DNA of 64,000 nt from NCBI GenBank assembly GCA_049451635.1, contig JBMTVT010000001.1, positions 9,644-73,643 of the forward strand. The letters are read 5' to 3'. This DNA comes from Tamlana sp. (GTDB lineage Bacteria > Bacteroidota > Bacteroidia > Flavobacteriales > Flavobacteriaceae). The translations under genes and the position numbers were made by a program. Under the pieces are notes generated by a model. The model had not been told where the DNA came from. It did not search any database and was given only the letters and a program-made list of their open reading frames with translations. Positions within the stretch are counted from its first letter, which is position 1. Every line of letters starts with the position of its first letter. Below are positions 1 to 64,000 of the stretch, one piece after another.

Positions 1-1353
1 GCTGCTGTAATGGATATGGCAATCATTCCTATGATTTGTGGTTCTTCTTTCAAAAATAAAGGGGTTCAGTTTTTATTGGATGCTGTTTGTCGTTATTTAC
101 CTTCTCCATTAGATAGAGATAATATTAAAGGTATTAATCCTGAAACAGAAAAAGAGGAAACACGTAAGCCTGATGTTAATGCGCCATTTTCAGCATTAGC
201 ATTTAAAATCGCTACAGACCCATTTGTAGGTCGTTTAGCATTTTTCCGTGCATATTCAGGTCGTTTAGACGCTGGTTCATATATCTTGAACAATCGCTCT
301 GGTAAAAAAGAACGTATTTCTCGTATTTATCAAATGCACTCTAACAAACAGAATGCTATTGATTTTATTGAGGCTGGAGACATTGGTGCTGCTGTAGGGT
401 TTAAAGATATTAAGACTGGGGATACCATGTCTGATGAGAAACACCCAATTGTTTTAGAATCTATGAACTTCCCCGATCCTGTAATTGGTATCGCGGTTGA
501 GCCTAAAACTAAAGCGGATGTTGATAAACTAGGTATGGCTTTATCAAAATTAGCTGAGGAAGATCCAACATTTACTGTTAGAACTGATGAAGCTTCAGGA
601 CAGACTATCATTTCTGGAATGGGTGAACTTCACTTAGATATTATTGTTGATCGTTTACGTCGTGAGTTTAAAGTTGAGGTAAATCAAGGTCAGCCACAAG
701 TTGAGTACAAAGAGGCTATTACACAAAAAGCACAACACAGAGAAGTTTATAAAAAACAATCTGGTGGTCGTGGTAAATTCGCTGATATTGTATTTACTCT
801 TGAGCCTGCTGAAGAAGGAAAAGTAGGGTTAGAGTTTATTTCAGAAATTAAAGGTGGTAACGTTCCTAAAGAATTTATCCCTTCAATTGAGAAAGGATTC
901 AAAATGGCAATGGTTAATGGGCCACTAGCTGGTTATGAAGTTGATGCCATGAAAGTAACCTTATTAGATGGGTCTTACCACGATGTGGATTCTGACCAAT
1001 TATCATTCGAATTAGCTGCAAAACTTGGATTTAAAGCTGCTGCAAAAGCTGCAAAAGCTGTAATCATGGAACCTATAATGAAACTTGAGGTAATTACGCC
1101 TGAAGAAAACATGGGTGATATAGTAGGTGATTTAAATAGAAGAAGAGGTCAAGTTAGCGACATGGGTGATAGAGCTGGTGCAAAAACTGTAAAGGCTACT
1201 GTGCCGTTATCGGAAATGTTTGGTTATGTTACTACATTAAGAACATTGTCATCAGGTCGTGCAACGTCAACAATGGAATTTTCACATTATGCTGAAACAC
1301 CTTCAAACATATCTGAAGAAGTGATTAAAGCAGCTAAAGGTGTTGAAGCTTAA
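1..1353 (+). CDS. fusA: Elongation factor G, C-terminal ~450 aa (5' end lies outside the window)
   Basis: Frame 1 is open from nt 1. The translation is EF-G-like (domains II-V, e.g. [23 protein letters not shown]) and sits directly upstream of rpsJ. Confidence 0.95.
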
Positions 1354-1364
1354 AATCTAAGAAA

Positions 1365-1670
1365 ATGAGTCAAAAAATCAGAATAAAATTAAAATCTTAC
1401 GATCACAATTTGGTAGATAAATCTGCTGACAAGATTGTAAAAACGGTAAAAAGCACCGGAGCTGTTGTAACTGGGCCAATTCCATTACCAACACATAAGA
1501 AAATTTTCACCGTTTTACGTTCTCCACACGTAAACAAGAAATCAAGAGAACAATTTCAATTAAGCTCTTACAAGCGTTTACTTGATATTTACTCGTCGTC
1601 ATCAAAAACCATTGATGCGTTAATGAAGCTTGAGTTACCAAGCGGTGTTGAAGTAGAGATTAAAGTTTAA
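1365..1670 (+). CDS. rpsJ: 30S ribosomal protein S10
   Basis: 101 aa, [14 protein letters not shown]...[12 protein letters not shown]. First gene of the S10 cluster order. Confidence 0.97.
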
Positions 1671-1738
1671 TTAATCCCTGCTTGTCAGGTACTAACATGT
1701 CCCACCGATGCGGTCGCGGGAAAAACGGAAAAATACAT

Positions 1739-1775
1739 TTCAGGGACGAAAAGTATTTTGTCCCTGAAATTTTTT
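1739..1775 (+). terminator. Terminator-like hairpin / possible attenuator in the rpsJ-rplC spacer
   Basis: 9-bp stem ttcagggac/gtccctgaa with a 12-nt loop, followed by aTTTTTT. An upstream tccctg (1675-1680) copies the 3' arm and could pair with the 5' arm instead. Confidence 0.5.
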
Positions 1776-1831
1776 AAATAAGAATGTTGAATTAGGTTTC
1801 AACGAATAGTAATAATTAATAAATAATAAAT

Positions 1832-2449
1832 ATGTCTGGGTTAATTGGAAAAAAAATCGGCATGACCAGCATCTTCGATGACAAGGGGAAAAACATCCCA
1901 TGTACTGTAATCGAAGCTGGACCATGTATCGTTACCCAAGTCAGAACTAAAGAAGTTGATGGTTATGAAGCTATCCAACTTGGTTTCGATGACGCGACAG
2001 AAAAAAGCGCTACTAAAGCAGACATTGGTCATGCTAAAAAGGCGGGTACTTCTGTAAAACGTAAAGTTATCGAATTTAAAGGTTTTGATGAGGAGTACAA
2101 ATTAGGAGATGCTATCACTGTTGAACATTTCATCGAAGGTGAATTTGTTGACATTTCAGGTACATCAAAAGGTAAAGGATTCCAAGGTGTTGTAAAACGC
2201 CATGGTTTTGGTGGTGTAGGTCAAGCTACACACGGTCAACATAACCGTTTAAGAGCGCCAGGATCTATTGGGGCTGCTTCTTATCCTGCAAGAGTTTTTA
2301 AAGGCATGAAAATGGCTGGAAGAATGGGTAATGACCAAGTGAAAGTTGAAAATTTAAGAGTTTTGAAAGTAGTTCCTGAAAAGAACTTGCTTGTTGTTAA
2401 GGGATGTGTGCCCGGGCACAAGAATTCTTATGTAATTATCAGAAAGTAA
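1832..2449 (+). CDS. rplC: 50S ribosomal protein L3
   Basis: 205 aa, [16 protein letters not shown]...; conserved order. Confidence 0.97.
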
Positions 2450-3078
2450 TGAAAGTAGCAGTTTTAGATATAAACGGAAAAGATACAGGTAGAAAGGCAG
2501 ACCTTTCTAAAGATGTATTTGCTATTGAGCCTAATAATCACGCAGTATATCTGGATGTTAAACAATATTTAGCAAACCAACGTCAAGGTACTCACAAATC
2601 GAAAGAAAGAGCTGAGATATCTGGAAGTACTCGTAAGATTAAAAAGCAAAAGGGAACTGGTACTGCGAGAGCAGGCAGCATTAAGTCTGGAGTTTTTAAA
2701 GGTGGTGGACGTATGTTTGGTCCAAGACCTAGAAATTACAGCTTCAAGCTTAATAAAAATTTAAAGCGTTTAGCACGTAAATCTGCATTGAGCATTAAAG
2801 CTAGCGAGCAATCAATTGTAGTATTAGAAGACTTTAATTTTGAGTCTCCAAAAACTAAAAATTTCACTGCGGTTTTAAAGGCTTTAGATTTGGAGAATAA
2901 AAAGTCATTGTTTGTGTTGGGTGGGTCAAATAATAATGTATATTTGTCATCGCGTAATTTAAAAGGCTCTGAAGTTATAACTAACTCAGAACTAAACACT
3001 TACAAGATTTTAAACGCAAATCAAGTAGTGCTTTTAGAAGGCGCTCTAGAAGGAATTGAAACAAACTTAAGTAAATAA
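2449..3078 (+). CDS. rplD: 50S ribosomal protein L4
   Basis: Start moved to the ATG at 2449 ([11 protein letters not shown]...), which overlaps the rplC stop as TAATG. The tracked ORF begins upstream inside rplC. Confidence 0.93.
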
Positions 3079-3085
3079 GAAACAG

Positions 3086-3376
3086 ATGAGTATCTTAATT
3101 AAACCTATGATCACAGAAAAAGCAACAGCTAATAGCGAGTTAAGAAACTGCTATACTTTTGCAGTGAATACAAAGGCGAACAAGGTGGAAATTAAAAAAG
3201 CGGTAGAGGCTGCTTATGGTGTTTCTGTTGAAAAAGTTCGTACTATAAATGTCCGTCCAGATAGAAAAACCCGTTACACAAAAACAGGTATTCAACATGG
3301 TAAAACAAATGCTGTTAAAAAAGCAATTGTACAACTGGCGGAAGGTGAAATGATTGATTTATACAGTAACATGTAA
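3086..3376 (+). CDS. rplW: 50S ribosomal protein L23
   Basis: 96 aa; position between L4 and L2. Confidence 0.95.
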   Translation: MSILIKPMITEKATANSELRNCYTFAVNTKANKVEIKKAVEAAYGVSVEKVRTINVRPDRKTRYTKTGIQHGKTNAVKKAIVQLAEGEMIDLYSNM

Positions 3377-3386
3377 TTAGACAACA

Positions 3387-4214
3387 ATGTCAGTAAGAAA
3401 ATTAAAACCAATCACACCGGGACAGCGATTTAGAGTAGTAAATGGGTATGACGCCATAACTACTGATAAGCCGGAAAAGAGCTTGCTCGTTCCGAATAAA
3501 AAGTCTGGTGGTAGAAATAGTCAAGGAAAAATGACCATGCGCTATATAGGTGGTGGTCATAAAAGAAAGTATCGTATTATCGATTTTAAAAGAGACAAGG
3601 CAGGTATTCCTGCTGAGGTTAAATCGATAGAATACGATCCTAACAGAACAGCTTTTATCGCATTATTGAACTATCAAGATGGTGAAAAAAGGTACATTAT
3701 TGCACAAAATGGGTTACAGGTTGGGCAAAATGTTGTTTCTGGTAAAGAAGGTGTTGCTCCTGAAATTGGAAATGCGATGCCATTAAGTGAAATTCCATTA
3801 GGAACTATTATTTCTTGTGTAGAGTTACGTCCAGGACAGGGAGCAATTATGGCTCGTAGTGCTGGTGCTTTTGCTCAATTAATGGCAAGAGATGGTAAGT
3901 TTGCTACTATAAAATTACCTTCTGGAGAAACAAGACTTATTCTTGTTAACTGTATGGCTACAATTGGAGTAATATCTAATTCCGATCATCAGTTGTTAGT
4001 AGGAGGTAAAGCTGGTAGAACAAGATGGTTAGGAAGAAGACCACGTACCAGACCAGTAGTAATGAACCCTGTTGATCACCCTATGGGAGGTGGTGAGGGT
4101 AAATCATCTGGAGGACACCCTCGTTCTAGAAATGGTATACCAGCTAAAGGATATAGAACTCGTTCTAAAAAGAATGCAAGTAATAAATATATTGTAGAAC
4201 GTAGAAAGAAATAA
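3387..4214 (+). CDS. rplB: 50S ribosomal protein L2
   Basis: 275 aa, ...[13 protein letters not shown]... L2 signature. Confidence 0.97.
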
Positions 4215-4217
4215 GAC

Positions 4218-4496
4218 ATGGCAAGATCATTAAAAAAAGGACCTTACGTTCATTATAAATTAGAAAGTAAAGTAGCTGCAAATGTTGAAGCTAACAAAAA
4301 AACAGTTATCAAAACTTGGTCTAGAGCCAGTATGATTACTCCGGATTTTGTTGGACAAACAATAGCAGTACACAATGGCCGTCAATTTGTGCCAGTTTAT
4401 GTAACTGAAAACATGGTAGGTCATAAATTAGGAGAATTTTCACCAACACGTTCATTCCGTGGACATGCAGGTGCTAAAAATAAAGGTAAAAAGTAG
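4218..4496 (+). CDS. rpsS: 30S ribosomal protein S19
   Basis: 92 aa, [11 protein letters not shown]...[11 protein letters not shown]. Confidence 0.97.
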
Positions 4497-4502
4497 TAAG
4501 CT

Positions 4503-4910
4503 ATGGGAAGTCGTAAAAAACAAATGGCAGACGCTATTAAGGAAGCGAAAAAGGAAGTTGCCTTTGCAAAACTTAATAATTGTCCTACATCACCAAGAAA
4601 AATGCGCTTAGTAGCCGATTTAGTAAGAGGTGAAAAGGTGGAAAATGCACTTAATATCTTAAAATTCAACCAAAAAGAAGCATCAGCTCGTTTGGAGAAA
4701 CTGTTATTATCAGCTATCGCAAACTGGCAAGCAAAGAATGAAGATGCTGATTTTGAATCTGCAGAATTATTTGTAAAGGAGATACGAGTTGATGGCGGGT
4801 CTATGTTAAAAAGATTGCGTCCAGCACCTCAAGGTCGTGCACACAGAATTAGAAAACGTTCGAACCATGTAACATTAGTGGTTGGAGCTAACAATAACAC
4901 ACAAGCTTAA
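4503..4910 (+). CDS. rplV: 50S ribosomal protein L22
   Basis: 135 aa; position and sequence ([14 protein letters not shown]). Confidence 0.95.
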
Positions 4911-4917
4911 TAAGAGT

Positions 4918-5637
4918 ATGGGACAAAAAACAAATCCAATCGGAAATCGCTTAGGAATTATCAGAGGATGGGAATCTAACTGGTACGGAGGAAACGATTA
5001 TGGCGACAAACTTGCCGAAGACGATAAGATTAGAAAATACGTTCACGCGCGTTTATCTAAGGCTAGTGTAAGTCGAGTAATTATTGAAAGAACTTTAAAA
5101 CTTGTAACCGTTACTATCACTACGGCTCGTCCAGGTATCATTATTGGTAAAGGCGGTCAAGAGGTAGACAAGTTAAAAGAAGAGCTTAAAAAAATTACTG
5201 GAAAAGAAGTTCAGATTAACATCTTTGAAATCAAAAGACCTGAACTAGACGCATTCTTAGTGGCATCAAGTATTGCGCGTCAAATTGAGAACCGTATCTC
5301 TTACCGTCGTGCAATTAAAATGGCTATCGCCGCTACAATGCGAATGAATGCTGAAGGAATTAAAATTCAAATTAGTGGACGTTTAAACGGTGCTGAAATG
5401 GCACGTAGCGAGCACTACAAAGAAGGACGTATTCCTTTATCAACCTTTAGAGCCGATATTGACTATGCTTTAGTTGAAGCACACACTACTTATGGTAGAT
5501 TGGGTGTTAAAGTATGGATCATGAAAGGTGAAGTATATGGTAAAAGAGAACTTTCTCCGCTTGTTGGTTTATCTAAGAAGCAAGGTGGAAAAGGTGGAGC
5601 AGGACGTGGAAACAAAACCCCTCGTCGAAGAAAGTAA
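4918..5637 (+). CDS. rpsC: 30S ribosomal protein S3
   Basis: Start moved to the ATG at 4918 ([13 protein letters not shown]...). The tracked ORF starts inside rplV. Confidence 0.95.
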
Positions 5638-5658
5638 TTTTTTATAAAGTAAAGAAAA

Positions 5659-6078
5659 ATGTTACAGCCTAAAAGAACAAAATTTCGTAAGCAACAAAAG
5701 GGACGCATGAAAGGTATTTCCCAAAGAGGAAACCAGCTTTCAAGTGGAACTTTTGGAATAAAAGCATTAGATTCTGTGTTTATCACATCGCGTCAAATAG
5801 AAGCAGCTCGTATTGCCGCCACGCGTTACATGAAAAGAGAAGGACAACTTTGGATTAAAATATTTCCAGATAAGCCTATTACAAAAAAGCCTCTTGAAGT
5901 ACGTATGGGTAAAGGTAAAGGTGCCGTAGAGTATTGGGTAGCTGTTGTAAAACCTGGAAGAGTTTTATTTGAAGTAGGAGGTGTACCACTAGACATCGCA
6001 AAAGAAGCATTACGTTTAGCAGCACAAAAACTACCAGTAAAAACTAAGTTTTTAATCGCTAGAGATTACGAAGCATAA
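5659..6078 (+). CDS. rplP: 50S ribosomal protein L16
   Basis: 139 aa, [16 protein letters not shown]... Confidence 0.97.
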
Positions 6079-6091
6079 TTTATTTGATATT

Positions 6092-6283
6092 ATGAAACAA
6101 TCAGAAATTAAAGAATTATCTGTAGCTGAGTTACAAGAGAAGCTTAGTGAAACTAAAAAGAGTTATTCAGACCTTAAATTGGCTCATGCAATATCTCCTT
6201 TAGAAAATCCAATTCAACTACGTGCCATTAGACGTACCGTAGCTAGAATTGCGACTGAATTAACTAAAAGAGATTCACAATAA
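6092..6283 (+). CDS. rpmC: 50S ribosomal protein L29
   Basis: 63 aa; position after L16. Confidence 0.93.
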   Translation: MKQSEIKELSVAELQEKLSETKKSYSDLKLAHAISPLENPIQLRAIRRTVARIATELTKRDSQ

Positions 6284-6295
6284 TTCTGCTTAAAG

Positions 6296-6553
6296 ATGGA
6301 AACAAGAAATTTAAGAAAAGAACGTATAGGAGTTGTTACAAGTAACAAGATGCAGAAATCTATTGTGGTTTCTGAGGTGAAAAAAGTAAAACACCCTATG
6401 TATGGTAAGTTCGTGTTAAAAACAAAAAAATATGTTGCACACGACGAAAAAAATGACTGCAACGAAGGAGATACTGTAAGAATCATGGAAACAAGACCTT
6501 TAAGTAAATCTAAATGTTGGAGATTAGTTGAAATAATTGAAAGAGCGAAATAA
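6296..6553 (+). CDS. rpsQ: 30S ribosomal protein S17
   Basis: 85 aa; position and sequence. Confidence 0.95.
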
Positions 6554-6555
6554 TT

Positions 6556-6924
6556 ATGGTACAGCAAGAATCAAGATTAAAAGTAGCAGATAACACTGGA
6601 GCAAAAGAAGTATTAACTATACGTGTTCTAGGTGGTACTAAAAGAAGATACGCTTCTGTTGGAGACAAAATTGTAGTTTCTGTAAAAGATGCAACACCTA
6701 ATGGAAACATAAAAAAAGGTGCCGTATCTACAGCAGTTGTAGTGCGTACTGTAAAAGAAGTAAGAAGACCAGACGGATCATATATTAGATTTGATGATAA
6801 TGCTTGTGTTTTATTGAACCCAGCAGGTGAGATGAGAGGAACACGTGTATTTGGTCCTGTTGCTAGAGAACTTCGTGATAAACAATTCATGAAAATTGTA
6901 TCATTAGCACCAGAAGTGCTTTAA
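6556..6924 (+). CDS. rplN: 50S ribosomal protein L14
   Basis: 122 aa, [18 protein letters not shown]... Confidence 0.97.
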
Positions 6925-6936
6925 TACATTATTAAG

Positions 6937-7248
6937 ATGACAAAGCTTAAAATAAAAACTGGAGATACCGTAAAAGTAATTGCTGGAGACCACAAAGGAT
7001 CTGAAGGTAAAGTACAAAAGGTATTAATAGATAAGAACAAAGCCATCGTTGAGGGTGTGAACTTGGTTAAGAAGCATGCAAAACCAAGTGCACAAAATCC
7101 ACAAGGAGGCATTGTAGAGAAAGAAGCACCAATTCATATTTCTAACTTATCGTTGTTAACTTCAAAAGGAGAAACAACTCGAGTTGGTTACAGAATGGAA
7201 GGTGATAAAAAAGTAAGATTTTCAACAAAATCTAATGAAGTAATATAG
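6937..7248 (+). CDS. rplX: 50S ribosomal protein L24
   Basis: 103 aa with a KOW-like motif; position. Confidence 0.95.
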
Positions 7249-7250
7249 TT

Positions 7251-7802
7251 ATGGCATATTCACCAAGACTTAAAGAAGAGTATAAAAGCAGAGTAATTGC
7301 AGCTCTTACAGACGAATTTGGATATAAAAATGTAATGCAAGTTCCTAAACTGCAAAAGATAGTAATATCTAAAGGAGTTGGAGCAGCCGTTGCAGACAAA
7401 AAGTTAATAGACTACGCTGTAGAAGAATTAACAACTATATCCGGGCAAAAAGCCGTAGCAACAATTTCTAAAAAAGACGTTGCATCATTCAAACTACGTA
7501 AAGGTATGCCAATTGGTGTAAAAGTGACTTTACGTGGCGAAAGAATGTACGAATTTTTAGATCGTTTAGTAACTTCTGCCTTACCTCGAGTAAGAGATTT
7601 TAACGGTATAAAAGCTACAGGATTTGATGGCCGTGGTAATTACAATTTAGGAGTTACAGAGCAAATCATTTTCCCAGAAATCAATATTGATAAAGTGAAC
7701 AAAATTTCTGGAATGGATATTACATTTGTAACCACAGCTGAAACTGATAAAGAAGCAAAATCATTATTAACTGAATTAGGGTTACCTTTTAAAAAGAACT
7801 AA
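7251..7802 (+). CDS. rplE: 50S ribosomal protein L5
   Basis: 183 aa; position and sequence. Confidence 0.96.
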
Positions 7803-7805
7803 GAT

Positions 7806-8075
7806 ATGGCTAAAGAATCAATGAAAGCCCGTGAGGTAAAAAGAGCTAAAACAGTAGCAAAGTATGCTGAAAAGCGTAAAGCTTTAAAAGAAGCTGGCGA
7901 TTATGAAGCATTACAAAAGTTGCCTAAAAATGCTTCTCCAATTCGTCAACATAACAGATGTAAACTAACAGGTAGACCAAAAGGATACATGAGAACTTTT
8001 GGTATTTCTCGAGTGACATTTAGAGAAATGGCTAACCAAGGTTTAATACCAGGTGTTAGAAAAGCAAGTTGGTAA
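7806..8075 (+). CDS. rpsN: 30S ribosomal protein S14 (long, 89-aa form)
   Basis: ...[24 protein letters not shown]...W. Confidence 0.95.
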
Positions 8076-8090
8076 AAAAGAATTATAAAT

Positions 8091-8131
8091 TGGTTTTAGG
8101 TTCAAAAGGAAATAGTTCCGTTTGAAAACCA
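8091..8131 (+). promoter_or_regulatory. Composite hairpin in the 75-nt rpsN-rpsH spacer (candidate r-protein leader)
   Basis: Three nested helices: tggtt/aacca, ttcaaa/tttgaa, ggaa/ttcc. This spacer is unusually long for a cluster whose other gaps are 2-20 nt. Confidence 0.35.
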
Positions 8132-8150
8132 TTACCGCAAATTAATAAAT

Positions 8151-8549
8151 ATGTATACAGATCCAATAGCGGATTATCTTACTAGAATTAGAAATGCAGT
8201 GCGTGCTAACCACAGAGTGGTTGAGATACCTGCATCTAATTTAAAGAAAGACATAACTAAAATATTATTCGAACAAGGATATATTTTAAGTTATAAGTTT
8301 GATGATTCAACCGTACAAGGAACAATTAAAATTGCCCTTAAGTACAACAAAGAAACAAAAGAACCAGTAATTAAGAAACTTCAAAGAATTAGTACACCAG
8401 GTTTACGTAAGTATGCTGGAGCTAATGAATTACCTAGAATCCTTAATGGCCTTGGTGTTGCTATCGTTTCTACTTCTCACGGAGTTATGACGGGTAAACA
8501 AGCTAAAAGAGAGAATGTAGGTGGCGAAGTTTTATGTTACGTTTACTAA
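8151..8549 (+). CDS. rpsH: 30S ribosomal protein S8
   Basis: 132 aa, MYTDPIADYLTRIRNA... Confidence 0.97.
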   Translation: MYTDPIADYLTRIRNAVRANHRVVEIPASNLKKDITKILFEQGYILSYKFDDSTVQGTIKIALKYNKETKEPVIKKLQRISTPGLRKYAGANELPRILNGLGVAIVSTSHGVMTGKQAKRENVGGEVLCYVY

Positions 8550-8567
8550 TTTAAAAACCTAAAAGAA

Positions 8568-9110
8568 ATGTCAAGAATAGGAAATAATCCAGTAGCCATT
8601 CCAGAAGGTGTAACAGTAGACGTTAAAGATAACGTACTAACTGTAAAAGGAAAATTAGGAGAACTAACACAAGAATTTGATACTGTTGAAATAAAGATTG
8701 AAGAAGGTAATGTAGTTGTTACCCGTTCTGCTGATACTAAAGATCAAAAAGCTAAACACGGTTTATATAGAGCTTTAGTAAATAACATGATTGCAGGTGT
8801 ATCTAAAGGATGGACTAAACAGTTAGAATTGGTAGGTGTAGGTTACAGAGCATCAAACCAAGGACAAAAATTAGATTTAGCCTTAGGGTTTTCCCATAAT
8901 ATTATTTTAGATATAGCTCCAGAAGTAAATGTGGAAACAGTGTCAGAAAAAGGTAAGAACCCAATTGTAAAACTAACGTCTTTCGATAAACAACTTGTTG
9001 GTCAAGTAGCAGCAAAAATCCGTGGTTTTAGAAAACCAGAACCTTATAAAGGGAAAGGAATCAAGTTTGTTGGTGAACAAATAAGAAGAAAAGCAGGTAA
9101 ATCAGCTTAA
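8568..9110 (+). CDS. rplF: 50S ribosomal protein L6
   Basis: 180 aa, [15 protein letters not shown]... Confidence 0.96.
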
Positions 9111-9120
9111 TAAATTAGTT

Positions 9121-9477
9121 ATGGCATTAACAAAGAATCAAAGAAGATTAAGGATAAAAAGCAGAATCCGTAAGATAGTTTCTGGAACAGAAGCTAGACC
9201 TAGATTAACTGTTTTTAGAAGCAATAAAGAAATTTATGCTCAAATAGTTGATGATGTAACTGGTAAAACAATCAGTGCATCATCTTCAAGAGATAAAGAT
9301 ATTAGTTCTGCTAAAGCTACTAAAATTGAAGTTGCCGCATTAGTTGGTAAAGCAATTGCAGAAAAAGCTTTAAAAGCTGGTATTGAAACCATTGCTTTTG
9401 ATAGAGGTGGATATTTATATCATGGTAGAGTAAAATCATTAGCAGACGGAGCTAGAGAAGCAGGACTAAAATTTTAA
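9121..9477 (+). CDS. rplR: 50S ribosomal protein L18
   Basis: 118 aa; position and sequence. Confidence 0.95.
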
Positions 9478-9483
9478 GAAATT

Positions 9484-10008
9484 ATGTTTCAAAAATATAA
9501 AAGTGCAGAATTAGTAAAACCAGGTGGATTAGATCTTAAAGATCGTTTAGTTGGTGTACAAAGAGTTACCAAAGTAACTAAAGGTGGTAGAGCATTTGGT
9601 TTTTCAGCAATCGTTGTGGTTGGTGATGAAGCAGGTGTTGTAGGACAAGGGTTAGGGAAATCTAAAGACGTGGCAAGTGCCATTGCGAAAGCCGTTGAAG
9701 ATGCCAAGAAAAACCTAGTAAGAATTCCTATTATAAAAGGAACATTACCACATGAGCAAAAAGGAAAATACGGCGGTGCTAGAGTGAATATTATTCCTGC
9801 TGCTCCTGGTACAGGTGTAATTGCAGGTGGTGCAGTAAGAACTGTATTAGAGGCTGTCGGGGTACACGATGTATTGTCAAAATCTCAAGGATCATCAAAT
9901 CCACACAACGTAGTAAAAGCAACTTTTGATGCGTTATTACAATTAAGAGATGCTAATACGATAGCTAGAGATAGAGGTATTTCACTTGAACAAGTTTTTA
10001 ACGCTTAA
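9484..10008 (+). CDS. rpsE: 30S ribosomal protein S5
   Basis: 174 aa, ...[21 protein letters not shown]... Confidence 0.96.
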
Positions 10009-10019
10009 TACAGACAGAA

Positions 10020-10199
10020 ATGGCAAAAATTAAAGTAACAAAAGTTAAAAGCGCAATCAACCGTACACAAAGACAAAAAAGAATTTTAGAATCTTTAGGT
10101 CTTAAAAAGATTGGTCAAGTAAAAGAGCACGAAGCTACACCAAATATACTTGGTATGGTTGCTAAAGTTTCACATTTAGTTTCTGTTGAAGAAGCTTAA
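10020..10199 (+). CDS. rpmD: 50S ribosomal protein L30 (59 aa; below the ORF-track length cutoff)
   Basis: Hand translation gives MAKIKVTKVKSAINRTQRQKRILESLGLKKIGQVKEHEATPNILGMVAKVSHLVSVEEA*. It fills the S5-L15 gap exactly. Confidence 0.9.
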   Translation: MAKIKVTKVKSAINRTQRQKRILESLGLKKIGQVKEHEATPNILGMVAKVSHLVSVEEA

Positions 10200-10214
10200 A
10201 AATATAAACTGAAA

Positions 10215-10667
10215 ATGGATTTAAGTAATTTAAAACCTGCAGAAGGGTCAGTAAAAAACCAAGGCAAAAGAATAGGTAGAGGTCAAGGTTCTGGGAAAGG
10301 TGGTACCGCTACACGTGGTCACAAAGGAGCTAAGTCACGTTCTGGATATTCTAAGAAAGTTGGGTTTGAAGGAGGACAGATGCCACTTCAAAGACGTGTG
10401 CCAAAATTTGGTTTCACAAATGTTAATCGTGTTGAATATCAAGGTATCAACTTAGATACTTTACAACAATTGGTTGATGATAAGAAAATTAAAGATACAG
10501 TAGATTTTGAAATATTATTTGCAAACCGTTTAGCTGGGAAAAATGACCTAGTAAAAATAATGGGACGTGGTGAATTAAAAACAAAATTAAAAGTGTCTGC
10601 ACACAAGTTTACCGCTTCAGCAAAAGCTGCTATTGAAGCTGCTGGTGGAGAAGCTGTAACTTTATAA
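10215..10667 (+). CDS. rplO: 50S ribosomal protein L15
   Basis: 150 aa; position and sequence. Confidence 0.95.
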   Translation: MDLSNLKPAEGSVKNQGKRIGRGQGSGKGGTATRGHKGAKSRSGYSKKVGFEGGQMPLQRRVPKFGFTNVNRVEYQGINLDTLQQLVDDKKIKDTVDFEILFANRLAGKNDLVKIMGRGELKTKLKVSAHKFTASAKAAIEAAGGEAVTL

Positions 10668-10682
10668 GACGTTATTGTAAGT

Positions 10683-12029
10683 ATGAAATTTATAGAATCA
10701 ATAAAAAATGTTTGGAAAATAGAGGAACTAAGAAACAGAATCATAGTAACCTTGAGTCTGTTATTGGTTTATCGTTTTGGTGCACAAGTGGTTTTACCAG
10801 GTATTGATGCTAGTCAATTAGCGGGTTTAGCCGATAAAACTGATGGCGGTATATTAGGATTGCTTAATGCCTTTACTGGTGGTGCTTTCGCTAATGCTTC
10901 AGTTTTCGCACTAGGTATTATGCCATACATTTCTGCTTCTATTGTCGTACAATTGATGGGTATAGCGATTCCTTATTTGCAAAAATTACAAAAAGAAGGA
11001 GCAAGTGGTCAAAAGAAAATCACTCAAATTACTAGATGGTTAACCATAGCTATATGTTTGTTGCAAGCTCCTGGCTATTTGGCTAGTTTGCCAGCATTGG
11101 GTATTCCCCAAAGTGCCTTTTTATTAGGTACAGGTTTTACGTTTTACTTTTCTTCTGTAACCATATTGGTAACAGGATGTATTTTTGCAATGTGGTTGGG
11201 TGAAAAAATAACCGATAAAGGTATTGGTAATGGTATTTCACTATTAATTATGGTAGGTATTATTGCAACATTGCCACAAGCGTTTTTACAAAATGCCGCG
11301 ACAAGATTAGAAGGTAATAACGTTATGCTTATTCTTTTTGAATTAGTAATTTGGTTTGTTGTTATTTTGGCATCAATCTTATTGGTAATGGGTGTTAGAA
11401 AAATAGCAGTACAATATGCAAGAAGAACGGCATCTGGTGGATATGAAAAAAGTGCTATGGCAGGTTCTAGACAATACATTCCTTTAAAGCTAAATGCTTC
11501 AGGTGTAATGCCTATTATATTTGCACAGGCAATTATGTTTGTTCCAGGCTTAATAGGAGGGTCTTCTTTTTTAAAGGAAACAGCTGTTGGCGCTTGGATG
11601 CAAACCAATTACTCTAACCTTTTTGGATTTTGGTATAATGTTACATTTGCTTTATTAATTATAGTATTCACATACTTTTATACAGCAATTACAGTGCCTA
11701 CTAATAAAATGGCAGATGATTTAAAACGTAGTGGCGGTTTTATTCCTGGTATTCGTCCAGGTTCTGAAACCTCAGAATACTTAGATAAAATAATGTCTCA
11801 AATAACCTTGCCTGGTTCTATATTTTTAGCATTGATAGCTGTGTTCCCAGCATTTATTGTTAACCTTATGGGAGTTCAACAAGGATGGGCTTTATTTTTT
11901 GGAGGAACCTCACTATTAATTATGGTTGGAGTTGCAATTGATACTATGCAACAAATAAATTCTTATTTGTTGAATAGACACTATGATGGTTTGATGAAGA
12001 CAGGTAAAAATAGAAAAGCATTAGCTTAA
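10683..12029 (+). CDS. secY: Preprotein translocase subunit SecY
   Basis: 448 aa polytopic membrane protein in the canonical post-L15 position. Confidence 0.96.
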
Positions 12030-12039
12030 TTATTATACT

Positions 12040-12255
12040 ATGGCAAAGCAAGCAGCAATAGAACAAGATGGTACAATTATAGAAGCATTATCTAATGCAA
12101 TGTTTCGTGTTGAATTAGAAAATGGGCATATTGTTACAGCTCATATTTCTGGAAAAATGCGCATGCATTATATTAAATTGTTACCAGGAGATAAAGTAAA
12201 ATTAGAAATGAGTCCTTATGATTTAACTAAGGCTCGAATAACTTATAGATACTAA
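12040..12255 (+). CDS. infA: Translation initiation factor IF-1
   Basis: 71 aa, [30 protein letters not shown]... Confidence 0.96.
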
Positions 12256-12263
12256 TAAGACTC

Positions 12264-12380
12264 ATGAAAGTAAGAGCATCAGTTAAAAAAAGAAGCGCAG
12301 ATTGTAAAATAGTGCGTAGAAAAGGTAGACTTTACGTAATAAACAAAAAGAATCCTAGATTTAAACAAAGACAAGGGTAA
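12264..12380 (+). CDS. rpmJ: 50S ribosomal protein L36 (38 aa; not in the ORF track)
   Basis: Hand translation gives [38 protein letters not shown], between infA and rpsM. Confidence 0.9.
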
Positions 12381-12382
12381 TT

Positions 12383-12757
12383 ATGGCAAGAATTGCAGGT
12401 GTAGACATACCAAAAAACAAAAGAGGAGTTATCTCTTTAACTTATATCTATGGAATAGGTAGAAGTAGAGCAAAAGAAATTTTAGCAGCAACTAAAGTTG
12501 ACGAAAGTATTAAAGTTCAAGATTGGACAGATGATCAAATCAGTGGTATTCGTGAAGCTGTAGGAGCTTTTACCATTGAAGGTGAATTACGTTCTGAAAC
12601 CCAATTAAACATTAAGCGATTAATGGATATTGGTTGTTACAGAGGTATTCGTCATAGAGCTGGACTTCCATTAAGAGGCCAACGTACAAAAAACAACTCT
12701 AGAACTAGAAAAGGTAGAAGAAAAACAGTTGCTAACAAGAAAAAAGCAACTAAGTAA
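12383..12757 (+). CDS. rpsM: 30S ribosomal protein S13
   Basis: 124 aa, [14 protein letters not shown]... Confidence 0.97.
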
Positions 12758-12867
12758 TAATTAGAAATATTTAGTCTTTAGTATTTAGACGTTGGAAGGA
12801 ATCTGTTTGAAATTATTACGGTTTAGGATTCTAGCGACTATCAACTAATAACTAAGCACTAGAAAAT

Positions 12868-13251
12868 ATGGCAAAAACAAGTACAAAAAAACGTAAAGTT
12901 ATTGTTGATTCTGTAGGTGAAGCACACGTTACCGCATCTTTCAACAACATTATTATATCTCTTACCAATAAAAAAGGAGACGTTATTTCATGGTCTTCTG
13001 CAGGTAAAATGGGATTTAGAGGTTCTAAGAAAAATACACCTTATGCTGCTCAATTAGCTGCTGAAGATGCTGCAGCTGTAGCTCAAGAAGCAGGTTTGAA
13101 AAAAGTAAAGGTTTATGTTAAAGGACCAGGAAATGGTAGAGAATCAGCTATACGTTCTATACACAATGCTGGTATAGAAGTAACAGAAATTATCGATGTT
13201 ACGCCACTACCACACAATGGTTGTCGTCCTCCTAAAAGAAGACGTGTATAA
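12868..13251 (+). CDS. rpsK: 30S ribosomal protein S11
   Basis: 127 aa, ...[12 protein letters not shown]. Confidence 0.97.
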
Positions 13252-13270
13252 GCAATACATTTAAAGTAAT

Positions 13271-13300
13271 GAATATCAATTGTTTTTGCAGTTGATATTC
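13271..13300 (+). terminator. Strong hairpin just after rpsK (partial terminator or processing site?)
   Basis: About 12 bp, gaatatcaattg/cagttgatattc (one G-U pair), with a T-rich loop. The trailing gttt is only a weak U-tract. Confidence 0.4.
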
Positions 13301-13312
13301 GTTTAATATATG

Positions 13313-13320
13313 TACATTTG
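13313..13320 (+). promoter_or_regulatory. Candidate Bacteroidota -7 promoter box (TAcaTTTG) for rpsD-rpoA-rplQ
   Basis: Exact match to the TAnnTTTG consensus, about 100 nt upstream of the rpsD ATG. Confidence 0.35.
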
Positions 13321-13349
13321 CAAACTGAAAAAAATTAACAAGTATCAAC

Positions 13350-13405
13350 GAGAGATCAGCGATTATCGAAGGATAAGATTAAGACCTTAATTCATAATCA
13401 CTCTC
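13350..13405 (+). promoter_or_regulatory. Nested three-helix structure in the rpsD 5' leader (candidate S4 autoregulatory leader)
   Basis: gagag/ctctc encloses gattat/ataatc, which encloses aagg/cctt. It ends 17 nt before the rpsD ATG. Confidence 0.4.
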
Positions 13406-13422
13406 AATAAACAAATTTAAAA

Positions 13423-14028
13423 ATGGCAAGATATACTGGTCCTAAAACTAAAATAGCTCGTAAATTTGGTGAAGCTATCTTCGGAGATGATAAGTCATTC
13501 GAAAAAAGAAATTACCCTCCAGGTCAACATGGAAATAACAGAAGACGTGGAAAAAAATCTGAATACGCAATCCAATTACAGGAAAAGCAAAAAGCTAAAT
13601 ATACCTATGGTATTTTGGAGCGTCAATTCAGAAACTTATTTAAAAGCGCAAGAGCTGCACAAGGTATTACAGGGGAGGTTTTATTACAACTATGTGAGTC
13701 TAGATTAGATAACATAGTGTTTAGAATGGGTATTGCTCCTTCTAGAAGCGCTGCAAGACAATTAGTTTCGCACAGACACATTACTGTAAACGGTGAGTTG
13801 GTAAACATTCCTTCTTATCAATTAAAGGCAGGTGATGTAGTTGCAGTGAGAGAAAAATCAAAATCACTAGAAGCTATTGAAAATTCGCTTTCAATCTCAA
13901 GTCAAGTATATGAGTGGATTACTTGGAATAACGATACTAAACAAGGTACATATGTTTCTGTTCCTGAAAGAATTCAAATTCCAGAAAATATCAACGAACA
14001 ATTCATAGTCGAATTATATTCTAAATAA
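13423..14028 (+). CDS. rpsD: 30S ribosomal protein S4
   Basis: 201 aa, [17 protein letters not shown]... Confidence 0.97.
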
Positions 14029-14126
14029 TAAATTAACAACATTGGTATTTAGCCAAAGGGTTTATTTGTGCTTCTTCAAACTTATAAACCGCGCAACTAA
14101 ATAACAATTAAAACGAAGAAAAAATT

Positions 14127-15119
14127 ATGGCAGTATTTAATTTCCAAAAGCCCGATAAAGTAATTATGATTGATTCTACTGATTTCGAAGGCAAATTCGA
14201 ATTCAGACCACTAGAACCTGGTTACGGACTAACTGTGGGTAATGCGCTAAGAAGAGTTTTATTATCTTCTTTAGAAGGATTTGCAATTACATCAGTTAGA
14301 ATTGAGGGTGTAGATCATGAATTTTCAGCAATTGCTGGTGTGGTTGAAGATGTAACTGAAATCATCTTAAACTTAAAACAAATTCGTTTTAAAAGACAAA
14401 TAGAAGATATTGATAATGAATCGATTTCTATTTCTATTTCTGGTCAAGAACGTATTACTGCTGGAGATTTCCAAAAATTTATTTCAGGATTCCAAGTATT
14501 GAATACAGAATTGGTTATCTGTAATCTAGATCCTAAGGTAAACTTAAACATGGAAATCACTATTGAAAAAGGTAGAGGATATGTGCCTGCAGAAGAAAAT
14601 AAAAAAGCTGCTGCACCTATTGGTACCATCTTTACTGATTCGATTTACACGCCAATAAAAAACGTTAAGTATAGTATTGAAAACTATCGTGTTGAGCAAA
14701 AAACTGATTACGAGAAATTGGTTTTTGAAATCATTACTGATGGATCAATTACCCCACAAGATGCTTTAACAGAAGCGGCTAAAACGTTAATTCACCACTT
14801 CATGTTATTCTCAGATGAGCGTATCACATTAGAGGCTGATGAAATAGCACAAACTGAAACCTATGATGAAGAATCTCTTCACATGCGTCAATTGCTTAAA
14901 ACTAAGTTAATTGATATGGATTTATCAGTTCGTGCACTTAATTGCTTAAAAGCTGCAGAAGTAGATACTTTAGGAGACTTGGTATCATTCAATAAAAACG
15001 ACCTAATGAAATTCAGAAACTTTGGTAAAAAGTCTTTAACAGAGCTTGAAGAGCTTGTTAACGTAAAAGGTTTAAATTTCGGAATGGATTTAAGCAAATA
15101 TAAATTAGATAAAGATTAA
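14127..15119 (+). CDS. rpoA: DNA-directed RNA polymerase subunit alpha
   Basis: 330 aa, ...[14 protein letters not shown]...; C-terminal domain ...[21 protein letters not shown]. Confidence 0.97.
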
Positions 15120-15192
15120 TAATCAACTCTTCTATAATTTGCTCCTCAAAAAAAAGAGTGTAGTAGCAAGATAGAGGTTTAAAACAAATGTC

Positions 15193-15666
15193 ATGAGACA
15201 CGGAAAAAAAACAAATCACTTAGGTAGAAAAACTGCCCACAGAAAATCAATGTTGGCTAATATGGCTTGTTCTTTAATCGAGCACAAACGCATCAATACA
15301 ACTGTTGCAAAAGCAAAAGCTCTAAAACAGTTTGTTGAGCCAATGATTACAAAGTCTAAAGAGGACACAACCCATAATAGACGTATAGTTATGTCTCGTT
15401 TAAGACAAAAAGATGCCGTTACTGAGTTGTTTAGAGAAGTTGCTACCAAAGTAGGAGACAGACCAGGGGGTTACACAAGAATTATTAAACTTGGAAATCG
15501 TTTAGGTGATAACGCTGATATGGCCATGATAGAGCTTGTAGATTATAATGAAATTTACAACGCAGATAAGAAAGCCAAAAAATCGACAAGAAGAAGTAGA
15601 AGAGGAGGTTCAAAAGCTGCAGCAGCTGCTCCTGTTGAAACTAAAGCATCAAACGAAGAGGAATAA
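15193..15666 (+). CDS. rplQ: 50S ribosomal protein L17
   Basis: 157 aa, [21 protein letters not shown]... Confidence 0.96.
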
Positions 15667-15730
15667 ATGTTATTAGCATTTAAAATATAAAGGATAGACT
15701 GTTTTAGTTTATCCTTTTTTATTTGCATTT
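15667..15730 (+). repeat. Direct repeat copy A (includes the rplQ terminator)
   Basis: About 60 nt, near-identical to 16457-16520 at an offset of 790 bp. Confidence 0.85.
15689..15721 (+). terminator. Intrinsic terminator of the alpha operon
   Basis: aggatagact / agtttatcct stem (one G-U pair), 5-nt loop, then TTTTT. Confidence 0.8.
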
Positions 15731-15775
15731 AAATGAATTAAGTTTTAAGTTTTGTTAAATGAAAAAAATAAATAA

Positions 15776-16404
15776 ATGAAATATTTTAAAATTTTAATAC
15801 TTTGTTTAATCTCATCATTAACTTACGCTCAGTATGATGTAACAACTGTTGGTAACTCAGAAACATTGAATAATTGCGGTCTTTGGGTTATTTCAAAAGG
15901 TACAACTGAAAACATCGGGGGTCGTTTTATATGCTGGACAATTGGTTTACAAAAGGCTATTTAACAACAACAAGCGATATTGCACTTTCAATTTTTGGAG
16001 TTAATTATGATACCAAAAATGATGCTTTTGTGGTTAAAGTGACAAAAGATTCAATTTTTATGTTTGATGATTCAAAGCTAAAAGAATTAAGAATTGATGG
16101 TAAAAAGTTCAAAAAACATACAAATGTCCCAAATTTATTTCATCGGAATAATACCTATCTTGAGGTTTTGGCCAATACAAATGATATTGAAATGTTAAAA
16201 TTTTATGGAAAAAAGCTAAGGGAAGTTAAGAAAGGTCCGCTAACTCAAATTTCTACACCTGATAAGTATATAGATTTTAATAAAATATACTTTAAAAAGG
16301 GTTCAGTGATAAAAGAAATTAAATTAAATAATAAACAATTTTGTAAACTTTTTGGAGGAAACTCAAAAGAAATTAAAAAATACATTTCTGATAACAATTT
16401 ATAA
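15776..16404 (+). pseudogene. Small secreted hypothetical protein split into two overlapping frames (62-aa signal-peptide ORF plus 157-aa ORF)
   Basis: The N-terminus MKYFKILILCLISSLTYAQ is signal-peptide-like. Both frames are open across 15910-15964. One extra G in the G5 run at 15917-15921 would fuse them (…ENIGGSFYMLDNWF…). Confidence 0.5.
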
Positions 16405-16456
16405 TTAAAAAATGAGAAAAATCTTCAAAAGGTACTTAATTATTACAATACACTAT

Positions 16457-16520
16457 AATGTTAATAAGCATTTAAAATTAAAGGATAAACTATTTTAGTT
16501 TATCCTTTTTTTTATGCAAT
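16457..16520 (+). repeat. Direct repeat copy B (second copy of the terminator module)
   Basis: See 15667-15730. The stem here is perfect (aggataaact/agtttatcct). Confidence 0.85.
16479..16512 (+). terminator. Intrinsic terminator (duplicate copy)
   Basis: 10-bp perfect stem followed by a T8 run. Confidence 0.8.
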
Positions 16521-16542
16521 TTTGTAAAACTTTTCAAAAAAC

Positions 16543-17646
16543 ATGAAATATCAAAAGCGACAAAATGCCATTGTTCTTCTAGCAGATGGCACAATTTTTC
16601 ACGGTAAAGCAGTAGGTAATAAAAAAGGTACTTCGTTTGGTGAAGTATGTTTCAATACAGGAATGACTGGTTATCAGGAAATTTTCACAGATCCTTCATA
16701 CTATGGGCAATTAATGGTTGCCACCAACGCTCATATAGGTAATTATGGAACAAATGTAGATGAAGTAGAATCAGATTCTGTTAAAATAGCTGGACTGATA
16801 GTTAAAAATTTTAGTTATGAGTACTCAAGAGATGCAGCAGATGCTTCATTGGAGGAGTTTCTTGATAAAAATGATTTATTGGCTATTTCAGATGTAGATA
16901 CCAGAGCTTTGGTTAGTTATATTCGCGACCATGGTGCTATGAATGCTGTAATCTCTACTGAAGTTGATAATATTGAAGGATTAAAAAAGCAATTAGCTGA
17001 AGTTCCAAATATGGAAGGCTTAGAGCTGGCTTCAAGGGTTTCAACAAAAGAGCCTTATTATTTTGGGGATGAGAATGCAACTTATAAAGTAGCTGCATTG
17101 GATATAGGTATAAAAAAGAATATTCTAAGGAATATAGCAAAACGAGATGCCTACATAAAAGTGTTTCCTTATAATGCTAAGTTTGAAGATTTAGAAGCAT
17201 TTAAACCAAATGGATACTTCTTATCTAACGGCCCCGGAGACCCAAAACCTTTGGTGGAGGCTCAAGAAGTGGCCAAAGAAATCATTAAAAGAGATTTGCC
17301 TCTATTTGGTATATGTTTAGGACATCAAGTTATTGCACTGGCTAATGGTGTTTCTACATATAAAATGTATAATGGGCATAGGGGCATCAACCATCCTGTT
17401 AAAAATTTGAAAACAGGTAAAGGTGAAATCACCTCACAAAACCACGGATTTGCTGTAAATAAGGATGAAGCTGAGGCACATCCAGATTTAGAAGTGACTC
17501 ATGTGCACTTAAACGATGGTACGGTGGCTGGTTTAGCAATGAAAAACAAAAATTGCTTTTCGGTACAATATCACCCAGAGGCTAGCCCTGGACCGCATGA
17601 TTCATCATATCTTTTTGATCAATTTATTGAAAATATTAAAAAGTAA
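16543..17646 (+). CDS. carA: Carbamoyl-phosphate synthase small (glutamine amidotransferase) subunit
   Basis: 367 aa, ...FGICLGHQ...VQYHPEASPGPHD... Confidence 0.93.
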   Translation: MKYQKRQNAIVLLADGTIFHGKAVGNKKGTSFGEVCFNTGMTGYQEIFTDPSYYGQLMVATNAHIGNYGTNVDEVESDSVKIAGLIVKNFSYEYSRDAADASLEEFLDKNDLLAISDVDTRALVSYIRDHGAMNAVISTEVDNIEGLKKQLAEVPNMEGLELASRVSTKEPYYFGDENATYKVAALDIGIKKNILRNIAKRDAYIKVFPYNAKFEDLEAFKPNGYFLSNGPGDPKPLVEAQEVAKEIIKRDLPLFGICLGHQVIALANGVSTYKMYNGHRGINHPVKNLKTGKGEITSQNHGFAVNKDEAEAHPDLEVTHVHLNDGTVAGLAMKNKNCFSVQYHPEASPGPHDSSYLFDQFIENIKK

Positions 17647-17653
17647 AGATTTT

Positions 17654-17688
17654 AAAACCTCAAAACGTATTAGCTTTTGAGGTTTTTT
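17654..17688 (+). terminator. Intrinsic terminator after carA
   Basis: aaaacctcaaaa / ttttgaggtttt stem followed by a T-run. Confidence 0.8.
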
Positions 17689-17761
17689 ATGAACTAAAAC
17701 GTTGTAGAGGCAATTTTATAAATTTCTTCCAAAACCATTAAATAAAAAAAAGATTTAACCG

Positions 17762-17769
17762 TAAATTTG
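17762..17769 (+). promoter_or_regulatory. Candidate -7 box TAaaTTTG upstream of eno
   Basis: Consensus TAnnTTTG, 31 nt before the eno ATG. Confidence 0.3.
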
Positions 17770-17778
17770 AATTATTAA

Positions 17779-19089
<1,311 letters not shown>

Positions 19090-19109
19090 CATCATTTTAA
19101 ATCATGCCA

Positions 19110-19145
19110 AAAAGGCGATTATTCAAAATAATCGTCTTTTTATTT
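19110..19145 (+). terminator. Intrinsic terminator after eno
   Basis: aaaggcgattatt / aataatcgtcttt stem followed by a T-run. Confidence 0.75.
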
Positions 19146-19263
19146 TATATCAATTTTAATAATAAGTTAATCAATTAAATCGTTTACAATAAGCTTTAAA
19201 AATAGAGGGATATTTCGTAATTTAGTATTCCGCATAATAAAAACAAAATTCACAATAAAAAAC

Positions 19264-20553
19264 ATGGCAAACACTGCTACTATAGAAATAAACGGACAGA
19301 AACACGAATTTCCACTAATTAAGGGAACGGAGGATGAAATTGCAATAGATATTTCTAAACTTAGAGGTACGACAAGAGGTGTAATTACTATTGATCCTGG
19401 TTATAAAAATACAGGTTCTTGCGAAAGCGCCATTACTTTTTTAGATGGAGAGAAGGGTATTTTAAGATATAGAGGATATGCTATTGAAGAACTTGCAGAA
19501 AAAGCAGATTTTTTAGAAGTTGCATATCTATTGATTTTTGGAGAATTGCCTACTAAAGAGCAAAATGAAAAATTTCACAAAGATATCAAAGCGCAGTCGG
19601 TTGTTGATGAGGATATTAAGAAAATTTTAGATGCATTTCCAAAATCTGCACATCCAATGGGTGTTATATCATCATTGACAAGTGCGCTAACAGCATTCAA
19701 TCCATCTTCGGTAAACGTTGATTCTGAAGAGGATATGTATAAATCAGTTGTTAGAATTCTTGGAAAATTTCCTGTTCTAGTAGCTTGGACACTTCGTAAA
19801 AAGCAAGGTTTACCACTAGATTATGGTGATAATGAATTAGGTTATGTTGAAAACATTTTGAAAATGATGTTTAGGCAACCAAACGCTTGTTATGTACAAA
19901 GTAAAGTTTTAGTGGACGCTTTGGATAAATTATTAATTCTTCATGCGGATCACGAACAAAATTGTTCCACATCAACTGTTAGAATCGTGGGATCTTCACA
20001 TGCTGGTTTATTTGCATCTATTTCTGCTGGTATTTCTGCGCTATGGGGGCCTCTTCATGGTGGCGCAAATCAAGCGGTTTTAGAAATGCTTGAGGCTATA
20101 AAAGCTGATGGTGGTGATACCAAAAAATATATGGCTAAAGCAAAAGATAAAAACGATCCTTTCCGCTTAATGGGCTTTGGGCATAGAGTATATAAAAACT
20201 TTGACCCTCGAGCGAAAATTATAAAAAAAGCAGCTGATGAAGTTTTAGGTAATTTAGGAATTGAAGACCCTATTTTAGATATTGCCAAAGGGCTTGAAAA
20301 AGAAGCTTTAGAAGATAAATACTTTGTAGACAGAAAGTTGTATCCTAATGTCGACTTCTATTCAGGTATTATTTATAGAGGTATGGGTATTCCAACAGAT
20401 ATGTTTACCGTTATGTTTGCTTTAGGACGTTTGCCTGGTTGGATTGCACAATGGCGTGAAATGCGCTTACGTAAAGAGCCAATAGGAAGACCAAGGCAGA
20501 TTTATATTGGTGAAACCGAACGAAAGTTTGTGCCTATCAACAAAAGAAAATAA
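19264..20553 (+). CDS. gltA: Citrate synthase
   Basis: 429 aa, ...LILHADHEQNCSTSTVR...GFGHRVYKNFDPRA... Confidence 0.95.
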   Translation: MANTATIEINGQKHEFPLIKGTEDEIAIDISKLRGTTRGVITIDPGYKNTGSCESAITFLDGEKGILRYRGYAIEELAEKADFLEVAYLLIFGELPTKEQNEKFHKDIKAQSVVDEDIKKILDAFPKSAHPMGVISSLTSALTAFNPSSVNVDSEEDMYKSVVRILGKFPVLVAWTLRKKQGLPLDYGDNELGYVENILKMMFRQPNACYVQSKVLVDALDKLLILHADHEQNCSTSTVRIVGSSHAGLFASISAGISALWGPLHGGANQAVLEMLEAIKADGGDTKKYMAKAKDKNDPFRLMGFGHRVYKNFDPRAKIIKKAADEVLGNLGIEDPILDIAKGLEKEALEDKYFVDRKLYPNVDFYSGIIYRGMGIPTDMFTVMFALGRLPGWIAQWREMRLRKEPIGRPRQIYIGETERKFVPINKRK

Positions 20554-20573
20554 TCTTTCAATAAAAAAATAAA

Positions 20574-20609
20574 AGAAGCTTCGCAAGTATTAACTTATGA
20601 AGCTTTTTT
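20574..20609 (+). terminator. Intrinsic terminator after gltA
   Basis: aagcttc / gaagctt stem with a large loop, then TTTTT. Confidence 0.55.
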
Positions 20610-20620
20610 ATATTTAAGTC

Positions 20621-21535
20621 ATGTTAAAACTCAATATTAAAAACGAAACTTCAAGGCTACGTGCGGTAATTTTAGGGACGGCAAAAAGTAATGGGCCTAT
20701 ACCCAAAGTAGAAGACTGTTACGATCCCAAAAGTGTTGAGCATGTAATAGCTGGAACATATCCTAAAGAGGAAGACATGATTTTAGAATTGGAAGCTGTA
20801 GCCCAAGTGTTTAAGAAGTATAACGTTACGGTTTACAGGCCAGAGGTTATAAAAGATTGTAATCAAATATTTTCACGGGATATTGCTTTTGTAATTGAAG
20901 ATAAAATTATTCGTGCCAATATTCTACCAGGTAGGGAAGAAGAAATTGAGGCAGTAAGGTATGTTTGGAATCAAATAGACAGAAAAAATAGAATTATTTT
21001 ACCAGACGAGTGTCATGTTGAAGGCGGTGATGTTATGCCTTGGAACGATTATATTTTTGTTGGAACATATTCTGGTGAAGATTATTCAAATTATATAACG
21101 GCACGAACCAATATGGATGCGGTTATAGCTATACAAGAGCTGTTCCCTCATAAAACTGTAAAATCTTTTGAGTTAAGAAAATCTAATACCAATGCCAAGG
21201 AAAACGCTTTGCATTTAGACTGTTGTTTTAACCCTATTGGAAAAGGAAAAGCCATAATACATAAAAATGGATTTTTAATAGAAAAGGAATATGAGTGGTT
21301 GGTAAATTTTTTTGGTAAAGAAAACGTTTTTGAGATAACTAAAGATGAAATGTACGAAATGTACAGTAATGTATTTTCTATTTCAGAGGATGTTATCATA
21401 TCAGAAAAGAATTTTACAAGGCTCAATATATGGTTGCGCGAGCAAGGGTTCACAGTTGAAGAAGTGCCTTATGCCGAAATAGGCAAACAAGAAGGCTTAT
21501 TACGCTGCACCACTTTACCTTTAATAAGAGATTGA
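20621..21535 (+). CDS. Amidinotransferase / dimethylarginine dimethylaminohydrolase-like (guanidino-group modifying) enzyme
   Basis: 304 aa. The C-terminal ...GLLRCTTLPLIRD has the catalytic-Cys context typical of this superfamily. Sits next to a CtlX-like gene. Confidence 0.6.
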   Translation: MLKLNIKNETSRLRAVILGTAKSNGPIPKVEDCYDPKSVEHVIAGTYPKEEDMILELEAVAQVFKKYNVTVYRPEVIKDCNQIFSRDIAFVIEDKIIRANILPGREEEIEAVRYVWNQIDRKNRIILPDECHVEGGDVMPWNDYIFVGTYSGEDYSNYITARTNMDAVIAIQELFPHKTVKSFELRKSNTNAKENALHLDCCFNPIGKGKAIIHKNGFLIEKEYEWLVNFFGKENVFEITKDEMYEMYSNVFSISEDVIISEKNFTRLNIWLREQGFTVEEVPYAEIGKQEGLLRCTTLPLIRD

Positions 21536-21601
21536 TTTTCGAAAAACTCAACAATTATAGTTTTATTAATCCTACTTTTGAATCATAAATTTTTAGAGTA
21601 G

Positions 21602-22534
21602 ATGCAACAAATCACAAACACTATTTTAATGGTTCGCCCTGTTCAATTTAGAATGAATGAGCAAACGGCGGTCAATAATTATTTTCAGGAAGATATCGAT
21701 AAAAAAAATATCGAAATTAATAGTCTTGCACAAAAAGAGTTTGACGAATTTGTTGATAAGCTCAAGGCTGTTGGTATCAATGTCATAGTTGTAAACGATA
21801 AAATAGAAACAGATACGCCAGATTCCATTTTCCCTAATAACTGGGTGTCCTTTCATGAAAATGGTGATGTAGGTTTATATCCTATGTTTGCAAAAAACAG
21901 GCGTTTGGAGCGTAGAGAAGATATTCTAGAAACACTTGAGGAAAAAGGGTTTACTATTAATAATATAGTAGATTATACTAGTGCTGAGGATGAAGGTGTT
22001 TTTTTAGAGGGTACAGGTAGTTTAATTCTAGACCGAGTAAACCGAAAAGCTTATTGTGCTTTATCGCCACGTGCCAATGAGGATTTGTTTATAGAATTTT
22101 GTGAAGACTTTGAATATACGCCCATTATTTTTACGGCAAACCAAACTGTAGAAGGAAAGCGTAAACCCATCTATCATACCAATGTGATGATGTGTTTAGG
22201 AGAAACATTTGCAGTTATTTGTTTGAGCAGTATTGATGATAAGAAGGAACGTAAAAATGTTATCACTAGTTTGAAAGAAGATGGAAAAATTATTATTGAC
22301 ATAACTGAGGCACAAGTAAACCAATTTGCTGGAAATATGCTTCAAATTAAAGGGGCTAACAATACAAGTTATCTAGTAATGAGTCAATCGGCTTATAATG
22401 CATTAACAACAGAGCAAATAAAAATTTTGGAAAGGCATGCCTCATTATTATCAAGTAACTTGAATACTATTGAAACATGCGGTGGCGGAAGTGCACGTTG
22501 TATGATGGCAGAAGTTTTTTTGCCTAAGGTGTAA
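21602..22534 (+). CDS. ctlX: Arginine-deiminase-related protein, CtlX-like citrulline utilization hydrolase
   Basis: 310 aa, MQQITNTILMVRPVQFRMNEQTAVNNYFQ...CGGGSARCMMAEVF. Confidence 0.55.
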   Translation: MQQITNTILMVRPVQFRMNEQTAVNNYFQEDIDKKNIEINSLAQKEFDEFVDKLKAVGINVIVVNDKIETDTPDSIFPNNWVSFHENGDVGLYPMFAKNRRLERREDILETLEEKGFTINNIVDYTSAEDEGVFLEGTGSLILDRVNRKAYCALSPRANEDLFIEFCEDFEYTPIIFTANQTVEGKRKPIYHTNVMMCLGETFAVICLSSIDDKKERKNVITSLKEDGKIIIDITEAQVNQFAGNMLQIKGANNTSYLVMSQSAYNALTTEQIKILERHASLLSSNLNTIETCGGGSARCMMAEVFLPKV

Positions 22535-22536
22535 TT

Positions 22537-23655
22537 TTATGATGACTTAGATTTTGGTAATTGTACATAAAACGTACTGCCAACACCTAGGGTGCTTTCA
22601 ACCCAAATTTTACCATTGTTCAATTCTACCAGTTCCTTGCAAATTGATAGTCCTAAACCAGTACCTTTCTCATTATCGGTACCCATAGTAGTAAAAGAAT
22701 TATTTTTAAACAACTTCTCTATATTCTGTTTTGAGATACCAACTCCAGTATCGGCTATACTAACAATACAACTCCCGTTGCTAATATGGTTAGATATAGT
22801 AATAGTGTCGCCACTTTTACAAAATTTAAGTGCATTGGCTAATAGGTTTTGGATAACAATTTCAAACATACTTCTATCAGCATAAGTAAAATCTCTAAGT
22901 GAATGGTCTATTAAAGTGATGCCTTTATTCTCCATTCTCTGTTCTATAAGTTTAATTTTATCTTCAAAAACTTCCTGAATATCAAACAAAGTGGGCTTAG
23001 GATCAAGCGATTGCATTTGGGATTTAGACCAATTGAGTAAATTGAATAACAACAACGAAGCATTATTGGCATTTTCACTAAGTTCTGGAATAAGATTATC
23101 AAATTCTTCTCTTGACAAAGAACCATCTTTGAGCAAATCTATAAAGCCATTAATAGAGGAAAGAGAGTCTTTTAAATCGTGTGAAACAATAGAGAATAAT
23201 TTATCTTTTACGTTATTTACATTTTCAAGGTGCTTAGTTTGCTCTAAAAATGCTCCGTTTTGTAATTCAATTTTTATGTTCTTCTCTTCTAATTCTTTAG
23301 CATATTTTACGTTGCTGTTTCTTTTTAAATAAATTAAAATTAAAAAAGTAGATACTATGGCCAATGCAGCCAATAAACCATAAAAAAATAATTTAAGTTT
23401 ATTGTACTTTTCATCAAACTCTGTTGTTGAGTTAACGTTTGTTATAATTTGGGCAGAGTTATCCAAAATTTGCTGTTTGTCAAAATTAGGATCTAAATCA
23501 AGCGGAATAGGTTCTACGGATACAGATCGTTCAATAAAATCATTTCTTTTTAAACTATCGTTAAGTTCATAATACTCACGTTGCCATTCAAAAGCTCTAT
23601 CAAATTTTTTTATGATAGAGTCAAGTGTTTTCATGAGTTTGTAATGCTTTAACAA
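22537..23655 (-). CDS. Sensor histidine kinase (TM segment, HisKA, HATPase_c). Start uncertain; likely the C-terminal part of a disrupted TPR-sensor kinase.
   Basis: H-box FSIVSHDLKDSL; G-boxes GTGLGLSICKELVELNNGKIWVES. The tracked start is a TTG, and the frame stays open upstream to 23742. Confidence 0.8.
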   Translation of the reverse strand: MLKHYKLMKTLDSIIKKFDRAFEWQREYYELNDSLKRNDFIERSVSVEPIPLDLDPNFDKQQILDNSAQIITNVNSTTEFDEKYNKLKLFFYGLLAALAIVSTFLILIYLKRNSNVKYAKELEEKNIKIELQNGAFLEQTKHLENVNNVKDKLFSIVSHDLKDSLSSINGFIDLLKDGSLSREEFDNLIPELSENANNASLLLFNLLNWSKSQMQSLDPKPTLFDIQEVFEDKIKLIEQRMENKGITLIDHSLRDFTYADRSMFEIVIQNLLANALKFCKSGDTITISNHISNGSCIVSIADTGVGISKQNIEKLFKNNSFTTMGTDNEKGTGLGLSICKELVELNNGKIWVESTLGVGSTFYVQLPKSKSS

Positions 23656-23749
23656 CTCTGTTTTGTTATTAAGGTTTTTAGCTAATTCAACCGGCCTGTA
23701 AAAGTTGTTTTTCGGCCAAAACCAATCTGTTTTGTTGAATATTTAAATC

Positions 23750-24652
23750 TCAAAGATTATTTAATGTAACTAGTAGGGCTGAATTATTATTACTGCGAAC
23801 ACTAATATTATAGCCTTTTACCAAATAGTTTGAGGCTTTGTCATAATCATGGAACTTTAGGTATTCACCACCTAATTTTGGGTAAATATGGCCACTTATG
23901 GAATCGTTTTGTGACTTGCTGCCATTTAAGACTTTCTCATAATATTCTATGGCTTTTCGGTGTTCTTTCTTTTCCGAAAATAATTCAGCTAATCTGTTGT
24001 AAGATTCATTAATGCGTTTAGTGTCATTTAATTGCTCTTGTATTTCAGCAGCTTTTGAATAAAACTCAATAGCTTTATCGCTAGCATTCACATTATAATA
24101 AGCCTCGGCTAAGTTACTGTAGGCCAAATTAAGCTCGTTTATTAAATTTCTTTTCTCTAACTCCTTAATTGCTGCTAGCGAAAATTGTAGTCCTCTGGCA
24201 TAGTTGCCTCGCTTAATTTCTATTAACCCTATGCTGTTATTTACTTTAGCAATGTTTAAAGTGTCACTAAGTTCGTTAAATAATGATTTAGATTTATTAT
24301 AGCCACTAATAGCATTAATATAGTCTCCTTTTTGAGCGTAAATTAATGATTTATAATAAGTTATTCCCGCAATGCCCTTTTGATAGTTTAGGGTATTTGA
24401 AAGCTTTTCACTTTTAATTATGTACTTAAGAGCCCTATCATATTCGTTTGCGTCATAAAGTGATTTGATAAGTTTTAATGAGGTTTCAATTTTTAAGGAA
24501 TCTTGTTTTTGAAAAGTTAATTCTAAAGCAAGAATATCTATATCATTGGCTTGCGAAAACCCCATGAATATAGATAAGTTCAATACTGCAAAAATAATTA
24601 TTTTCCTCATAAAAACATTTAAATCACAACGGTTTGTAAAGCATGTGTGCAA
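23750..24652 (-). CDS. TPR-repeat protein with N-terminal signal/anchor (probable N-terminal part of the same sensor kinase)
   Basis: 300 aa of TPR-like repeats (…AYSNLAEAYYNVNASDKAIEFYSKAAEI…). It ends 7 nt before the kinase frame opens. Confidence 0.7.
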   Translation of the reverse strand: MHTCFTNRCDLNVFMRKIIIFAVLNLSIFMGFSQANDIDILALELTFQKQDSLKIETSLKLIKSLYDANEYDRALKYIIKSEKLSNTLNYQKGIAGITYYKSLIYAQKGDYINAISGYNKSKSLFNELSDTLNIAKVNNSIGLIEIKRGNYARGLQFSLAAIKELEKRNLINELNLAYSNLAEAYYNVNASDKAIEFYSKAAEIQEQLNDTKRINESYNRLAELFSEKKEHRKAIEYYEKVLNGSKSQNDSISGHIYPKLGGEYLKFHDYDKASNYLVKGYNISVRSNNNSALLVTLNNL

Positions 24653-25043
24653 GACTTCTTAAATTTGAGGGAAAATAAGAATGCTTTACTTTGTTGTAAT
24701 TAGTTTGTTAGTTTTTAATTTTTCCAATTAAATGGATACATTAATAGCTTTACCACACAAAAGTTGGAAAAAGCGCTATTATAATCTAATTTCTGCGTTT
24801 TAATACCAATAAATTAGACGAAACGACATTGAAAAAAAGCCCAAAAACTTACGAATAGACGAACTGCAAAAATCATAGAAAAAGAGTAACTTTATCGACG
24901 AAATGCACTTTGTTATTATTATTGTTTTTGCTGCTTAACCTGTTATTTTTTTAGTTTTTTAATGAATAAATTCGAGCCTTTTTCAATCTAAAAGATCAAC
25001 CTTTTTAAAATCAAAAATAGCCATACTACTTTAATAAAAGTTT

Positions 25044-25051
25044 TATCTTTG
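25044..25051 (+). promoter_or_regulatory. Candidate -7 box TAtcTTTG upstream of argS
   Basis: Consensus match, 23 nt before the ATG. Confidence 0.3.
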
Positions 25052-25073
25052 CTCACCTAAAAAACAATTATTA

Positions 25074-26858
25074 ATGAGTCTTCAACAATCTTTATCAAAC
25101 CAAGTAAAACAAGCTGTAAAAGCTAATTATGGTGTTGTATTGGAAACGGTTGAATTTCAAGCTACAAGAAAAGAGTTTACAGGAGATATTACCATAGTAA
25201 TTTTTCCAATGTTGCGTTTCATTAAAGGCAATCCTGTGCAAATTGGTGAAAATATTGGCAATTATTTGGTTGATAACATCCAAGACGTCAAGGCGTTTAA
25301 TGTTTTGAAAGGGTTTTTAAATATTGAAATAAGCGATTCGTATTATCTTAATTTCTTTAATTCTATTAAGGATGATAAAACCTATGGTTTTGAGTTGCCC
25401 AAAGTAGGTGATAAAGCCATAATGGTAGAATATTCTTCACCTAACACCAACAAACCTCTGCATCTAGGGCATATTCGAAATAATCTTTTAGGCTATAGTG
25501 TTGCTGAAATTTTAAAAGCTTCGGGCAAAAAAGTTTACAAAACCCAAATTATAAACGATAGAGGTATTCACATTTGTAAAAGTATGCTGGCTTGGAAACT
25601 TTATGGAAATGGCGAAACACCAGAAAGTACAGGGTTAAAAGGTGATAAGTTAGTTGGTAATTACTACGTAAAGTTCGACCAAGAATATAAAAAAGACATA
25701 GCTAGTTTAATTTCTGAAGGACAAACTGAGGAAGAAGCGAAAAGAAATGCACCAATTTTAATTGAAGCGCAACAAATGCTTCAAAAATGGGAAGCAGGCG
25801 ATGAAGAAACCGTAGCCCTTTGGGAGATGATGAATGGTTGGGTTTACAAAGGATTTAACGAAACCTATAAAAATTTGGGGGTCGATTTTGATACGCTTTA
25901 TTATGAAAGTAACACCTATTTATTGGGAAAAGAATTTGTTACCCAAGGACTTAAAACGGGTGTATTTTATAAAAAAGAAGATGGCTCGGTTTGGTGCGAT
26001 TTAACCGAAGATGGATTGGATGAAAAAATAGTACAGCGAAGTGATGGTACTGCGGTTTACATGACGCAGGATATTGGTACTGCAATTCAACGTGTGAAAG
26101 ATTTTCCAGATGTTGGCGGGATGGTTTATACCGTTGGTAATGAGCAAGATTACCATTTTCAAGTGTTATTTTTAATACTTAAAAAATTAGGGTTCGATTG
26201 GGCTAAAAACCTATATCATTTAAGTTATGGCATGGTAGATTTACCTTCGGGAAAAATGAAGAGTAGGGAAGGAATCGTAGTGGATGCCGATGATTTAATT
26301 GCAGACATGGCAAATACTGCCGAAGAAATCTCAGAAGAATTGGGGAAGCTAGATGGTTACTCAAAAGAAGAAAAGCAGGAACTTTATAAAACCATAGGTT
26401 TAGGTGCTTTAAAATATTACATCTTAAAGGTAGATCCTAAAAAACGTATTTTGTTTGACCCAAAAGAATCTATTGATTTTCAAGGAAATACAGGTCCTTT
26501 TATACAATATACCTATGCTAGAATTCAAGCGATTTTACGAAAAACAGATTTAGTTACTGTTTCTTCCAAAAATATTACTGAAATGTCTCTACATCCAAAG
26601 GAAAAAGAATTGATAAAACAAATTCAATTGTTTCCAGAAGTGGTTCAAAATGCAGCTGAAAACCACAGTCCTGCATTAATAGCTAATTATACCTTTGATT
26701 TGGTAAAAGAGTTTAATTCCTTTTATCAAAATGTCTCTATTTTGGGAGCAGATAATGAGGATGACATTACCTTTAGAGTACAACTTTCAAACATGGTAGC
26801 GAATACCATCAAAAATAGTTTTAGCTTATTGGGAATTAAAGTTCCTGAGAGGATGTAA
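25074..26858 (+). CDS. argS: Arginine--tRNA ligase
   Basis: 594 aa with class I HIGH-type motif (SSPNTNKPLHLGHIRN) and an ArgRS-like C-terminal anticodon-binding domain. Confidence 0.93.
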   Translation: MSLQQSLSNQVKQAVKANYGVVLETVEFQATRKEFTGDITIVIFPMLRFIKGNPVQIGENIGNYLVDNIQDVKAFNVLKGFLNIEISDSYYLNFFNSIKDDKTYGFELPKVGDKAIMVEYSSPNTNKPLHLGHIRNNLLGYSVAEILKASGKKVYKTQIINDRGIHICKSMLAWKLYGNGETPESTGLKGDKLVGNYYVKFDQEYKKDIASLISEGQTEEEAKRNAPILIEAQQMLQKWEAGDEETVALWEMMNGWVYKGFNETYKNLGVDFDTLYYESNTYLLGKEFVTQGLKTGVFYKKEDGSVWCDLTEDGLDEKIVQRSDGTAVYMTQDIGTAIQRVKDFPDVGGMVYTVGNEQDYHFQVLFLILKKLGFDWAKNLYHLSYGMVDLPSGKMKSREGIVVDADDLIADMANTAEEISEELGKLDGYSKEEKQELYKTIGLGALKYYILKVDPKKRILFDPKESIDFQGNTGPFIQYTYARIQAILRKTDLVTVSSKNITEMSLHPKEKELIKQIQLFPEVVQNAAENHSPALIANYTFDLVKEFNSFYQNVSILGADNEDDITFRVQLSNMVANTIKNSFSLLGIKVPERM

Positions 26859-26867
26859 TTGAATTAC

Positions 26868-28502
26868 TTAAATTTTAATCACTTTGTGAATTTCATTTTT
26901 ATTTGGAGTGTCAATTTGAAAAATATATAATCCGCTAGAAAGGCGTTTTAAATTAAGCTCTAATTTTCCATCTTTTAGATTTTCAGTTTTATCAATCAAC
27001 ATGACTCCAGATGAATTGAACAGTCTATAAGAAATGGAGTTAGTATTCTCTATAGCGGTTGACAAGGTAATTAAATCAATAAAAGGATTGGGGTGGATTC
27101 CCCATTTTTTAGATTCTTCTTCTGGGTTTTCACCAAAAAGATTAGTACAATTTGTTGCTATAGAATACTCATCTTTCAAAATCTCACCAATTTTTAAATT
27201 ATTAAAACTATCGTTTATTGTATGGTTAAAAAAAGTCGCGTCAATAATGGTATCATCGGCTCCTAAAAAGTCTTGTAATAAAGTGGCAAAGGTTTGTCGG
27301 TAATCGTATTGAACAGTTTGGATTTGAAAATTATTATTATTTGTAGCTTCAGTTAAATCAGGATTAGTGCCAGAAACGCCACCAGCTACAGGTTTTCCAA
27401 AAACAAACATGGGAGCAATTTCTCCATGATCTGTTCCCAAACTACCATTTTCTTTAGCTTTTCTGCCAAATTCGGAAAACGTTAAACCAACAACATCTTC
27501 GTCTAAATTCTGACTCTTTAAATCAGCCATAAATGCTTTTATAGCTTCAGATAGTTCTGTTAATAATTCATGGTGCCTTCCCGTTACATCTCCAATGCCT
27601 TGTACTTGTGCGTTATGGGTATCAAAACCAGAAATACGAACCATGAATACTTTAGATCTTAAATCACCACTAATTAATCTTGCGACTGTTTTTAGTTGAT
27701 TTGATAAGTCAGAATCTGGATAGCTTACATCATTTTTGCCTCCATTAAATGCCGTGGAAATGGCGTTGGCATATGTGTTTGATAAAGCATCTGTATTATT
27801 TATAAATTGTAATTGTTTACCATAATCTGAGTTGGGTATATTAGCTGGAGGTACACCTCCTAAACCATTTAAAACTGAATAAAAACCGGCAGGGTCTTGC
27901 CCAGTTATATTTAATGATAATCCGTGGGCTTCCTCAGCATGAAAGCCTAATGAAGTTTTGTTAGAACCTATTTCTACAGCTAAAGGAAAAGTTTCCAATA
28001 ATAAATCGGCATAGTATAGTTCCATAAACCGTCCTATCCACCCGGTATCTGATCCATTTAACAAACTATTTCCATCGTTTCCTGTTAAATATAAATCGGT
28101 AGATTTAAAGTGGCTTTTATTTTGCGATGGATACCCCACCGATTGTATGATTCTAAAAACACCTTCATCATATAAAGATTTAAAACCAATTAATGCAGGG
28201 TTTAAACCTAATTGTTGGTTGTCAGGTAAAGAAGCATCAAGTGTAATATATTTATTTACTCCTGTTTCTGGAACTTTTATTGTTGGTCTTAAATTGCTAT
28301 AAGTATCATATTGATTTAGCGGTATAATAGTGTTTAAACCATCGTTGGCACCAGCTAAATTTATGAGTATTAATTTTCTGTTGGAAATATCTGGACAGTT
28401 AGCAAAGGGTAAAAATGATTTTAAGGCTGCCTGTAATTCAAAAGGGGTAAGAGCAACTGCAGAAGCAGCAGACGATAATTTAATAAATTGTCTCCTTCTC
28501 AT
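26868..28502 (-). CDS. DUF1501-family (sulfatase-fold) protein with a twin-arginine signal and a T9SS C-terminal sorting domain
   Basis: N-terminus MRRRQFIKLSSAASAVALTPF matches RRxFxK. The C-terminal ~80 aa (…HPNPFIDLITLS…GLYIFQIDTPN…KVIKI) resemble a Por/T9SS CTD. Confidence 0.75.
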   Translation of the reverse strand: MRRRQFIKLSSAASAVALTPFELQAALKSFLPFANCPDISNRKLILINLAGANDGLNTIIPLNQYDTYSNLRPTIKVPETGVNKYITLDASLPDNQQLGLNPALIGFKSLYDEGVFRIIQSVGYPSQNKSHFKSTDLYLTGNDGNSLLNGSDTGWIGRFMELYYADLLLETFPLAVEIGSNKTSLGFHAEEAHGLSLNITGQDPAGFYSVLNGLGGVPPANIPNSDYGKQLQFINNTDALSNTYANAISTAFNGGKNDVSYPDSDLSNQLKTVARLISGDLRSKVFMVRISGFDTHNAQVQGIGDVTGRHHELLTELSEAIKAFMADLKSQNLDEDVVGLTFSEFGRKAKENGSLGTDHGEIAPMFVFGKPVAGGVSGTNPDLTEATNNNNFQIQTVQYDYRQTFATLLQDFLGADDTIIDATFFNHTINDSFNNLKIGEILKDEYSIATNCTNLFGENPEEESKKWGIHPNPFIDLITLSTAIENTNSISYRLFNSSGVMLIDKTENLKDGKLELNLKRLSSGLYIFQIDTPNKNEIHKVIKI

Positions 28503-28514
28503 AACTAAGGTTAT

Positions 28515-30155
28515 TTACATTAATTGAAATTCTGCAGCATTAACCATGGCTATAATTAATGCGTTTAAACGCGTTCTTACTGTGGTGTCATCACCATCAT
28601 TTAAATACTGAGCCCAGGTTCCAGACCAATAATAATCAGGAAAACCTTCATCAACTAAAAAGCTTTTAAAATAATTTATTCGATCGCTATCAATACTTTC
28701 TGGATATAATAAATCGGCAATTTCAGAAACTAAAAAATTAGGATCTGTTGGATTATCAATTTTATTTTTCACAAACTGTACTGTGTCTAACTTAGCGTAA
28801 ATATTCACACCAGTAATCGCGTTTTTACCTTCAATCAAACTTTCAATAAGTTTATACCTTCCTATGAGCGTATTTGATGAAAACCAGATTCTATCAAAGT
28901 TAGGTTCTTGATAATAAGCAGGGTAACCAGCTACAGAATCAGGATTGTGTATTTCCATACCTGCAGCTTTGAAATATGAATTATGTATAAAATTAAAAAA
29001 GAAATTGCTATAAAATCTCAGTGGATCTGAATTAGGATTTGGATATGTTACACTAAAAACTGAGCATATTTCTGAAAGTAGTTGTAGCGGACTTTTTATT
29101 ATACTACCAATAATATTATCTGTAGCATCGCCATCATCTGCATCATAAAAATGTTCACTAGAAAGTAAGGTTTTTATAACTGGCAATAGATCGTAATTAT
29201 TATCAATAAGTATTTGTGCTAGCGGTATAATGATATTTGTTTCCACTTCTTGATCCCATTCACTTTTTACAAAGTAGCGATATAATTTTCTACAATAAGC
29301 TTTGGCAGTTTCTGGTTGAGCAAAAACCATTTCAACAAAGTCGTCAAGCTCTTCAAAAGCTCCAGTTTCAGTTGTTCTTCCAGTTATTACTTTATTGTTA
29401 AAGGCATTACTAAAGGTTTTATCATTCAAATCATGTTGATTAATATTAATATATCCCATAGGGATATTCGTATCAGGGTCAATATCACTTCTGTCATTTC
29501 TTTTCTTGAACCCAGAAAACACTTTGGCTGCCTGTTGTATGTCTATTTCGGTATAGTTAGTATAATTACCCTCACCTATTTGTGGACCTTTTAAAATTGT
29601 AAATAACTCTAAAAATTCTCTTGCATAATTTTCGTTTGGGTTATTTTTATTATTCTGGGTATTGTCCAAATAATCTAACATCCCATTATCCAAAGTAATT
29701 TTTTTAGCTAAGGTTTTGATATTTCCTAAAGCATAAAAATCCAATAGATTTAAATGATCGTAAAAATATGTTGCCGCACCAACACCAGAATCTTTACCAA
29801 CTGTAAAGCTTGTATGTAAAAAAAAGGATAATTTATGTTTTAAGGTTGGCGATTGCATAGCATTATACCACCACCAAGCCGAAACGAAGCTTCGTTTTCT
29901 CCCTTGGCCATTAAATGAGTTAGGTAGTTCGGTAGAGGAAGTCCAAAACCCATCAGGATTGCTAGTGGGTAAAGGGTCATAAGGTTCAACCAAGTCATTG
30001 ACTGTGTCTTTAATTAAAATGTTCACAGCTTCACTAGCGGGTTTCCCAATGAAAGTATTTAATTGCTCCTTGGTTAAACTAAAAGAAGCACGCCGAAGAA
30101 GGTGTTTAGCCTTTCTTAAATCTAGATTTGGACCTAACGGATTTAGAGATGCCAT
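28515..30155 (-). CDS. DUF1800-family protein (usual partner of DUF1501)
   Basis: 546 aa; the DUF1800-then-DUF1501 gene order is conserved. Confidence 0.7.
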   Translation of the reverse strand: MASLNPLGPNLDLRKAKHLLRRASFSLTKEQLNTFIGKPASEAVNILIKDTVNDLVEPYDPLPTSNPDGFWTSSTELPNSFNGQGRKRSFVSAWWWYNAMQSPTLKHKLSFFLHTSFTVGKDSGVGAATYFYDHLNLLDFYALGNIKTLAKKITLDNGMLDYLDNTQNNKNNPNENYAREFLELFTILKGPQIGEGNYTNYTEIDIQQAAKVFSGFKKRNDRSDIDPDTNIPMGYININQHDLNDKTFSNAFNNKVITGRTTETGAFEELDDFVEMVFAQPETAKAYCRKLYRYFVKSEWDQEVETNIIIPLAQILIDNNYDLLPVIKTLLSSEHFYDADDGDATDNIIGSIIKSPLQLLSEICSVFSVTYPNPNSDPLRFYSNFFFNFIHNSYFKAAGMEIHNPDSVAGYPAYYQEPNFDRIWFSSNTLIGRYKLIESLIEGKNAITGVNIYAKLDTVQFVKNKIDNPTDPNFLVSEIADLLYPESIDSDRINYFKSFLVDEGFPDYYWSGTWAQYLNDGDDTTVRTRLNALIIAMVNAAEFQLM

Positions 30156-30328
30156 TCATTTTTTTAATTAAAGTATATAAAATATATGATTTCTAAATTA
30201 AAATTCTTCTTTTTTCGTTAAAAATCAATCTTTGATAGAAACGAAGATAATTTAATAGAGCAGTATCAAGAATATATTATGGTATTTAAGCCATAAAATG
30301 TTATTAAAGTATATGCTCGAGGTGGTGA

Positions 30329-30733
30329 TGTTTTAACGGAACTTGGACAACTCGTGTAACTGACCATGGTGCCTTAATAAAATTAGAGTTTGACACGCTA
30401 GTAGACTTTACTTTAGAATGGTTTGTTTACGATTTAGGACCTGAAAAGATTAAATTATATCAACAAGGTGGTAATAGAATCATCCTTAAGAAAAATTGCG
30501 ATATAATAGTAGATATTACCAAAGAGCGTATTGAAAACTATTTACAAGAATGTTACTGGAGAGTAGCAAGATTAACAATTGATGGTGGAGATAATGAAAA
30601 AGATTATATAGGTGCCACATTAAAATTTTTCGCCAACAATGTAGTTAAAATGCGTATAAATGGTGAATTTATTGAAGGTACTTACCAAGTTTTAGCTTAT
30701 AACACCCAAGGATTTGTATTGCAAATTCAATAA
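30329..30733 (+). pseudogene. 5'-truncated fragment of a tandem lipocalin-like-module gene, ending at an in-frame TAA
   Basis: Open frame with no start codon. It holds two modules ending …LEWFVYDLGPEKIKLYQQGGNRIILKKNC and …ECYWRVARL…. The TAA at 30731-30733 is in the same frame as the downstream ORF. Confidence 0.5.
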
Positions 30734-30787
30734 GAAGGAAGATTAAATTTACAACTGGAGTGGTTTGTAACTCTTCTTGAACTAGGT

Positions 30788-31216
30788 TTGATAAAACTAG
30801 AAAGTATGGGTAATAGAGATAACAAAATGGTTTTGGAAAGACATTGTTTTGATGTAGATGAAGACTTGGTTTACATTGATGGTGTATTAATACAAGGGCA
30901 ATGGGAAGTAGCAAGATATTACATTGCTGAAGGTGAATTAGAAAAAGATAATGATTTCTTCATATACACTATAGATTTTAAAGTTTCAGGCAAAGTATTG
31001 GTTACCGATCCAAATAATGGAGAATCTAGCGGTTCTTGGTTAGCTTACAGAAACGATGGTTTAAATTTGGGTTTATATTTTGGTACAAACGAACTATTCA
31101 ATCAACTAAATCATAGATGGAAAATTGTAGAAGTAACGTCTAATAGAATAGAGTTGAAAGATTTAAGTTCAACAGGTGCCATAGAAAGAATTTTAGTCCT
31201 TGAAAAGAAAAATTAA
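30788..31216 (+). CDS. Hypothetical protein (last lipocalin-like module; start uncertain, TTG 30788 or ATG 30806)
   Basis: 142-aa ORF continuing the same frame as 30329-30733. Module end …HRWKIVEVTSNRIELKDL…ILVLEKKN. Confidence 0.45.
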   Translation: MIKLESMGNRDNKMVLERHCFDVDEDLVYIDGVLIQGQWEVARYYIAEGELEKDNDFFIYTIDFKVSGKVLVTDPNNGESSGSWLAYRNDGLNLGLYFGTNELFNQLNHRWKIVEVTSNRIELKDLSSTGAIERILVLEKKN

Positions 31217-31287
31217 TTATGTTTTTGGTTAAAAGGAAACCCCATATTTTCGGTTTACTTTAGGTTAGTTAGCTAAGTTTCCTTTAA

Positions 31288-31323
31288 AGAGGCTGTCAAA
31301 ATAAGTTTGACAGCCTTTTTTTA
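31288..31323 (+). terminator. Intrinsic terminator
   Basis: aggctgtcaaa / tttgacagcct stem followed by a T-run. Confidence 0.8.
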
Positions 31324-31366
31324 TTCACTTTGTATGCAAGGGCTTCTATAATATACTTCAAATCAT

Positions 31367-31374
31367 TAACTTTG
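31367..31374 (+). promoter_or_regulatory. Candidate -7 box TAacTTTG upstream of ffh
   Basis: Consensus match, 27 nt before the ATG. Confidence 0.3.
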
Positions 31375-31400
31375 CACTTCTTAAAATTTCAATAAAAATT

Positions 31401-32729
31401 ATGTTCAATAATTTAAGCGATAAATTAGATAAAGCTTTACACGTACTAAAAGGTCATGGGAGCATCACCGAGGTAAATGTAGCCGAAACCTTAAAAGAAG
31501 TACGGCGAGCTTTACTTGATGCCGATGTTAACTTTAAAATAGCAAAAGATTTTACCAATAAGGTAAAAGAAAAAGCTCTTGGGCAAAATGTATTAACCAC
31601 TTTGCAGCCTGGGCAACTCATGGTTAAAATTGTAAAAGATGAGTTAACCGATCTTATGGGCGGTGACGCCGAAGGTATTAACTTGTCTGGTGCGCCAAGC
31701 ATAATTTTAATGTCTGGTTTACAGGGTTCTGGTAAAACTACATTCTCAGGTAAGCTTGCAAATTATTTAAAAAACAAAAAAGCAAAGAAACCATTATTGG
31801 TGGCTTGTGATGTTTATAGACCTGCGGCGATTGACCAATTGCATGTGGTTGGAGAACAAATTGGCGTTGAGGTTTTTAGCGACAAAGGAAATAACGATCC
31901 TGTTGCGATTTCAAAAGCAGCCGTTGCGCATGCAAAAGCAAATGGGTTTAATGTGGTTATTATAGATACCGCTGGTCGTTTAGCTGTTGATGAAGCGATG
32001 ATGACTGAGATATCAAACATCCATAAAGCAATTCAGCCACATGAAACCTTATTTGTGGTAGATTCTATGACGGGTCAAGATGCTGTTAATACGGCAAAAG
32101 CTTTTAATGATGTATTGAATTTTGATGGGGTAATCCTTACCAAACTAGATGGTGATACACGTGGTGGAGCTGCTATTTCAATAAAATCTGTAGTTAATAA
32201 ACCCATCAAATTTATTGGTACAGGAGAAAAAATGGAAGCAATTGATGTGTTCTATCCCTCTCGTATGGCCGACCGTATTCTGGGTATGGGTGATGTGGTA
32301 TCGTTAGTTGAAAGAGCACAAGAGCAATTTGATGAGGAAGAAGCTAGAAAGCTTCAAAAGAAAATAGCCAAAAACCAGTTTGGTTTTGATGATTTCCTAA
32401 AGCAAATACAGCAAATTAAAAAAATGGGAAACATGAAAGACCTTATGGGTATGATTCCCGGTGCTGGGAAAATGCTAAAAGATGTTGATATTGATGATGA
32501 TGCCTTTAAAGGTATTGAGGCCATAATTCATTCTATGACACCAAAAGAGCGTACAAACCCAGCGGTGCTCAATGCGAGTAGAAAGAAACGAGTAGCTAAA
32601 GGTTCCGGTACGTCTGTTCAAGAGGTTAATCAGCTTTTAAAACAATTCGATCAAATGAGCAAGATGATGAAAATGATGCAAGGTGATGGCGGTAAAAAGA
32701 TGATGCAAATGATGAAAAACATACGTTAA
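31401..32729 (+). CDS. ffh: Signal recognition particle protein Ffh
   Basis: 442 aa, GLQGSGKTT...DTAGR...; Met-rich C-terminal M domain. Confidence 0.96.
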   Translation: MFNNLSDKLDKALHVLKGHGSITEVNVAETLKEVRRALLDADVNFKIAKDFTNKVKEKALGQNVLTTLQPGQLMVKIVKDELTDLMGGDAEGINLSGAPSIILMSGLQGSGKTTFSGKLANYLKNKKAKKPLLVACDVYRPAAIDQLHVVGEQIGVEVFSDKGNNDPVAISKAAVAHAKANGFNVVIIDTAGRLAVDEAMMTEISNIHKAIQPHETLFVVDSMTGQDAVNTAKAFNDVLNFDGVILTKLDGDTRGGAAISIKSVVNKPIKFIGTGEKMEAIDVFYPSRMADRILGMGDVVSLVERAQEQFDEEEARKLQKKIAKNQFGFDDFLKQIQQIKKMGNMKDLMGMIPGAGKMLKDVDIDDDAFKGIEAIIHSMTPKERTNPAVLNASRKKRVAKGSGTSVQEVNQLLKQFDQMSKMMKMMQGDGGKKMMQMMKNIR

Positions 32730-32757
32730 TCGTTCATTATAAAACACAAAATAAAAC

Positions 32758-33636
32758 ATGACCATTTTAGACGGTAAGAAAGTTAGTAATGATATAAAAG
32801 GTGAAATTGCTGAACATGTTAAAGCAATGAAATCAAAAGGAGAGAAAGTACCTCATTTGGCGGCAATTTTAGTAGGGTCGGATGGTGCAAGTATGACTTA
32901 CGTCAATGCCAAAGTAAAGGCTTGCGAGCGCATTGGTTTTAATTCTACACTTATTGAACTCCCAGAATATACTTCAGAAAATGAGTTGCTTGAAAAAATT
33001 AACGAATTAAACTCCAATAATGATATAGATGGTTTTATAGTACAATTGCCTTTGCCAGAACAAATTGATGAACAAAAGGTTATAATGGCTATAGACCCAA
33101 ATAAAGATGTTGATGGTTTTCATCCTGTAAATGTTGGAAGAATGGCTTTAGATTTGCCAACGTTTTTACCGGCAACACCATATGGAATCCTAGAGCTTTT
33201 AGAAAGGTATCAAGTTGAAACTTCTGGTAAGAATGTAGTCGTTATGGGTAGAAGCCATATTGTTGGTCGCCCTATGAGTATTTTAATGAGCCAAAAACGA
33301 AAAGCAGGTGATGCTACGGTTACAGTTGTTCATAGTCGTTCTAAAAATTTAAAAGAAATAACTTTAGGTGCTGATATTATTGTAGCGGCCATTGGTATTT
33401 CAGAATTTTTAACAGGAGATATGGTAAAGGAAGATGTAGTTATTATTGATGTTGGCATTACCCGTGTTCCTGATGCTACAAAAAAGAATGGATACAGACT
33501 TGCTGGTGATGTGCATTATGAAAGTGCTAGCCAAAAAGCAAGCTATATAACGCCAGTACCAGGTGGTGTTGGACCTATGACGATTGCTATGTTACTTAAA
33601 AACACACTACTTGCCAGAGAAAGGAATGCGAAGTAA
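32758..33636 (+). CDS. folD: Bifunctional methylenetetrahydrofolate dehydrogenase/cyclohydrolase
   Basis: 292 aa, [10 protein letters not shown]...[13 protein letters not shown]...[10 protein letters not shown]. Confidence 0.95.
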
Positions 33637-33648
33637 AAAAATTGCATT

Positions 33649-34374
33649 ATGATTTTTTTAATTTATGATGCAATTTTTTTATTGAACAGAGTTGAAATTG
33701 GCAGTTCTCAACATATATTACCCATTTTAAGTGCCATTTTGTTTTCTGTTTTATTTATTAAATATGCGAAATATAAATGGAACAAAAAACAGCAGAAAAA
33801 GGCACTTCATCTTTCAGCTTGTGTAATTAGTGTAACCGTTTTAGGCTTTCATTTGCATAAAATGAGCTGGGGTAATTACAATCTTTCAACAGATTTACCT
33901 TTGTATTTGTGTAGTTTAATGGGATTGTTAATTCCTCTATTTACTTATTACCAAAAGTTTTGGATGTATGAAATTTTGGTTTTTTGGATTATTGCAGGGA
34001 CTTTGCAAGGTGTTTTGACACCTGATATTCAGCTTGGGTTTCCAAGCTTTGATTATTTTAGATATTGGGTAGTACACTTAGGGCTTTTAACAATTATTTT
34101 TTATGCTACTTTCGTTTTAAAAATGAGACCTAAATTTAAAAGTGTTTTTAAATCTTTTTTTGCATTACAGCTTTATGTAATTATGATGGTTATTATAAAT
34201 TACACACTAAATGCCAACTATTTTTATTTAAATGAAAAGCCTCAATCAGCTTCTATTTTAGATTATTTTGGTGAATGGCCTTGGTATATTTTAGTCGCCC
34301 AACTTATTATAATACCTTACTTTCTATTGATTTATTTACCTTTTTATGTGGTTGAAAAAAGGAAAGTTTCCTAA
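33649..34374 (+). CDS. Polytopic membrane protein, TIGR02206/YwaF-like
   Basis: 241 aa, about 7 hydrophobic segments, DLPLYLCS motif. Confidence 0.45.
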   Translation: MIFLIYDAIFLLNRVEIGSSQHILPILSAILFSVLFIKYAKYKWNKKQQKKALHLSACVISVTVLGFHLHKMSWGNYNLSTDLPLYLCSLMGLLIPLFTYYQKFWMYEILVFWIIAGTLQGVLTPDIQLGFPSFDYFRYWVVHLGLLTIIFYATFVLKMRPKFKSVFKSFFALQLYVIMMVIINYTLNANYFYLNEKPQSASILDYFGEWPWYILVAQLIIIPYFLLIYLPFYVVEKRKVS

Positions 34375-34800
34375 TTATTTAGCAAATAATTGCCCCATAT
34401 CTTTAAACGCTTTAAACTCTAAAGCATTCCTAGAAGGATCGTAAAAAAACATGGTAGCTTGTTCGCCAACCAAACCTTCAAAACGAATATAAGGCTCAAT
34501 AACAAATTTGATGTTTTTTTGTTTTAAATTATCAGCAAAAGCATGAAAAATATCCCAAGGTAAAACCACACCAAAATGAGGTACAGGAATATCTTTTCCA
34601 TCAACGGGGTTAGTATGTAAAACGTCATCAGATTTTGGCTTGTAATGAATAACTATTTGATGTCCAAAGAAATTAAAATCTACCCAATGATCGCTGCTTC
34701 TACCTTCTTCACATCCTAAAATATCACGATAAAAAGCTCTACATTCATTTAAATTGTAAACTGGAATTGCTAGGTGAAAAGGCGATAAAGTTGTGTTCAT
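34375..34800 (-). CDS. VOC (glyoxalase/bleomycin-resistance/dioxygenase) family protein
   Basis: 141 aa, ...[23 protein letters not shown]... Confidence 0.7.
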
Positions 34801-34846
34801 ATTTTTAGTTTATCTATCTAAAATAAATATAATTAATTAAGATATC

Positions 34847-35275
34847 CTATTGTTCTCTTTCACAATTTATTTTCCAAGTTGGATAGATAACGGTTTCAGA
34901 CTTATCAACCCATTCACCAATGCATTTATAACCGGTTTCAGATATGTCATAAAAAGTCAATCTGAAAAACCCATCCATTCCATTTGGTGCTTTTTGCTCT
35001 TTGTATAAAACAATTTTTCCTACTTCTTTTATGCCTTCCCATGCTGGTAAGGTTTTTGGGATTCCTTTTGACGAGTAATAATGTACATGCCATTTACTGC
35101 TATCGGCGTTAAATTGCCTAATGCTTCCTGAATGTCCACCATCTGCTTTTAAAGTCTCATCTTGAACTGCAATACCATTCATAATGTATTTAAATCGCCA
35201 TGTCATATCAATTTCATATGCCCAAGTGCCGTCTGGATTTCGAGCAGTAGATTTACATTGGTATTCCCCAATCAT
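34847..35275 (-). CDS. Hypothetical protein. The frame stays open 42 codons upstream of the first ATG, so the N-terminus is probably displaced by a frameshift.
   Basis: 142-aa ORF. An adjacent-frame ATG at 35411 encodes MRLTTPLLFF..., joined through a T7 run (plus-strand A7 at 35381-35387). Confidence 0.55.
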   Translation of the reverse strand: MIGEYQCKSTARNPDGTWAYEIDMTWRFKYIMNGIAVQDETLKADGGHSGSIRQFNADSSKWHVHYYSSKGIPKTLPAWEGIKEVGKIVLYKEQKAPNGMDGFFRLTFYDISETGYKCIGEWVDKSETVIYPTWKINCEREQ

Positions 35276-35483
35276 GGGTTCAAAATCCTTAATTTGTAAA
35301 GGTGCTTCAGGGTTTGGTCTCCCAAAAGAGAACGCTTTGTTGGGTTCAAAATCATATTGCGCTAGGTCAGAAAATGACGTAAAAAAATAGAAGAGGAGTA
35401 GTTAGTCGCATAATTAACTTTTTTTTAAAGTTAAAGAAGAACTAAAAACCAGTTAGCTATTTATGAATAAATTAACAGCTAAT

Positions 35484-36239
35484 TTAACGTTTTGCTCGTT
35501 TTTTTTGAGCAAATGTTTTTGTTGAATTTACCAATAAATCATTCAACTCCTTAAACTCAGTCTTGGTTAATTCTCGATACTCTCCAACGGGGATATCTAA
35601 TTTAATATTCATGATTCTAACCCGTTTTAAAGTTTGCACTTCGTAATTTAAATAATCGCACATTCTACGAATTTGCCTATTTAGACCTTGAGTTAAAATA
35701 ATTTTAAATGTGTAAGTACTTAATTTTTCTACTACGCACTTTTTTGTGGTTTTATTCAAATCTGCTAAATGAATTCCGCCACTCATACGCTCAATAAAAG
35801 TTTGTGAAATGGACTTATCAACGGTAACAACATATTCTTTTTCGTGGTTGTTACTAGCACGAAGAATTTTGTTTACAATATCGCCATCGTCGGTAAGTAA
35901 AATTAAACCTTCGCTGGGTTTGTCCAATCTGCCAATAGGGAAAATACGCTTTGGGTAGTTTATAAAATCTATGATATTGTCTTTTTCAACAGATGTATCG
36001 GTGGTACAAACAATACCAACAGGTTTATTAAAAGCCAAATAAACAAAAGCTTCTTTAGCGTTTTTTATCTCCTTTCCATCTACGGATACCACATCATTCG
36101 GGGCAATTTTTGTGCCCATTTCGGGTACAACACCATTTATGGTTACACGTCCTGCATCAATAAGTTTATCGGCTTCTCTACGCGAGCAATAGCCTACTTC
36201 ACTTAAAAATTTGTTTATGCGTTTTAAATCTTCTGCCAT
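35484..36239 (-). CDS. Pseudouridine synthase, RsuA/RluF family (S4 domain plus catalytic domain)
   Basis: 251 aa, ...RINKFLSEVGYCSRREADKLI...GRLDKPSEGLILLTDDGD... Confidence 0.85.
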   Translation of the reverse strand: MAEDLKRINKFLSEVGYCSRREADKLIDAGRVTINGVVPEMGTKIAPNDVVSVDGKEIKNAKEAFVYLAFNKPVGIVCTTDTSVEKDNIIDFINYPKRIFPIGRLDKPSEGLILLTDDGDIVNKILRASNNHEKEYVVTVDKSISQTFIERMSGGIHLADLNKTTKKCVVEKLSTYTFKIILTQGLNRQIRRMCDYLNYEVQTLKRVRIMNIKLDIPVGEYRELTKTEFKELNDLLVNSTKTFAQKKRAKR

Positions 36240-36258
36240 AATTCAAAAGTACAACAAT

Positions 36259-37086
36259 TTATGTCTTTAGAAAGTCTAAAAGATCATTGTAAATCTCATC
36301 AGATTTAAGTCCATGACCATGTCCTGTTGTGGTAATTAATTTTGAATTTGAATAGTGTTTTTCAAAATCAAGCGCATCACTATAGGGAATGATGCGGTCT
36401 TTCTTATCGTGAACAATGAGCCCTTTTGATTGGATTTTTTCTGAAAATTTGGCTGCTGAAAAATACTCTGGCAAATGGTCGTATTTTTTTAAAACATATT
36501 GATTCATAGCATCAATAATTTTTTTGTTGTATCCCATCATTTTTGAATACCTATCAAAAACTCCAGTAAAATTTGAAGGCGCACCAAGTAAAACTAATTT
36601 TTGCAAGCTCTGTAATTGATATTTATGCTGAAAAAATACAGAAGCCATACCACCTACAGAATGCCCAATAATTACATTAGCTTGAAACTTTTTTGCTACT
36701 ATATGAATACATTCTGAAAACAAAAGGGCATTAAATAATTTCCCTGAAGAGTTTCCGTGTGCGGGTGCATCAAGCGCGATTACATTATAATCTTCTTTCA
36801 ATAAGATTTTTATCAAATCTTTCCATCTGGATGTATTGCTTTCCCAACCATGCGCTAAAAGAACAGTGTCTTTTTCACCTTTCCATTGATAGGTTGCTAT
36901 TTGGATGTCTTTATATGTTAATGTTTCCCGTTTAGCAGATTTTAAAATAGATTTGTCTAAGGCTTTTAATTTTCCTTTTTGTGGTCTTGAAAATAACTGT
37001 ATGGCAAGTTTTGCTGCTAATTTTGAAGAAAAATGACTTACTATATTCAACGAAACACCAATAGTTTTAAATAGCTTTTTACCCAT
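36259..37086 (-). CDS. Alpha/beta hydrolase
   Basis: 275 aa with nucleophile elbow GHSVGG. Confidence 0.75.
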   Translation of the reverse strand: MGKKLFKTIGVSLNIVSHFSSKLAAKLAIQLFSRPQKGKLKALDKSILKSAKRETLTYKDIQIATYQWKGEKDTVLLAHGWESNTSRWKDLIKILLKEDYNVIALDAPAHGNSSGKLFNALLFSECIHIVAKKFQANVIIGHSVGGMASVFFQHKYQLQSLQKLVLLGAPSNFTGVFDRYSKMMGYNKKIIDAMNQYVLKKYDHLPEYFSAAKFSEKIQSKGLIVHDKKDRIIPYSDALDFEKHYSNSKLITTTGHGHGLKSDEIYNDLLDFLKT

Positions 37087-37087
37087 G

Positions 37088-37450
37088 TTAATCTTCTCTA
37101 TTTACTAAATCCATTGAAAAGGCAGGTGTACAAATAGCAATATATTCACAAACTTCTGTAAATGGATTGGAGTATTGTACTCTGGTGTTTTTTTCAATTT
37201 TTATTGATTGTCCAGCTTCTAAAACTACGGTTTCTCCATCAATAATAAATTGTTTTTTTCCTTTAATGATGAATGTAAACTCATCAAATTCTGGCGTTTG
37301 AAAAGGTTCGCTCCAACCGGCCGGTGCTTTCATATGTGCAATACTTATATTTGAATTGCCATCGGTGGCTAAACCAAAGTGTTCTTTAATTATTTTGCCA
37401 TCGGTTGTTGGAACAACAAACGGATTGTCTTGTATTGTGTATTTTTTCAT
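37088..37450 (-). CDS. Cupin domain protein
   Basis: 120 aa, small beta-barrel-like. Overlaps the upstream gene by 4 nt. Confidence 0.55.
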   Translation of the reverse strand: MKKYTIQDNPFVVPTTDGKIIKEHFGLATDGNSNISIAHMKAPAGWSEPFQTPEFDEFTFIIKGKKQFIIDGETVVLEAGQSIKIEKNTRVQYSNPFTEVCEYIAICTPAFSMDLVNRED

Positions 37451-38430
37451 CTTTCTTCCTTCATAGGTTTTTTCTTTATCATACCACCTTTTAAATCTTT
37501 AACCACGCCCATTATAATAAAGGCATGTTTATCAATTTTATCAATTTCTGTTTCTAATTTAGCAATTTCTAAACGGGTCACCACTGTATAAATAATATCT
37601 TTATCATAACTTATTCCTTGAGTTCCAAAGCCACCTTTACCGGCATAAATGGTGCAAGCACGTTGAAGTTTTTCAGTAATCATTAGTCTCAAATCCTCAT
37701 GTTTTTCTGAAATAATGGTAATGCCTACATATTCTTCAACACCATCTACCACAAAATCAACCGTTTTTGCGGCTGCTAAATAGGTAAGAATAGCATAAAG
37801 GGCAATTTCAACCGAAAGTACATAAGCACCAACCGAAAATATAATAATGTTAATTAATAGCAGCACATCGCCAATGGTAAGCGATAATTTTCTGCTTAGG
37901 TAAATAGCCAGAATTTCGGTACCATCGATAACGCTGCCACCACGCATGGACATACCAATGCCCAAACCCAAAAAGAAACCACCAAAAACAGCGATAAGCA
38001 GTTTGTCTTCCGTAATGGTTGGATATTTTACAAAATGTACCACAAAAGCCAAAAGTGTAATGGCTGCGATGCTTTTTACAGCAAATTTAATATTGATGGT
38101 TTTTGATGCCAAAATTAAAAAAGGCAGATTTACCAGTACTAGAAGTAGACCTAACTTTAAATAAGTAATGTTTTCTAAAAGTAAAGAAATACCGGTAGCG
38201 CCACCATCTATAAAACCATTGGGCAATAAAAATCCTTTTAACCCAAAACCTGCCGAAAAAACACCAATAATTATAAAGATGTACTCTTTAACAGCGTGGG
38301 TAATTTCAACTTGTAAACTTCTTACTAAAGGTACAATTTGCTTTTTGCTAACAGGTTTATTGATATCCTGTTTGGATTTTATCCTTTTACGGGCAATATC
38401 TACCAGTACCTTTGATAAGAATGGATTCAT
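37447..38430 (-). CDS. YitT-family membrane protein (DUF2179 C-terminal domain)
   Basis: 327 aa, multiple TM segments plus a soluble C-terminal domain. Confidence 0.65.
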   Translation of the reverse strand: MNPFLSKVLVDIARKRIKSKQDINKPVSKKQIVPLVRSLQVEITHAVKEYIFIIIGVFSAGFGLKGFLLPNGFIDGGATGISLLLENITYLKLGLLLVLVNLPFLILASKTINIKFAVKSIAAITLLAFVVHFVKYPTITEDKLLIAVFGGFFLGLGIGMSMRGGSVIDGTEILAIYLSRKLSLTIGDVLLLINIIIFSVGAYVLSVEIALYAILTYLAAAKTVDFVVDGVEEYVGITIISEKHEDLRLMITEKLQRACTIYAGKGGFGTQGISYDKDIIYTVVTRLEIAKLETEIDKIDKHAFIIMGVVKDLKGGMIKKKPMKEER

Positions 38431-38436
38431 ATTGCT

Positions 38437-39000
38437 TTAATTGGTATTGTTCCAGTTTATAAAAAAGTATTTAACCTTGGCGTTATCAGGTATATGGGTG
38501 GCTTCTATTTTTAAATTCATATCAAACCTAAGATTAGCTGGTAATTCTTTTTTGTCTATCGCAAAACTGGCGTTTACATCGTTAACGGTAATTAAAACCG
38601 AATTAATTAAGTTATTGATTTTTGAAATTTTATAGGAACTTGAGATGTCTTTGAACGTGCTTAAGGTTGAAATGTTTTTAGCCGTTTTATAACGGGGGTC
38701 TATAATTTGAACGTTGCTAATTACCGATGTAGAGTCTAAAGCTTCTTGTGGTGTTAATATAAGTAGTTTGTCGCCTCCTTTTTCAAAGATTTCAATGGTG
38801 TTTTTACTTCCAGAAAACTCATCACCAGCAATAAATTGTGCAATGGAATCGGTAGCAAAGACTGTTTTTAGGTCTTTAACCTGAGTTGAATCGGTTAAAA
38901 AACCAATATGCTGTTTTCCAATTTCGAAAGGATCTTGTTCTTTTTTACAACCCGTAAACAATAAGGCTAGGGTTATTGAGCATAAAAATAAATTTCGCAT
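38437..39000 (-). CDS. Hypothetical lipoprotein
   Basis: Lipobox LLFTGC in MRNLFLCSITLALLFTGCKKE. Confidence 0.6.
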   Translation of the reverse strand: MRNLFLCSITLALLFTGCKKEQDPFEIGKQHIGFLTDSTQVKDLKTVFATDSIAQFIAGDEFSGSKNTIEIFEKGGDKLLILTPQEALDSTSVISNVQIIDPRYKTAKNISTLSTFKDISSSYKISKINNLINSVLITVNDVNASFAIDKKELPANLRFDMNLKIEATHIPDNAKVKYFFINWNNTN

Positions 39001-39045
39001 GTAATTAAAATATGTGTTAGTTGATTATTGCCGATTTCTTTCGCC

Positions 39046-40587
39046 TTACTTCTTCATCACCTTAGTTAAAATACCAAATACACTACGAATAAAGGTGGCG
39101 CTGGTAAGCACTTTAACTACAGGGTTCATTCTGGTACTGCTCCTACGGCTTGATGAGGTTCTTTTTTTTGATTCTGCTTTTTTAAGGGCTTCCCGTTCTT
39201 GTCGTACTTTTTCTTTTGCTTCTTCAGCTTCGGCTTTTTCTATTTTTTCGTTAAGCATTTCATAGGCACTCTCTCTATCAATGGTTTCGTTGTATTTTTT
39301 TACCATCTTAGATTTTGAAAGAAGAGAGCTTAATTCTGTATCGGTTAATACATCCATTCTGCTCATTGGCGCACGCATCATAGTAGCCGCCAATGGTGTA
39401 GGTCGCCCTTTTTCATCTAAAGCAGAAACCAATGCTTCACCAATACCAAGTGATGTTAACACTTCGGTAGTATCATAATAATCAGAATCTGGATAGTTTT
39501 GTGCAGTTAATTTAATGGCTTTTCTGTCATTGGCAGTAAAAGCTCTTAAAGCATGCTGGATTTTTAAGCCCAATTGTCCTAAAACAGCCTCAGGAACATC
39601 GGTAGGGTTTTGGGTTACAAAATACAAGCCAACACCTTTACTGCGTATCAGTTTTACAATACTCTCAATTTGATTCAACAATGCTTTAGAAGCCTCATTA
39701 AAAATTAAGTGGGCTTCATCAATAAACATTACCAGTTCTGGTCTGTCGCTATCACCTTGTTCTGGGAAAGTTGAATAAATTTCAGCCAATAAACTCAACA
39801 TAAAGGTTGAGAATAGTTTTGGTCTGTCTTGAAGATCTGTTAGCCTTATAATATTTATATAGCCACGGCCATCGTCATCAACCCTCAGTAAATCTTGAGT
39901 ATCAAAAGAAGTTTCCCCAAAAAATAAATCGGCTCCTTGTTGTTCTAGTTCCACTACTTTACGTAAAATGGCACCAGTTGAGGCGGTTGATATTCTTCCG
40001 TAGGCATCATCAAACTCTGCTTTTCCTTCTTTGGTGGCGTATTGTAAAATCTTTTTAAAATCTTTCAAATCCAACAGAGGTAATTTATTATCGCGGCAAT
40101 ACTGAAAAATAACAGCAACTACACCAGATTGTGCATCTGAAAGGTCTAAGATTCTGGATAATAATACCGGGCCAAATTCACTAATGGTAGCCCTTAACCT
40201 TACACCATCCTGTTCTGATAATGTTAAAATTTCAACAGGAAAACTTTTGGCTTCAAAGGGCAATCCAATCTTTTCATGGCGTTCATCAATTTTCGGGTGC
40301 CCGGGACTTGGTTGCGCCAAACCACTTAAATCGCCTTTTATGTCCATAAGCAAAACCGGGATACCTTTATCGCTTAAATTTTCGGCTAACACTTGTAACG
40401 ATTTTGTTTTTCCAGTGCCTGTGGCTCCAGCAATCAATCCGTGTCGGTTTAAGGTTTTTAAAGGTATTTTTACATGTGCGCCAGTAACAGTTTCACCATC
40501 TAACATGGCGGCGCCAACAGGAATAAAATCGCCTTTGGTTGTATTGCCCTCAAAAATATAATTAAAAAAGGTTTCTTTTCTATCCAT
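39046..40587 (-). CDS. HerA-like / DUF853 P-loop ATPase (YjgR-like)
   Basis: 513 aa, Walker A GATGTGKTKS, basic C-terminal tail. Confidence 0.75.
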   Translation of the reverse strand: MDRKETFFNYIFEGNTTKGDFIPVGAAMLDGETVTGAHVKIPLKTLNRHGLIAGATGTGKTKSLQVLAENLSDKGIPVLLMDIKGDLSGLAQPSPGHPKIDERHEKIGLPFEAKSFPVEILTLSEQDGVRLRATISEFGPVLLSRILDLSDAQSGVVAVIFQYCRDNKLPLLDLKDFKKILQYATKEGKAEFDDAYGRISTASTGAILRKVVELEQQGADLFFGETSFDTQDLLRVDDDGRGYINIIRLTDLQDRPKLFSTFMLSLLAEIYSTFPEQGDSDRPELVMFIDEAHLIFNEASKALLNQIESIVKLIRSKGVGLYFVTQNPTDVPEAVLGQLGLKIQHALRAFTANDRKAIKLTAQNYPDSDYYDTTEVLTSLGIGEALVSALDEKGRPTPLAATMMRAPMSRMDVLTDTELSSLLSKSKMVKKYNETIDRESAYEMLNEKIEKAEAEEAKEKVRQEREALKKAESKKRTSSSRRSSTRMNPVVKVLTSATFIRSVFGILTKVMKK

Positions 40588-40658
40588 ATATTTTTATTTC
40601 GCATAAAAATACAGGAAAAATAAAGAAGAAAAAAATATGGTTTTAGCCTAATTTACAT

Positions 40659-41341
40659 TTATATTTTTTCAATATAAATATTGGATGATCCAGTCGAACG
40701 TAAGTTGATAACGCCGGCATTTACAGTTCGGATTATTTGAACAGTTACTAAATAGCTCGCAACTAAATTAAAAACCTCGGTAATATGCAGTGAACTTTCT
40801 TGATGGCTATTCTTTGTGCGGATGTAACCCTTGGATGAATATGTACCTCGTTGGGTGCCGTTTATTTCTATCCACATTTCAGGGGTTAGCCTATCCGTTC
40901 CTGAAGTGTTTGCCAATGATACATTTACCGTTATTCTGTAACGCCCTATTTTGGTTTACAGTAATGGTATTAAGAGCTGTGTTTGTAGTATACAATGTAG
41001 TGTCATCGTTCCATTCAAGAGTGCTGATTATTGGCGTATTAATAGCCGCATTGCTATTTTCATCCAATGCTGTGTTAGAGGCATCATTACTATATTTAAT
41101 CGATAATTTTCGAGATGTTCTTAGCCAATTAGGAGTAACTGTAGAACCGTAATTAAATTGAAAAATGTTCAATCGGTGTTGTAAACCAATAATCCGTTGG
41201 CTGGATTCGGAATAGAAGCAATTTGAGTAGAGGATAATAGAGGTATGAGTAAGCCCCACTGTTTGATTCGATATCTAAGATAGAAGAGGGGTCGGTTGAG
41301 GTAGTGCCAATACCAACTTGAGAGTAGCTATGATAATTCAT
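40659..41341 (-). pseudogene. Frameshifted remnant of a tail-fibre-like gene with a VGIGT…LDI N-terminal motif
   Basis: Three overlapping minus-strand ORFs in three frames (41153-41371, 40891-41259, 40659-40916). Read across the shifts they continue one another (…SQVGIGTTSTDPSSILDIESNSG / GLLIPLLSSTQIASIPNPANGLLVYNTD… / …ITVNVSLANTSGTDRL…). Confidence 0.5.
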
Positions 41342-41400
41342 GTCAAATAGCCAAATTAAATTGAGATTCAAAATTGGTTAGTCTTAATGCCGAAAACATG

Positions 41401-41408
41401 TATCTTTG
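41401..41408 (+). promoter_or_regulatory. Candidate -7 box TAtcTTTG only 6 nt before the queE ATG
   Basis: Consensus match; would imply a leaderless or near-leaderless mRNA. Confidence 0.25.
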
Positions 41409-41414
41409 CCATCT

Positions 41415-42044
41415 ATGAAAAATGAGCTGAAAATATTGGTCGATAAAGGTGAAATACTACCTTTAATGGAGGAATTTTATACCATTCAGGGCGAAGGTTA
41501 CCACAAAGGAACGGCAGCATATTTTATACGCATTGGCGGGTGTGATGTGGGATGTCATTGGTGTGATGTAAAAGAGAGTTGGAATGCTAATTTGCATCCG
41601 CCAACCGAAGTATCTAAAATAGTAGAAAATGCCAAAAAATATAGCGATACTATTGTAATTACTGGCGGCGAGCCTTTAATGTGGGATATGTTGCCATTAA
41701 CTTCGCAACTTAAAGCAGTAGGCTTAAACATACACATTGAAACCTCTGGTGCATATAAATTAACTGGAGTGTGGGATTGGATTTGTTTGTCGCCAAAAAA
41801 AATGAAATTGCCTACTAAAGAGGTTTATGAAAAGGCAGACGAACTAAAAGTAATTGTTTACAATAAAGATGATTTTCGCTTTGCGGAAGAACAAGCGTCT
41901 AAAGTTCATAAAAACTGCATTTTATACTTACAACCTGAGTGGAGTAAACGCGATAAAGTAATTCCGGATATTGTGGATTATGTGATGAAGAACCCAAAAT
42001 GGAAAGTATCGCTTCAAACACATAAATACTTAAACATACCATAA
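41415..42044 (+). CDS. queE: 7-carboxy-7-deazaguanine synthase (radical SAM)
   Basis: Start moved to the ATG at 41415 (MKNELK...). Contains GGCDVGCHWCD cluster motif; about 209 aa. Confidence 0.8.
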   Translation: MKNELKILVDKGEILPLMEEFYTIQGEGYHKGTAAYFIRIGGCDVGCHWCDVKESWNANLHPPTEVSKIVENAKKYSDTIVITGGEPLMWDMLPLTSQLKAVGLNIHIETSGAYKLTGVWDWICLSPKKMKLPTKEVYEKADELKVIVYNKDDFRFAEEQASKVHKNCILYLQPEWSKRDKVIPDIVDYVMKNPKWKVSLQTHKYLNIP

Positions 42045-42052
42045 TATTAAAC

Positions 42053-42138
42053 CATTATTGCGAGTGTAACGAAGCAATCTGTTTAATCTTGATACCATTA
42101 AAAAGATTACTTCGAAATTAAAATTTCTCGCAATGACG
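42053..42138. repeat. REP/MITE-like imperfect palindromic element, copy 1
   Basis: Arms attgcgagtgtaacgaagcaatct and agattacttcg…ctcgcaatgacg. Matches the reverse complement of 62598-62675. Confidence 0.7.
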
Positions 42139-42581
42139 ATTTCAATATTTTTTGGATGATTACTTTACTGGAACTGCCACTCTTGTAGTGCCCCAAGCCA
42201 AATACATGTTGCCATCAGCAAATGCTATTGAGAATGCTTCAACTGCTCCACCAAGACTTACAGGTGCTGTAACACGTAAAACATCATTAGCTTTTTTATA
42301 CCCAAAAGCGCCCCAAACATCTAAATCGTAGTCCCGATGAGATTAACATTATTAGCACTGTTTTGTCCATTTTGTTAATTATTTCTGTTTTTTATTTTCC
42401 TAGTTTATTCTTTTTAAAATTTGAGTTAGTACGACTTTTCTTCACTCATTGTTGTGAATTTGTTTTTGCATTAAAGCTAACTCGTTATATCCCAACTTTT
42501 ATTTCTTTTATGCAGAAAATAAAAGGAATAAACCAAGTTTTGGCTTGTTTTATTCTATAAATACACCTATATTTTGCTATG

Positions 42582-42613
42582 AAAAAATCCTGACAAAAAT
42601 TGTCAGGATTTTT
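42582..42613. terminator. Bidirectional intrinsic terminator (ends the gat-aspS operon on the minus strand)
   Basis: aaaaatcctgaca / tgtcaggattttt, with A/T runs on both sides. Confidence 0.8.
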
Positions 42614-42663
42614 ATTTAGTTCTCGATACATCATGCTATAGCGTGACACTCGAACTGATATAA

Positions 42664-45600
42664 TTATTTATTTCGCATCACCTTTACATTCATCTCTTCC
42701 ACTTTTTTGTCAGATAACATGGAAGGTGCGCCAAACAATAAATCGTCACTGGTGCCTGTTTTTGGAAATGCCATAACCTCACGAATAGAAGCTTTTTTTT
42801 CTAAAATCATCATCAGCCTATCAACTCCCCAAGCAATACCACCGTGCGGTGGTGCGCCGTAATGGAACGCTTTATACATGGTACCTACACTTTTCATCAT
42901 CTCTTCTTTGTTGTAGCCCATATTTCTGTAAGTAGCTTCTAAAATTTCAGGTTTGTGCGCCCGTACCGAACCGCCACCAATTTCGTAACCATTCAAAATC
43001 AAATCGTATTGTTGCGCGATAATGGTACCTATTTCAGCATCTTTACCGTTCATGTGTTTTTCAATATCATACACTGCAGGCATTGAGAAGGGGTTATGGG
43101 TAAATGTCCAACGGCCGTCATCAGTTTTTTCAAACATCGGGAAATCTATTACCCAAGCAGGACGTAATTCTTTCGGGTTTATTAAACGCAACATACTGCC
43201 CAATTCCTGTCTAACTGCATCCAATGCTTTATTGGCAGTAGCATAGTCGGCAGCTGAAAAGAAAACAATATCACCAACTTGTGCATTGGTGGTTTTAATG
43301 ATTCCAGCAGCAATATCTTCACCTAAAAATTTAATAATGGGCGACTGCAAATTGTTTTCATTTACAATAATATATGCTAAACCACCCAAACCATGCTGTT
43401 GTGCAATGGCCGTTAATTTTTCAATTTGCCCTTTAGATAAGCGCTTTTTACCTTGTTCTTTAGCCGATACCTTGATGCATTTAACAATACCACCTTCTTC
43501 AATGGGTTTGCTAAACACTTGAAAGGTTGTTTCCTTAACAATATCTGTAATATCTTGAAGCTGTAAACCAAAGCGTAAATCGGGTCGGTCGCAACCGTAT
43601 TTATCCATGGCGTCTTGATAGGTAATCACTTCAAAAGGATGTAAAATCCATTTATTGCCATAAATTTTTGTAACCACTTCATTAAACATTTTGGTGTTTA
43701 AGTCCATAATTTGTTGCATGCTGGCGTATGCCATTTCTAAATCCAATTGCGTGAATTCAGGTTGTCGGTCACCTCGGGAGTCTTCATCCCTAAAACAACG
43801 TGCTATCTGGAAATATTTCTCGTAACCACTTACCATCAACATTTGTTTAAATTGCTGAGGTGCTTGTGGTAGTGTGTAAAAAGCACCGGCTTGTTTTCGA
43901 GATGGGACTATAAATTCGCGAGCGCCCTCATCGGTTCCAGCACTTAAAATGGGAGTTTCAATTTCAAGGAAATCTTCTTCATCTAAAATATCTCGAAGCA
44001 GTTTAATTACTTTATGGCGATTCACAATGGTTCTGCGAACATCATCATTTCTGTGGTCTAAAAACTTGTATTGAAAACGTGTGTTTTCATTGGTTTTTGT
44101 GGCTCGTTTTATTTCAAAAGGCAGTGTTCTAGATAGGTTTAAAATATCCAATTCATTAGCTTCCAATTCAATTTTCCCAGTTCGCAAGCTCGGGTTGTAA
44201 TCGTCTTCTTTACGTTGTAGAATGGTTCCAGAAACCGTAATAACCGATTCTGGTTTTAGTTTTACCAACTCATCAAGATTTGGAAATGATTCCCTGCTTA
44301 AACGCACTTGGAATTTCTCGGTACTGGAATCTCGTAAATCGATAAAAATGAGTTCCCCATGGTCGCGAACACTGGCAACCCAACCAGCAAAAGTTACCAC
44401 CTGAGAAATACTATCATCTGAAATATCAGTAATCAAATGCGTGCGGTATTTATCTTTTATAATTAGTGGGATTTCAGGAAGTTTTTCTTCTTCTTTAGCT
44501 TCTGGCTTTTGGCTTTTGATTTTTGGCTTTTCATCACTTACAATTTCCGACTTCTGTCTTTCCACATCTCCAGCCAGCGAAGCTAAAATACCCTCTCGAA
44601 TGACTTTTCCTGAAGCGCCTTTACCAATAATGGCAATTACTTTTCCAACTAAGATACCCGCCTTTCCTTGATTACCAGCTTTAATATCGTTTGCAATAGC
44701 TTCATTTTCAGTAATTACTTTGCTTATGGCATCATATATTTTGTCTTCGGAAATCGTGTGCGCTTCAAAATACTTATTATAATCAAAATGTCTGTCTTTT
44801 AAATAATTTGTGATAGCATTTTGTACTAAAACCGACGTGATTTTCTCTTCTTTAAAAAGCTGAAAAATTTCAATTAAATGCTCTATACGGTGAATATCGC
44901 CATAGTCTTCTGTACTAATATTGTTGACTAATGTTTTTGTAACAAACGACGGGTCTTTAAGCACATCGTTTATTTGCATAAATGTTTTGGAGCGTAGTGC
45001 GTCTGCCGTAAAAAACTTAGCATCTTGAGGTAACACACCACCTTTAATTATTATGGACTCTACGGCAAAAGGTAATGCGCTTATATCAACGTCAATTGAT
45101 TCTACAACATCTTTAATGCAAACAAAAGGTAAATCGGGTTCAGATATAAAACGGTAATCGGCTTCATATTCCTTTTTGCGCATGGTTTTGGTTTGCTTCA
45201 AATCGGCATCCCATAGGACGGTGGTTTGGTCTGGTCTAAACTCCTTGTGTTCCAGGTAGTAGTTGAGTTGTTTTTCTACTTCTTCCTTTAGGGCATCTAC
45301 CATGAACTTAAACGAGTTTAAGTTTTTTATTTCAGTACGTGGGTTTAAATTGTAACTGTGTTTTTTACGAAGTGATACCGAAACATCCGATTTAAACTCA
45401 CCCTTTTCAAGATTGGCTTCAGAAATTTTTAAATTTTGAACAATACGCTGAATGTATTGCGCATAAGTTGACGCATCTTCAATATGACGAATGCAAGGTG
45501 TGGTAACAATCTCAATAAGAGGTACGCCTGCTTTATTAAAATCTACCAACGACACTTGTTTTTCATGTATTAATTTAGCAGCATCTTCTTCAATATGAAC

Positions 45601-46002
45601 TTGCGACAAATTAACGGTAAACTGAGACCCATCATTTCTAAAACAAGACACTTGCCCATCAGGAATTATGGGGTTGTGAAACTGAGTAATTTGTATATTT
45701 TTTGGGTTATCGGGGTATTCATAATGTTTTCTGTCCCAAGAAATAACCTCATTTTCAAAAGTAGATTTTACAGCTTTACCAAAATAAATAGCTTTCTTAA
45801 TAACTTCTTTATTTATTGCCGGGAGCACACCCATTTGTCCAGTACAAACCGAACAAATATTTTGATTTGGGATATCAACTTCTTCATTGGGGCAAGAACA
45901 AAATAATTTGGTCTTTGTGTTTAACCGAACATGCGTTTCCAGCCCGATTACCAATTCTAACTCGTGTGCTTTTAATGCAGCATCTAATTCTTTCAATTCC
46001 AT
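42664..46002 (-). CDS. gatB-aspS: Fusion protein: Asp-tRNA(Asn)/Glu-tRNA(Gln) amidotransferase subunit B (aa 1-~478), K/E-rich linker, then bacterial-type aspartyl-tRNA synthetase (aa ~518-1112)
   Basis: Uninterrupted 1112-aa ORF. GatB motifs: VIGLETHVRLNTKTKLFCSC, DRKHYEYPDNPKNIQITQ, VHIEEDAAKL, VDFNKAGVPLIEIVT. AspRS motifs: FLEIETPIL, FRDEDSRGDRQPEFTQLDLE, GAD-type insertion, GGIAWGVDRLMMIL. Confidence 0.88.
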   Translation of the reverse strand: MELKELDAALKAHELELVIGLETHVRLNTKTKLFCSCPNEEVDIPNQNICSVCTGQMGVLPAINKEVIKKAIYFGKAVKSTFENEVISWDRKHYEYPDNPKNIQITQFHNPIIPDGQVSCFRNDGSQFTVNLSQVHIEEDAAKLIHEKQVSLVDFNKAGVPLIEIVTTPCIRHIEDASTYAQYIQRIVQNLKISEANLEKGEFKSDVSVSLRKKHSYNLNPRTEIKNLNSFKFMVDALKEEVEKQLNYYLEHKEFRPDQTTVLWDADLKQTKTMRKKEYEADYRFISEPDLPFVCIKDVVESIDVDISALPFAVESIIIKGGVLPQDAKFFTADALRSKTFMQINDVLKDPSFVTKTLVNNISTEDYGDIHRIEHLIEIFQLFKEEKITSVLVQNAITNYLKDRHFDYNKYFEAHTISEDKIYDAISKVITENEAIANDIKAGNQGKAGILVGKVIAIIGKGASGKVIREGILASLAGDVERQKSEIVSDEKPKIKSQKPEAKEEEKLPEIPLIIKDKYRTHLITDISDDSISQVVTFAGWVASVRDHGELIFIDLRDSSTEKFQVRLSRESFPNLDELVKLKPESVITVSGTILQRKEDDYNPSLRTGKIELEANELDILNLSRTLPFEIKRATKTNENTRFQYKFLDHRNDDVRRTIVNRHKVIKLLRDILDEEDFLEIETPILSAGTDEGAREFIVPSRKQAGAFYTLPQAPQQFKQMLMVSGYEKYFQIARCFRDEDSRGDRQPEFTQLDLEMAYASMQQIMDLNTKMFNEVVTKIYGNKWILHPFEVITYQDAMDKYGCDRPDLRFGLQLQDITDIVKETTFQVFSKPIEEGGIVKCIKVSAKEQGKKRLSKGQIEKLTAIAQQHGLGGLAYIIVNENNLQSPIIKFLGEDIAAGIIKTTNAQVGDIVFFSAADYATANKALDAVRQELGSMLRLINPKELRPAWVIDFPMFEKTDDGRWTFTHNPFSMPAVYDIEKHMNGKDAEIGTIIAQQYDLILNGYEIGGGSVRAHKPEILEATYRNMGYNKEEMMKSVGTMYKAFHYGAPPHGGIAWGVDRLMMILEKKASIREVMAFPKTGTSDDLLFGAPSMLSDKKVEEMNVKVMRNK

Positions 46003-47402
46003 TATATCACATCTTTTAAGAAGTTAGCAAATTTTAAAACGAGTTCGTCATTGTTTTTTGCAGCAGTAATCTGCAAACCTGTTTCGGTGCCTTGCGGAAT
46101 GGTTAATGTTGGTAATTGCCCAAGGCTAAAACCAACCGTATAGGCGTCACTTAAATACATGGCGTGTGGGTCTTTTAAACTATCTCCAATTTTTGGAGGT
46201 GAGCTAGGTGTAACAGGCGATAAAATAACATCTACCTCTTTGAAGTCTTGCTCAAAGTTTTGGGAAATAGCATCACGTAGCGCTAATCCTTTTAAATAAA
46301 TTTCGTCTGAAAACCCTTGTGATAATACTTGGTTGCCTCCAACAATACGTCGTTTGGTTTCTTCTGAGAAATTTTCAGAACGGGTAATGGCGTAAGATTC
46401 TTTAAGGTTTTTATCATCAATGCGATTACCGTAATTAGAACCATCTAAACGGGATAGGTTAGAAGCTGTTTCTGCCATGGCTAAGGTATAATACGTAGAA
46501 ACTAAAGTGTTTGAATCAAAAAAATCCAAAGACTTAACTTTAATGCCTTTAGTTTTTATTTTTTCAATGGATGCTAAAAAGTCAGCTTTAATTTTAGGGT
46601 CAATCGCGTCACTTTCAATGAAGTTTTTAAAGTAGCCAACGGTTTTTATGCCTTCTAAATTTTTAATGGTATCAACATCAATTTCTACGGAAGCGTAAGT
46701 GGTTTGATCTTTTACATCTTTACCGCTCATTATGTTCAGAACTATACGGATATCCTCAATAGATTTTGCAATAGGGCCAACACAATCTGTAGATGATGCA
46801 TAAGCCATTAAACCAAAGCGTGAAATACGTCCATAAGTGGGTTTTAAACCATACACATGATTATAACCAGCTGGTTGACGTACCGAACCACCAGTATCGC
46901 CTCCAATTGAAAAAACCGTATAATCTAAAGCTACATTAACCGCAGAGCCACCACTGGAACCACCACCTACCAAATTTGGGTTTATGGCATTTTTTACGGC
47001 ACCAAAAATGGTGTTTTCGCTAGATGACCCATGCCCAAAACTATCGCAGTTTTCTTTTACAATAGGAATAGCACCAGCATCGAGTAGTTTTTGAATAGCG
47101 GTAGCTGTATAAGCCGATTTGTAGTATTTTAATAGGTTGGAACTCGCCGTTGTGCAAGTGCCTTGAAGCATGTACACGTCTTTAATGCCAAAAGGAATGC
47201 CTTCCAATAAGCCAATGGTTTCGCCATTAGCTATTTTAGCATCCACTTTAGCAGCTAGGTCAAAAGCTAAAGAATCTAATAAACTGTTAACCGTGTTGTG
47301 CGTGTTTTGTTTTAGTAAGTTGAGTTTTTCCTGTATCAGGTCCTTACAAGATATATCCTTGTTCACCAATTGCTGATGAATTTTATGTATTTGAGATTCC
47401 AT
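46002..47402 (-). CDS. gatA: Amidotransferase subunit A (amidase signature family)
   Basis: 466 aa, ...GIPFGIKDV..., GGSSGGSA, GGDTGGSVRQPA. Its stop overlaps the fusion ORF start (TAATG). Confidence 0.88.
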   Translation of the reverse strand: MESQIHKIHQQLVNKDISCKDLIQEKLNLLKQNTHNTVNSLLDSLAFDLAAKVDAKIANGETIGLLEGIPFGIKDVYMLQGTCTTASSNLLKYYKSAYTATAIQKLLDAGAIPIVKENCDSFGHGSSSENTIFGAVKNAINPNLVGGGSSGGSAVNVALDYTVFSIGGDTGGSVRQPAGYNHVYGLKPTYGRISRFGLMAYASSTDCVGPIAKSIEDIRIVLNIMSGKDVKDQTTYASVEIDVDTIKNLEGIKTVGYFKNFIESDAIDPKIKADFLASIEKIKTKGIKVKSLDFFDSNTLVSTYYTLAMAETASNLSRLDGSNYGNRIDDKNLKESYAITRSENFSEETKRRIVGGNQVLSQGFSDEIYLKGLALRDAISQNFEQDFKEVDVILSPVTPSSPPKIGDSLKDPHAMYLSDAYTVGFSLGQLPTLTIPQGTETGLQITAAKNNDELVLKFANFLKDVI

Positions 47403-47404
47403 AA

Positions 47405-47674
47405 TTATTCTTCTATAATTTTAGAAACCACCAAATATCCGTTTTTCTCTTTTGGGAAATTCTCAATAATGATTTGTTTTTCCAGATCAGAACTTTCAAT
47501 CACTAAATCATCTCTCAAATTTTCTAAAGACACACAATTATTATGTTTGGTATTAAAGGAGTTGTTGTTTGTTGGTTGTGCATTTTTAATTACATCAAAC
47601 AATTTGTTAACCGCTTCACTTGGTTGTGCTCCTTTAATACTCGACAAAATATCGACCGTCATAATTTTACTCAT
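47405..47674 (-). CDS. gatC: GatC-like amidotransferase subunit C (divergent N-terminal half)
   Basis: 89 aa. The C-terminal half …LENLRDDLVIESS…ENFPKEKNGYLVVSKIIEE matches the GatC LReD…aP…g.f.VPkvie pattern. Sits 2 nt upstream of gatA. Confidence 0.6.
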   Translation of the reverse strand: MSKIMTVDILSSIKGAQPSEAVNKLFDVIKNAQPTNNNSFNTKHNNCVSLENLRDDLVIESSDLEKQIIIENFPKEKNGYLVVSKIIEE

Positions 47675-47691
47675 GTCTAAAATTTTAAATT

Positions 47692-47720
47692 AAAAAAGCC
47701 TTCCGGTTTCGGAAGGCTTC
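47692..47720 (-). terminator. Intrinsic terminator 17 nt UPSTREAM of gatC on the same strand (attenuator terminator)
   Basis: Minus strand reads aagccttccg-aaac-cggaaggctt followed by tttt: a 10-bp stem with a U-tract of 6 including the last 2 stem positions. Confidence 0.75.
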
Positions 47721-47749
47721 AAATATTTTCAAACAATAACCTTCCTGTC

Positions 47750-47797
47750 CTAAAAATTAGGATTATTGAAATTATTATTGTTATTGTTGTTTACCAT
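47750..47797 (-). CDS. Asn-rich leader peptide MVNNNNNNNFNNPNF (15 codons, 10 Asn)
   Basis: Hand translation of the minus strand: ATG GTA AAC AAC AAT AAC AAT AAT AAT TTC AAT AAT CCT AAT TTT TAG. The stop lies 4 nt before the candidate antiterminator segment GGAAGGUU. Confidence 0.6.
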   Translation of the reverse strand: MVNNNNNNNFNNPNF

Positions 47798-47813
47798 TGT
47801 ATTATTTGAAGGT

Positions 47814-47821
47814 CAAATATA
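47814..47821 (-). promoter_or_regulatory. Candidate -7 box TAtaTTTG for the leader/gat operon transcript
   Basis: Minus strand reads tatatttg, 16 nt upstream of the leader ATG. Confidence 0.35.
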
Positions 47822-48188
47822 TACAGAATAAATATATTAAGCACTATTTTTTCTAATATCGTAATATGTATTATCAAATTAATAAAAAACCTAAAGTTAA
47901 TTTGAAAGTTCAAAAATCTTTTTGTTGAATCACTTGTTTTAATGTATTATCAAAGATCAAAATTGTTATTTGAAACTTAAGATTTTCAATAGAAATAAAA
48001 TTTTAAAACAACAAAAAATCCATTTTAAGAAACTTTTGTTTTTTTTAAATTTTTCAAAAGGTAAAAAGTATCTTAAATCAATTTTAAGACACTTTTTAGG
48101 CGATTTAAGACACTTTTAAATAATTAACAAATGTTGATAATTTTATTTGTGAGCCTATAAAAAGCTTTTTAATAGGGTTATATTTTCG

Positions 48189-48196
48189 TATATTTG
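48189..48196 (+). promoter_or_regulatory. Candidate -7 box TAtaTTTG upstream of gyrB
   Basis: Consensus match, about 80 nt before the gyrB ATG. Confidence 0.3.
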
Positions 48197-48206
48197 TTTG
48201 TATTGA

Positions 48207-50225
<2,019 letters not shown>

Positions 50226-50248
50226 ATAGGTGTCAAAACCAATATTTC

Positions 50249-50286
50249 AATAACCCTAAACCATATGGTCTAGGGTTATTTTTTTG
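50249..50286 (+). terminator. Intrinsic terminator after gyrB
   Basis: Near-perfect palindrome aataaccctaaaccat/atggtctagggttatt followed by a T-run. Confidence 0.8.
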
Positions 50287-50382
50287 TTCTATTTACCGAT
50301 TAAATACAATTTTATACGATAAAGTGTTATTTTATGTATTTTTTTTCTTATGTTTGTCAAACCAAATTGAAATTAACAACTT

Positions 50383-51402
50383 ATGAAAAAGATATTTTCG
50401 CTACTATTTTATTTAGCAATAACAATTTCAAATGCGCAAAACAATGATCTTGATGCGCTTTTAGCTGCTGGTGTAGATGATGCACAGCGATTTGCAAATG
50501 ATTATTTAGCTCCAGGAACCAATGGTTTAATGCACAGCATGAATGCCGGTTGGTTTAATACGGCAAATGCAAAACCTCTGGGCGGTTTTGAAATATCCAT
50601 AATCGCTAATGCTTCTTCTGTAAAAGATGAGTATAAGACATTTTTAATGAACACAGATTTGTACAATAATGTGCAATTTGTTCAAGGTCCTAGCGCTCAA
50701 ATGGTAGCATCGGCTTTAGGGCATAACGAAACTGATATCTTATTTGAAGTTGAATATCAAGTTCCTAATTCAAGCGTTGTTTTAAGAGAGCAAATTACAT
50801 TGCCAACGGGAATTGCTGAAGCCAATATTAATGTGTTACCAACAGCATTTATCCAAGGTGCGTTGGGGTTAAGCAAAGGTATAGAGATTAAAGCGCGTTT
50901 CATTCCTAAAATTAACACAGAAGATGTTGATTTGAGTATGTATGGAGCAGGGTTGCAATTTGAAATGACTAAATGGTTGCCAGCAGACAAATTACTACCG
51001 GTGGCAGTTTCAGGTCTTGTAGCTTATACACATTTAGATGGTTCTTATGATATTACAAACTCTTCTGGGGTTGCTGGTGAAAATCAGCGTATTGAAAATG
51101 CTACAAATACGTGGTTATTTCAATTAATTGCATCCACAAAGCTACCAGTCATTAATTTTTATGGAGGTTTAGGATTTATAAAAGGAAAATCAGAATCAGA
51201 TCTTTTAGGGACCTATAGGAGCTCTAGTACAGCAATTATTCCTTTTAACGAAATTGATCCTTTTTCAGTATCAAGTGAGGTGTCTTCAGTAAGAGGAACG
51301 CTAGGATTTAAATTAAAATTAGGTTTTTTCAGACTTAACGGAGAATATCATTTATCAGAATTCAATGCCTTTTCAGTAGGGGTTAACTTTGGTTTTAGAT
51401 AA
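50383..51402 (+). CDS. Hypothetical secreted protein, probably an outer-membrane beta-barrel
   Basis: Signal peptide MKKIFSLLFYLAITISNAQ. Alternating beta-strand-like C-terminus …FSVGVNFGFR. Confidence 0.5.
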   Translation: MKKIFSLLFYLAITISNAQNNDLDALLAAGVDDAQRFANDYLAPGTNGLMHSMNAGWFNTANAKPLGGFEISIIANASSVKDEYKTFLMNTDLYNNVQFVQGPSAQMVASALGHNETDILFEVEYQVPNSSVVLREQITLPTGIAEANINVLPTAFIQGALGLSKGIEIKARFIPKINTEDVDLSMYGAGLQFEMTKWLPADKLLPVAVSGLVAYTHLDGSYDITNSSGVAGENQRIENATNTWLFQLIASTKLPVINFYGGLGFIKGKSESDLLGTYRSSSTAIIPFNEIDPFSVSSEVSSVRGTLGFKLKLGFFRLNGEYHLSEFNAFSVGVNFGFR

Positions 51403-51451
51403 TTAAAATATTTAAAAAATTGATTATTTAGTTTTAGTTAGTTTATGTTTT

Positions 51452-51486
51452 AAAAAGTGCAAGATAAAATCTTGCACTTTTTTTAT
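51452..51486 (+). terminator. Intrinsic terminator
   Basis: aaaagtgcaag / cttgcactttt followed by a T-run. Confidence 0.8.
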
Positions 51487-51587
51487 TTACAGGTTTTTAA
51501 TTTGTAATTTCGTAGCGCTTTAAATCATTAAGCTTTTATGTGTAAAACATCATATAATTATCAATAATAAATTAAATATAAACTAAA

Positions 51588-52514
51588 ATGAAAGTAACAG
51601 TAGTAGGAGCAGGAGCAGTTGGTGCAAGTTGTGCAGAATATATTGCTATTAAAAATTTCGCTTCAGAAGTTGTTTTGTTAGACATCAAAGAGGGATATGC
51701 TGAAGGAAAAGCCATGGATTTAATGCAATGTGCATCGCTTAATGGTTTCGATACTAAAATCACAGGAATTACAAACGATTACAGTAAAACGGCAAATAGC
51801 GATATTTGTGTTATTACTTCTGGTATTCCTCGTAAACCGGGAATGACTCGAGAAGAGTTAATAGGTATTAATGCAGGAATTGTAAAATCGGTAACGTCAA
51901 GCTTGGTTGAGCATTCTCCAAATACCATTTTAATAGTGGTTAGTAACCCAATGGATACCATGACGTATTTAGCCCATAAATCTACAGGGTTGCCAAAAAA
52001 TAGAATTATTGGTATGGGAGGTGCTCTTGATTCAGCTCGGTTTAAATACAGACTAGCAGAAGCTTTAGGAGCCCCAATAAGTGATGTAGATGGTATGGTA
52101 ATTGGTGGGCATAGCGATACGGGTATGGTGCCCTTAATTTCGCATGCTACAAGAAATAGCGTAAAAGTTTCTGAGTTTTTAAGTGATGAGCGTTTACAAG
52201 AAGTAGCTGAAGACACTAAAGTAGGTGGTGCTACACTTACCAAATTGTTAGGAACTTCAGCTTGGTATGCACCTGGTGCAGCGGTTAGTGGTTTGGTACA
52301 GGCGATTGCTTGTGACCAAAAGAAGCTGTTTCCATGTTCAACATTATTGGAAGGTGAATATGGTTTAAATGATATTTGTATAGGGGTACCGGTAATTTTG
52401 GGTAGAAATGGTATTGAAAAAATTGTTGATATTGAATTAAGTGATGCCGAAAAAGCACATATGCAAGCTAGTGCCGAAGGTGTTAGAAAAACTAATGCTT
52501 TGTTGGATGTATAG
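51588..52514 (+). CDS. mdh: Malate dehydrogenase (LDH-like family)
   Basis: 308 aa, MKVTVVGAGAVGASCA...GGHSDT... Confidence 0.93.
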   Translation: MKVTVVGAGAVGASCAEYIAIKNFASEVVLLDIKEGYAEGKAMDLMQCASLNGFDTKITGITNDYSKTANSDICVITSGIPRKPGMTREELIGINAGIVKSVTSSLVEHSPNTILIVVSNPMDTMTYLAHKSTGLPKNRIIGMGGALDSARFKYRLAEALGAPISDVDGMVIGGHSDTGMVPLISHATRNSVKVSEFLSDERLQEVAEDTKVGGATLTKLLGTSAWYAPGAAVSGLVQAIACDQKKLFPCSTLLEGEYGLNDICIGVPVILGRNGIEKIVDIELSDAEKAHMQASAEGVRKTNALLDV

Positions 52515-52545
52515 CTCCCAAAACTTGTAAAATAGATATTTATAT

Positions 52546-52576
52546 AAAGGCTGTAGAAATACAGTCTTTATTTTTT
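52546..52576 (+). terminator. Intrinsic terminator after mdh
   Basis: aaaggctgta / tacagtcttt followed by aTTTTTT. Confidence 0.75.
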
Positions 52577-52587
52577 ATATTTGGCGG

Positions 52588-53205
52588 ATGTTTAAAAAAG
52601 GGTACATAATTATTTTTTTATTGTTTCTTACGTTGCTGGGTATTTCAACTCAACAACAAACAGTTGTACCCAATCAACAAATTGTTTTACAGTTTACGAA
52701 TGATGGGGTTGCCTCAGAAACCATTCAAAATGCCCTAGCAGTTGTTAAAAAACAACTTCAAGATTTTGGAGTTAGTAATATCAAGGTAAAAGAAGGAGAA
52801 TACGGAACACTTAAAATTACCTATTATAGCAAAGAGGATGTTGCCATTATCAAGGGGATTTTTGCTAAAGATAGCCAACTTAAAATTGACTATACTTTAC
52901 ACAGGCCTAAAAGCTCTAGAGAATTACCAAACAAAAATGAATCCGTTGTATACAACGTAGATGTTTATGAAATTCAAAACACAAATGATGTAGATTGGGA
53001 TTTTAATGGAGTTAATGTTAAGGTTTATGAAACCAAAAGCAATCGTTTTTTAGACCCAAATACATTTTATTTTGCTAATAATTATTCAGTTGCTAATGAA
53101 GATAATAGTGCCAAAATTTCATATAAAATACATAAAAATATTGCCCTTGCAATAGATGAAATTCTCTATAAAATTCCTGAGGTTAGAGCAGGTCCTTCTT
53201 GCTAA
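52588..53205 (+). CDS. Hypothetical membrane-anchored/secreted protein
   Basis: 205 aa with an N-terminal hydrophobic segment. No recognisable family. Confidence 0.45.
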   Translation: MFKKGYIIIFLLFLTLLGISTQQQTVVPNQQIVLQFTNDGVASETIQNALAVVKKQLQDFGVSNIKVKEGEYGTLKITYYSKEDVAIIKGIFAKDSQLKIDYTLHRPKSSRELPNKNESVVYNVDVYEIQNTNDVDWDFNGVNVKVYETKSNRFLDPNTFYFANNYSVANEDNSAKISYKIHKNIALAIDEILYKIPEVRAGPSC

Positions 53206-53350
53206 AAGAAAATCTTTAAAAAGATTTCATTTCAACAGATTTCAATCAATAAAAAACAAAAATTTTAATTAAATACATAAATATTGTCAAATTATGCGGT
53301 AAATTCTATATTTACTCGTTTTTTAAAATTTGACCTTAAAAATAGATAAC

Positions 53351-56344
53351 ATGCAAAATAAAGGACTAGTAAAGTTATTTGCAATTTTGTTTGGTTTGGT
53401 AAGTATTTATCAGCTTTCATTTACCTTTAAAACCAATCAAATTGAAAAAGAAGCAGAAGAAATTGCAATCAATAAAATCCCCGAAACCGAGGATGACTAT
53501 CGTGCTAAACGTAGCCAAGAAGAAGCAGACTATTTACAGTCAATAGCAACCGATACGGTTTTTAATATTGGTTTAGCAAAATTCACCTATAACGAGGTGA
53601 AACAAAAGGCCATGAACCTTGGTTTGGATTTAAAAGGGGGTATTAATGTTATTCTTCAAGTAAGTGTAAAAGACATTTTAAAAGGATTGGCCAACAACAC
53701 CAAAGATCCTGTTTTTAATAAGGCTTTAGAGGATGCTTCTGAACTTCAGAAAAACAGTCAAAACACTTATTTAGAAGACTTTTTTGTAGCCTTTGACAAA
53801 ATTAAAGGCGATACCAAATTAGCTTCACCCGATATTTTTTACACTAAAGAATTAGATGGAGAGATTGATGGGAGCATGACAGATGATGAGGTAAAAAGTA
53901 TCATATCTACAAAAATTGATGAATCAATCGTTTCAGCTTTTGAAGTTTTGCGTAAGCGTATTGACGAGTTTGGTGTTACCTCTCCTAACATTCAGCGTTT
54001 AGGGACTTCTGGTCGTATTTTAGTTGAATTACCAGGTGTAAAGGATGTTGAAAGAGCTACGTCTTTATTGCAAAGTACGGCACAACTTGAGTTTTGGGAT
54101 GCCTATAAAGGTGAACAATTTTTTCCATTTTTATCTCAAGCTAATGAAACTTTAAAAGATATAGTAGATACAGAAACTAGTGATAAAGAAGTAGAGCCTC
54201 AAGATGAAGAGGACGCTACAGATGCTCAAATTGATGATTTATTAGGTGATGCGGCAACCGATTCTACGACAGTTGCAACCGTAAACCCAATTTTCGATTT
54301 AATAAGAGGTCAAGGTTATCCTGGTGGACCAGTAATAGCTAAGTTTGAAATTAAAGATAAACAAACTATTCTTGATTATCTTAATATGTCAGAGGTAAGA
54401 GCTTTACTTCCTGCGGAGCAACGTTACGCTAAATTTGTTTTTGGAAAACCAGAAAAAGATAGTGAGTTGTTAGATTTATATGCTCTGGTTGGAAATAGAG
54501 ATAACATTCCTCAATTAAGTGGCGCGGTAGTTACTGATGCTCGTAACCAATTTGGACCAACTGGTAAGCCAGAGGTATCTATGCAAATGAATGCCAAAGG
54601 CGCTAAGATTTGGGAGGAAATGACGGGTAAAGCTTTTACACAAGATAGCCAAATTGCCATAGTTTTAGATAATGTTGTGTATTCTGCCCCAGGAGTTACT
54701 ACAGGACCTATTGCTGGTGGTAACTCATCCATTTCAGGAAATTTTACCTTAAATGAAGCAATCGATTTAGCAAACGTATTACGTGCAGGTAAATTACCAG
54801 CATCAGCAGATATTATTCAAAGTGAAGTTGTAGGTCCATCATTAGGGCAAGAAGCAATTGATAGTGGTACAACATCATTCTTAATTGCATTAGCTTTAGT
54901 ATTACTATGGATGGTTTTCTATTACGGAAAAGCAGGTGGTTTTGCTGATATAGCAATGTTATTAAACATCTTATTAATCTTCGGAATTTTGTCAGGATTA
55001 GGAGCTGTGTTAACCTTACCAGGTATTGCGGGTATTGTATTGACAATTGGTATGTCGGTTGATGCCAACGTGCTTATTTTTGAACGTATTCGGGAAGAAA
55101 TAGCCAAAGGCAAAGGACAAAAAGAAGCGATACAAGACGGATTTAACAATGCTTTGTCATCTATTTTAGATGCTAATATCACTACAGGTTTAACTGCTTT
55201 AATTCTGTTTATTTTTGGTACAGGTCCAATTAAAGGTTTTGCAACAACGCTTTTAATAGGTATTGGTACATCTTTATTTACAGCTATTTTCATTACCAGA
55301 TTATTAATTGATTGGTATGTGAATAGAGGTGGGAAATTAGATTTTTCAACAGCTATAACTAAAAACCTGTTTAGAAATATCAATATTGAATTCCTTAAAA
55401 AACGTAAAGTTGCCTATATCATTTCAGGAGCTTTTATTTTAGTGAGTTTAGGATCCTTATTTACAAATGGACTTGATCAAGGTGTAGATTTTGTTGGAGG
55501 TAGAACTTACCAAGTACGTTTTGCGCAAGACATTAGTGCTGCCGAAATTTCGGGCGTATTATCACAACCAGATGTGTTTGGAAGTGCTGATGCTAAAACT
55601 TTTGGTGATGCCAACCAATTAAAAATTACTACAAAATATAAAGTAAATGAAAGTGGCGCTGAAGTAGATGAAAGCATTAGAAAAACACTTTATACAGCTT
55701 TACAACCTCACTTAGAAGGCGTATCTTATGAAGATTTTATCAATGAATCTGAAGCTAAAGATGTTGGTTTAATGAAGTATTACAAAGTAAGTCCAACAAT
55801 TGCCGATGATATTAAACAAGCATCATTCTGGGCTATTTTAGGGTCTTTAATAGTGGTGTTCTTGTATATTTTAATTCGTTTTAAAAGATGGCAATTCTCA
55901 CTTGGTGCAGTTGCAGCTGTTTTTCATGATGTGTTAATTGTATTGGGTGTATTCTCGTTAACCTATAAGTTTATGCCTTTTAGCATGGAAATAGACCAAG
56001 CATTCATTGCAGCCATATTAACCGTAATAGGGTATTCATTAAATGATACTGTTGTTGTGTTTGATAGAATACGTGAGTTTTTTAACGAACATACTAGTTG
56101 GGATTTTAACAAATTAGTAAACGTATCATTAAGTAGTACCTTAAGTAGAACTTTAAATACCTCATTAACCACATTAGTAGTATTGTTGGCAATTTTCATC
56201 TTTGGTGGTGATTCCATTAGAGGTTTCATGTTTGCCTTGATAGTAGGTGTTGTAGTGGGAACCTATTCGTCGTTATTTATAGCAACGCCAATAATGTACG
56301 ATACGGTTCAAAAATTAGAAGATAAAAAGAAGAAGAAAGACTAA
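53351..56344 (+). CDS. secDF: Protein translocase subunit SecDF (fused)
   Basis: Start moved to the ATG at 53351 (MQNKGLVKLFAILFG...). About 997 aa with two 6-TM blocks typical of the Bacteroidota SecD-SecF fusion. Confidence 0.93.
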   Translation: MQNKGLVKLFAILFGLVSIYQLSFTFKTNQIEKEAEEIAINKIPETEDDYRAKRSQEEADYLQSIATDTVFNIGLAKFTYNEVKQKAMNLGLDLKGGINVILQVSVKDILKGLANNTKDPVFNKALEDASELQKNSQNTYLEDFFVAFDKIKGDTKLASPDIFYTKELDGEIDGSMTDDEVKSIISTKIDESIVSAFEVLRKRIDEFGVTSPNIQRLGTSGRILVELPGVKDVERATSLLQSTAQLEFWDAYKGEQFFPFLSQANETLKDIVDTETSDKEVEPQDEEDATDAQIDDLLGDAATDSTTVATVNPIFDLIRGQGYPGGPVIAKFEIKDKQTILDYLNMSEVRALLPAEQRYAKFVFGKPEKDSELLDLYALVGNRDNIPQLSGAVVTDARNQFGPTGKPEVSMQMNAKGAKIWEEMTGKAFTQDSQIAIVLDNVVYSAPGVTTGPIAGGNSSISGNFTLNEAIDLANVLRAGKLPASADIIQSEVVGPSLGQEAIDSGTTSFLIALALVLLWMVFYYGKAGGFADIAMLLNILLIFGILSGLGAVLTLPGIAGIVLTIGMSVDANVLIFERIREEIAKGKGQKEAIQDGFNNALSSILDANITTGLTALILFIFGTGPIKGFATTLLIGIGTSLFTAIFITRLLIDWYVNRGGKLDFSTAITKNLFRNINIEFLKKRKVAYIISGAFILVSLGSLFTNGLDQGVDFVGGRTYQVRFAQDISAAEISGVLSQPDVFGSADAKTFGDANQLKITTKYKVNESGAEVDESIRKTLYTALQPHLEGVSYEDFINESEAKDVGLMKYYKVSPTIADDIKQASFWAILGSLIVVFLYILIRFKRWQFSLGAVAAVFHDVLIVLGVFSLTYKFMPFSMEIDQAFIAAILTVIGYSLNDTVVVFDRIREFFNEHTSWDFNKLVNVSLSSTLSRTLNTSLTTLVVLLAIFIFGGDSIRGFMFALIVGVVVGTYSSLFIATPIMYDTVQKLEDKKKKKD

Positions 56345-56362
56345 CTCAAATTTTTTCTTTGT

Positions 56363-56395
56363 AAGAGCCTATCATTTTTTTGATAGGCTCTTTTT
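56363..56395 (+). terminator. Intrinsic terminator after secDF
   Basis: aagagcctatca / tgataggctctt followed by a T-run. Confidence 0.8.
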
Positions 56396-56402
56396 AAATA
56401 TC

Positions 56403-56731
56403 CTAAACAAAAAAGATAGTGTTTTTATTTAAATCATAAAGACCAAATTCATTGGTGCCCCAATCAGTTTTTAAACGAAGTTTGTCTGTATTAACTGTAT
56501 CTCTTTCAATAAATTCATCAAAAAGAGGTTCTATATCTTCTACAAAAATTTTAATAACAGAGCCACCAAGAAGTGGGTCGTCATCCGTATCGGCATGCCA
56601 TTATAGGTGTATATATGTTTTGTTTCGTTTTAAAATATATCTTTATTTACTAATTGAAAACCAACGTATTTTTCATACCAAATAATATCTCTGTCAATGT
56701 CTTGTGAAGGTAAAACGGGCACAATTAGCAT
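56403..56731 (-). pseudogene. Glyoxalase/bleomycin-resistance-like (VOC) pseudogene
   Basis: N-terminal 33 codons MLIVPVLPSQDIDRDIIWYEKYVGFQLVNKDIF*. The reading then continues in another frame: …ILKRNKTYIHL*WHADTDDDPLLGGSVIKIFVEDIEPLFDEF…GLYDLNKNTIFFV*. That is one frameshift plus one in-frame TAA. Confidence 0.55.
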
Positions 56732-56737
56732 GAGTAT

Positions 56738-57214
56738 TTATTTTTTGTAACTGATACTATCACCAACTGTAAGTTGCCATGTGTTTACCAAACCAGCATT
56801 GATTTCTAGTACATATTTAGCTGGCGCGTTAGAAGGCAGCGAAGATTCATCAAAAGGTTTTGCATTTTTTTGAAAACTTACAATCTTGTTGTTTCCATCA
56901 ATAAAAATTAAATCTAATGGAATTTTTGTGTTTTTCATATAAAATGAACGTGGTGCAACATCATCAAAAACAAATAACATGCCTTGGTTAGTTTTCATAC
57001 TGCTGCGGTACATTAAACCAGTTTGGGTTTCATATTCGGTATCGGCAATTTCAATATCTAAAGTAACTTGGGTAGAATCTTTTTTAAAAATAGTTAGTTC
57101 ACCCTCTTTTTTAAAGGCCACTTCGGTTTGCTTGATGACTTTTTTATCGTCTTTACAAGCTGAAAAAGTGAAAGAAAATAGTATTAAAGCTAATATGTAA
57201 CGGTTTATTAGCAT
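56738..57214 (-). CDS. DUF192 domain lipoprotein
   Basis: 158 aa, lipobox FSAC, …GLMYRSSMKTNQGMLFVF…IPLDLIFID…. Confidence 0.8.
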   Translation of the reverse strand: MLINRYILALILFSFTFSACKDDKKVIKQTEVAFKKEGELTIFKKDSTQVTLDIEIADTEYETQTGLMYRSSMKTNQGMLFVFDDVAPRSFYMKNTKIPLDLIFIDGNNKIVSFQKNAKPFDESSLPSNAPAKYVLEINAGLVNTWQLTVGDSISYKK

Positions 57215-57215
57215 G

Positions 57216-58139
57216 TTATTTTACTTCAGATTTTGGTTTGTATACAAACATAAAATATAGGCCAATAAGAATAAAAGGAATACTTAACCATTGCCCAGTG
57301 TTAAGCCCAAACCAATTGATATATTCATCGCCTTGAGGCTCTTTTACAAACTCTACAAAGAAACGGATAGTCCAAAGGAGTATTAAAAATAAACCAAATA
57401 AAAACCCAGGCTGGTCTCTTTTTTTTGTTTTTAAATAGAAATACCCTAAAATTAAAAATACAAAAATATAGCAAAACGATTCGTATAATTGCGCAGGGTG
57501 CCTGTATGGAACTTGCTCTAATAACTCTGGATTGTTAGCTATAGCATCATAAGCTTTTTGAATATTTTTAATACCAGTTATTCTAACGGCTTCATATTTA
57601 TTGTAAAAATCTTGAATGAAACGAACTCCAAGAGGAAAATCACCAGACACTTTTCCAATGATTTCAGAGTTAATAAAGTTGCCTATTCTAATAAAAACAG
57701 CTCCTGAGGCCACCGAGATAACCACACGGTCTAAAATCCAAAGCATTGATTTGTATTTGTATTTTCTTCTGTATAAATACATACCTATAATAATGCCAAT
57801 AGCAGCGCCGTGGCTAGCTAATCCTTGAAAACCTGTAAATTCAATACCATTTTTAAAGCTAAAAGGTAAAAAGATGCTAAAAAAATCTTCTGATATTAAT
57901 TCACGTTGATAAAACAACACATGTCCTAATCGAGCACCAAGCATAGTGGCTAAAACGGTGTAAATGAAAAGAGGGTCTAAATATTCCAAAGACACCTTTT
58001 CTTTAATGAAAATACGCTTTATAATATACCAACCTAAAATGAAGGCAATAACCCACATGAGGCTGTAAAAATGGAGTTTGAAATTTCCAACAATATCAAT
58101 GCCGGTTATGGGGTTCCAATCAAGTTTTAATAGTTGCAT
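57216..58139 (-). CDS. lgt: Prolipoprotein diacylglyceryl transferase
   Basis: 307 aa polytopic protein, …GARLGHVLFY…GNFINSEIIG…. Confidence 0.85.
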   Translation of the reverse strand: MQLLKLDWNPITGIDIVGNFKLHFYSLMWVIAFILGWYIIKRIFIKEKVSLEYLDPLFIYTVLATMLGARLGHVLFYQRELISEDFFSIFLPFSFKNGIEFTGFQGLASHGAAIGIIIGMYLYRRKYKYKSMLWILDRVVISVASGAVFIRIGNFINSEIIGKVSGDFPLGVRFIQDFYNKYEAVRITGIKNIQKAYDAIANNPELLEQVPYRHPAQLYESFCYIFVFLILGYFYLKTKKRDQPGFLFGLFLILLWTIRFFVEFVKEPQGDEYINWFGLNTGQWLSIPFILIGLYFMFVYKPKSEVK

Positions 58140-58194
58140 AAGCGTTATTTTACATCGTAAATATAAACGTTAAAGCTGTATTTATTGTTAAAAT

Positions 58195-59322
58195 TTAATT
58201 AAGAAGTTCAATAATTTCAACTTCAAAGACAAGGTTGGTTTTTCCAGGAATACCTCTTATACCATACTCGCCATAAGCCAAATGATAAGGGATGAAAACG
58301 GTTGCTTTATCACCAACACTAAGTTGTTTAATACCTTCTTTAAGACCAGCAACTACAGGAGCATCAGGGGTTATTTCAACGTTTATGGGTTGGTACCTGT
58401 CTGCTTTCTTACGTTTTTCATTAACAGCATCAAGAGCTTCGGCAATTTCTAATTTGCTGGTTTCCAGTAATTTTCCATCTTCAAAATATACTGCATAATG
58501 GGTTAGTGCTTTATCACCTTGTTTTAACTTTTCACCTGTGCCCTTTTCTGTAATGAAATATTTTAAACCAGATTCTAAAACAGTGGCTTTTGCTTCTTGT
58601 GTGTCAAATTTCTCTCTTGAAGACTTTGTAATAGCTTCAGCTTTTTCGGCATTTTCTTTGACCAAACGCTCAACTTCAGCAAAATGATTTTTAAAAACAG
58701 TGGGCGCATCAAATTGTTTTGCCACCTTTCCTTTTCTTATGATGTTGAGTTCTTTTAAAACCACATCTTTAAGTGGTTTATATTTTTTATCAACAGGCAC
58801 ATTTGAAATTGAATCTTGAATGTTCAGTCCAATAATCAATTCCCCAAAAACAGTATGGACATTATCTAAACTTGGATTAGCAACTTCAGTAATAAAAAAC
58901 TGGCTTCCATTGGAATTTAAGCCTGGGTTTGCCATGGATAATATACCAGGTTTATCATGTTTTAAATCTGGATGAAATTCATCATTAAATTTATATCCAG
59001 GGTTTCCAAATCCTGTTCCTGTTGGGTCGCCACCTTGGATTATAAAACCATCCATCACACGATGAAAAATAGTGCCATCGTAATATTTTTTATCCTTGTA
59101 TTTGTTATCAACCATGGTGTTGTTACCTTCGGCAAGCGATACAAAATTTGCAACGGTAATCGGGGTTTTTTCAATTTCTAGTTTTGCAACCATAGTGCCT
59201 TTGTTGGTAATAAATTCAGCATAAATACCATCTTCCAAATCTGGGTATTGTGTCTTACAAGATGTTAAGCTTATTACCAATATTAGCGATAAAATCTTAA
59301 AAAATTTTGTAAGTAGGGGCAT
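58195..59322 (-). CDS. Dual-family peptidyl-prolyl isomerase lipoprotein: cyclophilin domain plus FKBP domain
   Basis: Lipobox LTSC. Cyclophilin motifs [33 protein letters not shown]-terminal FKBP …[27 protein letters not shown]…[10 protein letters not shown]. Confidence 0.85.
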
Positions 59323-59323
59323 T

Positions 59324-59866
59324 TTAATTGGTTTGGTTTGGAGTAATTGAGTTTATGGTGACCTCACAAATTAAAGGGGTATTGCTAGATATTTTATTTT
59401 CGTCGCCATAATAACCATAAGCTTTTTGCGAGGGGAATAAAAAGGTTACGGTCTCGCCAACTTTCATTAGTTTTAAGCCTTCCCTTAAGCCTGTAAATAG
59501 CTCTTCTTTATCCATGGCATAAGTTTGTGTCTTAATGTCTTCAGCAGAATATATTAAGTCGCCATTTAGTGCTTTAACATTGTAATTGTAGTTTATTATA
59601 TCTCCAAAAACTGGGGTTTTAAGTGAATCAATATCAATTTTATTGTTGTAGTAATACCAAAAACCGCTTTCAGAAGTGATATATGCCTTGTTTTTTTTCT
59701 TTAAAAGGGTTTCAATGGAAGCTTGTTCTTTGGCGTTAAGTTTCTTATTACGTTCAACAGAAGCATCAATAAAAGAACCTGTTTTAACCGAAACAGGGCG
59801 TCTTGCTTCTGGTGTTTTACAGTTAAAAACTAGTAAAACTATTAGTATTGTTAAAAATTTATTCAT
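59324..59866 (-). CDS. gldI: FKBP-type PPIase lipoprotein, GldI-like (gliding-motility associated)
   Basis: 180 aa, lipobox VFNC, FKBP C-terminal motif …[26 protein letters not shown]…. Confidence 0.55.
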
Positions 59867-60878
59867 TGTTTAGGGCTTTATTATAACTAGGTAATATACT
59901 GATAAATTTTTCAACGGTATCATTTAAAGATAATAGACTTTTGCCACCAGCAGCATTTATGTGGCCTCCGCCATCAAAATATAAGCGTGACATTTCGTTT
60001 ACCGAGAAGTTTCCTTTTGAGCGCAAAGATATTTTAATAATGCCTTCTTGCTTATCTTCAATAAAAATGGCAGCGATTACAATATTGTCTATAGATAAGG
60101 CATAATTAACAAACCCCTCTGTATCTCCTTTTTTGTAATTGAATTTATTTAATTCTTCTTGAGAAAGCGTTATATAAGCTGCTCTGAACTCTGGAAATGT
60201 TTTTAAATTACTTAACGCACAGCCTAAAAGTTGCATGCGTTCATAGCTATTGGTGTCGTATACTTGATTATGGATTTCAGCATTATTAGCGCCTTTTTCA
60301 ATAAGATGTGTTATAATATTATGGGTTACACTGCTTGTTGAGGAAAATCTGAAGGAGCCAGTATCTGTCATAATTCCCAGATACAAACACGTTGAAATAT
60401 CAGAATCTATTTGATTGCTATCACCCATCATATCAATAAAGTGGAACACCATTTCACTGGTTGAGCTCATGCTCACATCGCTAAAAGTGTAAATAGCATA
60501 ATCATCAGGTGCTTGATGATGGTCTATCATAATTTTTAAGGCGTTGCTTTCTGTCAAAACAGTTTCCATATTCCCTGTTCTGTGAAATGCATTAAAGTCT
60601 AAAGTGAAAATAATATCGGCCTCATTAATTATGGTATTACAATTTTCAGTTTGGGAATCGTAAATTAAAACAGAATCGTTTCCTGGTACCCATTTTAAGA
60701 ATTTAGGGTAATCGTTAGGTACAATAACTTGGGCTTTATGATTATTTTTTAAGAGATAATGGCAGAGCCCTAATGATGACCCAATAGCATCACCATCAGG
60801 ATTTTTATGAGTTACAATTACGATTTTCTTTGGTTCAGAAAATAATCGTTTTATACCTTTAATGTCTTTTTCATTCAT
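59859..60878 (-). CDS. nrnA: DHH-family bifunctional oligoribonuclease / pAp phosphatase NrnA
   Basis: 339 aa, …THKNPDGDAIGS…, DHH, GGGHINAAGG. Confidence 0.85.
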   Translation of the reverse strand: MNEKDIKGIKRLFSEPKKIVIVTHKNPDGDAIGSSLGLCHYLLKNNHKAQVIVPNDYPKFLKWVPGNDSVLIYDSQTENCNTIINEADIIFTLDFNAFHRTGNMETVLTESNALKIMIDHHQAPDDYAIYTFSDVSMSSTSEMVFHFIDMMGDSNQIDSDISTCLYLGIMTDTGSFRFSSTSSVTHNIITHLIEKGANNAEIHNQVYDTNSYERMQLLGCALSNLKTFPEFRAAYITLSQEELNKFNYKKGDTEGFVNYALSIDNIVIAAIFIEDKQEGIIKISLRSKGNFSVNEMSRLYFDGGGHINAAGGKSLLSLNDTVEKFISILPSYNKALNNE

Positions 60879-60960
60879 AGGAGACGAATATACAATTTAA
60901 TAACATATGCTTAAAATAGTTTGTTTTACTTTTATAGTTGATAACCTTTAAACCCTCAAT

Positions 60961-62001
60961 ATGAAATCACTTTTTAAAACGATAGTTTTTGGCTTGCTCT
61001 TAATAGCTTGTAAAACTGCGAATAAAACGGCAGATAATTATACTAATTTAGAGGTGTCTTCAAGTGATTTTGTAGTAGCTTTTGGTTCTTGTAGCGATCA
61101 AAAAAAGGATAATAAGTTATGGAAAGAAGTATTAAAGCATAAACCAGATGTTTGGATATGGGGAGGTGATAATATTTATTCTGATACAGATGACGCTAGA
61201 ATAATGCAAGCTGATTACAATAGATTGTTAAAACAGCCAGATTACAAAAAACTTATAAAAACCACAAAAATTATGGCTACATGGGATGACCATGATTTTG
61301 GTTTGAATGATGGGGGTGAAGAATTTCATTTTAAAAAAGAAAGCCAACGGCTATTCTTAGATTTTTTGGGAGTATCTAAAGATGACGAAAGAAGAAAAAA
61401 AGAAGGTGTCTATTATTTTGAAAATATTGTTAGCCCTAAAGGAACTATTAAGGTTATAGTGTTGGACACCCGTTATTTTCGAACGGCTTTAACCGATGCA
61501 AAAAATTCAAAAAAGAGATATCAACCTAACAATTATGGTGAAGGCACAATTTTAGGAGACAAGCAATGGCAGTGGTTAGAAAACCAGTTGAGAAATTCGC
61601 AAGCAGATTTTAATATTATAGTTAGTAGTATTCAGTTTTTGTCTGGTGAGCATGGTTTTGAAACTTGGGCAAATTTTCCACACGAGGTAGATAAATTAAA
61701 GCAACTAATGGTTTCTTCCAAAGCCAAAGGGGTTTTAATAGTATCTGGTGATAGGCATATTTCTGAATTTTCAAAAGCCAATATTAAAAATTTGGAATAC
61801 CCGCTCATAGATTTTACCTCTAGTGGACTTACACACTCTTATAAAAATTTTAAAAGCGAACCTAACAAATATAGAGAAGGCTTTGTGGTTTCCGATTTAA
61901 GTTTTGGGGTTTTAAAATTTAATTTTGATACAAAAACCGTAGCAATGCAAATGCACGGAATAGATAATGTTTTACAACAGCATCTAATACAAGAGTATTA
62001 A
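60961..62001 (+). CDS. PhoD-like alkaline phosphatase / metallophosphoesterase lipoprotein
   Basis: 346 aa, lipobox LIAC, GDNIYSD, WDDHDFGLNDGG, GDRH. Confidence 0.65.
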   Translation: MKSLFKTIVFGLLLIACKTANKTADNYTNLEVSSSDFVVAFGSCSDQKKDNKLWKEVLKHKPDVWIWGGDNIYSDTDDARIMQADYNRLLKQPDYKKLIKTTKIMATWDDHDFGLNDGGEEFHFKKESQRLFLDFLGVSKDDERRKKEGVYYFENIVSPKGTIKVIVLDTRYFRTALTDAKNSKKRYQPNNYGEGTILGDKQWQWLENQLRNSQADFNIIVSSIQFLSGEHGFETWANFPHEVDKLKQLMVSSKAKGVLIVSGDRHISEFSKANIKNLEYPLIDFTSSGLTHSYKNFKSEPNKYREGFVVSDLSFGVLKFNFDTKTVAMQMHGIDNVLQQHLIQEY

Positions 62002-62142
62002 CTTGTGAGTTTGTTTAAAAAGAGTAATTTTGCACGCAAAATCAAAAGAGGTTTGTTAAATTGTTTTCTATGGTTCAATTTGTGATTTCATGAAGACTTA
62101 TTTATCAAATTATTAATCACTGAATAAATTTAAAAAAACAAA

Positions 62143-62562
62143 ATGGCAACAAATAGAACATTTACAATGCTTAAGCCAGACGCTGTTGAAAAAGGGCACA
62201 TTGGTGCAATATTAGAAAAAATTTCAGCTTCAGGATTTAGAATTGTAGCAATGAAGTTAACTCAAATGACAAAAGTTGATGCTGAAGCATTTTATGCAAT
62301 ACATAAAGAGCGCCCATTTTTCCCTGAATTAGTAGAGTACATGACACGCGGCCCTATAGTGGCAGCTATTTTAGAAAAAGATAATGCTGTTGAAGATTTT
62401 AGAACGCTTATAGGATCTACAAATCCTGCTGATGCTGCAGAGGGAACTATTCGTAAATTATACGCAGCTTCAATTGGTGAGAACGCAATACATGGTAGTG
62501 ATAGTGATGAAAATGCTACTATTGAAGGTGCTTTTCACTTTTCAGGAAGAGAGATGTTTTAA
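62143..62562 (+). CDS. ndk: Nucleoside-diphosphate kinase
   Basis: 139 aa, [15 protein letters not shown]…NAIHGSDS…. Confidence 0.96.
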
Positions 62563-62597
62563 GCTAAAAGGAATTGGTATATAGAAGTAGATAAAAA

Positions 62598-62675
62598 CCG
62601 TCATTACGAACGCAGTAAAGTAATCTTTTTATTGATTACTAATAACTTACAGATTGCTTCGTTACTCGCAATTAC
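62598..62675. repeat. REP/MITE-like imperfect palindromic element, copy 2 (inverted relative to copy 1)
   Basis: Its reverse complement …attgcgagtaacgaagcaatctgt…aaaaagattactt…cgtaatgacgg aligns with 42053-42138. Confidence 0.7.
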
Positions 62676-62684
62676 ATAAAATAT

Positions 62685-62716
62685 AAAAAACCCGCAACAT
62701 TGTTGCGGGTTTTTTG
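62685..62716. terminator. Bidirectional terminator between ndk and the convergent csp gene
   Basis: aaaaaacccgcaaca / tgttgcgggtttttt. Confidence 0.85.
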
Positions 62717-62746
62717 TTTCAATAAAGTTAATAAGTATATTTTATA

Positions 62747-62938
62747 TTAAACTACTTTTACGTTTACTGCGTTCAATCCTTTTCTACCTTCCTGTAAGTC
62801 AAACTCTACAATATCGCCTTCACGAATTTCGTCGATTAATCCAGAAATGTGAACAAAATGCTCTTTTTTCGAACCTTCTTCTATTATGAATCCAAATCCT
62901 TTTGAATCGTTGAAGAATTTTACTGTTCCTTTACTCAT
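62747..62938 (-). CDS. Cold-shock protein (CspA family)
   Basis: 63 aa, MSKGTVKFFNDSKGFGFI…. Confidence 0.93.
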   Translation of the reverse strand: MSKGTVKFFNDSKGFGFIIEEGSKKEHFVHISGLIDEIREGDIVEFDLQEGRKGLNAVNVKVV

Positions 62939-63043
62939 GTTTTTAAAATATTAAATTAATTATTTACTGTTGTACAAACTCAGTGCCAAACAATAAATGA
63001 CTATTAATTTAACATAAAGTTTTTACGACCAAAAGATACTAAA

Positions 63044-63081
63044 TAAAAAAAAGTCTATCAAAAATATTTTTGATAGACTTT
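63044..63081 (-). terminator. Intrinsic terminator of the upstream csp paralog
   Basis: aaagtctatcaaaaata / tatttttgatagacttt, with a T-run on the minus strand. Confidence 0.75.
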
Positions 63082-63108
63082 GACATTGTAATTGTTAAAG
63101 TATATATC

Positions 63109-63300
63109 TTAGATTACTTTTACGTTTACGGCGTTTAACCCTTTTCTACCTTCTTGTAGATCGAATTCAACTGCATCACCTTCACGAATTTCATCGATAA
63201 GTCCTGAAATGTGTACGAAATGTTCTTTGTTGTTGTCATCTTCAGTGATAAATCCAAAACCTTTAGAATCATTGAAGAATTTTACGGTACCTTTACTCAT
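63109..63300 (-). CDS. Cold-shock protein (CspA family), tandem paralog
   Basis: 63 aa; 56 of 63 residues identical to the 62747-62938 product by hand alignment. Confidence 0.93.
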   Translation of the reverse strand: MSKGTVKFFNDSKGFGFITEDDNNKEHFVHISGLIDEIREGDAVEFDLQEGRKGLNAVNVKVI

Positions 63301-63388
63301 TGTATTTTGTATTATAATAATTAAGCCCCAAAGGTAGTGTAAATAAGTATAGCTTGTTGGTTTTATTATATTTATTTTGAATTCGTAA

Positions 63389-63685
63389 TTATCTCAAAAC
63401 CAAATTTTTAATAATTTCTTTACCTATTTCTTCATTAAGCATGGTAATTATTTTTTGTTTTCCATAGCTTAATTCCTCTCTCAAAACACTAGAACTTAAT
63501 TGAATGTACAACGTATCGCGTTCCAAATTTACCGATGTTGTGTAATTATTTACGCCATTTCCCATAAGTTTTGCCCAAGCATCGGCCACATTTACTTTAT
63601 TTAGGCCCTTTTCTAGTTTGTTGGTTTCAACAAATTCCTTTAGTGCGTCGCTAATACTTATATGTTCGTTGTTACGTTTGGTCAT
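63389..63685 (-). CDS. DUF721-family protein (DciA-like)
   Basis: Start moved to the ATG at 63685 (MTKRNNEHISISDALKEF…), 4 nt after the recF stop. About 98 aa. Confidence 0.6.
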   Translation of the reverse strand: MTKRNNEHISISDALKEFVETNKLEKGLNKVNVADAWAKLMGNGVNNYTTSVNLERDTLYIQLSSSVLREELSYGKQKIITMLNEEIGKEIIKNLVLR

Positions 63686-63689
63686 TGGG

Positions 63690-64000
63690 CTATAAATTAA
63701 AAATTTCATATGATTGATGCACCAGTTTCACAACATTTTCAGTACGTTCGGCATGGGTATCGCTAATAAATAGTTGCCCAAAGTTTTCATCATCTACCAG
63801 TTTAATAATTTGAGTTACACGGTTTTCATCTAGTTTGTCAAAAATATCATCCAAAAGCAAAATGGGGTTTACACCACTTTGGGCTTTTATAAAATCGAAC
63901 TGCGCCAACTTTAAGGCTATTAAAAATGATTTTTGCTGACCTTGGCTTCCAAATTTTTTTATAGGGTGCGTTTCAATATTAAAATGTAAATCATCTTTAT
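63690..64000 (-). CDS. recF: DNA replication/repair protein RecF, C-terminal part (5' end outside the window)
   Basis: …[22 protein letters not shown]…[15 protein letters not shown]…FISDTH… Signature and D-loop motifs; the frame is open to the window edge. Confidence 0.85.

What the first reader, a model, noticed from the sequence alone, without database searches (positions are those of the whole stretch)
42582..47674. gatC-gatA-gatB::aspS packed as one translationally coupled operon
Seen in sequence:
- The gatC-like ORF (47405-47674) ends 2 nt before the gatA ATG (47402).
- The gatA stop overlaps the fusion ORF start (TAATG at 46000-46004).
- A bidirectional terminator (42582-42613) follows the fusion ORF.
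- All four activities needed to turn tRNA(Asn) plus Asp into Asn-tRNA(Asn) are therefore on one transcript with coupled stoichiometry.
- The GatC-like protein matches GatC only in its C-terminal half (…LRDD…ENFPKEKNGYLVVSKIIEE). Its N-terminal half is atypical, which could reflect adaptation to the fused partner.

From memory, unverified: gatA, gatB and gatC are usually scattered in Bacteroidota genomes.

Inference: this is either a dedicated, possibly second, indirect Asn pathway module or the organism's only route to asparagine. The latter would resemble Deinococcus and Thermus, where tRNA-dependent amidation is the sole Asn biosynthesis.
Basis: partly seen in the sequence, partly recalled or inferred. 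Interest (0 to 1): 0.7.

Follow-up and report, generated by a model that had tools for sequence, protein, structure and literature searches.

The report
Asn-regulated gatC-gatA-gatB::aspS operon
This is a real, tightly packed operon found across many Flavobacteriaceae in which the enzyme that loads aspartate onto tRNA is fused to the enzyme complex that converts it to asparagine. In this genome it sits behind a previously undescribed asparagine-sensing leader-peptide switch.

Summary
Three minus-strand ORFs are packed with a 2-nt gap and a 1-nt TAATG overlap:
- an 89-aa divergent GatC
- a 466-aa GatA
- a 1112-aa GatB::AspRS fusion

A hairpin terminator follows.

The arrangement is not special to this genome.
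- The fusion occurs in at least 586 species-level genomes, mostly named Flavobacteriaceae.
- All 80 loci examined keep the gene order.
- 79 of 80 keep the TAATG overlap.
- gyrB lies alongside in 62 of 80.
- NCBI already names the protein [quoted passage not shown].
- No paper describing the fusion was found.

It has four parts:
- a Bacteroidota-type -7 box
- a 15-codon ORF, MVNNNNNNNFNNPNF
- an alternative antiterminator pairing
- a strong terminator 17 nt before gatC

This Asn-codon attenuator is present in about half of the related loci. In 69 of 70 metagenome contigs it lies just upstream of gatC, and the seventieth is too short to tell. Rfam holds no matching family.

The attenuator ties the operon to Asn-tRNA(Asn) supply. 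A published gene census fits the fused enzyme being the only AspRS and the only asparagine source, but I could not show this for this genome:
- Polaribacter: gatCAB 1, aspS 1, asnS 1, glnS 1, no asnA or asnB
- 13 other Flavobacteriaceae: no gatCAB, asnB present

Verdict: a known pathway in a fused, annotated but uncharacterised form, with a new regulatory element.

The parts
47814..47821 (-). Bacteroidota-type -7 promoter box TATATTTG (TAnnTTTG), 16 nt upstream of the leader ATG
   Evidence: Read from the sequence. TTATTCTrTATATATTTG or TATCTTTG is conserved 15-20 nt upstream of the leader ATG in the 35 leader-bearing sequences. Promoter function is inferred from the known Bacteroidota consensus and was not tested.
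47750..47797 (-). Leader ORF MVNNNNNNNFNNPNF* (10 Asn among 15 codons)
   Evidence: An Asn-rich mini-ORF (consensus M-x-N5-7-F-N-N-P-N-x) was found in 35 sequences by pattern (window plus 34 loci) and in a 36th (L053) by the covariance model. It is also present in 69 of 70 metagenome contigs that were picked by the RNA motif alone. AAT/AAC synonymous variation is visible in the alignment.
47732..47782 (-). Segment 1:2 hairpin. The last Asn codons plus UUUC pair with GAAGG-UUAUUGUU, and an inner CCUAA/UUAGG hairpin spans the stop codon.
   Evidence: MFE structure, z = -4.97. Cells paired are 94-97% across 35 sequences.
47738..47745 (-). Segment 2 core GGAAGGUU, the antiterminator 5' arm
   Evidence: It pairs with 47718-47711 in 99.6% of cells. 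This pairing is the MFE (-9.8 kcal/mol) of the nascent RNA when segment 1 is masked and segment 4 is not yet made.
47690..47720 (-). Intrinsic terminator (segments 3:4): GAAGCCUUCCG-AAAC-CGGAAGGCUUU plus a U run, ending 17 nt before the gatC ATG
   Evidence: 11 pairs, 93% of cells paired, with a compensatory AU to GC change at the top pair (16 versus 9 sequences). The covariance model scores 120.9 bits here. There is a sub-threshold Rfam Phe_leader hit of 40.9 bits at 47690-47791.
47405..47674 (-). gatC: a divergent 89-aa GatC. It has a conserved N-terminal 32 residues, a variable Asn-rich insert, and a canonical C-terminal LRxD...ENFP...G...VVxKVIE part.
   Evidence: All 27 orthologues hit PF02686. 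Identity across genera is 64-99%.
46002..47402 (-). gatA: the glutaminase subunit, with the amidase signature intact
   Evidence: The best solved relative is GatA of the P. aeruginosa transamidosome (4wj3_A, 2.2e-91). The KD, GGSSGGSA and DTGGSvRQPA motifs align.
44563..46002 (-). GatB module of the fusion (residues 1-480): cradle domain GatB_N 17-298 and YqeY tail 372-474
   Evidence: 3h0l_B 8.8e-71; NF004012 392 bits, above its cutoff of 338.
44452..44562 (-). Linker (residues about 481-517), Lys/Glu/Pro-rich
   Evidence: Residues 481-500 are the only poorly conserved stretch of the protein: column identity 0.26 against 0.7-0.99 elsewhere. Total length stays at 1107-1129 aa in the 80 proteins compared (the window's and 79 from loci).
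42664..44451 (-). AspRS module of the fusion (residues 518-1112): OB anticodon-binding domain and a class II core with a GAD insertion (bacterial type)
   Evidence: NF001750 708 bits; 4wj3_M 1.6e-133.
42583..42613 (.). Hairpin terminator with A and T runs on both sides, 50 nt after the fusion stop codon

Best explanation
**What it is**
The locus is a conserved Flavobacteriaceae operon that encodes a covalently tethered asparagine transamidosome.

**How it is expressed**
- One transcript probably starts at a Bacteroidota-type promoter (-7 box at 47821-47814) and ends at the hairpin at 42613-42583.
- Its three cistrons are translationally coupled (a 2-nt gap and a 1-nt overlap).
- Coupling should give GatC, GatA and GatB::AspRS in matched amounts.

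**What the proteins do**
- The AspRS half aspartylates tRNA(Asn). It most likely also charges tRNA(Asp), as the cell's only AspRS.
- The GatCAB part is held to it by a variable-sequence linker of roughly 25-40 residues, whose length changes little between genomes.
- GatCAB amidates Asp-tRNA(Asn) to Asn-tRNA(Asn) using glutamine hydrolysed by GatA.
- Because AspRS is a dimer, the particle would be (GatC-GatA-GatB::AspRS)2. That is the stoichiometry I recall for the P. aeruginosa transamidosome.

**How it is regulated in this genome**
Expression is set by a ribosome-mediated attenuator.
- When Asn-tRNA(Asn) is plentiful, the ribosome reads through the ten Asn codons of the 15-codon leader to the UAG. 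There it covers GGAAGGUU, and the terminator at 47720-47690 forms.
- When Asn-tRNA(Asn) is scarce, the ribosome stalls in the Asn run and frees GGAAGGUU.
- GGAAGGUU then pairs with AAGCCUUCC before the 3' arm of the terminator is made, and transcription reads into gatC.

**Shown and inferred**
- Shown: the ORFs, domains, junctions, conservation, the alternative pairings and their linkage to gatC.
- Inferred: the promoter, non-discriminating specificity, sole-AspRS and sole-Asn-route status, complex geometry, and actual read-through control.
For: **Anatomy and domains**
-.

**Conservation**
- The fusion is in at least 586 species-level genomes.
- Gene order holds in 80 of 80 loci, at 81-89% identity.
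- TAATG is kept in 79 of 80, and the gatC-gatA spacer is 1-5 nt in 73 of 78.
- gyrB is adjacent in 62 of 80 loci, at 78-95% identity. The fusion therefore evolves at a housekeeping rate in a conserved core neighbourhood.

**Linker**
- It is the only variable stretch of the protein.

**Attenuator**
- The Asn-rich leader ORF plus terminator was found in 36 related loci.
- The MFE is -30.1 kcal/mol, z = -4.97.
- The 1:2 helices are 94-97% paired. The terminator is 93% paired with compensatory changes. The antiterminator is 99.6% paired.
- The antiterminator is the MFE of the nascent RNA when segment 1 is masked.
- The element lies upstream of gatC in 69 of 70 metagenome contigs chosen by RNA motif alone. 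The seventieth is too short to tell. In 69 of 70 the Asn-rich ORF is present.
- The covariance model finds no other copy in the window or in the flanks.
- The nearest Rfam family is a leader-peptide attenuator, Phe_leader (40.9 bits, E 2.6e-5, full-length match).

**Role**
- Census in PMC4206432 Table S1: Polaribacter sp. MED152 has gatCAB 1, aspS 1, asnS 1, glnS 1, asnA 0, asnB 0 and a U1-A72 tRNA(Asn).
- Thirteen other Flavobacteriaceae in that table have gatCAB 0 and asnB at least 1.
- glnS is present throughout, which leaves Asn as the job of GatCAB.
Against: **Whole-genome content is unknown**
- I could not inspect this genome, so asnS, asnB or a second aspS cannot be excluded here.
- The census genome (MED152) was not directly shown to carry the fusion. 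Only its genus was, with more than 20 Polaribacter loci.

**tRNA specificity is unresolved**
- Two positions that I recall from memory as important in P. aeruginosa ND-AspRS give a split answer. His is present at the H31 position, and Asp stands in place of Gly at the G82/83 position.

**Limits of the attenuator evidence**
- About half of the related genomes lack the attenuator and have only a promoter-like element. Asn control is therefore dispensable.
- The antiterminator shows no covariation. It is nearly invariant, as expected for a segment that must pair with two partners.
- It is weaker than the terminator: -9.8 to -12 against -18 to -22 kcal/mol. It must therefore act kinetically.
- Putting a sole housekeeping AspRS behind an Asn-controlled terminator requires substantial basal read-through.

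**GatC identity rests on weak profile hits**
- The AlphaFold2 model was uninformative, with pLDDT 43.
Confidence: 0.7

Rival explanations
1. The operon is a second, dedicated indirect Asn module. A canonical stand-alone AspRS elsewhere charges tRNA(Asp), and the fused AspRS serves only tRNA(Asn). This would parallel AspRS2 of Thermus and Deinococcus.
For: - The fused AspRS is at most 51% identical to any stand-alone AspRS representative, so it is a distinct lineage.
- An Asn-controlled terminator is easier to reconcile with an enzyme that is not needed for tRNA(Asp).
- This genome's full gene content is unknown.
Against: - The census counts one aspS in the gatCAB-bearing Polaribacter.
- The fusion is as conserved as gyrB and sits in a conserved core neighbourhood.
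- No second AspRS, GatA or GatB hit occurs in any of the 80 loci, although these cover only about 6 kb on each side.
Confidence: 0.2
2. The GatCAB encoded here mainly serves Gln-tRNA(Gln) formation (Glu-AdT), and its fusion to AspRS has no bearing on that role.
For: Bacterial GatCAB enzymes are generally dual-specific in vitro (established knowledge).
Against: - glnS is present in all 14 Flavobacteriaceae of the census.
- The fusion partner is AspRS, not GluRS.
- The leader senses Asn codons, not Gln codons.
Confidence: 0.04
3. The upstream hairpin is only a transcription terminator or insulator between divergent genes. The Asn-rich mini-ORF is an untranslated by-product of A/T-rich sequence.
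For: - The genome is A/T-rich, and AAT/AAC runs occur elsewhere (47791-47771 and 24926-24912).
- There is no gene upstream on this strand, so no experiment or annotation demands a leader.
Against: - The mini-ORF keeps its ATG, frame, stop codon and 6-10 Asn through synonymous AAT/AAC changes in more than 100 independent sequences.
- The stop codon sits at a fixed distance of 3-6 nt from GGAAGG.
- The three mutually exclusive pairings are conserved.
- No gene ends upstream on this strand that would need a terminator.
- The other Asn run, at 24926, has no start codon, stop codon or terminator.
Confidence: 0.06

Closest known systems
Bacterial Asn-transamidosome (ND-AspRS + GatCAB + tRNA(Asn)); solved for Pseudomonas aeruginosa (PDB 4WJ3) and Thermus thermophilus (3KFU)
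   Same: - The four protein activities are the same.
- GatA and the AspRS module have their best solved relatives in 4WJ3 (4wj3_A 2.2e-91, 4wj3_M 1.6e-133).
- The AspRS is the bacterial type with a GAD insertion.
   Different: - Here GatB and AspRS are one polypeptide joined by a variable linker. In the solved complexes the partners associate non-covalently.
- GatC is shortened and divergent at its N-terminus.
- Complex formation, stoichiometry and tRNA channelling were not tested here.
tRNA-dependent asparagine biosynthesis as the sole Asn route (Deinococcus radiodurans, Thermus thermophilus; proposed for Bdellovibrio and Legionella)
   Same: The census pattern for the fusion-bearing genus Polaribacter is AsnRS + GlnRS + GatCAB with no AsnA or AsnB (PMC4206432 Table S1; review PMC2330236).
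   Different: - Deinococcus and Thermus use a second, archaeal-type ND-AspRS. Here there is one bacterial-type AspRS, and it is fused to GatB.
- The status of this particular genome is inferred, not shown.
NCBIfam NF009460 (PRK12820), bifunctional aspartyl-tRNA synthetase / amidotransferase subunit C
   Same: An AspRS is fused to a subunit of the same amidotransferase.
   Different: - The partner (GatC rather than GatB) and the order differ.
- The window protein scores 467 bits against a cutoff of 1379 and matches only through its AspRS part. It is not a member.
Ribosome-mediated leader-peptide attenuators (trp, his, leu, thr, pheA and pheST; Rfam Phe_leader RF01859)
   Same: - A short ORF rich in regulatory codons.
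- A 1:2 hairpin, a 2:3 antiterminator and a 3:4 terminator.
- Like pheST, it controls an aminoacyl-tRNA synthetase operon.
   Different: - The regulatory codons are Asn.
- The host is a Bacteroidota member with a TAnnTTTG promoter.
- The sensed species, Asn-tRNA(Asn), is the direct product of the controlled enzymes.
- The match falls below the Rfam gathering score (40.9 against 55), and no Rfam 15 family covers it.
GatB::AspRS fusions outside Bacteroidota (Aminipila sp. WP_331655381.1, 1090 aa; Bacillota MAG proteins of 1029-1040 aa)
   Same: The GatB-then-AspRS order is clear for the Aminipila protein, which matches the query over its full length.
   Different: - The Aminipila protein is 37% identical over its full length.
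- The 1029-aa Bacillota protein matched at 43% only through its AspRS part (best stretch 457-1018), so its N-terminal half was not identified here.
- Both are annotated only as aspartate--tRNA ligase.
- Their operon context and any leader were not examined.

Membership tests
GatCAB tRNA-dependent amidotransferase | GatA: amidase-signature glutaminase subunit | tested here: met
   - Pfam Amidase 2e-107.
- The best NCBIfam match is TIGR00132 gatA, at 417 bits. This is below the equivalog cutoff of 481, so the protein is a divergent GatA.
- The top seven solved relatives are all GatA, and the KD, GGSSGGSA and DTGGSvRQPA motifs align.
GatCAB tRNA-dependent amidotransferase | GatB: cradle (GatB_N) domain plus C-terminal YqeY tail | tested here: met
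   - PF02934 2.8e-91 (residues 17-298).
- PF02637 3.7e-9 (residues 372-474).
- NF004012 392 bits, above its cutoff of 338.
- 3h0l_B 8.8e-71.
GatCAB tRNA-dependent amidotransferase | GatC: small subunit matching the GatC profile, encoded next to gatA | tested here: inconclusive
   - The window protein is below the Pfam and TIGRFAM cutoffs: 16.7 against 23 bits, and 20.6 against 47.1.
- All 27 orthologues hit PF02686, best E 4.8e-6.
- The family profile finds GatC 3h0l_C only at E 0.2.
- The AlphaFold2 model has pLDDT 43.
- Its position and coupling to gatA are conserved.
- Taken together, it is a divergent GatC that fails the curated thresholds.
Bacterial-type aspartyl-tRNA synthetase (class IIb) | N-terminal OB anticodon-binding domain and a class II core with a GAD insertion | tested here: met
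   - PF01336, PF00152 and PF02938 all match.
- NF001750 708 bits against a cutoff of 443.
- TIGR00459 641 bits against a cutoff of 374.
Non-discriminating AspRS | Aspartylates tRNA(Asn) as well as tRNA(Asp) | not testable with these tools
   Sequence hints only.
- The OB domain scores better against chains labelled Asp/Asn ligase (7e-20 to 5.5e-18) than against the E. coli and T. thermophilus Asp-specific enzymes (1.5e-14, 4e-13).
- His is present at the P. aeruginosa H31 position, but Asp stands at the G82/83 position. The importance of these two positions is recalled from memory.
Transamidosome (stable AspRS-GatCAB-tRNA particle) | Physical association of AspRS with GatCAB | tested here: met
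   - The covalent link between GatB and AspRS is read directly from one uninterrupted 1112-aa ORF.
- The ORF is intact in the 80 full-length proteins compared (the window's and 79 from loci).
- Association with GatA and GatC, tRNA binding and channelling were not tested.
Leader-peptide transcription attenuator | Short ORF enriched in codons of the sensed amino acid, immediately upstream of an intrinsic terminator | tested here: met
   - 10 of 15 codons are Asn.
- The terminator has 11 pairs plus a U run.
- The arrangement is conserved in 36 loci and 69 of 70 metagenome contigs.
Leader-peptide transcription attenuator | Mutually exclusive antiterminator pairing whose formation depends on ribosome position | tested here: met
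   - GGAAGGUU pairs with AAGCCUUCC in 99.6% of cells.
- This pairing is the MFE when segment 1 is masked.
- GGAAGG begins 6 nt after the stop codon, inside a ribosome footprint.
- No covariation is available, because the segment is nearly invariant.
Leader-peptide transcription attenuator | Read-through responds to charged-tRNA level | not testable with these tools
   This needs reporter, Term-seq or in vitro transcription-translation experiments.
Rfam Phe_leader RF01859 | Score at or above the gathering threshold | tested here: not met
   40.9 bits against 55. The regulatory codons are Asn, not Phe. It resembles this family but is not a member.

The most novel reading that the evidence does not exclude
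In these Flavobacteriaceae asparagine is made only on tRNA, by a single fused particle that is also the cell's only AspRS. The cell gauges its asparagine supply by letting a ribosome read a run of Asn codons ahead of that operon. This would be a leader-peptide attenuator for asparagine, the first I know of, in which the sensed molecule (Asn-tRNA(Asn)) is the immediate product of the controlled enzymes. The patchy distribution would reflect repeated swapping between two complete solutions: the fused operon, or asnB plus a stand-alone aspS. Both states occur within Flavobacterium and Algibacter-like genera, and the operon appears complementary to asnB.
Probability: 0.4. Interest if true: 0.7.

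Novelty: new variant of a known kind. Interest (0 to 1): 0.55.

Why it matters
- **A natural covalent transamidosome.** How mischarged Asp-tRNA(Asn) is kept away from the ribosome is a standing question for the indirect pathway. A natural GatB::AspRS fusion, conserved at housekeeping level in hundreds of species, offers a ready-made tethered complex for structural and kinetic work.
- **A regulatory argument for function.** The Asn-codon attenuator shows from sequence alone that the operon is wired to asparaginyl-tRNA supply rather than aspartyl-tRNA supply. It is also a compact, testable switch in a phylum where few ribosome-mediated attenuators have been characterised.
- **A practical consequence.** Metabolic reconstructions that score Polaribacter, Tamlana, Algibacter and many Flavobacterium genomes as asparagine auxotrophs because asnA and asnB are missing would be wrong if this operon supplies Asn.

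Tried and rejected
1. **AlphaFold2 of the GatC-like protein (41-sequence alignment).** pLDDT was 43 and pTM 0.24. This is uninformative, as expected for a subunit that folds only around GatA and GatB. No fold search was run on it.
2. **GatC family profile against PDB.**
   - The top hits were TAL effectors and designed repeat proteins.
   - No single stretch of those hits was significant.
   - They arise from summing many weak matches to the N-terminal 'SSIKGAxPSExVNKLFDVIK' motif, so I rejected them as repeat artefacts.
   - GatC 3h0l_C matched only at E 0.2.
3. **Confirming that the census genome Polaribacter sp. MED152 carries the fusion.** I looked up the 90% clusters of ten Polaribacter fusions. 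MED152 was not among the members, so this remains unverified.
4. **Looking for a pre-fusion gatB-aspS gene pair around the closest stand-alone AspRS family (P0244, 51% identity).**
   - No gat genes lie nearby.
   - The contigs are from unnamed MAGs and the genes do not translate with table 11.
   - This gave no insight into the origin of the fusion.
5. **Calling the AspRS discriminating or non-discriminating from two remembered signature positions.** The result was split. I could not find the source paper in the library.
6. **The sigma-70 promoter scan.** It found no more hits than in shuffled sequence, and it is the wrong model for Bacteroidota. I used it only for terminators.
7. **A second Asn-codon run at 24926-24912.** It has no start codon, no stop codon in frame and no terminator. 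I rejected it as a leader.
8. **Literature searches for the fusion under six name variants, and for an Asn leader-peptide attenuator.** Nothing was found. The library lacks most subscription journals, so absence is weak evidence.

Full report

Yes. Three ORFs lie head to tail on the minus strand:
- 47674..47405 (89 aa)
- 47402..46002 (466 aa)
- 46002..42664 (1112 aa)

The sequence shows two tight junctions:
- GAA GAA TAA-tt-ATG at the first junction, a 2-nt gap.
- TAATG at 46004-46000 at the second, where the stop and start codons share one base.

Fifty nucleotides after the last stop codon there is a 14-pair hairpin (42583-42613). It has an A run on one side and a T run on the other, so it can act in both directions.

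Profile searches confirm the gene identities.
- The 466-aa protein is an amidase-signature protein whose best family is GatA (7.6e-125). It scores below the equivalog cutoff, 417 against 481 bits.
- The 1112-aa protein carries GatB_N (17-298), the GatB YqeY tail (372-474), an OB fold (536-620) and a class II core with a GAD insertion (638-1082).
- It passes the curated cutoffs for both GatB (392 against 338) and bacterial AspRS (708 against 443).
- The best solved relatives of GatA and of the AspRS half are the two corresponding chains of the Pseudomonas aeruginosa asparagine transamidosome, 4WJ3.
- The amidase signature motifs align.

**2. Is the 89-aa ORF a GatC?**

On its own it is below every curated threshold: Pfam GatC E 0.0086, TIGR00135 E 4e-4, and only residues 25-88 match.

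It is nevertheless a real, conserved protein. It is 64-99% identical across genera, and sources label roughly half of the copies GatC and half 'hypothetical'.

All 27 diverse orthologues hit Pfam GatC, with a best E of 4.8e-6. The alignment shows three regions:
- an invariant N-terminal 32 residues
- a variable Asn-rich insert
- the canonical C-terminal LRxD...ENFP...G.LVV.KVIE part

A family profile against PDB, and an AlphaFold2 model with pLDDT 43, added nothing.

I read it as a divergent GatC with a remodelled N-terminus.

**3. How general is the arrangement?**

Very general.
- The best 80 are 81-89% identical and come from Tamlana, Algibacter, Mariniflexile, Confluentibacter, Aestuariibaculum, Polaribacter, Flavobacterium, Lutibacter, Flavicella, Jejuia and others.
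- Every locus long enough has gatC-gatA-fusion in this order.
- The TAATG overlap is kept in 79 of 80, and the gatC-gatA spacer is 1-5 nt in 73 of 78.
- All 80 fusion proteins compared (the window's and 79 from loci) are intact at 1107-1129 aa.
- The only variable stretch is the Lys/Glu/Pro-rich linker at about residues 481-505, with column identity 0.26 against 0.7-0.99 elsewhere.

gyrB lies next to the operon in 62 of 80 loci. It is 78-95% identical, the same range as the fusion. The other neighbours here are housekeeping genes: queE, mdh, secDF and a pseudouridine synthase.

This is therefore a core, slowly evolving operon, not a recently acquired accessory module.

NCBI already names the product 'bifunctional amidotransferase subunit GatB/aspartate--tRNA ligase AspS'.

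More distant fusions exist.
- Two metagenomic proteins match the query over their full length, at 58% and 42% identity (1112 and 1074 aa).
- An Aminipila sp. (Clostridia) protein of 1090 aa does so at 37%.
- A 1029-aa Bacillota protein matches only through its AspRS part, so its N-terminal half is unidentified.

I found no paper that describes the fusion. The library misses most subscription journals.

**4.

The terminator scan flagged a perfect hairpin, GAAGCCUUCCG-AAAC-CGGAAGGCUUU followed by a U run, at 47720-47690. It ends only 17 nt before the gatC ATG. No gene ends upstream on that strand.

Just upstream is a 15-codon ORF (47797-47750) that reads MVNNNNNNNFNNPNF.
- Sixteen nucleotides before its ATG is TATATTTG, the Bacteroidota TAnnTTTG -7 box.
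- The box is conserved at that position in the related leaders.

The predicted fold has an MFE of -30.1 kcal/mol and z = -4.97.
- It pairs the last Asn codons and the Phe codon (ACAAUAAUAAUUUC) with GAAGGUUAUUGU. This is segment 1:2.
- It then forms the terminator, segment 3:4.
- Segment 2 (GGAAGGUU) can instead pair with the terminator's 5' arm (AAGCCUUCC).

Counts on an alignment of 35 leaders:
- 1:2 helices: 94-97% of cells paired.
- Terminator: 93% paired, with compensatory AU/GC exchange at its top pair (16 against 9 sequences).
- Antiterminator: 99.6% paired. It is invariant, so there is no covariation.

With segment 1 masked, as under a ribosome stalled on the Asn codons, and segment 4 not yet made, the antiterminator is the minimum-energy structure at -9.8 kcal/mol. 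The terminator is stronger, at -18 to -22 kcal/mol, so the switch must be kinetic, as in the classical trp attenuator. That comparison is from established knowledge.

GGAAGG begins 6 nt after the UAG. A ribosome that reaches the stop codon would therefore cover it and allow termination.

This is the textbook layout of a ribosome-mediated attenuator. The nearest Rfam family is the phenylalanine leader, as a sub-threshold full-length match (40.9 bits, gathering score 55, E 2.6e-5). No Rfam 15 family reaches threshold.

**5. Is the leader more than chance?**

- A covariance model built from the alignment finds 36 strong matches (68-126 bits). Every one is directly upstream of gatC, and none is elsewhere in the window or in the flanks of about 6 kb on each side.
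- A scan of metagenome contigs used only the RNA motif GGAAGGTTRTTGTTT...AGCCTTCC. It returned 70 contigs.
  - 69 have gatC just downstream, and the other is too short to tell.
  - 69 carry the Asn-rich mini-ORF, with many different peptide variants that keep 6-9 Asn.
- Third positions of the Asn codons vary between T and C.
- About half of the related loci lack the leader. These include all the Flavobacterium loci, Lutibacter, and some Algibacter, Tamlana, Mariniflexile and Polaribacter.
- Those loci have instead a conserved promoter-like AAAACTTTYGTAATTTTGCC.GCTTAAAAGTTTGACTTTAAAAC shortly before gatC.
- The attenuator is therefore an optional layer on a constitutive operon.

**6. What the operon is for**

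The regulatory codons are Asn, not Asp or Gln. Selection has therefore tied this AspRS-GatCAB unit to the supply of Asn-tRNA(Asn).

A published census of 547 genera supports this (PMC4206432, Table S1).
- Polaribacter sp. MED152 has asnA 0, asnB 0, gatCAB 1, aspS 1, asnS 1, glnS 1 and a U1-A72 tRNA(Asn).
- The 13 other Flavobacteriaceae listed all have gatCAB 0, asnB at least 1, aspS 1, asnS 1 and glnS 1. They are Aequorivita, Cellulophaga, Croceibacter, Flavobacterium branchiophilum, Flavobacteriaceae bacterium 3519-10, Gramella, Krokinobacter, Lacinutrix, Maribacter, Nonlabens, Psychroflexus, Zobellia and Zunongwangia.

Polaribacter is a fusion-bearing genus, with more than 20 loci. The likely picture follows:
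- The fused enzyme is the only AspRS, so it must serve both tRNA(Asp) and tRNA(Asn).
- GlnRS makes the amidotransferase unnecessary for Gln.
- The operon replaces asparagine synthetase.
- AsnRS remains to recharge free Asn.

This is the Deinococcus/Thermus logic (PMC2330236), but with one bacterial-type, fused AspRS rather than a second archaeal-type enzyme.

Two caveats apply.
- I could not show that MED152 itself has the fusion.
- I could not inspect the rest of this genome.

The fused AspRS is at most 51% identical to any stand-alone AspRS representative. It is therefore a separate lineage from the stand-alone flavobacterial enzyme. The patchy distribution, even within Flavobacterium, suggests switching between two alternative gene sets. 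That is inference.

**7. Mechanism, with its status**

Shown:
- Translationally coupled cistrons.
- A covalent GatB-linker-AspRS chain.
- Profile matches above the curated cutoffs for GatB and AspRS, and aligned amidase signature motifs in GatA.
- The conserved alternative RNA pairings and their exclusive linkage to gatC.

Inferred:
- The promoter and the single transcript.
- A (GatC-GatA-GatB::AspRS)2 particle formed through AspRS dimerisation.
- Hand-over of Asp-tRNA(Asn) from the synthetase site to the GatB site without release.
- Discrimination against Asp-tRNA(Asp) by the U1-A72 rule (PMC1635274, seen by title and abstract only).
- Asn-dependent read-through.

Sequence hints on tRNA specificity are split.

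**8. Verdict**

- The architecture is common and already annotated.
- The remembered 'scattered genes' contrast does not hold for this family.
- The either/or question (second module or sole route) leans towards sole route but is not settled.

The new content is the asparagine leader-peptide attenuator.

I rate the whole as a new variant of known kinds: an indirect Asn pathway in fused form, under a classical attenuation mechanism keyed to a new amino acid. Interest is 0.55.

Noticed in passing
window 47690-47821 (- strand): An Asn-codon leader peptide (MVNNNNNNNFNNPNF) with 1:2, 2:3 and 3:4 alternative pairings and a TAnnTTTG -7 box lies directly upstream of gatC. It is not in Rfam, is conserved in about half of the related loci, and is always linked to gatC.
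   Followed up: yes
L006, L008, L013, L015, L016, L018, L021, L022, L042-L051, L054-L058, L061-L076 and others; about 10-60 nt upstream of gatC (around locus position 4270-4330): Loci without the Asn leader share a conserved promoter-like block, AAAACTTTYGTAATTTTGCC.GCTTAAAAGTTTGACTTTAAAAC. The operon therefore exists in an attenuated and a non-attenuated form, sometimes within one genus.
   Followed up: partly
window 13361-13399 (+): This is the only Rfam match above gathering score in the window: the S4-Flavobacteria ribosomal protein leader (RF03141, 51.5 bits), just upstream of the ORF at 13423-14028.
   Followed up: no
P0243 (Aminipila sp., WP_331655381.1, 1090 aa); P0251/P0410/P0411 (Bacillota, 1029-1040 aa): A full-length GatB::AspRS fusion also occurs in Clostridia (Aminipila, 37% identity). 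The 1029-1040-aa Bacillota proteins matched at 43% only through their AspRS part. All are annotated simply as aspartate--tRNA ligase. Their origin (independent or shared) was not examined.
   Followed up: no
L081 6001-7818; L082 6001-7812; L083 77-1888: The closest stand-alone AspRS family (P0244 group, about 51% identical to the fused AspRS) sits in unnamed MAG contigs. The gene does not translate to the recorded protein with table 11, which may mean an alternative genetic code. One neighbour has a Por_Secre_tail (type IX secretion) domain. No gat genes are adjacent.
   Followed up: partly
window 40588-41405 and 42045-42582: Two stretches of about 800 and 540 nt flank queE. They contain only short overlapping ORFs on both strands and have no Rfam or tRNA hit. 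Their content is unexplained.
   Followed up: no
window 48216-48275 (+): The mechanical gyrB ORF starts at 48216, but homologues align only from residue 17-21 onward. The true start is probably the ATG at 48276 (MSEEKEEF...). That leaves about 450 nt of A/T-rich divergent intergenic DNA between gyrB and the operon's promoter.
   Followed up: no
GatC-like protein residues 7-38 (window 47656-47561, - strand): The conserved N-terminal motif VDILSSIKGAxPSExVNKLFDVIKNA gives many weak matches to each repeat of TAL effectors and designed helical repeat proteins (summed E down to 2e-11, with no single stretch significant). I judged this a repeat-summing artefact, though it may indicate a helix-loop-helix shape.
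   Followed up: partly
window 24912-24926 (- strand): A second run of five Asn codons lies in an intergenic region. It has no start codon, no in-frame stop and no terminator, so it is not a leader.
   Followed up: yes

Follow-up and report, generated by a model that had tools for sequence, protein, structure and literature searches.

An Asn-rich leader ORF and alternative RNA helices upstream of gatC, gatA and gatB::aspS in Tamlana sp., a putative ribosome-mediated attenuator

The gatC locus, its leader ORF and its promoter

The analysed window is a stretch of 64,000 nt (64 kb) from Tamlana sp., and all positions are counted from its first letter. The genes and elements treated here are listed in Table 1. 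Three adjacent genes on the minus strand encode a GatC-like protein, the amidase subunit GatA and a GatB–AspRS fusion protein. The match of the GatC-like product to TIGR00135 is weak (E = 4e-4), and no Pfam match was obtained. The gatA product scores 417 bits with TIGR00132, which is under the curated cut-off of the model (481 bits). The product of the third gene contains the domains GatB_N, GatB_Yqey, OB fold, tRNA-synt_2 and GAD, and it scores 708 bits with the aspS model NF001750 and 392 bits with the gatB model NF004012. The same gatB::aspS fusion is present in the loci L161 and L163, and it occurs with or without the leader. As the operon encodes GatC, GatA and GatB–AspRS, its product is the molecule that Asn codons in a leader would sense. 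Upstream of the leader, gyrB is located divergently on the plus strand. Thus, the hairpin in front of gatC terminates no upstream gene.

Table 1. Positions of the genes, promoter parts and RNA segments in the window
Feature	Positions	Strand	Remarks
Upstream promoter part	47842..47852	minus	A6 tract (47852-47847) and TAGTG (47846-47842); TAGTG at about -37 to -33 of the putative start
Putative -7 box, TATATTTG	47814..47821	minus	Bacteroidetes sigma-A type, consensus TAnnTTTG
Leader ORF	47750..47797	minus	15 codons and TAG; encodes MVNNNNNNNFNNPNF; 10 of 15 codons are Asn
Region 1	47768..47782	minus	AACAAUAAU (47782-47774) and UUUC (47771-47768); Asn codons and Phe codon; anti-antiterminator with region 2
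Inner hairpin, UCCUAA/UUAGGA	47762-47757 and 47753-47748	minus	Holds the Pro codon and the stop codon; tops the 1:2 helix
Leader stop codon, TAG	47752-47750	minus	Followed by GACA
Region 2, GGAAGGUUAUUGUU	47732..47745	minus	Core able to pair with region 1 or region 3
Region 2 core, GGAAGGUU	47745-47738	minus	Begins 4 nt past the leader stop; followed by a 17-nt A/U-rich spacer
Region 3, terminator 5' arm, GAAGCCUUCCG	47720-47710	minus	AGCCUUCC (47718-47711) is common to the antiterminator
Terminator loop, AAAC	47709-47706	minus	
Region 4, terminator 3' arm, CGGAAGGCUUU	47705-47695	minus	With the U6 tract (47697-47692)
gatC-like gene	47405..47674	minus	89 aa; first gene under the putative control; homologues named GatC by NCBI and JGI
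gatA	46002..47402	minus	Amidase subunit; Pfam Amidase 2e-107
gatB::aspS	42664..46002	minus	In-frame fusion with a full bacterial-type aspS; 1112 aa

The minus-strand sequence between the leader and gatC matches the preliminary description of this DNA base for base, and the observation itself, possible alternative terminator and antiterminator pairings between an Asn leader and gatC, is confirmed. The whole module consists of a Bacteroidetes-type promoter, the short ORF, three helices named after the regions that pair (1:2, 2:3 and 3:4) and the operon gatC/gatA/gatB::aspS. The element is present as a single copy, and a second copy was not found in the 64-kb window. The 7-codon AAY run of the leader is the longest in the window.

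The comparison covered 160 Flavobacteriaceae gatC loci, 80 from reference genomes and 80 from metagenomes. The element is present in 100 of them. In the other 60 loci, a conserved promoter-like block is found in its place. These leaderless loci include species of otherwise leader-bearing genera, such as Mariniflexile and Polaribacter, and all the sampled Flavobacterium gatC loci are without the element. A search for divergent Asn leaders among 58 unique leaderless upstream regions found none. Flavobacterium psychrophilum, a member of this genus, has asnB, which hints that the leader may accompany dependence on the tRNA route. Two other correlates of leader presence were considered and rejected. 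gyrB is located upstream in 12 of the 40 genome loci that have the leader and in 5 of the 40 that do not, so the leader is not tied to the divergent gyrB synteny. The leader is not tied to the gatB::aspS fusion either, since the leaderless Algibacter pacificus also has the fusion.

The leader ORF is intact in 98 of the 100 element-bearing loci, and its stop codon is TAG in 97 loci. In the window, the Asn codons form a run at 47791-47771, followed by two at 47767-47762 and one at 47758-47756. The homologues encode 68 distinct peptides of 14–18 residues; all are Asn-rich (6–14 Asn), and residues 2–3 are freely variable. Within the run, AAU and AAC are interchanged (540 AAU and 126 AAC codons in 79 unique leaders). 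An ATG located 36–63 nt upstream of the stop codon is present in frame in 78 of the 79 unique leaders, and in the other two frames in 4 and 1. According to these features, the pattern is that of a translated leader in which, judged from the codons, Asn is the sole conserved message. The distance of 4 nt between the stop codon and region 2 agrees with the preliminary description, and it is 3–5 nt in all 98 homologues with an intact ORF.

A promoter of the Bacteroidetes type precedes the leader. The T, A and TTTG positions of the -7 box are invariant in the 76 unique loci that have a TAnnTTTG box, and one locus is without the box. In these 76 loci, the distance from the box to the leader ATG is mostly 16–19 nt. 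Further upstream, the A-tract positions are 96–99% A, and the GTG positions reach 66–83% (76 unique leader-bearing loci). In F. psychrophilum, the TAnnTTTG box is located at -12 to -5 of the mapped start sites (PMC9723704). Transcription in the window probably starts at about 47809, and the 5' UTR before the leader ATG would be about 12 nt. TAGTG, placed from the published position of the -7 box (PMC9723704), may serve as the -33 element. A predicted hairpin at 47825-47798 overlaps the promoter and lies upstream of this putative start. It is probably absent from the RNA and was rejected.

Downstream of the terminator, a TAnnTTTG box before gatC was found in no locus. The gap between the terminator and gatC is only 12–25 nt in most of the unique gap sequences. 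Both features indicate that the only way for transcription to reach gatC is past the terminator.

Three predicted helices in the leader and before gatC

The fold of the 156-nt region has an energy of -37 kcal/mol, compared with -20.0 +/- 3.2 kcal/mol for shuffled sequences (z = -5.3), and none of 200 shuffles was as good. The MFE fold of the region is composed of the 1:2 helix and the terminator. In the 79 unique homologues, the segments from region 2 to region 3 have a mean z of -4.0 against shuffles.

The terminator (3:4) has 11 pairs, 6 of which are G-C, a 4-nt loop, a U6 tract and an energy of -17.5 kcal/mol, as is expected for an intrinsic terminator. It had been described as a 10-bp GC-rich stem; the stem is present, but its length is 11 bp once the outer G-U pair is counted. 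The size of the loop was given correctly, as was the distance of exactly 17 nt from the end of the U6 run (47692) to the gatC ATG (47674). The hairpin is also reported by a terminator scan, which gave 4 terminator-like sites per 1.1 kb against 0.4 expected.

The terminator is retained as a structure in the homologues. The pair that flanks CCUUCC/GGAAGG (position -1 of region 3 and position +1 of region 4) is G-C in 67, A-U in 7 and G-U in 4 of the 78 unique copies, with no mismatch, and none of 20000 shuffles reached this result. The pair that closes the loop also switches, with G-C in 19 of these copies and A-U in 34 (p = 5e-5). The GGAAGG core of region 4 shows only changes from A to G, in 12 copies, and no pair-breaking change. 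Over 41 sequences, 95% of the terminator cells are paired, and the covariation score was reached by 2 of 500 shuffles. The loop is free to vary in sequence and length, and a U tract follows the hairpin in nearly all copies. The compensatory changes and the variable loop indicate that the terminator hairpin is selected as a structure.

The putative antiterminator (2:3) would be formed by GGAAGGUU and AGCCUUCC, as had been proposed, with 8 bp, of which 7 are Watson-Crick and one is U-G. The CCUUCC segment of region 3 does not vary among the 78 unique copies, each of which could form a helix of 7–8 bp. Region 2 does not code for protein and is nearly invariant in these copies, whereas the linker and the spacer that flank it vary. 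The few changes within it are one-sided. In 5 copies an A of the core is replaced by G and the pairing with CCUUCC is kept, and in one copy U is replaced by C, by which the U-G pair is upgraded to C-G. The first G of region 2 is lost in 12 of the 78 unique copies, and the outermost G-C pair of the antiterminator is lost with it. The 2:3 hairpin of these 12 copies still averages -10.3 kcal/mol, because GUUGUUU pairs with the A-rich spacer. According to RNAalifold with 81 sequences, the consensus consists of the inner hairpin and the 2:3 helix, with no pair retained in fewer than 97% of the sequences. An extension of the antiterminator by one or two pairs was tried. The first additional pair is weakly enriched, being formed in 25 of the 78 copies where 19 would be expected (p = 0.026), and the second shows no enrichment. 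Neither was counted as part of the helix.

Covariation across homologous leaders, which the preliminary description had pointed to as a check, thus gave compensatory changes for the terminator but only one-sided, pair-preserving changes for the antiterminator. As region 3 is invariant, a double compensatory change is not possible in the antiterminator. An invariant strand common to two helices is what the attenuation model predicts. The antiterminator is therefore conserved and, as far as sequence comparison can tell, consistent with the data rather than proven.

The third helix (1:2) is dominant in the MFE fold and was missed in the preliminary description. In this anti-antiterminator, the Asn codons of AACAAUAAU pair with GUUAUUGUU, and the partner of UUUC, which covers the Phe codon, is GAAG in region 2. 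In 41 sequences, 97.9% of the cells of the 1:2 helix are paired, with one-sided changes only. The A/G position in region 2 (UUAUUG/UUGUUG) was also compared with AAC/AAU of region 1 for covariation, which was rejected. The comparison gave only U-A/U-G alternation and no compensatory pattern. The helix is topped by the inner hairpin across the last leader codons and the stop codon, whose presence was correctly noted before (47762-47748) and for which a role as a pause element had been suggested as a possibility.

The energies of the three helices were calculated for the window and for the 79 unique leaders. The values for the window are -11.6 (1:2), -9.8 (2:3) and -17.5 (3:4) kcal/mol, and the mean values for the leaders are -12.4 +/- 1.6, -11.7 +/- 1.5 and -15.5 +/- 1.5 kcal/mol, respectively. 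The corresponding helices of trp have about -11, -12 and -20 and show the same kinetic ordering. When region 4 is present, the terminator beats the antiterminator at equilibrium for every placement of the ribosome. If the RNA ends at region 3, the antiterminator is the fold of 76 of the 79 unique leaders (-14.0 kcal/mol in the window). The competitiveness of the antiterminator, which the preliminary description proposed to judge from folding energies, therefore has to be taken in a kinetic sense, and the switch must be kinetic. In naked RNA that ends at region 3, the 2:3 helix is predicted to be slightly better than the 1:2 helix. Thus, the untranslated state may terminate less strongly than in trp.

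The attenuation model and its alternatives

The element is most probably a ribosome-mediated (leader-peptide) transcription attenuator that controls gatC, gatA and gatB::aspS, and charged tRNA(Asn) is the most likely signal. From the sequence features, we assign a probability of about 0.75 to this reading. The attenuation model of the trp/his type had been put forward in the preliminary description, and every prediction that can be examined in the sequence holds for the leader ORF, the terminator, the spacing of the stop codon and the lack of a promoter box downstream, and the antiterminator pairing is conserved and consistent with the model.

The positions of the ribosome, the race between the helices and the effect of Asn-tRNA are proposed to be as follows. 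Transcription would begin about 12 nt before the 15-codon ORF with its 10 Asn codons. In the naked RNA, region 1 (Asn codons and UUC) would pair with region 2. When Asn-tRNA is plentiful, the ribosome would run to UAG, 4 nt before region 2, and mask GGAAGG. The ribosome usually reaches about 13 nt downstream, and the assumed footprint is based on this value. As the stop codon is only 3–5 nt from region 2, a ribosome with UAG in the A site should cover GGAAGG. When region 2 is masked, region 3 would pair with region 4, and the polymerase would stop at the U tract to give a transcript of about 118–120 nt.

When Asn-tRNA is scarce, the ribosome would stall in the Asn run and occupy region 1, and region 2 would be left free. 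The free region 2 would zip onto the emerging region 3 before region 4 is made. The terminator would be delayed, and the polymerase would read through into gatC, gatA and gatB::aspS. The expression of these genes would restore Asn-tRNA(Asn), which is made by the tRNA-dependent route. Since the product of the operon is the sensed molecule, the regulatory logic would be tight.

The hairpin and the U tract alone constitute a strong intrinsic terminator. The element might thus be a leaky terminator of fixed strength, or the end of an independent small gene for a micropeptide or a small RNA of about 120 nt, and gatCAB would then be expressed by constant readthrough with no sensing of Asn. Action in trans is known for attenuator RNAs and leader peptides, for example rnTrpL and peTrpL of Sinorhizobium. 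However, a fixed terminator leaves three features unexplained. One is region 2, a non-coding and nearly invariant segment that resembles region 4 and is complementary to region 1 as well as to region 3. The others are the constant spacing of 3–5 nt between the stop codon and region 2, and the front half of the peptide, in which only the Asn codons are conserved. We consider a fixed terminator unlikely, and the ribosome-mediated attenuator is preferred.

The back half of the peptide is conserved as well. The C-terminus reads F-N-N-P-x-x-stop, and FNNP is almost invariant among the 68 distinct peptides. Pro near a stop codon is a known context of arrest or slow termination. With a TnaC-like nascent peptide, the ribosome might be arrested on the stop codon or close to it, possibly with free Asn as the signal, and the fold of the RNA would be set in this way. 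However, the conserved codons are accounted for by the RNA: UUC has its pairing partner, GAA, in region 2, and CCUA makes up the 5' strand of the inner hairpin. In 3 sequences, CCUA/UAGG of this hairpin is replaced by UCUA/UAGA, and one sequence has the U-G intermediate. The change from CCU to UCU (Pro to Ser) is matched by the change from UAGG to UAGA, so that the hairpin is kept and the residue is not. Thus, the conservation of CCU is explained by the RNA and not by the residue. Moreover, a ribosome arrested at the stop codon would cover region 2 and promote termination, whereas a sensor of shortage should do the opposite. Arrest by the nascent peptide is therefore very improbable compared with attenuation by a ribosome that stalls in the Asn run.

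Direct binding of a protein or a tRNA to the AAY repeats or to region 2, as in TRAP, PyrR and T-box systems, is very improbable, because, although a row of AAY triplets might in principle be bound as a repeat and tRNA-dependent amidation is reported to be controlled by a T-box in Clostridium acetobutylicum (Saad et al., 2012, as cited in PMC4206432), no Rfam family matches at E up to 10 except for a sub-threshold Phe_leader, the element of about 120 nt is judged too small for a T-box, and the conserved in-frame ATG and stop codon together with the AAU/AAC interchange point to decoding.

Known systems and biological meaning

The proposed attenuator resembles E. coli trpL. In both cases, the regulatory codons of region 1 belong to a short ORF whose stop codon is located just before region 2, and the 1:2, 2:3 and 3:4 helices, which are predicted ones here, exclude one another. 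In both, the terminator is more stable than the antiterminator, and the choice is kinetic. The element described here differs from trpL in its regulatory codons, which are Asn (10 of 15) instead of Trp, and in its target, which is an operon for aminoacyl-tRNA transamidation and not an amino-acid pathway. The host also differs. It belongs to the Bacteroidetes and has a -33/-7 promoter and is not known to use Shine-Dalgarno sequences. Finally, the naked RNA is predicted to favour the 2:3 helix before region 4 appears, unlike that of trpL.

The sole Rfam match is RF01859 Phe_leader (40.9 bits, E about 1e-5), which is below the gathering threshold of 55. The leader repeats, the small hairpins and a terminator of the AAGCCUCC...GGAGGCUUUUUU type align across the whole model. 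As the score is sub-threshold, the leader has a single Phe codon and the phylum is different, the element is not a member of Phe_leader, and the resemblance is one of architecture. The pheST leader (pheM) of E. coli demonstrates that attenuation can control a tRNA-charging enzyme.

The T-box covariance model gave no match at E up to 10 within 47300-48400. In the T-box case mentioned above, that of Clostridium acetobutylicum (Saad et al., 2012, as cited in PMC4206432), the regulated system is GatCAB, and the logic is the one proposed here, in which the extent of tRNA(Asn) charging acts back on the tRNA-dependent formation of Asn-tRNA(Asn). A T-box RNA binds uncharged tRNA directly, whereas the sensor proposed here would be a ribosome that translates Asn codons.

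Within the same bacterial family, leader-peptide attenuators of his (His-rich) and ilv (Ile-rich) have been inferred from mapped transcripts in F. psychrophilum (PMC9723704). They share with the present element the type of promoter and short leader ORFs in structured 5' regions before biosynthetic operons, and they differ in the amino acids and the operons. A term search of the main text and supplements of PMC9723704 found no Asn leader or gatC leader. Literature searches on Asn leaders, on attenuators of gatCAB and on GatB–AspRS fusions found nothing relevant. The mechanism is the known one of classic trp-style attenuation, and no new mechanism is involved; the example is so far unreported. 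It would, on our reading of these searches, probably be the first described Asn-specific attenuator and the first ribosome-based sensor that controls tRNA-dependent transamidation, here by GatCAB fused to AspRS.

If the model is correct, asparagine would join the amino acids for which sensing through a leader peptide and attenuation is known. The reach of attenuation would extend to the indirect pathway via tRNA, in a phylum that offers very little documented control of this kind. The sensed Asn-tRNA(Asn) would be what the regulated enzymes directly make. With its length of about 120 nt and its very clear architecture, the compact switch would be suited to work on the coupling of transcription and translation in Bacteroidetes. 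The patchy presence of the leader could track genomes without other routes to Asn. A leader with Asn as its only regulatory message would label the GatCAB of these Flavobacteriaceae as serving the synthesis of Asn-tRNA and not of Gln-tRNA. This gives a testable claim on the role of GatCAB in marine Flavobacteriaceae, namely that Asn is made on tRNA(Asn), with AspRS fused to GatB.

Leaderless gatC loci and variation within the leader

The Asn leader is absent from 60 of the 160 gatC loci, and a conserved block, AAAACTTTCGTAATTTnGCnnGCTTAAAAGTTTGAC, is present there instead. Within single genera, the leader is present in some members and absent in others. The block looks like a -33/-7 promoter, and an inverted repeat inside it, AAACTTT/AAAGTTT, is a possible operator.

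Among the loci with the leader, the pair of AAU codons that separates UUC from CCU is nearly invariant, and one or the other codon is altered in a handful of copies. Despite this near-invariance, the pair is unpaired in all model structures; these codons may simply be additional regulatory Asn codons. In some genomes, 40–214 nt are inserted between the terminator of the attenuator and gatC. Several of these insertions carry small hairpins, such as CATGTCTTGAA...TTCGAGAT, and the TAnnTTTG box (the sigma-A -7 consensus of Bacteroidetes) was found in none of them.

Features of the window and of homologous loci (L-numbers)
Feature	Location	Strand
Conserved block AAAACTTTCGTAATTTnGCnnGCTTAAAAGTTTGAC	about 25–60 nt upstream of gatC (position 1501); L002, L003, L019–L021, L043, L076, others	
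Terminator–gatC insertions	L018, L044, L046, L074, L103–L105, L111, L118, L120, L156	
AAU codon pair	window 47767–47762	
Direct repeat TTTAAGAMACTTTT, three copies	window 48024, 48083, 48104	
Inverted copy of TTTAAGAMACTTTT	window 48062–48077	
Terminator-like hairpin, then T7	window 48193–48226	plus
gatB::aspS, in-frame fusion; aspS part complete, bacterial-type	window 42664–46002	minus
gatB::aspS in relatives	L161 8673–12011; L163 8673–12008	

The gyrB–gatC intergenic region

The TTTAAGAMACTTTT repeats (window 48024–48117) are located inside the AT-rich region between gyrB and gatC, and are candidate protein-binding sites. The terminator-like hairpin is located about 50 nt before the likely gyrB start codon (48276), and would fall within the presumptive gyrB 5' leader.

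Operon junctions and the gatB::aspS fusion

The gap between gatC and gatA is only 2 nt (window 47402–47405), and the gatA stop codon overlaps the gatB::aspS start codon by one base, position 46002 being common to both ORFs. These junctions suggest translational coupling along the gatC–gatA–gatB::aspS operon. The fusion protein is 1111–1112 residues long in the window, L161 and L163. In NCBIfam it matches best to one model for aspS and another for gatB, although an AspRS–GatC fusion model exists, and a literature search found no paper on a GatB–AspRS fusion. Relatives with the leader and relatives without it both keep the gatB::aspS fusion.

Follow-up and report, generated by a model that had tools for sequence, protein, structure and literature searches.

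The gatC-gatA-(gatB-aspS) operon of Tamlana sp. is preceded by a short element which, as judged from its sequence, probably acts as an asparagine-specific transcription attenuator of the ribosome-mediated (leader-peptide) type and controls this operon (probability roughly 0.8). The element is located on the minus strand of the window, i.e. the whole stretch of 64,000 nucleotides analysed here, and its parts are listed in Table 1. The features by which an attenuator of this kind is recognised were found as follows: a short ORF, complete with start and stop codon, lies between the putative promoter and the first gene on the same strand; codons of the regulating amino acid are enriched in this ORF and form a tandem run (10 of 15 codons encode Asn, seven of them consecutively); an intrinsic terminator separates the leader ORF from the first structural gene; an antiterminator pairing (GGAAGGUU:AGCCUUCC, p ~0.002) excludes the terminator; in silico, region 2 is masked by a ribosome at the stop codon but left free by one stalled at the regulatory codons (36/36 sequences); and the operon, encoding GatC, GatA and GatB-AspRS, supplies the aminoacyl-tRNA of the leader codons. 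An earlier note, written from the letters of this DNA, had proposed that the Asn-codon leader senses the supply of Asn-tRNA, and the conservation of the element, its three-state folds and the gene content of the operon all argue for this reading.

Table 1. Features of the asparagine leader and its operon in the window
Feature	Position	Strand	Basis
Putative Bacteroidota-type -7 promoter box TATATTTG (TAnnTTTG)	47814..47821	-	Sequence and alignment
Short A-rich 5' leader, from -7 box to ATG	47798..47813	-	Sequence; bases and length both variable across loci
Leader ORF MVNNNNNNNFNNPNF, 15 codons plus TAG, 10 Asn	47797..47750	-	Sequence
Run of seven Asn codons, proposed stalling (sensor) site	47771..47791	-	Unique AAY run, simulations
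Region 1 AACAAUAAUAAUUUC, inside the ORF, 5' strand of the 1:2 anti-antiterminator helix	47768..47782	-	Minimum-energy fold
Small hairpin UCCUAA-UUU-UUAGGA holding the TAG stop, apex of the 1:2 structure	47748..47762	-	Fold
Region 2 GGAAGGUUAUUGUU, partner of region 1 or, via GGAAGGUU, of region 3	47732..47745	-	Folds, duplex test
Region 3 GAAGCCUUCCG, terminator 5' arm and partner of region 2 in the antiterminator	47710..47720	-	Terminator scan, pair counts
Region 4 CGGAAGGCUUU, terminator 3' arm and U-run	47692..47705	-	Terminator scan
gatC, 89 aa, divergent, first gene	47405..47674	-	Weak NCBIfam GatC matches
gatA, 466 aa, amidase family	46002..47402	-	Pfam Amidase 2e-107
gatB-aspS fusion, 1112 aa, GatB and then a complete AspRS of bacterial type	42664..46002	-	Domain matches
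Intrinsic terminator closing the operon, AAAATCCTGACAATTTTTGTCAGGATTTTTT	42582..42612	-	Sequence

Leader ORF and promoter

The leader ORF reads ATG GTA AAC AAC AAT AAC AAT AAT AAT TTC AAT AAT CCT AAT TTT TAG. Its Asn run is the only run of at least seven AAY codons on either strand of the window, the next longest comprising five. When the window was simulated with an order-2 Markov model, the longest AAY run did not exceed five codons and the most Asn-rich ORF of 8–30 codons contained at most eight Asn codons, so that the run length and the Asn count of the leader were each reached in 0 of 100 simulations; the leader ORF is thus not a chance product of the composition of the window. The G+C content of the window is only 34%, and AAT-rich runs occur more often in DNA of this kind, which could suggest a low-complexity, AT-rich ORF lying by accident beside an ordinary terminator. 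Such an accident is scarcely credible in view of these simulations, and is refuted by the conservation of the whole element across 12 genera, in which the flanks diverge. Regex scans of the window and of loci L001–L080 identified no second leader of this type; an AAY run at L075:6345 was rejected as a candidate, as it sits in a large inverted repeat and is not preceded by ATG.

The -7 box, which is provisionally identified as part of a promoter, ends 16 nt before the leader ATG and is nearly invariant across 36 aligned loci, its flanks being variable, and a weak -33-like GTG is present at 47842–47844. If transcription starts shortly after this box, the 5' UTR would be very short (~10 nt). An A is found at position -3 in 65 of 94 leaders. 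On re-reading, the letters of the ORF given in the earlier note, with its seven consecutive and ten total Asn codons, proved exact; the box tatatttg stands where it had been placed, at the same distance from the ATG; and the segment said to compete with the terminator does begin 4 nt after the stop codon, its duplex with the terminator arm having a predicted energy of -12.9 kcal/mol.

Switch regions and terminator

The stop codon is followed by GACA (4 nt) and then by GGAAGGTT (47745..47738), which is complementary to AGCCTTCC (47718..47711) within the 5' arm of the terminator. This terminator consists of a stem of 11 pairs (47720..47695), 6 of them G-C, with a loop of 4 nt, and of a T-run (47697..47692), and the scan of the region returned four terminator-like sites compared with 0.1 expected from shuffles; three of its stem pairs show compensatory changes across loci. 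The 131-nt leader is predicted to fold with -30.1 kcal/mol (z-score -5.0 against shuffles) into three parts, namely an extended, imperfect hairpin that pairs the Asn codons AACAAUAAU..UUUC (region 1, 47782..47768) with the post-stop segment GAAGGUUAUUGUU (region 2), the apical UCCUAA/UUAGGA hairpin with the stop codon, and the terminator formed by regions 3 and 4. The apical hairpin is a possible pause hairpin by its position in the model, and carries one compensatory change from C-G to U-A, which comes along with a replacement of Pro by Ser (L004, also L115 and L117).

The predicted antiterminator duplex GGAAGGUU:AGCCUUCC is far more stable than those obtained with shuffled spacers (-4.9 +/- 2.1 kcal/mol), of which a fraction of 0.0016 did at least as well, and it also stands out against 29-mers drawn at random from the window (fraction 0.0034). 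The 1:2 pairing was not relied upon, because it is indistinguishable from the effect of base composition alone when compared with shuffles (p=0.12); its helix cells in region 1 are 94–97% paired over 36 sequences, with one-sided changes only.

The same 36 sequences were folded under three ribosome masks each, the ribosome in the stall state having the final Asn codon of the run in its A site and the RNA being included only up to region 3. With the mask in the Asn run, the antiterminator GGAAGG:CCUUCC formed in 36/36 sequences, with energies between -8.7 and -16.7 kcal/mol (mean -12.5); once the mask was moved to the stop codon, it was nearly absent (mean -1.3 kcal/mol); and in the absence of a ribosome the 1:2 helix and the terminator formed. 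Pair counts over the alignment gave 99.7% of cells paired for the 2:3 helix and 95.2% for the terminated structure, as against 30–75% for slid registers in which the 3' partner was moved by 1–3 columns. Regions 2, 3 and 4 are almost invariant, the CCTTCC of region 3 being unchanged in the instances examined, and the 2:3 helix has no compensatory changes because its columns hardly vary; the support for the antiterminator is thus one of conservation, energetics and geometry and not of covariation. As to geometry, the gap between stop codon and region 2 is 3–5 nt in 35/36 loci, while region 2 is separated from region 3 by 28–34 nt in the 36 sequences.

The combination of a promoter, a 48-nt ORF and a strong terminator would be expected to yield a discrete RNA of ~120 nt, and small RNAs derived from attenuators are known, e.g. 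rnTrpL as mentioned in PMC7968998. The leader and terminator might therefore constitute a small transcript in their own right, such as a short mRNA or an sRNA, or the ORF might be a uORF acting on the translation of gatC or on mRNA stability. Either possibility is very unlikely, as a constitutive small transcript would have no use for the conserved GGAAGG copy that competes with the terminator, and most loci contain no other promoter-like element in the ~20 nt between the terminator and gatC, so that expression of the operon must pass through the terminator. The leader stop is moreover 75 nt away from the start of gatC, far above the 10–14 nt typical of reinitiation (PMC4833913).

Conservation of the element

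Related loci were collected by means of the fusion protein, and the best 80 of more than 586 Flavobacteriaceae loci (81–89% identity) were compared. Among these best 80, the order gatC-gatA-fusion is kept in all loci reaching across it, and the leader, switch and terminator precede gatC in 36 of 77 upstream regions when the window is counted and in 35 of 76 when it is not. The consensus of the ORF is M-x(1-3)-N(3-8)-[N/R/L]-N-F-N-N-P/S-N/K-x-TAG, which is followed by 3–5 nt, GGAAGGTTRTTGTT, ~15–20 nt, AAAGCCTTCC-loop-GGAAGGCTTTTTTT, ~20 nt and the ATG of gatC. Six further genera were sampled via the fusion protein, of which five (Litoribaculum, Yeosuana, Flavivirga, Siansivirga and Flaviramulus) have the leader and one (Thalassobellus) lacks it; the leader ORF is missing from the existing gene calls of all six of these genomes. 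A scan of metagenomes with a pattern covering the last leader codons only, regions 2–4 being left free, retrieved ~56 further complete elements on independent contigs, each with the switch, including CCTTCC as region 3, followed by a gatC start, the remaining matches being chance matches inside genes.

The pooled set, in which 12 named genera are represented, comprises 94 instances; these reduce to 81 elements, 70 ORF sequences and 62 peptides when only distinct ones are counted. The encoded peptides have 14–17 codons, of which 6–11 specify Asn, and the Asn run varies from 3 to 8 codons, all length changes being in frame. The TAG is invariant, and so is the ATG (94/94), the three nucleotides before it and codons 2 and 3 varying freely. 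The earlier note had made its reading depend on an Asn-rich mini-ORF recurring before orthologous operons; it does recur, in the 12 named genera and in metagenomes.

Third codon positions are partly frozen: AAT is invariant at codons -4 and -7 and found in 65/70 ORF sequences at codon -5, AAC is found in 63/70 at codon -10, and the TAG is fixed. These near-fixed positions point to constraints at the RNA level, and the alternation of AAT and AAC elsewhere is no proof of coding by itself, because the two codons are equally acceptable to a helix partner containing G. It may thus be asked whether the element is a translation-independent RNA switch, in which the AAY run would be the anti-antiterminator strand or the site of a protein, tRNA or ligand reporting the Asn status, the ORF being incidental. 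The partial overlap of the Asn codons with the helix and the change from Pro to Ser accompanied by a compensatory change in the hairpin fit such a switch as well, but it appears unlikely on balance: the ATG is kept in every instance amid freely varying neighbours and shares its reading frame with the Asn run and the stop codon throughout, the helix is usually preceded on its 5' side by two to four Asn codons which pairing does not constrain, and the distance between the stop codon and region 2 fits the ribosome-masking geometry of classical attenuators. In addition, no T-box riboswitch model matched positions 46500–48500 at an E-value of up to 10 or any part of the window at the gathering level, and no other riboswitch model matched the element even at an E-value of 10. 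A translated leader peptide remains the preferred reading of the ORF.

Distribution and the leaderless cassette

In the tree of the fusion protein, the leader is found in two large clades, one comprising Tamlana, Algibacter, Mariniflexile, Confluentibacter and relatives, and the other Polaribacter, with about a dozen leaderless taxa scattered inside both; in the clade of Flavobacterium, Lutibacter and Flavicella it is absent throughout. About half of the related species have a plain promoter in place of the leader, some of them at identical synteny with the difference confined to the 5' cassette, and the element is therefore dispensable. No hidden leader was found within +/-4 kb of the leaderless loci. 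Their cassette is itself conserved (AAAACTTT[TC]GTAATTTTGCCAGCTTAAAAGTTTGAC, ~20–25 nt before gatC) and reads as a putative promoter with -33 TTTG and -7 AAAGTTTG, containing neither ORF nor terminator.

The downstream operon

The operon had been described in the earlier note as a gat-aspS operon, which is correct in that GatC, GatA, GatB and AspRS are all encoded, but aspS is not a separate gene, being fused to gatB in a single 1112-aa product. An identical fusion protein is on record from a Tamlana sp. MAG, and the name given by NCBI is 'bifunctional amidotransferase subunit GatB/aspartate--tRNA ligase AspS'. Its AspRS part is complete, with the OB fold, the class-II core and the GAD domain. 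The gatC product is 64–90% identical in 77 related loci, where gatA is always the next gene; the gatA product scores 417 bits with TIGR00132, which is under the equivalog cutoff of 481. The three genes are tightly packed, the start of the fusion gene overlapping the stop of gatA by 1 nt, and gyrB is located upstream of the operon and divergently transcribed. No asnS, asnB or second aspS is recognisable near the locus in the window, which contains no tRNA genes.

Alperstein et al. 2014 surveyed 547 genera (PMC4206432), among which Polaribacter sp. MED152 is listed with asnA 0, asnB 0, gatCAB 1, aspS 1, asnS 1 and glnS 1 (PMC4206432 Table S1). In the same table, asnB is present and gatCAB absent in ten Flavobacteriales entries (Gramella, Zobellia, Cellulophaga, Lacinutrix, Croceibacter, Maribacter, Robiginitalea, Krokinobacter, Flavobacterium branchiophilum and Riemerella). 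The operon is probably the route of asparagine biosynthesis in the cell, because MED152, the one carrier genome tabulated, has gatCAB and one AspRS and no asparagine synthetase; by extension from this single genome, carriers of the operon would make asparagine on tRNA(Asn) only, and the fused AspRS would be their sole AspRS. As the leader of an asparagine-biosynthesis operon, the Asn-codon ORF would be the exact counterpart of hisL or trpL. If the fused enzyme is the sole AspRS, a signal that responds to Asn only would also gate the supply of Asp-tRNA(Asp), and substantial basal readthrough of the terminator would be needed.

Proposed mechanism

Transcription is proposed to begin a few nucleotides downstream of the -7 box, with a ribosome loading on the leader ATG. 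When Asn-tRNA(Asn) is plentiful, this ribosome would reach the TAG and cover the GGAAGG of region 2, located 4 nt downstream, so that the 3:4 terminator can form and transcription would end before gatC. When Asn-tRNA(Asn) is scarce, the ribosome would stall in the seven-codon Asn run, i.e. on region 1, leaving region 2 free to pair with the CCUUCC of the nascent region 3; the terminator would then not form and RNA polymerase would enter the operon, whose predicted output is Asn-tRNA(Asn), made by aspartylation of tRNA(Asn) and subsequent amidation. If no ribosome loads, regions 1 and 2 would pair and the terminator would form.

Significance

In our estimate there are even odds that this is both the first Asn-specific leader-peptide attenuator and the first ribosome-mediated one acting on tRNA-dependent amino-acid biosynthesis, sensing Asn-tRNA(Asn), its own end product, on behalf of a fused GatB-AspRS 'transamidosome', which is probably the sole AspRS and would tie the supply of Asp-tRNA(Asp) to the demand for asparagine. 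The same estimate includes an apparent exchange of attenuator and plain-promoter cassettes among close marine Flavobacteriaceae, possibly tracking the availability of asparagine or alternative Asn routes. Asparagine would thereby be added to the few amino acids for which sensing by leader-peptide attenuation is known or predicted. We know of no leader attenuator for asparagine; no earlier description of the Asn leader was found in the literature, and Lopatovskaya et al. 2010 may contain one.

The element, which is missed by current gene callers and by Rfam and thus marks an annotation gap, may serve as a compact model, highly conserved and simple to mutate, in which to study how transcription is coupled to translation and how ribosomes stall in Bacteroidota. 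To our knowledge, this coupling has hardly been tested in the phylum, which lacks Shine-Dalgarno initiation. It may also provide a handle on the physiology of Polaribacter, Algibacter and Tamlana, abundant marine polysaccharide degraders which apparently have no asparagine synthetase.

Comparison with known RNA families and attenuators

No other known RNA family from Rfam matched the leader or the leaderless loci. The Phe_leader model (RF01859) aligned with 40.9 bits, below its gathering score of 55; most of the long outer helix of the model is deleted in this alignment, and the part aligned with full confidence is the terminator, which indicates an architectural likeness and not homology. The Bacteroid-trp model (RF01692) gave no match at the Asn leader. 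It did match in Flavicella marina (L062:7446-7568), beside the same gatC-gatA-fusion operon, so the search works. Bacteroid-trp is likewise a leader-peptide attenuator of this phylum, but its codons are for Trp and it regulates trp genes. Flavobacterium psychrophilum is another case, leader-peptide attenuation having been inferred in front of amino-acid operons of that species (PMC9723704). With these two cases, the mechanism class to which the element would belong is already documented in the phylum, and the remark that leader-peptide attenuation is little documented in Bacteroidota is overstated. By the searches made here, the element itself lies outside every Rfam family.

Leader peptides rich in cognate codons (trpL, hisL, pheL, thrL and leuL) sense charged tRNA through ribosome stalling, and hisL contains seven consecutive His codons, a run closely paralleled by the Asn run of the present leader. 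The attenuators of Enterobacteria have in common with the Asn leader a short ORF with tandem codons of the regulating amino acid, a stop codon a few nucleotides before region 2, the exclusive pairings 2:3 and 3:4, a 1:2 hairpin, and a position directly upstream of the biosynthetic operon of that amino acid. They share no sequence homology with the Asn leader, in which the amino acid is asparagine, and the host phylum of the latter differs in having no Shine-Dalgarno initiation and a different type of promoter. The pheST leader of E. coli (pheM) is similar in that an aminoacyl-tRNA synthetase operon is under the control of stalling at cognate codons; in pheST the synthetase is cognate to the sensed codons, whereas AspRS is not, being fused to GatB and catalysing the first step in the synthesis of Asn-tRNA(Asn).

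The closest functional parallel suggested previously, that of a comparable module controlled by a different mechanism in Clostridium acetobutylicum, holds as far as the account in PMC4206432 goes, according to which a tRNA(Asn)-responsive T-box controls genes of tRNA-dependent amidation in that organism (Saad et al. 2012, via PMC4206432). As presented there, the T-box serves the same function as the leader described here, since ND-AspRS and GatCAB are used to make Asn and Asn-tRNA(Asn), and it shares both the signal (charging of tRNA(Asn)) and the output (readthrough of a terminator) proposed for the leader. The T-box binds uncharged tRNA directly and involves no translation, whereas no T-box model matches at this locus and the sensor proposed here is a translated Asn-codon ORF. 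A classical mechanism would have been recruited in Flavobacteriaceae to control the tRNA-dependent synthesis of an amino acid, a task which C. acetobutylicum solves with a T-box.

Variants of the proposed attenuator and the alternative cassette

The Asn-rich leader ORF lying between gyrB and gatC is missing from the public gene calls of six genomes (L201-L206), and the element is unannotated. In two of the Flavobacteriaceae loci, L004 and L026, an extra insert of 90–115 nt, which in L004 contains a G+C-rich hairpin-like segment, separates the attenuator terminator from gatC, so that the leader is located 190–240 nt upstream of gatC, as compared with ~75 nt otherwise. The metagenomic contig L192 (minus strand, near reverse-complement position 919) retains the leader ORF and region 2, the antiterminator partner of the terminator 5' arm, intact, while no terminator is present within 90 nt, and this copy may represent a disrupted or rearranged attenuator.

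In leaderless relatives, the attenuator is replaced by a conserved cassette, AAAACTTT[TC]GTAATTTTGCCAGCTTAAAAGTTTGAC, which lies in the final ~60 nt upstream of gatC (loci L006, L008, L013, L015, L016, L018, L021, L022, L035 and L042-L051, among others) and is promoter-like. Attenuator and cassette alternate even among congeneric species with identical synteny.

gyrB linkage and neighbouring elements

The gat operon is linked to gyrB in nearly all loci (the window, L001-L080 and L201-L206), in one of two arrangements. The first, seen in the window, places gyrB upstream of the operon in divergent orientation; the second, seen in Flavobacterium and some Polaribacter, places it downstream and co-oriented with the operon. 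The gyrB-leader intergenic region of the window contains three copies of TTTAAGA[AC]ACTTTT, two of which sit within a 41-nt direct repeat, and one copy forms a 16-nt inverted repeat together with 48062–48077; these repeats may be an operator for gyrB or the leader promoter.

Features of the window and of related loci (Rfam accessions in parentheses)
Feature	Locus	Position	Strand	Remark
S4-Flavobacteria ribosomal-protein leader (RF03141)	window	13361–13399	+	51.5 bits, above gathering score
gatB-aspS fusion	window	42664–46002	-	1112 aa; GatB and complete bacterial-type AspRS in a single protein
gatA	window	46002–47402	-	
gatC	window	47405–47674	-	
TTTAAGA[AC]ACTTTT repeats	window	48024–48117		plus-strand coordinates
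gyrB	window	48216–50225	+	
Bacteroid-trp leader (RF01692)	L062	7446–7568	+	58.1 bits
Flavo-1 RNA motif (RF01705)	L049	7429–7508		flanks operon
Flavo-1 RNA motif (RF01705)	L035	370–449		flanks operon
Imperfect inverted repeat	L075	6340–6560		large

In Flavicella marina (L062), the Bacteroid-trp leader is located directly 3' of the fusion gene, and a Trp leader-peptide attenuator therefore adjoins a leaderless gat operon. The Flavo-1 hosts are one Flavobacterium and one Polaribacter (L049, L035). The L075 repeat, also directly 3' of the fusion gene, is built from AAT/AAC/AGC-rich triplets together with the complementary sequence (CCATTGCTATTGCCATTG...); it lacks an ATG and was rejected as a leader.

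A possibly specialised GatCAB and the GatB-AspRS fusion

GatC of the operon is highly divergent, scoring 20.6 bits against the TIGR00135 cutoff of 47 and having no Pfam match, while GatA falls under its equivalog cutoff (417 versus 481 bits), which together suggest a specialised GatCAB lineage. The fused GatB-AspRS amounts to a covalent half of the Asn 'transamidosome'. This fusion is conserved in >586 genome loci, with identities of 81–91% among the matches listed, and is named bifunctional by NCBI; no discussion of it was found in the literature. NCBIfam NF009460, an AspS-GatC fusion, is of a different type from the GatB-AspRS of the window.
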